Positions 1 to 64,000 of a DNA stretch of 64,000 bases are shown one piece after another. Within the stretch, counting starts at the first letter, position 1; each line of letters begins with the position of its first letter. The notes below the pieces were generated by a model. It did no database searches, was not told where the DNA came from, and was given only the letters and a program-made list of their open reading frames with translations. The stretch lies in contig NW_019217849.1 in assembly GCF_002571385.2 (NCBI RefSeq), positions 860,715 to 924,714 of the forward strand, read 5' to 3'. This DNA comes from Stylophora pistillata (Eukaryota). A program made the translations under genes and the position numbers.

Positions 1-24278: not shown

Positions 24279-24593
24279 TCATTTGGCGACGGTTTCAATA
24301 AAGTTGGCTAGTTTCACATCCTTTTCAGACAGTCCCCCACAGTCATGTGTGCTAAGTGTAATCTGTACTTTGTTGTACACGTTGAACCATTCAGGATGAT
24401 GATCCATTTTCTCGGCTTGCAAACCAACACGTGTCATGAAACCAAAAGCTTGATTAAAATCTTTGAAAAGAAATTCTTTGTAAATCGCGTCCCTTCCTTC
24501 TACCTCTGTCCATCCAGATTTGAGTAATGGAGAAAGCATCGAGTTTCTCTCCTCTTCGTCAAGTTTCAGGCGCTTTGAAGCAGGATCAGTCAT
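24279..24593 (-). CDS. PCBD: Pterin-4-alpha-carbinolamine dehydratase (PHS/DCoH)
   Basis: 104 aa; [47 protein letters not shown]; possible acceptor 16 nt upstream of ATG. Confidence 0.95.
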
Positions 24594-25345
24594 GATTTGA
24601 TGAAAACTTCTGCAACGAAAATCAGTGTACGTTGGGTGAACGAAGAATGGTAAACCTTACGTATATCAAACATATTTACTATGGGAGGAGTGGGTTAGTA
24701 ACTAATATTTAACTTTTGGACAGGAATTACGTTATTCCGCGAATACATCCACTTGTGACATGAAAACACACAAAGATATTAATTCAAAGAAAAATTTTAA
24801 ACTTGAATAATATAAATACAGAAAAAAAAGTCGGGCTTCATTCATTTACTGATTGCTACTTTCCCCTCCCCAGAAGAGAAAAATATTTTCATCTTAACTC
24901 TCATGAATATTCCACAAGACTTATAAAAAAACCAATCACGCAAAAAGTACCTTATTTGAGCTTTTCCGCCAAATGTTATTCGCGGATTGTATGAGGGGCC
25001 TTCGTACGAGACGCTTTCCCCCTTATTATTCAAATCTCACCCGTAAAATGGCAAGGTAATCACTCCAAGTGAACCTTCATGGTAATTTCCGAAAATTTCG
25101 CAAACAGAAGAGTCGAGTCTTCGAGTTGAGAAATAATCCAAAAAAGCTTTTACTAGAGATTGTTATGCTCTTCGGAATCTTCAAGTCGCCTTTAATTCCC
25201 CAGCCTCGCTTTGGTGCACAAAACTAGGTTCCAGACTCGGGCGTCTAAACATATAGTGAACCGTGAAGGCCTGAATAGAGTAAAAGTCACTCTCGGACAC
25301 TTTTAAGTTAATGCTCGAGTCTACGCAGTTCGTGAGCAAAATTAA

Positions 25346-28177
25346 ATGAGCGAAATGAATTCTGTTCTCGATTCTTCGGAGGAGAAAACAAATGGTACAA
25401 GGCTGTTACGACTGGTGATTGATGGAGGCACTTACGTTCTGAGAGAGTATTTACAGCGATGTGTTCTTCCGCCTGTAACGCTGCAAGACGTGCTTAACAA
25501 CCACAGAGGAAGGCTTGGGCACTTGAAATCAGTTAAGAAGAAAATTACCGATTTTCAGTGGAATCAGTTATTTCCTTCGACTGGTGACCCACCGGACCCT
25601 CAAACATTTGACATAACTCTTTTGCATCTGTTACTACGAGAAGTTTGCGGTTTGACTGTACCAGTTCCTAATGGATGGCACGAAATACCTATAGATACTG
25701 ATACCAGCGATGAAGCTAACATCGTCCGGATCAAGCTCCTTCGAAACAAGCTGTGTCATGGAAAATCCACCAACATTCCTAATGTCGAATTCCAAGATAA
25801 ATGGCAGACGATTGTTAAGTCATTGGTGGCATTGGGACTCAAACAAGAGGAAGTGGATCGCCTTAAAACTGAGCCTATTGATCATGACACTGAACGTCGA
25901 ATAAACGAAGAAGTAGAGAAGTGGAAAATGGACTTTGAACCACGGGTAGACAAGCTGGAGAATGACTATCTGACAGTAAAAGGAGAAATTTCTGCTATTC
26001 AAGCTTCTATTTCAGAGCAATCCATCAGTGAACATACCAACTGTCTTCCGGATAAGAATGATATCTTTGGACGATCCAAAGAGGTGGAACAAATCCTTAG
26101 TGCCATTCAAACTAAAAAAGCAGCGGCAGTTCTTGTAACTGGGGGACCTGGGTTTGGTAAAACAGCCGTGGCGATCGAAGTGGGTCATGAATTGGCATCC
26201 AACTTAAATGAAGATAGGATAGTTTTGTTTTGCCCCCTCAGATCTAAAGCAACTATTGGTGAAGTAGCCACTTCAATGATCCTTACTTGCAGTACAAGCC
26301 ACTCTCAACCACCAGCACATCCCCAACATTGGCTTCGAAATTGGAGCAAACAACAACAGAAGAAAGTTTTTTTAATTCTAGACAATGCTGATGATGTTTT
26401 AGAATCAGATGACCAAGCTGCATTTGTATCTATTTTAGGAGACATGAGAACTTTATCAAACTGTAAATTAACATTTGTTATCACTACCCGGAAAGTATTT
26501 TATGACCCCAATTTGCCCATGGAACCTGTGAGACTGTGCCCATTATCCCCTGATCATGCTGAAGAACTCCTCCTATCCAAAGTTTGTAATTCAGATGTGA
26601 AGCTGGAGCTCAACAAGACAGATGAATTGGTTCAACTTTGTGGCTGTGTACCTCTGGCCTTGTGTATTGTTGGTTCATTGCTTTCAGACTATCCTGAAGA
26701 TCAGCTCATTAAACGTCTTGAGGAAAAGCCATTGGATGTTCTCAGACAGGATGAAAGTGATACCAATTCTGTTGAAAAAGCAATTGACACTTCTTTCAAC
26801 TTTTTGGATAAAAATGAACAAAAGGCTCTGGTACTTCTGTCAGTTTTTCCTGGCTCATTCAGGAATGATGCTGCCCAAGCTGTTATTCAGGCAGGAGGTT
26901 GTCAAGGTGACCCTATATTCATTCTCCGTTCCTTGAAAAACCGGTCACTCATTGAGACACCAGCTTCATGCAGATATCAAATTCATCAATTTATTCAGAC
27001 ATTTGCAAAGAAGAAGATTGATCAAGCCAAGCATTTTCCATTCTTACAGCTGCAGGGGGAAAAAGTGGCCTGCATCCACTTTTTTTCCTGCCTAGTGGAC
27101 ATTGCCAATCGGTACTGGAGCAAAGACAAGTGCAAAGAGGCAATCCAATTGTTTAACATTGACAGGCACAACTTTGAGTATTTCTTTCAGTTCCTCCAAA
27201 GTCTAAGAAATGAGGATCCTCAAGTAATGGAAACTGTGGAGAAATTAATGAAGAAGATTTCCCAGACATGCATATTTTTAGAAATGTGTGTTCTTCCAGG
27301 TGTTTATATGGGGTACCTTAATGAACTTTGTCAGTTGTTGACATCACGCAAACAATCTGTCACTAAATTAGTGGAACTTTTGTGCCTTTTAGGGCTTGAA
27401 AATAGAAAAATAGGTAATCAAAATGAATACAAGAAGTTGATAGACAAGGCTGCAGACCTACACTCAAAACACTCTGAAGAATTTGACAATGAGAAGGTAT
27501 CAGAGGCTTTTTTTTGCAATAATTATGCAAAGTTCCTCTCTGAAATGAAAAGGTGTTCTGAAGCTGAAAAACAATTCGTTAAAAGTTTGAAGTTGTGTGA
27601 ACAACACATGGATTCTGTACAGAAAGGCATAAGTTTGCTTTATGCTGGACGAAATGACAACTGTCAAAATAAACGTGAGCTGGCAGAGGAAAAGTTCAAT
27701 AAGTCATTACACCTTTTTCAGGAGAATCTTGGCAATCACATTATGACAGCACTGCTTCTGAAGGAAATTGCAGATTTCCACCTCTTCCATGGTGAGAAGG
27801 GTCTAGGATCAGCTGCTGACCAACAAAAATCATTGAAACTTTATGAACAAGCTCTGGAAAGGATGGAAAGTGTTGGTATTAAAGACCAGAAAGAATGCAT
27901 TCTGCCACTCACCAACTTAGGACTGTGTTACCAATTGCAAGGTGAGATGGAAGGTGCAAAAAAATTATATCAAGCATCTCTAAGAATTGCAGAACAAGAG
28001 CTAACTGAGAATCATAGGTGGAAGATCTATGTGATGACTCAAATGGCCTCTTGGTATAAAAAAAATGAAAACCCAGAGAGAGCAATAGAGTTGAAAGAAA
28101 AGGCATTGACAATGAGTGACACACTTCAACTGCCAGATCACCAACCACCCAACAAATTTTTGCTACACAAAATTTGA
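25346..28177 (+). CDS. HEPN(DZIP3-like)-coiled coil-STAND NTPase-TPR protein, copy H1
   Basis: 943-aa single exon; FDITLL and RNKLCH (RxxxxH); FGR, Walker A GGPGFGKT, Walker B LILDNADD, ITTR, CGCVPLAL, IHQ (MHD-like); C-terminal TPR-like helices. Confidence 0.92.
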   Translation: MSEMNSVLDSSEEKTNGTRLLRLVIDGGTYVLREYLQRCVLPPVTLQDVLNNHRGRLGHLKSVKKKITDFQWNQLFPSTGDPPDPQTFDITLLHLLLREVCGLTVPVPNGWHEIPIDTDTSDEANIVRIKLLRNKLCHGKSTNIPNVEFQDKWQTIVKSLVALGLKQEEVDRLKTEPIDHDTERRINEEVEKWKMDFEPRVDKLENDYLTVKGEISAIQASISEQSISEHTNCLPDKNDIFGRSKEVEQILSAIQTKKAAAVLVTGGPGFGKTAVAIEVGHELASNLNEDRIVLFCPLRSKATIGEVATSMILTCSTSHSQPPAHPQHWLRNWSKQQQKKVFLILDNADDVLESDDQAAFVSILGDMRTLSNCKLTFVITTRKVFYDPNLPMEPVRLCPLSPDHAEELLLSKVCNSDVKLELNKTDELVQLCGCVPLALCIVGSLLSDYPEDQLIKRLEEKPLDVLRQDESDTNSVEKAIDTSFNFLDKNEQKALVLLSVFPGSFRNDAAQAVIQAGGCQGDPIFILRSLKNRSLIETPASCRYQIHQFIQTFAKKKIDQAKHFPFLQLQGEKVACIHFFSCLVDIANRYWSKDKCKEAIQLFNIDRHNFEYFFQFLQSLRNEDPQVMETVEKLMKKISQTCIFLEMCVLPGVYMGYLNELCQLLTSRKQSVTKLVELLCLLGLENRKIGNQNEYKKLIDKAADLHSKHSEEFDNEKVSEAFFCNNYAKFLSEMKRCSEAEKQFVKSLKLCEQHMDSVQKGISLLYAGRNDNCQNKRELAEEKFNKSLHLFQENLGNHIMTALLLKEIADFHLFHGEKGLGSAADQQKSLKLYEQALERMESVGIKDQKECILPLTNLGLCYQLQGEMEGAKKLYQASLRIAEQELTENHRWKIYVMTQMASWYKKNENPERAIELKEKALTMSDTLQLPDHQPPNKFLLHKI

Positions 28178-28372
28178 GATTTTAAGAGGTCACAGCCTAG
28201 CCAACTCCAGTGCTCATTTATTGGGGGTAAGTGAAAGAGGAGTACCAAATGACCTTGATTAAGTGCCCACACTCTCATGATCACCCTCCCCCATATAAAA
28301 GCCCACCCCTTAGGTCCTAATATCCAACAAGTGCCCCTCTCAAATAAGCTTACACCCTCCGCACCTCCCTTG

Positions 28373-28668
28373 TGGAGGTGCGGTGGCCTCATGGTTGGTG
28401 CACTCAACTCCGGATCGAGTGGTCCGAGTTCGAGTCCTGGATGGAGATATTGTGTTGTGTTCTTGGGCAAGACACTTTACTCTCACAGTGCCTCTCTTCA
28501 CCCAGGTGTTTAAATGGGTACCAGCAAATTTAATGCCTGGGGGTAACCCTGCGTTGGACTAACGTCCCATCCAGGGGGGAGTAGAAATACTCCTAGTTGC
28601 TTCATGCTACAGAAACCGGAGTTAAGTGCTGGCCTGATGGGCCTCTGGCTCGTAAACAGACTTTACCT
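28373..28668 (+). mobile_element. tRNA-headed SINE
   Basis: A/B-box head GGTGGCCTCATGG...GTTCGAGTCC; body CTTGGGCAAGACACTTTACTCTCACAGTGCCTCTC. Confidence 0.75.
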
Positions 28669-28818
28669 CCTGCTCCCTTACTTTCTAAAAAATAGTTATA
28701 ATAAATGGAAATCCTGTTTCTATTGCCACTTTATTTATAACTTGTTAAGCTTCAATTTCAGTGGTATCAGTACAGTTTCTTTTCCATTAAGTCACTTCCT
28801 GTTATTTCTATCTCCATA

Positions 28819-30401
28819 CAGTCAAACCTCGACTATCGGGACATCAATTATGTGGACTTTTTCTCTGGTCCCAATTTTTTCATGAATATTTATTAGTCAT
28901 GATCATATGGTTAGCCAAATGTTGCAAAATTCAACAACTTGCACATTTTTATTCAACAACTAATATTTATGCTTAACAAAATATATTTTTATTCAACAGT
29001 TTACGGTTATATTCAACATTTTATATTTATGTTCAACGACACGCATTTTCTTTTCATATTCAACCAAAATTATTTTCATTCAACAACAATATTTATTCAA
29101 CTTCAGTCCAAACTTTCTACTCAACAAAAACAATTATTCAACTTCTACCATGCATAGTTATTTAATGACATACCTTCTATTATGACCAAGTGTTCGAAAG
29201 TTCCCGGACATTCAAAATATCGTCATTCAACAAAATTCCCCGCCCCTACCCCCGAACTACCCCCAAACATGAAACCCATTCCTTCCAATACGAAGATTAT
29301 GGTTCATTTGTTTCTCCTGTTTACGCTTGAGGCGCCATGGATGATTTGTTACAACTGCGGGCCTCTTTTTCCCTTGTGAAAAGAAGACGAAGAAGAAGGA
29401 ACCGGGAACGATGCCCGGGGCGATAGAATTTGTCATCTCTCGGCTCGCACATCTTGCTGAACTTGCTATAAGGTCGCGCGTTCTCATTAACAACGAGGTA
29501 TTACTTCCCGATCGTTGAAGAGCGATCTCATTTCGAACACATTCTCCCACAATTTGTGTCAGTTCTTCCCTAACATCTCGCCCTGATCCGTCTTCCGAAA
29601 CCATCTCTATTCATGGGCGTTAATGGTCGGGGCACTGGGTCCGCAATACAGCGTATTTAACTGGGGACTGGACGGGGATTTTGTTGAATGACGATATTTT
29701 GAATGTCCGGGAACTTTCGAACACTTGGTCATATCAGAAGGTATGTCATTAAATAACTATGCTTGGTAGAAGTTGAATAATTGTTTTGTTGAGTAAAAAG
29801 TTTGGACTGAAGTTGAACAATTAATTTTGTTGAGTAAAATAAATATAGCTATTGAAGTTGAATAAATATTGTTGTTGAATGAAAATAATTTTTCTCGAAT
29901 ATGAAAAGAAAATGCGTGTCGTTGAACATAAATATAAAATGTTGAATATAACTGTAAACTGTTGAATAAAAATATATTTTGCTGAGCATAAATATTAGTT
30001 GTTGAATAAAAATATGCAAGTTGTTGAATTTTGCAACATTTGGCTAACCATATGATCAAGATCCATAGCCATATTCTTTTTAAAACTACGACATTGAAAA
30101 GTGAAGTAAAGGCGATGTTCTTCTTTAAGACAGACTGACTGACTTCAACATTTTAGGCCAATGTAAAAACATTTTTCATTAATTTTAATGGTTTATACAT
30201 TTGTGTAGAGGTATTCACATAGGACAGTGAAGATGTAGACCATATTTCTTTCACAATGATTTGTTAATGTCTTGTTTCATGATTTTAAAAATGTTGCTTT
30301 CTTAATTTAATCAGTTTTTGTTCACCATTAATGTTCATATTCTCGATTATCTGGACTATTTCATCTAGTCACAACAAGTTCAGATAATCGAGGTTTGACT
30401 G
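28819..30401. mobile_element. TA-flanked MITE interrupted by the IS3EU-like element
   Basis: TA-CAGTCAAACCTCGA...TCGAGGTTTGACTG-TA; related copy at ~46253-46663. Confidence 0.7.
28906..30052. mobile_element. Non-autonomous element with ~335-bp TIRs (IS3EU-like)
   Basis: TATGG...CCATA termini, 6-bp TSD TGATCA, internal ATTCAAC repeats. Confidence 0.85.
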
Positions 30402-31723
30402 TATTGACTTACATCTATGTGGATAATGTTGTGGTTTATTGTTACCCAAAATACAATTATAGTTTGTTGAAAGGAAAACTTAATAAGTGCCCCCCTTGGT
30501 CAAGCACCTACTTTCCAATAAGCACCCCACCTTTTCAAGGAAATATGGTATGTGGGTTTTAAGACTCAGTGAGGTAACGAGTCCTTCATTTTTCATTCAC
30601 ATAAATGTGAAAATGGTAGTGTTCAAGAAAACCCAAAACAGTTTTCTCCTTTTTGCTAATCCACTTCTTTTAATTTTTTTTTTCGCTGTGGAAATGGTAC
30701 TGGTTTTGATTTTACCCAAACATTATTAACTTAAGTTGGCTCTGAAGATACACAAAAATTTTTTTTTAATAACTTTGCAGAAAGGTTATTCATGGTTAAT
30801 AAATGCTCCTGACCAGTTAAATTCAGTGATGAAAGAAACTAGAAGTTACCTAACTCATTTGTGCCTTATTGAGCATCAAGCCAACACTAAGTGTCTTCTT
30901 AAAACCCTTAAACTCCCATGAGTGACCAAGACAGAATTTCTTCTTACAATAGCAATACAATATCAAGCAGACAATTAATGAGAATAAAGACAAATATCTA
31001 TTAGGGAATTATGATTTGATCCAATACCAAATTCTCTAAAGTAACTTGATAAGAATTATATGGAAGACAGCAAGGAGAATTTCTTAATTAGATCAAGGGA
31101 GTGACAGGGTTGGCATAGTGATCAGGGTGTAGTGATCACGGCATAGTGATCAGGGGGGAGCAGGGTTGGCGTATTGGTGAGTTTCAAGGAAACAAAAGAA
31201 AACTGTGGTAGTATTAACTGATCAATTAACCCAGGATAATTTGTTTTATCAACTGAGTTGATGTTATAAACTGACAACTGTAAAGAGTTTCCAAAGCTTA
31301 CATTTCAAGCGTTCACCCTTCGTCAGAGTGAATGGAATGGACCAATTATTAGAATTGGTTCAACATGATTGTTGTAACATGCTAGGTCTCTTCATCCTTC
31401 AAGTTATTTATACAATTTTATATACTTTTTACTGGCTAGGTTGTACAGCAGTGCTCTTTTAAAGGGTTAAATTTATAGTAAGTTTTACTTTTTTATTGAA
31501 ATTCTGAGATGTGGGGTTGTCATTTGGATCAGACATAAAAATTTGTCATCAAATGAAAATTAAATTTACCTAACTTGGTCAGTAACTGCTGATGTTGCTG
31601 GTTCTAATAGTAATAGTTGTTACTCTCACTTTATGTTAGGGTTGTGGTGTAGTAGAATCAGGGATCTGCAAATTTCCTTCATTTGTGCAGCTGCAGAGAA
31701 TATCTGTACCATCCTGTGTTAAT

Positions 31724-32429
31724 AGGGACCTTAAGCAAACCATGACAGTGATGGCAACAAGCACATGGCTAAACAAAAGATCTCACAGGTGTGGCTCAGC
31801 ACATGTGTTTTGAAACTTTGTACATTTCTTTGCTCCGCAAAACAACAATGTGAAATCACCAAATTTGTGTTGTCTGGGAATGGAAACCCAGAGAGCAAAT
31901 CAATTAAGCTTCCATTTAAAACCCAACGCTGCTTCCATACATTATGCTAAAGGTCTGGTGTAGAGGAAAAGGAGACAATCAACATATCCAGCCATTTGCA
32001 AAATTCTAACTGAAAGTATAAATTCTGTTCTTAATCGAGGTCTTCTTCAGCATTGCCTTCCTGGCTGCTTAAGGTCCCTAATATTAGGGACCTTAAGCAA
32101 ACCACGACAGCGACTACAAAGATGACGTGGAAAAACAAAAGATCTAATTGGCATAACAATTGCTCAGCACGTGCATTTTAAAACTTAGTACATTTCTTAG
32201 CACTCCTTTGCTAAACAACAACATGAATTCATCAAAACTATGACAGCAAATTTTTGAATTTCCATTTGGAACTCAATGCTACTTTTATATGTTATGTTGA
32301 GGTTGGGTTTTGGCACTGTATGAAATGATAAACACATGCAGCCATTTTTGAAATTCTAATTAAAAGTAGAAATTCATTTTTAAATCGGCGTCTTCCTTAG
32401 CGTTGCCGTCCTGACTGCTTAAGGTCCCT
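31724..32429. mobile_element. Two adjacent MITEs of one family (31724-32079, 32086-32429)
   Basis: TIR AGGGACCTTAAGCA...TGCTTAAGGTCCCT in both. Confidence 0.8.
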
Positions 32430-33492
32430 AATATTGAGAGGGACATGGTAGATGTATTATTTTAAGTGCAGTTTACTTGTAGAATATTTAATTTATTGAT
32501 GTGAAATGCAAGTTTAAAAAATTTAGCCTTCGATCCTAAGCTTTCTTATCTAGTTCTCAAATTTTTATACAAATTTGTATTTTATCTGTTTTAAAGGGAC
32601 ATTTTTTAAGTTTGATTTTATTACGGTAGTAGCTAGTATTGAAATAATACAGAAAGGAGTTGAAATGAAACAATTAGGTAAGTTACTACTGGTCAGTTAA
32701 TCTGTCAATCAATTGGAAACTTCAACATCCCTCCCCCCTGGGCAACCCCCAAGGCATTTGAACTTTTGAAGATTGGTTTGTTCAAAACTCATGCCCCTAG
32801 AGTAAAAATTGTGTTTAAATGCCCCACCCAATTTATGTGTGAACGGCAAAATCAGTGACCATCACTTTCTACACATTGACCAAGCTTTAAAACTTAGTCC
32901 TTGAAGACCTTCTCTTCTGAACCATTTGCTCACAAAAATGAACTGTCTACCTTGAACGCCTGCCATTTTCAAGAAATAACACTTGTATTCCACTGAGGCA
33001 CCCCCTGAATATGGTTAAAAGTCCACAGCATCCCGGGGGGGTTGTGGGGGGGGGATGTTGAAGCTTCAAGTTATAAGCACATGACTCCTGCATTAACCTC
33101 ATATGCCTTAACTTCAGTCTGCATATTCTCAAATTTAATCTTCTCTATAAATTAATTTTCATATTGACAAGAATTAATTTGTTTGACAACCAATAGCTTC
33201 TTTAGCTGTCAATCATTTCCTTTATTCTCACGACCTCAGTGTTTGCTTCACCAGTCATAGTGCAAAGAGAAACTAGATGCTGGTCAACCTTAGGGATTAA
33301 AGGATTTAATATCTTAATCCAACTTATGTTCTGTTTCAAAAAATATCCTTTACAGAAGTAAGGCAATAACATTTTGGTTAGGTTGTCTGTTGGTGGAGAT
33401 TATTTGTCATTTATGAGGCTCTTGAGCCTGCCTTTGACCTGTACCCCTTTAACTCCCATGAGTGAGCAAGACAATTTCTCCTTTTGATATCA

Positions 33493-33493
33493 A

Positions 33494-33533
<40 letters not shown>
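33493..33533. repeat. (AAT)n microsatellite inside a MITE
   Basis: ~13 AAT units. Confidence 0.9.
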
Positions 33534-35288
33534 TCAAAACAGTATCTAGCAGATAAGTGATGAGAATAAAGAAAAATACCAAATAGGGGATTATTAGTTG
33601 ATTCAATACCAAAATTTCCAAAATAACATAAAAAAACTGTATGGCAGAGAGTAAAGAGAATTTCTGTTGAGATCTTAGAAGTTAAAGAGTAATATGTTTC
33701 TTAATGTGTATTGAGAGTTTCCCAGAAATATCCATATCTTTCTTTTGAAGTGGGTCAGCAGAAATTCCAACAGGATTATAAACAGATGAGCTGTAGGAAA
33801 CCAAGAGACTTTAATGTTGAATGACAAGAAAAAAGACTGAAATTTGTGATAGGTGAAAGTTCTCAAAAGGCCTGAAACCTCTATGGAAAGATTATGGATA
33901 TTTTCTAGGAATTAATAAATGTAAATCTTCCAGGAGACCAAACTACCTTAAATGCTCTCTTTGACTCACATTCCAACATCACGAAAAAAGAAACTGGTAT
34001 AGAGCTTTTGCTTGGCAGCCACGTTGCATGGCAGGAACAATGAAAATATTTTGCATAAGAAAGAGAATTTTTTCCCATGGGAAAATAATCTATTGTTCCT
34101 GCCATGCAACATGGCTGCTGTGCAAAACCTCTATAGTGTAGTGTTTATGCCTAAATTTGTATGTGTTTGTAAAGTGTGGAAAATGTAATAAATTCTGTAA
34201 GAACAATCTTTATATTTTTGATTGCTTTTTCCAGATATAGTGATTGATAGCCCAGTAAATTGCATTTACACTGTCTAAAAGTTTATTGTACATCTGAATC
34301 TATTTGTGATGTTTGAGAAATGTACAATGAAAGTCTTAGGACAACATCCCTGCGTGGGCTCTTTAATTAAACATGTAGACTATGAGTAGTCTGTCCTTGT
34401 CAGCAAAGTTTGTGGTGCAAATAAAAAAAAATCAATGACAACAAAAATTGATGCTAGCACCCTATGAGAAGCTCTTGAAGTGAAAAAAAATTTCTCAAAG
34501 AAATTTACTTTGCTGTGCCTCTCACGCAGACATGAGTTTAGTGATCCCATCTTTTTTTTCAGCCAGTCTTACAGCAGTTAATTTATCTGGATTCACTTTT
34601 CTGAAAAGCAAGTTTTAAAAAATTTTTTACTGTATGTTCAAAGCTGTCTCAATTTCAAGACAATTAGAATCAATTCCATCAAACTAGTCTGTGGGTTGCA
34701 GTCACAAAAAACTACAGTTAATGGTGTGCTAAGAAGCTATAATATTGCTATGGCAACTTCTTGGGGTTATATAGAAAATAGGATTACAGTATATAGAGAG
34801 AAAACTCAAATTTCTACTGTTTAGAAGAAAAAAATAAAAAATTGTACTGATACCAATCCTTTCATGTATATTTTGTAAAAAATGAAGGAAACTTTTTTGA
34901 GTGTTCTTAATCACGTTTTGACGTATATGGCTCTAGACTCTTGGTTAGTAGCAGTGAGCTCAGGAAAGATTGAGAAGGAGGAATCATTGCCCCTCTAACT
35001 CTTTGCCCCCATACTTATTTCCTGTGCACCCAACCACTGTAATATTTAAAAGCACCAAGAACAGGCTAGCCACCTCGTAAAATCTTAACCCTTTAATAAC
35101 TCCCAGGAGTGATTCACTTGTAACTTCTCCCTTTAATGTCCATACATTATCCAGAAATAAGGTAATAAGAGCTAGTACTCATTTCAGTATTTAGGTATCT
35201 AATACCAAATTCTTGTCACTAATTAACAAGGAAACATGTAGCAGCCAGAGGGGAGAATCAACAATCAGATCTTGGTTAAGTTGAAGGG

Positions 35289-64000: not shown

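Follow-up and report, generated by a model that had tools for sequence, protein, structure and literature searches.

Likely gene conversion between inverted HEPN–NB-ARC–TPR receptor genes in the coral Stylophora pistillata

Four closely related NLR-like receptor genes, here called H1–H4, lie in a 64,000-nucleotide stretch of the Stylophora pistillata genome (the window), and an earlier note on this DNA had proposed that patchwork gene conversion shuffles modules among all four of them. The question that this locus raises is whether the blocks shared between the genes are real, whether they were formed by conversion, and which of the genes have in fact exchanged sequence. Gene conversion within NLR clusters is textbook knowledge in plants and fish, and interlocus conversion is also familiar from the NLR clusters of fungi. 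What we describe here is most probably interlocus conversion in an NLR-like cluster of a coral, with support from reads, i.e. a known process in a new lineage. Most likely, a recent ectopic conversion between the inverted genes H1 and H2 left an identical patch of 362 bp, whilst older exchanges likely explain the other switches of tree along the genes. The basis for this is the identity itself, its presence in independent sequencing runs, and a segment-wise conflict between trees that includes synonymous sites.

Each of the four genes is an uninterrupted ORF of 933–943 aa, counted from the first Met. H1 (25346..28177, plus strand, 943 aa) is an intact single-ORF gene with a HEPN_DZIP3 domain, a coiled coil, an NB-ARC domain and TPRs. 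H2 (35289..38111, minus strand, 940 aa) is an intact paralog and the most mosaic copy; H3 (42472..45273, plus strand, 933 aa) is likewise intact, with a divergent and shortened HEPN domain; and H4 (59737..62562, minus strand, 941 aa) is an intact paralog that stands head-to-head with a partial 5' duplicate of MCM5. In all four genes the N-terminal DZIP3-like HEPN (PF18738, 105–168 bits), NB-ARC (PF00931) and TPR_12 (PF13424) families scored above the Pfam cut-offs, Walker A and Walker B were retained, and the R-x4-H motif of the HEPN domain was intact, Rx4-6H being given as the hallmark of that family in the available text of one source (PMC3710099). An AlphaFold model of H1 (mean pLDDT 80.7, pTM 0.54) contained, by our own assignment of domain labels, HEPN helices up to aa 175, followed by a long helix (182–222), the NBD (∼236–396), helical and winged-helix domains as far as aa 558, and helical repeats thereafter. 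The PF00931 match, the motifs and this model thus account for the Walker A, Walker B, helical and winged-helix elements of an NB-ARC domain, and the Pfam match and the model for a C-terminal TPR superstructure. The best folds for the H1 model were a STAND-TPR protein and plant resistosomes (PDB 6mfv, 9h2l and 7jlv; E 2e-12 to 6e-7), with low TM-scores of 0.25–0.27 and 15–20 % identity; no title among these entries names a HEPN domain. Judged by their domains, H1–H4 are predicted to work as STAND receptors, with sensing by the TPRs, oligomerization by the NB-ARC domain and RNase output by the HEPN domain, and the same domains predict an immune-receptor role.

Within the coral's own genome (G000), identity exceeded 62 % in four of 58 matches, which were H1–H4 alone, and no fifth close paralog was detected among these matches or in the 10 kb that follow the window (which include 5.8 kb of N). 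H1, H4 and H3 agreed at 100 % with gene models named Stylophora pistillata across the N-terminal and central parts that they have in common; in an exact protein look-up for alleles H1 and H2 were absent, and the clusters of H3 and H4 held gene models only. Between H3 and H4 stands a multi-exon gene resembling MCM5 (exon matches 50324 to 58381), and the partial 5' copy beside H4, at 62810–63690, matches it at 86 %. The DNA downstream of H1 is collinear with that downstream of H3 (62–84 %, partly dispersed repeats); the 3' flanks pair H1 with H3 and H2 with H4, and the 5' flank pairs H1 with H2. That H1/H3 and H2/H4 became positional sisters through an old duplication is moderately supported, as own-genome searches with intergenic DNA were dominated by dispersed repeats, and a minus-strand copy was possibly lost before MCM5.

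The block that the earlier note had put at ∼360 bp proved to be an exact identity of 362 bp, at precisely 25802–26163 (plus strand) in H1 and 37670–37309 (minus strand) in H2. It specifies aa 153–273 of H1, comprising the end of HEPN, the coiled coil, and the NBD as far as Walker A. Its description as running from the coiled coil to Walker A was accurate for the end, which falls in the P-loop (aa 273), and inaccurate for the start, which falls mid-helix in the last HEPN helices (aa 153). After the 362 bp there is one synonymous mismatch (26164/37308) followed by 83 identical bases to 26247/37225, giving a near-identical H1/H2 block of 446 bp with a single mismatch. As the right edge, 37308, is a lone H2-private base, 362 bp is a minimum for a tract that measures 446 bp or more. 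An older H1/H2 extension occupies 26164..26399 (plus strand), with six single-gene differences in 26164–26369 and the last informative site at which H1 equals H2 at 26399. Inside the tract, 78 bp of the coiled coil (25890..25967, plus strand; H4 62030–61953) are identical in H1, H2 and H4. The two genes also share 5' flank (25256..25345, plus strand; H2 38209–38121), as had been claimed; the exact match, however, is 26 bp rather than ∼30 bp (25320–25345/38146–38121), and lies within ∼130 bp at 81 %.

This local identity is far above the background of the pair, synonymous sites included. Overall, H1 and H2 are 14 % divergent (identity 0.859), and H2 is otherwise nearest to H4, as previously stated (0.903, the closest of the pairs). 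The identical run covers 81 consecutive polymorphic sites, compared with a permutation maximum of 21 (n=20,000; p 5e-5), and the 38 sites that it spans when third codon positions are taken by themselves give the same p of 5e-5. Between H1 and H2, dS is 0.01–0.02 in the tract and 0.30 in HEPN; finding 0 differences over ∼80 synonymous sites has a probability of 8e-5 at a dS of 0.12, and of 1e-10 at 0.30. Moreover, the tree inside the tract conflicts with those of its flanks, and the states shared by H1 and H2 are derived, since at five of the six tract residues that separate H1/H2 from H3/H4 the homolog P0004 has the H3/H4 state.

Short-read contigs from independent runs place the tract in real molecules and not just in the assembly. 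H1 words were found in 20 of 24 listed sequencing runs, and eight runs were compared with H2, a comparison that rests on 24 of 286 and 29 of 61 pieces, from short-read data. Contigs that stop precisely at 37670, where identity with H1 begins, occurred in three of three contig runs with three study codes, and X7 also yielded one; the word depth of tract contigs was 1.6–2.8 times that of H2-specific flanking contigs from the same run. The H2 junction was bridged in X17 (37515–37743, 0 differences) and in X19 (37421–37716, one difference), whilst an X7 contig over 37641–37841 carried 19 differences, exactly those expected of the H1 junction. In X1 and X11 the H2-flank contig extends 30 bases into the tract with 0 differences, one base below the bridging criterion. 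At base 37308, the H1 letter alone was present in six of seven contig runs, and the H2-private letter in X11 only; as Logan contigs merge near-identical copies, with H4 or H1 letters replacing H2 letters in some, single-base H1/H2 differences could be hidden. An assembly collapse or mis-polish as the source of the identity would fit with a fragmented assembly (5513 contigs, with gaps), with a block size near that of short-read inserts, and with the six runs that have only the H1 letter at 37308. Against this, independent contigs branch exactly at 37670, reach approximately double the word depth inside the tract, and span the H2 junction with 0–1 differences, and X11 carries the H2-private letter. 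We therefore rejected an assembly artefact, an explanation that is largely refuted and retains only a very slight probability, and the claim that the H1/H2 block is real DNA was upheld. Raw RNA reads of X24 reached a CDS depth of ∼6 or less, with H2 letters in five reads from one start; contigs of RNA runs may contain DNA.

Along the remainder of the genes, no single tree fits all segments, in agreement with the earlier note. The 178 informative sites (124 H2+H4, 31 H1+H2 and 23 H2+H3) are clumped, with 139 same-type adjacent pairs versus 94 expected (p 1e-5). Four-taxon AU tests favoured 12|34 in the tract, 13|24 in block B1 and the tail, and 14|23 in segment C, such that each of the three possible four-gene trees wins in some segment; the p-values of these tests are optimistic, as the segments were chosen after seeing the data. 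B1 of H2 (36489..37043, minus strand; H4 ∼60937–61491) and its TPR tail (35289..36068, minus strand; H4 ∼59737–60516) are both close to H4 (dS 0.12). Segment C of H2 (36126..36421, minus strand; 27051–27343 in H1, aa 569–666, or up to 670 in the tree) is of H3/Pocillopora-like type, with an H2–H4 dS of 0.53. Synonymous differences between H2 and H4 numbered 22 of 58 in C versus 33 of 291 in B1 plus tail (p 4e-6), and an H2+H4 clade was rejected in C (pAU 0.0013). The parting of H2 and H4 is thus the strong signal in this segment; with third positions alone, the other trees were not rejected there (pAU 0.09). H2 is accordingly made up of an H1-type tract, an H4-type NB/WHD and tail, and an H3-type segment C. 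Two shorter identities were also noted: 71 bp between H2 and H3 (36404–36334/44158–44228), significant on all sites with a third-position p of 0.29, and 43 bp between H3 and H4 (44438..44480, plus strand/60572–60530; p 5e-5 on all sites, 0.06 at third positions).

Homologs were taken as the best 120 of 587 scored proteins, ∼70 of the 120 being Pocillopora-like by similarity to P0092, and 13 of the 120 were used in trees. In segment C these placed H2 and H3 with Pocillopora-like proteins (support 99/98), with H1 and H4 on long branches, and in the tail they placed H3 and H1 with Pocillopora-like proteins (99/97), whilst H1+H3 alone was rejected as a tail clade (pAU 0.028). The peptides quoted in the earlier note are present in the genes, but the portrayal of H3 as a mosaic of H1 and H2 did not survive this comparison, as H3 keeps the same Pocillopora-like relatives in both of the regions cited, and it is H2, and more weakly H1, that switch. 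The tail match of H3 to H1 is mostly ancestral, since P0004 has the H1/H3 state at 26 of the 31 residues that separate H1/H3 from H2/H4. Its match to H2 in segment C is old (dS 0.37) and mainly non-synonymous (p 1e-4, versus 0.14 for the synonymous excess). From the P0004 states and the grouping of H3 with Pocillopora-like homologs in C and tail, we rejected H3 as a recipient; the partner-changing genes are H2 and, less surely, H1. Nor are 'modules' what the recent event moved, as it ignores domain limits, starting mid-helix in HEPN and ending in the P-loop; segment C, by comparison, roughly coincides with the helical unit after the winged helix. The term 'diversifying' is equally at odds with a recent tract that homogenizes. 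dN/dS by segment, which had been suggested as a check, was computed pairwise, and gave 0.20–0.67 outside the tract, at most 0.67 for every pair and none above 1. The importance attached to the inverted orientation is likewise not borne out, as the longest homogenized blocks of H2 and H4 lie between direct copies; conversion deletes no DNA, whichever the orientation.

Could these patterns have arisen in another way? Purifying selection with rate variation, and no exchange, might be suspected between Walker A and Walker B, a region that all four genes have conserved, and where the H2/H3 likeness in segment C, being mainly non-synonymous, is also found in Pocillopora-like proteins (84–86 %). This would cover part of the observations on H3 but not the H1/H2 tract. 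Protein-level selection cannot explain ∼80 synonymous sites that are identical in H1 and H2 where H3 and H4 stand at dS 0.26–0.34; the third-position test refutes it for the tract, and the H2–H4 dS that jumps from 0.12 to 0.53 and back also argues against it, making selection alone very improbable. A one-off origin of H2 as a recent chimeric duplicate, its 5' half H1-like and its 3' half H4-like and with no continuing conversion, would agree with its H1-type 5' flank and H4-type 3' flank, and an intact crossover-type chimera does exist in a second subfamily (G000:C779:6380-9211). Such an origin predicts a single breakpoint with uniform divergence on either side, which was not observed: H1–H2 dS in HEPN is far above that of the tract, H2–H4 dS changes along the 3' part (0.12, 0.53, 0.12), and at least three different ages would be needed. 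As such, we regard it as unlikely.

A somewhat better, albeit still doubtful, case can be made for reciprocal exchange, by which two inversion-type crossovers between the convergent H1 and H2 swapped segment C (aa 569–666); a crossover between these inverted genes inverts the intervening DNA and swaps their 3' parts. H1 groups with Pocillopora-like proteins in the tail (97/93) and lies outside them in C, where H1+Pocillopora-like was rejected (pAU 0.035), so that H1 leaves its tail relatives there, and H2 does the reverse (99/98 with Pocillopora-like proteins in C). Both switches fall within gaps of ∼70 bp (26983–27051 and 27343–27401), dS in C is 0.36 for H1–H4 and 0.37 for H2–H3, similar to H1–H3 elsewhere (0.30–0.34), and the collinear DNA downstream of H1 and H3 is as expected of an old pair duplication. 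The departure of H1 thus allows a reciprocal H1/H2 swap. However, H1+H4 in C has a support of 54/12 only, H1+H2+H3+Pocillopora-like was not rejected there (pAU 0.47), and the synonymous excess between H1 and H4 in this segment does not reach significance (p 0.45). The swap also requires later homogenization of H2 and H4 on either side of C, and leaves the 362-bp identity, which is no swap, unexplained. An unsampled donor of segment C is possible. As for the conversion itself, patterns similar to those of a non-reciprocal transfer would also arise from a double crossover, or from a crossover of the inversion type with conversion at a later time.

Under the favoured reading, conversion between H1 and H2, a break in one copy would have been repaired from the paralog 9 kb away, and an older event at this site would have extended roughly as far as Walker B. 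Later homogenization (or duplication) would have acted on H2 and H4 across both the NB/WHD block and the TPR tail, whilst the helical segment that comes after the winged helix would either have retained a history of its own or have acquired one. The contrast between 0 of 362 differences in the core and 6 of 206 in the extension, all six private to H1 or H2, suggests that the older event was overlaid by the recent one (p 0.002, with boundaries set post hoc). As to direction, neither distances nor protein outgroups picked a donor for the recent tract: HEPN dS to H4 is about equal for H1 (0.29) and H2 (0.28), and the tract itself stands at 0.25–0.28 from H4. Transfer from H1 to H2 is hinted at by five sites immediately 5' of the tract where H2 equals H4, and by B1 on its 3' side. 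In other samples, private letters within the block numbered 3/344 (X15), 2/273 (X19) and 1 in ∼354 (X17), versus 0/362 between the reference paralogs (Fisher p 0.10–0.18), which is no more than suggestive of alleles differing more than these paralogs do, and of recurrent conversion. An abundant H4-like contig of X17, with 22 differences across 229 bp, no fewer than four of which occur in none of H1–H4, indicates that other haplotypes carry versions absent from the reference. Such exchange would recombine sensor and effector variants, although the recent tract by itself only homogenizes.

In the available text of two coral papers, NB-ARC and TPR proteins with a DZIP3-like HEPN domain are described as abundant in corals (PMC10236652, PMC8260672), and HEPN-NACHT expansions are reported in one of them (PMC8260672). 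These coral receptors (also PMC3710099) share the architecture and tandem clustering of H1–H4 but are described, in the portions available, without the analysis of exchange given here. The available part of a recent genome paper calls gene conversion very rare in corals (PMC10236652), a claim to which the present tract is a counterexample; a study of coral fluorescent proteins considered conversion possible but unclear (PMC4657232). Our literature search, mostly at title level and with supplements outside its scope, returned no paper on conversion among coral NLR-like genes. As far as the accessible text describes them, the zebrafish NLR-B30.2 genes (PMC4852459) resemble H1–H4 in that conversion acts on parts of genes and domains have their own trees, but they number ∼400, have a NACHT-LRR-B30.2 architecture and show positive selection in the sensor domain; the coral cluster comprises four close NB-ARC-TPR paralogs with a pairwise segment dN/dS never above 1. 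Arabidopsis RPP8, for which the accessible part of its description likewise reports conversion by domain (PMC6771003), and 'Type I' plant NBS-LRR clusters are similar in their few paralogs of ∼80–90 % identity, tract exchange and chimeric alleles, and differ in resting on population data with balancing selection, compared with one reference haplotype and contig fragments here. With a tract supported by reads and mosaicism across the family, trees of whole genes, the assignment of orthologs, the dating of duplications and the mapping of reads are unreliable for these genes, and the immune diversity of corals may extend to recombinant alleles that do not appear in a single reference genome.

Plant NBS-LRR clusters of 'Type I' are rapidly exchanging, with extensive chimerism among paralogs or alleles and diversifying selection in the sensor. 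Extensive chimerism was found here too, with the proviso that the homologs may include chimeric assemblies. A PHI-type test (our own version, which rate variation along the sequence can inflate) gave p 0.001 for 23 full-length Pocillopora-like proteins, which come from short contigs and may include chimeric assemblies, and p 0.001 again for the 10 of these from multi-member clusters. With 16 more distant proteins the p was likewise 0.001, with a small effect, and with 46 HEPN-less forms it was 0.002; window profiles of the homologs revealed sharing block by block. A tentative joint reading, which we think possible rather than probable, is that pocilloporid corals run HEPN-NB-ARC-TPR receptors as a recombining pool. 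Conversion would then recur at the HEPN/coiled-coil/P-loop junction, paralogs of one haplotype would resemble one another more than alleles do, the arm after the winged helix would move as one piece, perhaps in reciprocal exchanges between inverted neighbours, and HEPN-bearing and HEPN-less genes would draw on the same sensor halves. If true, this would amount to germline receptor diversification in animals where conversion has been called very rare. In the second subfamily, located on other contigs (13 copies from 19 stretches, 10 tested), Bonferroni-significant identical runs were present in 6 of 15 and 3 of 6 pairs, as judged from the assembly alone. On the same footing, G000:C779:6380-9211 is an intact chimera of 944 aa, the last 40 % of which differs by 9–22 % from one paralog type and by 38–52 % from the type that its front matches.

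The HEPN domain of H3, one of the four intact HEPN + NB-ARC + TPR paralogs in the window, was considerably more divergent than the rest of its gene. Synonymous divergence (dS) of H3 was 0.9-1.1 over this domain (42472-42900), compared with 0.3-0.6 across the remainder of H3, and the domain carries a 12-aa deletion. Because the HEPN segment has diverged so far beyond the rest of the gene, the origin of the H3 5' end may lie in a paralog more distantly related. A second HEPN-NB-ARC-TPR subfamily, on other contigs of the same genome, includes an intact chimera of two paralog types (944 aa; G000:C779:6380-9211), which switches type close to the beginning of the helical/TPR part. Amongst homologous proteins, 46 Pocillopora-like forms (within P0032-P0120; 703-739 aa) lacked both HEPN and coiled coil, whilst sharing near-exact NB-ARC/TPR blocks with HEPN-bearing forms; these shortened proteins could possibly act as sensor-only partners.

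Upstream of H1, the window contains an intact TPR + CHAT (caspase-like protease) ORF of 1038 aa (10265-13381, + strand), whose 120-bp TPR repeats show 74-86% mutual similarity, which suggests that repeats turn over within the ORF, and an exon matching the PCC (DUF296-type) domain (21306-21863, + strand). H3 and H4 flank a multi-exon MCM5-like gene (49723-58381, + strand; Pfam exon matches MCM_N, MCM_OB, MCM, MCM_lid and MCM5_C). A partial duplicate of its 5' end (62810-63690, + strand; 86% identity) lies head-to-head with H4 and breaks off at 63690. Shortly beyond the window end, an 861-aa single ORF (L020:378-2960, i.e. G000:C66:925092-927674) has a weak match to the SAP domain as its sole hit.

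Within the MCM5-like gene, adjoining a 429-N gap, is a tandem array of about five 245-bp copies (52973-54169; mutually 98-99% alike); related inverted-repeat elements lie at 1633-1923 and 19469-20033. A repeat element contains a perfect 172-bp palindrome (1837-2008), possibly the end of a MITE or an artefact of assembly.

Follow-up and report, generated by a model that had tools for sequence, protein, structure and literature searches.

In a 64,000-nucleotide stretch of the Stylophora pistillata genome (contig NW_019217849.1, positions 860,715 to 924,714 of the forward strand; hereafter the window) we identified a cluster of four intact genes, H1 to H4, that encode proteins of about 940 amino acids, each comprised of an N-terminal DZIP3-type HEPN domain, a coiled coil, a STAND NTPase of the NB-ARC type and a C-terminal TPR solenoid. 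We regard this architecture and the family assignment as practically certain. The overall explanation that we lean towards, with a confidence slightly better than even, is that the four genes are expressed or expressible paralogues within a family of cytosolic STAND receptors known from cnidarians and molluscs and act as gated RNases. A role in immunity or conflict is somewhat more likely than not, and the ligand-gated RNase mechanism taken by itself is plausible, with even chances, and is not new.

Gene cluster and neighbouring sequence

The four open reading frames and the conserved region upstream of H1 occupy the following positions in the window.

25346..28177, + strand: H1 (gene 1), single-exon coding sequence of 943 aa with HEPN_DZIP3, coiled coil, NB-ARC and TPR
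35289..38120, - strand: H2 (gene 2), open reading frame of 943 codons, RNKLCH at 37713-37730
42472..45273, + strand: H3 (gene 3), 933 aa, RNELCH at 42826-42843
59737..62562, - strand: H4 (gene 4), 941 aa, RNKLCH at 62161-62178
25256..25345, + strand: ~90 bp upstream of H1, conserved with the region upstream of H2 (38209-38121)

H2, H3 and H4 share 71-79% identity with H1, the most divergent copy being H3, which has a HEPN loop shortened by 12 residues. The initial annotation had proposed four intact, intronless frames of ~940 aa. The frames stand as annotated, with lengths of 933-943 aa and unchanged coordinates, and the term intronless holds for the coding sequence, as RNA contigs span all of the H1 frame without a joint. 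The H2 frame as listed begins with GTG, and its usable ATG is codon 4 (38111), in agreement with the start of H4 and with the public model of H1, which begins at codon 4 (25355). The ~90 bp conserved upstream of H1 likely represent, as tentatively judged from the conservation between two copies, a 5'UTR or a core promoter. One RNA contig runs into sequencing adapter at 25270, where the H1 transcript may start.

Three of the four genes have public models (P0001 for H1, P0028 for H3 and P0024 for H4), all of which are named 'E3 ubiquitin-protein ligase DZIP3'. The Pfam matches of the four ORFs include no RING, zinc-finger or other ligase domain, and identity as E3 ubiquitin ligases was rejected for want of a RING-H2 finger in any of them. 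Because the RING domain is missing, the public name misdescribes these genes and is a misnomer by transfer. Reading them by this name risks a wrong functional interpretation; in a Nematostella paper, a 'DZIP3' gene was the most down-regulated one under antibiotics and was read through the vertebrate name.

The assembly gap at 52544-52972 is intergenic, located between genes 3 and 4 at distances of 7.3 kb and 6.8 kb, respectively, and is adjoined by a tandem array of tRNA-Thr genes with a 245-bp period. Since the gap is located outside all ORFs, the continuity and reading frames of the four genes are unaffected. No fifth copy or pseudogene near the gap was found by tblastn with H1, which matches the four ORFs only. 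We also rejected a functional link to the adjacent TPR-CHAT gene, whose adjacency is expected by chance given the at least 134 dispersed copies of that family.

Domain architecture and predicted structure

The features of H1, taken as the reference copy, are as follows.

25475..25900, + strand: HEPN domain (DZIP3/hRUL138 type), residues 44-185
25742..25759, + strand: RNKLCH (Rx4H) motif, R133-H138, in the predicted dimer interface
25883..26038, + strand: long helix, residues 180-231, predicted parallel coiled-coil linker
26066..27025, + strand: NB-ARC STAND module (NBD, HD1, WHD), residues 241-560, Walker A at 26141-26164
27038..28174, + strand: all-helical TPR-like solenoid, putative sensor, residues 565-943

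The HEPN_DZIP3 family (PF18738) matches all four ORFs in Pfam with E-values of 5e-30 to 2e-49 and scores of 105-168 bits (cut-off 27) over at least 140 of the 144 profile positions. The Rx4-6H motif with a polar residue after the arginine is present in each, as RNKLCH in three copies and RNELCH in one, at exactly the positions that had been annotated. Its conservation, on which the initial annotation had staked its reading of an RNase receptor, was confirmed in the paralogues and in ~70 of 73 full-length relatives; among 30 diverse DZIP3-type HEPN domains RNxxxH is kept in 25, and the remaining five have lost the histidine or the whole motif. Sequence and profile searches of the PDB returned no solved structure of a DZIP3-type HEPN. 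The N-terminus is modelled as a helical bundle that appears HEPN-like.

Modelled as a homodimer, residues 1-240 score 0.65, as compared with 0.23 for the best control; in a calibration set of mostly microbial proteins, this mark was attained by 21 of the 30 that had been solved as pairs and by none of the 23 solved as single chains. The runs share at least 87% of contacts, with pLDDT of at least 82. The predicted interface is symmetric, contains the Rx4H motif and includes residues 133-134 and 136-143 of both copies as well as the coiled coil. The latter is suggested by contacts at a 3-4-residue spacing along residues 176-222 of the dimer model, and a PDB profile search over the linker matches coiled coils only; in the full-length model this helix has low pLDDT. 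The success of the dimer model may reflect its memory of solved HEPN dimers.

The NTPase belongs, as judged by sequence profiles, to the NB-ARC/AP-ATPase clade. NB-ARC (PF00931) scores 31-39 bits in the four ORFs (cut-off 23.5), and NACHT scores of 26-32 bits are near the cut-off of 26.7 and below those of NB-ARC. The Walker A motif GGPG(F/Y)GKT is present in all four. Across 38 aligned sequences, with identities as low as 25%, residues G266, G269, G271, K272, D346 (Walker B), R382 (sensor-1), A438 (GLPL-like) and H547 (MHD-like) do not vary. The C-terminal repeats match TPR_12 (E-values of 1e-19 to 4e-22 in the four ORFs), and no LRR was found among the Pfam matches of these ORFs. The proteins are thus not canonical animal NLRs of the NACHT-LRR type, as the NACHT score is marginal and TPRs take the place of LRRs. 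The predicted structure (AF2, full-length, pLDDT 84) matches the fold NBD-HD1-WHD followed by a repeat sensor: the best Foldseek match is the archaeal NB-ARC-TPR STAND protein 6mfv (E-value 7e-15), followed by Apaf-1 (1e-9) and then by the plant resistosomes NRC and ZAR1 and by CED-4. The domain order that had been annotated (HEPN, coiled coil, STAND, TPR) is correct.

In relatives that share the NB-ARC-TPR core, the N-terminal slot is taken by DUF4559 (PF15112). We take this domain to be the CXorf38-type HEPN family, and if so, the slot is an exchangeable effector position. Fusions of the CXorf38-type HEPN to NACHT NTPases in cnidarians were reported in the 2013 survey (PMC3710099).

Selection, expression and genome-wide expansion

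Pairwise comparison of the cluster paralogues gives an overall dN/dS of 0.32-0.40, with about 0.3-0.4 in every domain (HEPN 0.27-0.41); no positive selection was seen, the pairwise values being at most 0.67 in any domain. By this measure all domains are under purifying selection. The dN values are highest in the TPR solenoid and the HEPN domain, so that the description of the TPR C-terminus as variable applies relative to NB-ARC, and not relative to HEPN, which is about equally variable.

PolyA RNA-seq contigs cover the H1 ORF without splice joints, and some flanking bins are empty. We regard these contigs as signs of transcription, although, the coding sequence being unspliced, DNA carry-over in the libraries is not fully excludable.

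The S. pistillata genome has at least 150 HEPN_DZIP3 matches, and more clusters of the H1-H4 subfamily are found on five other contigs, some of the copies having stop codons. The expansion and the stop-bearing copies constitute birth-and-death dynamics. The four genes belong to a lineage-specific expansion with multiple clusters and signs of mosaic gene conversion.

Proposed mechanism and alternative explanations

In the proposed mechanism, the TPR solenoid would bind a non-self or danger ligand, which would release autoinhibition and allow ADP/ATP exchange and oligomerisation of the NB-ARC module. Oligomerisation would pair or re-orient the HEPN domains, bringing two Rx4H motifs together into a composite RNase site, and the cleavage of cellular and/or viral RNA at this site would arrest translation or kill the cell with no need for a death-fold adaptor. 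A point against this mechanism is that, if the coiled coil dimerises constitutively, a further step of autoinhibition would be required. That the proteins are fully self-contained receptors, in which oligomerisation of the NB-ARC-TPR sensor switches on the HEPN RNase fused to it and the cell is shut down or killed with neither a death-fold adaptor nor a caspase, is a tentative proposal that we rate a little short of even. Such receptors would represent in animals the principle by which bacterial Avs proteins and enzyme-bearing plant NLRs fuse an effector to a STAND module. Related paralogues that lack the HEPN could serve as their regulators or partners.

It is possible, though unlikely, that the HEPN domain is not a nuclease but an RNA sensor or tether, or a homotypic scaffold, and that signalling proceeds via other partners. 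The N-terminal region of human DZIP3/hRUL138 has been described as RNA-binding. The same term is applied to the domain in one coral paper, and our literature search found no functional study or RNase assay of any DZIP3-type HEPN, invertebrates included, which agrees with the original remark that no functional characterisation in animals was known. The 2013 survey (PMC3710099) lists the motif as only 'mostly conserved'; the five motif-deficient domains mentioned above also favour this alternative. What argues for catalysis is that the form R-N-x3-H, typical of active HEPNs, is found in all four genes and nearly all close relatives and is under purifying selection; the motif is also placed by the model at the dimer interface, as in active HEPN dimers, and the domain occupies the N-terminal position, the usual effector slot of STAND proteins. 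A gated RNase or STAND switch could also operate outside anti-pathogen immunity, in allorecognition between colonies, in control of the dinoflagellate symbiont or in stress-triggered cell death, a reading to which we assign a low probability. The lineage-specific expansion, the tandem clusters and the mosaic gene conversion would suit allorecognition loci just as well, and we found no pathogen-induction data. In fungi, NB-ARC/NACHT-TPR proteins have a role in heterokaryon incompatibility, and the clusters nearest to the coral proteins in feature space include fungal NB-ARC-TPR proteins. No finding speaks directly against such a role; the published surveys favour pathogen sensing by analogy only.

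The four ORFs might, finally, be decaying or selfish intronless retro-copies with no host function, as would suit their intronless coding sequences, the loss of similarity between copies within ~30-90 bp of the ORF ends and the stop codons in copies of other subfamily clusters. This account is very improbable and already largely refuted: frames of ~2.8 kb are intact in all four genes despite dS of 0.2-0.5 between copies, every domain has the low dN/dS given above, all catalytic and NTPase motifs are kept, polyA RNA contigs cover H1, and Acropora as well as metagenomes from coral samples contain full-length relatives.

Significance

HEPN-STAND NTPase fusions are among the commonest NLR-like architectures in corals and bivalves, and our literature search found a biochemical test of none of them. 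If their HEPN domain is a STAND-gated RNase, early-branching animals use direct effector-fused immune receptors, as bacteria and plants do. Studies of coral disease and bleaching would then gain a measurable pathway of cell death or translation arrest. The cluster provides four compact, intronless and intact genes that are easily cloned for an RNase test.

Comparison with known systems

Vertebrate DZIP3/hRUL138 shares with the coral proteins only the N-terminal HEPN family (PF18738) and has neither a STAND nor a TPR module. SAMD9 and SAMD9L, whose effector is a tRNA-cleaving nuclease, are animal antiviral factors that likewise combine a STAND-like NTPase with a TPR region, but their effector domain and overall architecture are unrelated, and no sequence similarity of the coral ORFs to them was detected. 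Their sensor clusters with the sensor of bacterial Avs5 (PMC13581612; see also PMC12680541). RNase L and Ire1 (KEN-type) are animal HEPN RNases that become active when a ligand causes an upstream sensor module to dimerise or oligomerise, an analogy drawn in the 2013 survey (PMC3710099). They differ in belonging to another HEPN family, in the C-terminal position of the HEPN domain and in their sensors, which are ankyrin/pseudokinase or lumenal domain/kinase in contrast to STAND-TPR.

The initial annotation had presented the cluster as a counterpart of bacterial Avs, which holds as an analogy of architecture only. In both, a nuclease-type effector at the N-terminus is combined with a STAND NTPase and a sensor of TPR-like type, and Avs3 (8dgc) is retrieved by Foldseek (E-value 4e-7, rank 22) through the shared STAND core. 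However, the coral NTPase is of the NB-ARC/AP-ATPase type, and the range of DZIP3-type HEPNs is reported as eukaryotic in the 2013 survey (PMC3710099), with which the atlas clusters agree. Membership in the Avs families was rejected, as the search with the PADLOC defence models gave weak matches to generic P-loop and TPR models only and none to an Avs model. The best structural and sequence matches over residues ~190-930 are the archaeal and bacterial NB-ARC-TPR STAND proteins (Pyrococcus PH0952, PDB 6mfv; AfsR; HaaT; FxSxx TPR), which have the same NBD-HD1-WHD-TPR layout. Unlike the coral proteins, they have no HEPN effector, and AfsR, which regulates transcription, has a DNA-binding SARP domain.

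The closest known systems are the published NLR-like proteins of cnidarians and molluscs, and here the novelty claimed initially was overstated. HEPN-NACHT/NB-ARC fusions in these animals, the hypothesis of an immune RNase and the likeness to bacterial HEPN-STAND proteins and RNase L were already published by Anantharaman 2013 (PMC3710099), Emery 2021 (PMC8260672), Takeuchi 2022 (PMC9646362) and Noel 2023 (PMC10236652), the last of which takes in corals, Pocilloporidae included. The published proteins have the N-terminal PF18738 HEPN with Rx4-6H, a STAND NTPase and, on the NB-ARC forms, TPRs; the gene families are expanded, with tandem clusters, and the proteins have been proposed to act as immune RNases. 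We see no essential difference from H1-H4. The published accounts are domain counts without biochemistry. What is new here is one previously undescribed four-gene cluster of an intronless ~940-aa subfamily, the kind itself being known.

Architecture of the four genes

The window contains five ORFs longer than 300 aa, four of which form the cluster (genes 1-4, numbered from left to right).

Coding sequences of the cluster
25346-28177, plus strand, gene 1, 943 aa
35289-38120, minus strand, gene 2, 943 aa
42472-45273, plus strand, gene 3, 933 aa
59737-62562, minus strand, gene 4, 941 aa

The proteins of genes 2-4 align end to end with that of gene 1 at 71-79% identity, and a tblastn search of the window with gene 1 gave no extra copy or fragment beyond the four ORFs. 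For gene 2, the mechanical ORF list gives a GTG start; translation can begin at the ATG of codon 4 (38111), in line with where gene 4 and the public gene 1 model start. All four genes have the same domain architecture with intact motifs. In Pfam, each ORF matches HEPN_DZIP3 (PF18738; E 5e-30 to 2e-49, with the profile covered almost entirely), NB-ARC (31-39 bits, cut-off 23.5) and, at the C-terminus, TPR_12 (E 1e-19 to 4e-22). The Walker A motif GGPG(F/Y)GKT is present in each of them, and the arginine of the RxxxxH motif is R133, R131, R119 and R129 in the proteins of genes 1, 2, 3 and 4, respectively. The initial annotation had reported four intact ORFs, as the ORF listing and the alignment confirm, and its coordinates for RxxxxH are exact in all four genes. 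Also named alongside these domains are a Cas nuclease-crRNA complex, Roquin, AbiF, HepS, AF0298, Swt1, RnlA and SO_3166.

Gene models, naming and expression

Over 862 residues, the gene 1 protein matches the public entry 'E3 ubiquitin-protein ligase DZIP3 [Stylophora pistillata]' at 100% identity. Since the Pfam scan of the ORFs found no RING or other ligase domain, this name is a misnomer for these genes, carried over from the shared HEPN domain. The public models P0028 and P0024 stand at zero tree distance from genes 3 and 4, respectively, and no public model pairs with gene 2 in the same tree. Compared over 25346-28177, the public model of gene 1 (P0001) departs from the ORF by a splice at residue 865, after which it continues with 113 unrelated residues. 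The single-exon ORF is preferable to this model, because its own C-terminus is common to the four paralogues and the Acropora relatives, and because RNA contigs are unspliced across the exit point of P0001 (records spanning 27624-28049).

The gene 1 ORF is covered piece by piece by polyA RNA-seq contigs (three runs, one study), with some flanking bins at zero depth; the contigs have no joint inside the ORF, in keeping with the genes having been described as intronless. The same libraries hold a spliced transcript just upstream, which demonstrates that real RNA is present in them.

Transcript upstream of gene 1
24177-25180, minus strand, spliced transcript in three runs, intron 24610-24950 (GT..AG on the minus strand)

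It is divergent from gene 1, whose ATG lies ~170 bp past its upstream end. Transcription of gene 1 is likely, short of proof because the coding sequence is unspliced and the data are stored as contigs. One RNA contig is ended by a sequencing adapter at 25270, close to 25256 where the similarity between genes 1 and 2 begins, so that 25270 is a possible transcript start.

Directly 3' of gene 1, the segment 28328-28721 has a word depth of ~2,000-20,000 in four runs, versus tens to hundreds elsewhere, and represents either a repeat or a mobile element, abundant and transcribed.

Predicted structure and mechanism

The full-length model of the gene 1 protein (pLDDT 84; residue numbers below refer to this protein) comprises an NBD (~240-400), HD1 (~402-460), WHD (~477-560) and an all-helical solenoid (565-943). 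Its top structural match is the archaeal NB-ARC-TPR STAND protein 6mfv (E 7e-15), followed by Apaf-1, plant resistosomes and CED-4, with Avs3 at rank 22; sequence searches concur, returning AfsR, HaaT, FxSxx TPR proteins and plant ADR2. In a 38-sequence alignment extending down to 25% identity, the P-loop residues G266, G269, G271 and K272, Walker B D346, sensor-1 R382, the GLPL-like A438 and the MHD-like H547 are invariant, and the predicted NTPase switch therefore looks competent.

For residues 1-240, a homodimer prediction passed its controls, scoring 0.65 against 0.23 for the best of them. Of 30 proteins solved as pairs, 21 attained this mark, whereas none of 23 solved as single chains did. 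The pass may stem from solved HEPN dimers that the model remembers, and it says nothing of activity. At least 87% of contacts agree between runs, and pLDDT is at least 82. The predicted symmetric interface brings together residues 133-134 and 136-143 of both copies, the arrangement expected of a composite HEPN active site. Its further contacts recur every 3-4 residues along 176-222, a spacing that indicates a parallel coiled coil in the predicted dimer.

For genes 1-4 we infer ligand gating, RNase activity and an immune role: the TPR solenoid would sense a ligand, NB-ARC would exchange nucleotide and oligomerise, and HEPN pairs would then become active and cut RNA.

Conservation and history of the copies

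Among 73 full-length relatives (at least 54% identity), RNxxxH followed by ST is kept in ~70, Walker A in all 73 and the Walker B pattern [ILVF]{2,3}DN[AV]DD in 68. The HEPN motif is also kept in 25 of 30 diverse DZIP3-type HEPN domains, in agreement with the 2013 HEPN survey, which rates it 'mostly conserved' (PMC3710099).

Overall pairwise dN/dS among genes 1-4 is 0.32-0.40, and the HEPN domain gives 0.27-0.41, with dS of 0.2-0.5; the genes are old duplicates under constraint in every domain. NB-ARC has the lowest dN (0.05-0.12), and the top values occur in residues 561-850, at up to 0.30, and in the HEPN domain, at up to 0.25. The TPR-like C-terminus is thus variable, as initially described, but the HEPN domain is about equally so by dN. 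The copies are related in a mosaic pattern: genes 1 and 2 share codons 186-240 without a difference, and within 701-850 genes 2 and 4 are near-identical (dS 0.10), while gene 1 has gene 3, not gene 2, as its nearer relative there. Such a mosaic points to gene conversion. In the tree, gene 1, gene 3, the pair of genes 2 and 4, and a 23-sequence clade form an unresolved fork, and the one located member of that clade comes from a Tara coral-sample metagenome; the array would therefore be roughly as old as the split from this clade.

Relatives and neighbourhood of the cluster

The genome has at least 150 HEPN_DZIP3 matches, mostly in open frames of 230-280 aa, which are single exons of other architectures. 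More clusters of the intronless ~940-aa subfamily occur on contigs C93, C779, C2277, C887 and C1300; their copies are 41-50% identical to gene 1, several have stop codons, and the subfamily undergoes birth-and-death evolution. Some relatives with the same NB-ARC-TPR core have DUF4559 (PF15112) in the N-terminal slot, and 2 of the 10 scanned proteins gave weak HEPN_Swt1 matches. We take DUF4559 to be the CXorf38-type HEPN family; if this is right, the same position is held by two HEPN families. Many other close relatives (72-75% identical) have neither the HEPN domain nor most of the coiled coil. On Tara metagenome scaffolds such paralogues are 73-75% identical to gene 1, with homology from residue 218 on and no HEPN remnant upstream.

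HEPN-less paralogue
L001 (Tara Pacific scaffold) 2507-4726, with relatives of 734-739 aa among proteins P0032-P0120

No HEPN remnant was found in the 2.5 kb upstream of the L001 gene. These HEPN-less relatives may be natural sensor-only or regulatory paralogues.

Similarity between genes 1-4 stops 30-90 bp or less from the ORFs. Between the end of gene 3 (45273) and the 3' end of gene 4 (59737) lie a run of N (52544-52972) and a single N (58415). The right side of the gap adjoins 4.8 copies of a 245-bp unit, 99% identical, each carrying one tRNA-Thr(AGT) gene.

tRNA-Thr(AGT) genes in the window
52973-54161, tandem array of five genes, 99% identical, 245-bp period
1714-1786, 19545-19617 and 19838-19910, three further copies

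On the simplest reading, the gap probably conceals more units of this array; because no family-like sequence lies outside the four ORFs, it is irrelevant to their continuity and reading frame.

Several neighbouring features were recorded. An intact single-exon ORF at 10295-13381 (plus strand, 1028 aa) encodes about ten TPRs, with internal DNA repeats ~120 nt apart, followed at the C-terminus by CHAT, a caspase-like protease domain (E 1e-57). At least 134 matches to its CHAT part are dispersed across the genome, a good number of them in long open frames, which marks TPR-CHAT as a second very large lineage-specific expansion; this ORF seems to lie beside the HEPN cluster by chance. An open frame at 55745-56176 (plus strand), between genes 3 and 4, matches the MCM P-loop domain (E 2e-34) and is probably a single exon of an MCM helicase gene with several exons. 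The ORF at 21312-21863 (plus strand) encodes a domain of the PPC/PCC family (PF03479), which takes its name from plants and prokaryotes. This ORF is probably a single exon of a gene conserved in corals, since its relatives in Desmophyllum and Montipora span about half its length. A direct duplicate of ~0.9 kb, 86% identical, occupies 49723-50607, 4.4 kb downstream of gene 3, and 62810-63690, immediately upstream of gene 4.

Comparison with known systems

Fusions of DZIP3/hRUL138 HEPN to TPR, NACHT, Death and other domains, expanded in Nematostella and oyster, were described in 2013, as were cnidarian fusions of CXorf38-type HEPN domains to NACHT NTPases, which the same survey likens to bacterial HEPN-STAND proteins and RNase L (PMC3710099). 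DZIP3-type HEPN is the commonest non-LRR NACHT partner in most of 15 cnidarians, with 17-83 such HEPN-NACHT proteins per anthozoan species (PMC8260672, 2021); the pearl oyster genome has more than 50 HEPN-NACHT genes, with Rx4-6H in 194 of 202 HEPN proteins (PMC9646362, 2022); and coral NB-ARC proteins mostly have TPRs, many with an N-terminal DZIP3-like HEPN (PMC10236652, 2023). A gated-RNase immune receptor is a reasonable reading, but not a new idea, being already a published hypothesis. Our literature search found no functional assay of DZIP3-type HEPN fusions, as the initial annotation had supposed.

PADLOC defence models, Avs included, gave nothing past weak P-loop and TPR matches, so that the proposed animal counterpart of bacterial Avs is not supported as family membership. 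Judged by the 2013 survey and by atlas clusters, DZIP3-type HEPN looks eukaryotic. The locus is a clean, previously undescribed example of a known, biochemically uncharacterised protein type, and its worth is as a source of four compact genes that can be cloned for a first biochemical test, rather than as a surprise. Bacterial Avs proteins resemble genes 1-4 in design, but not in family.
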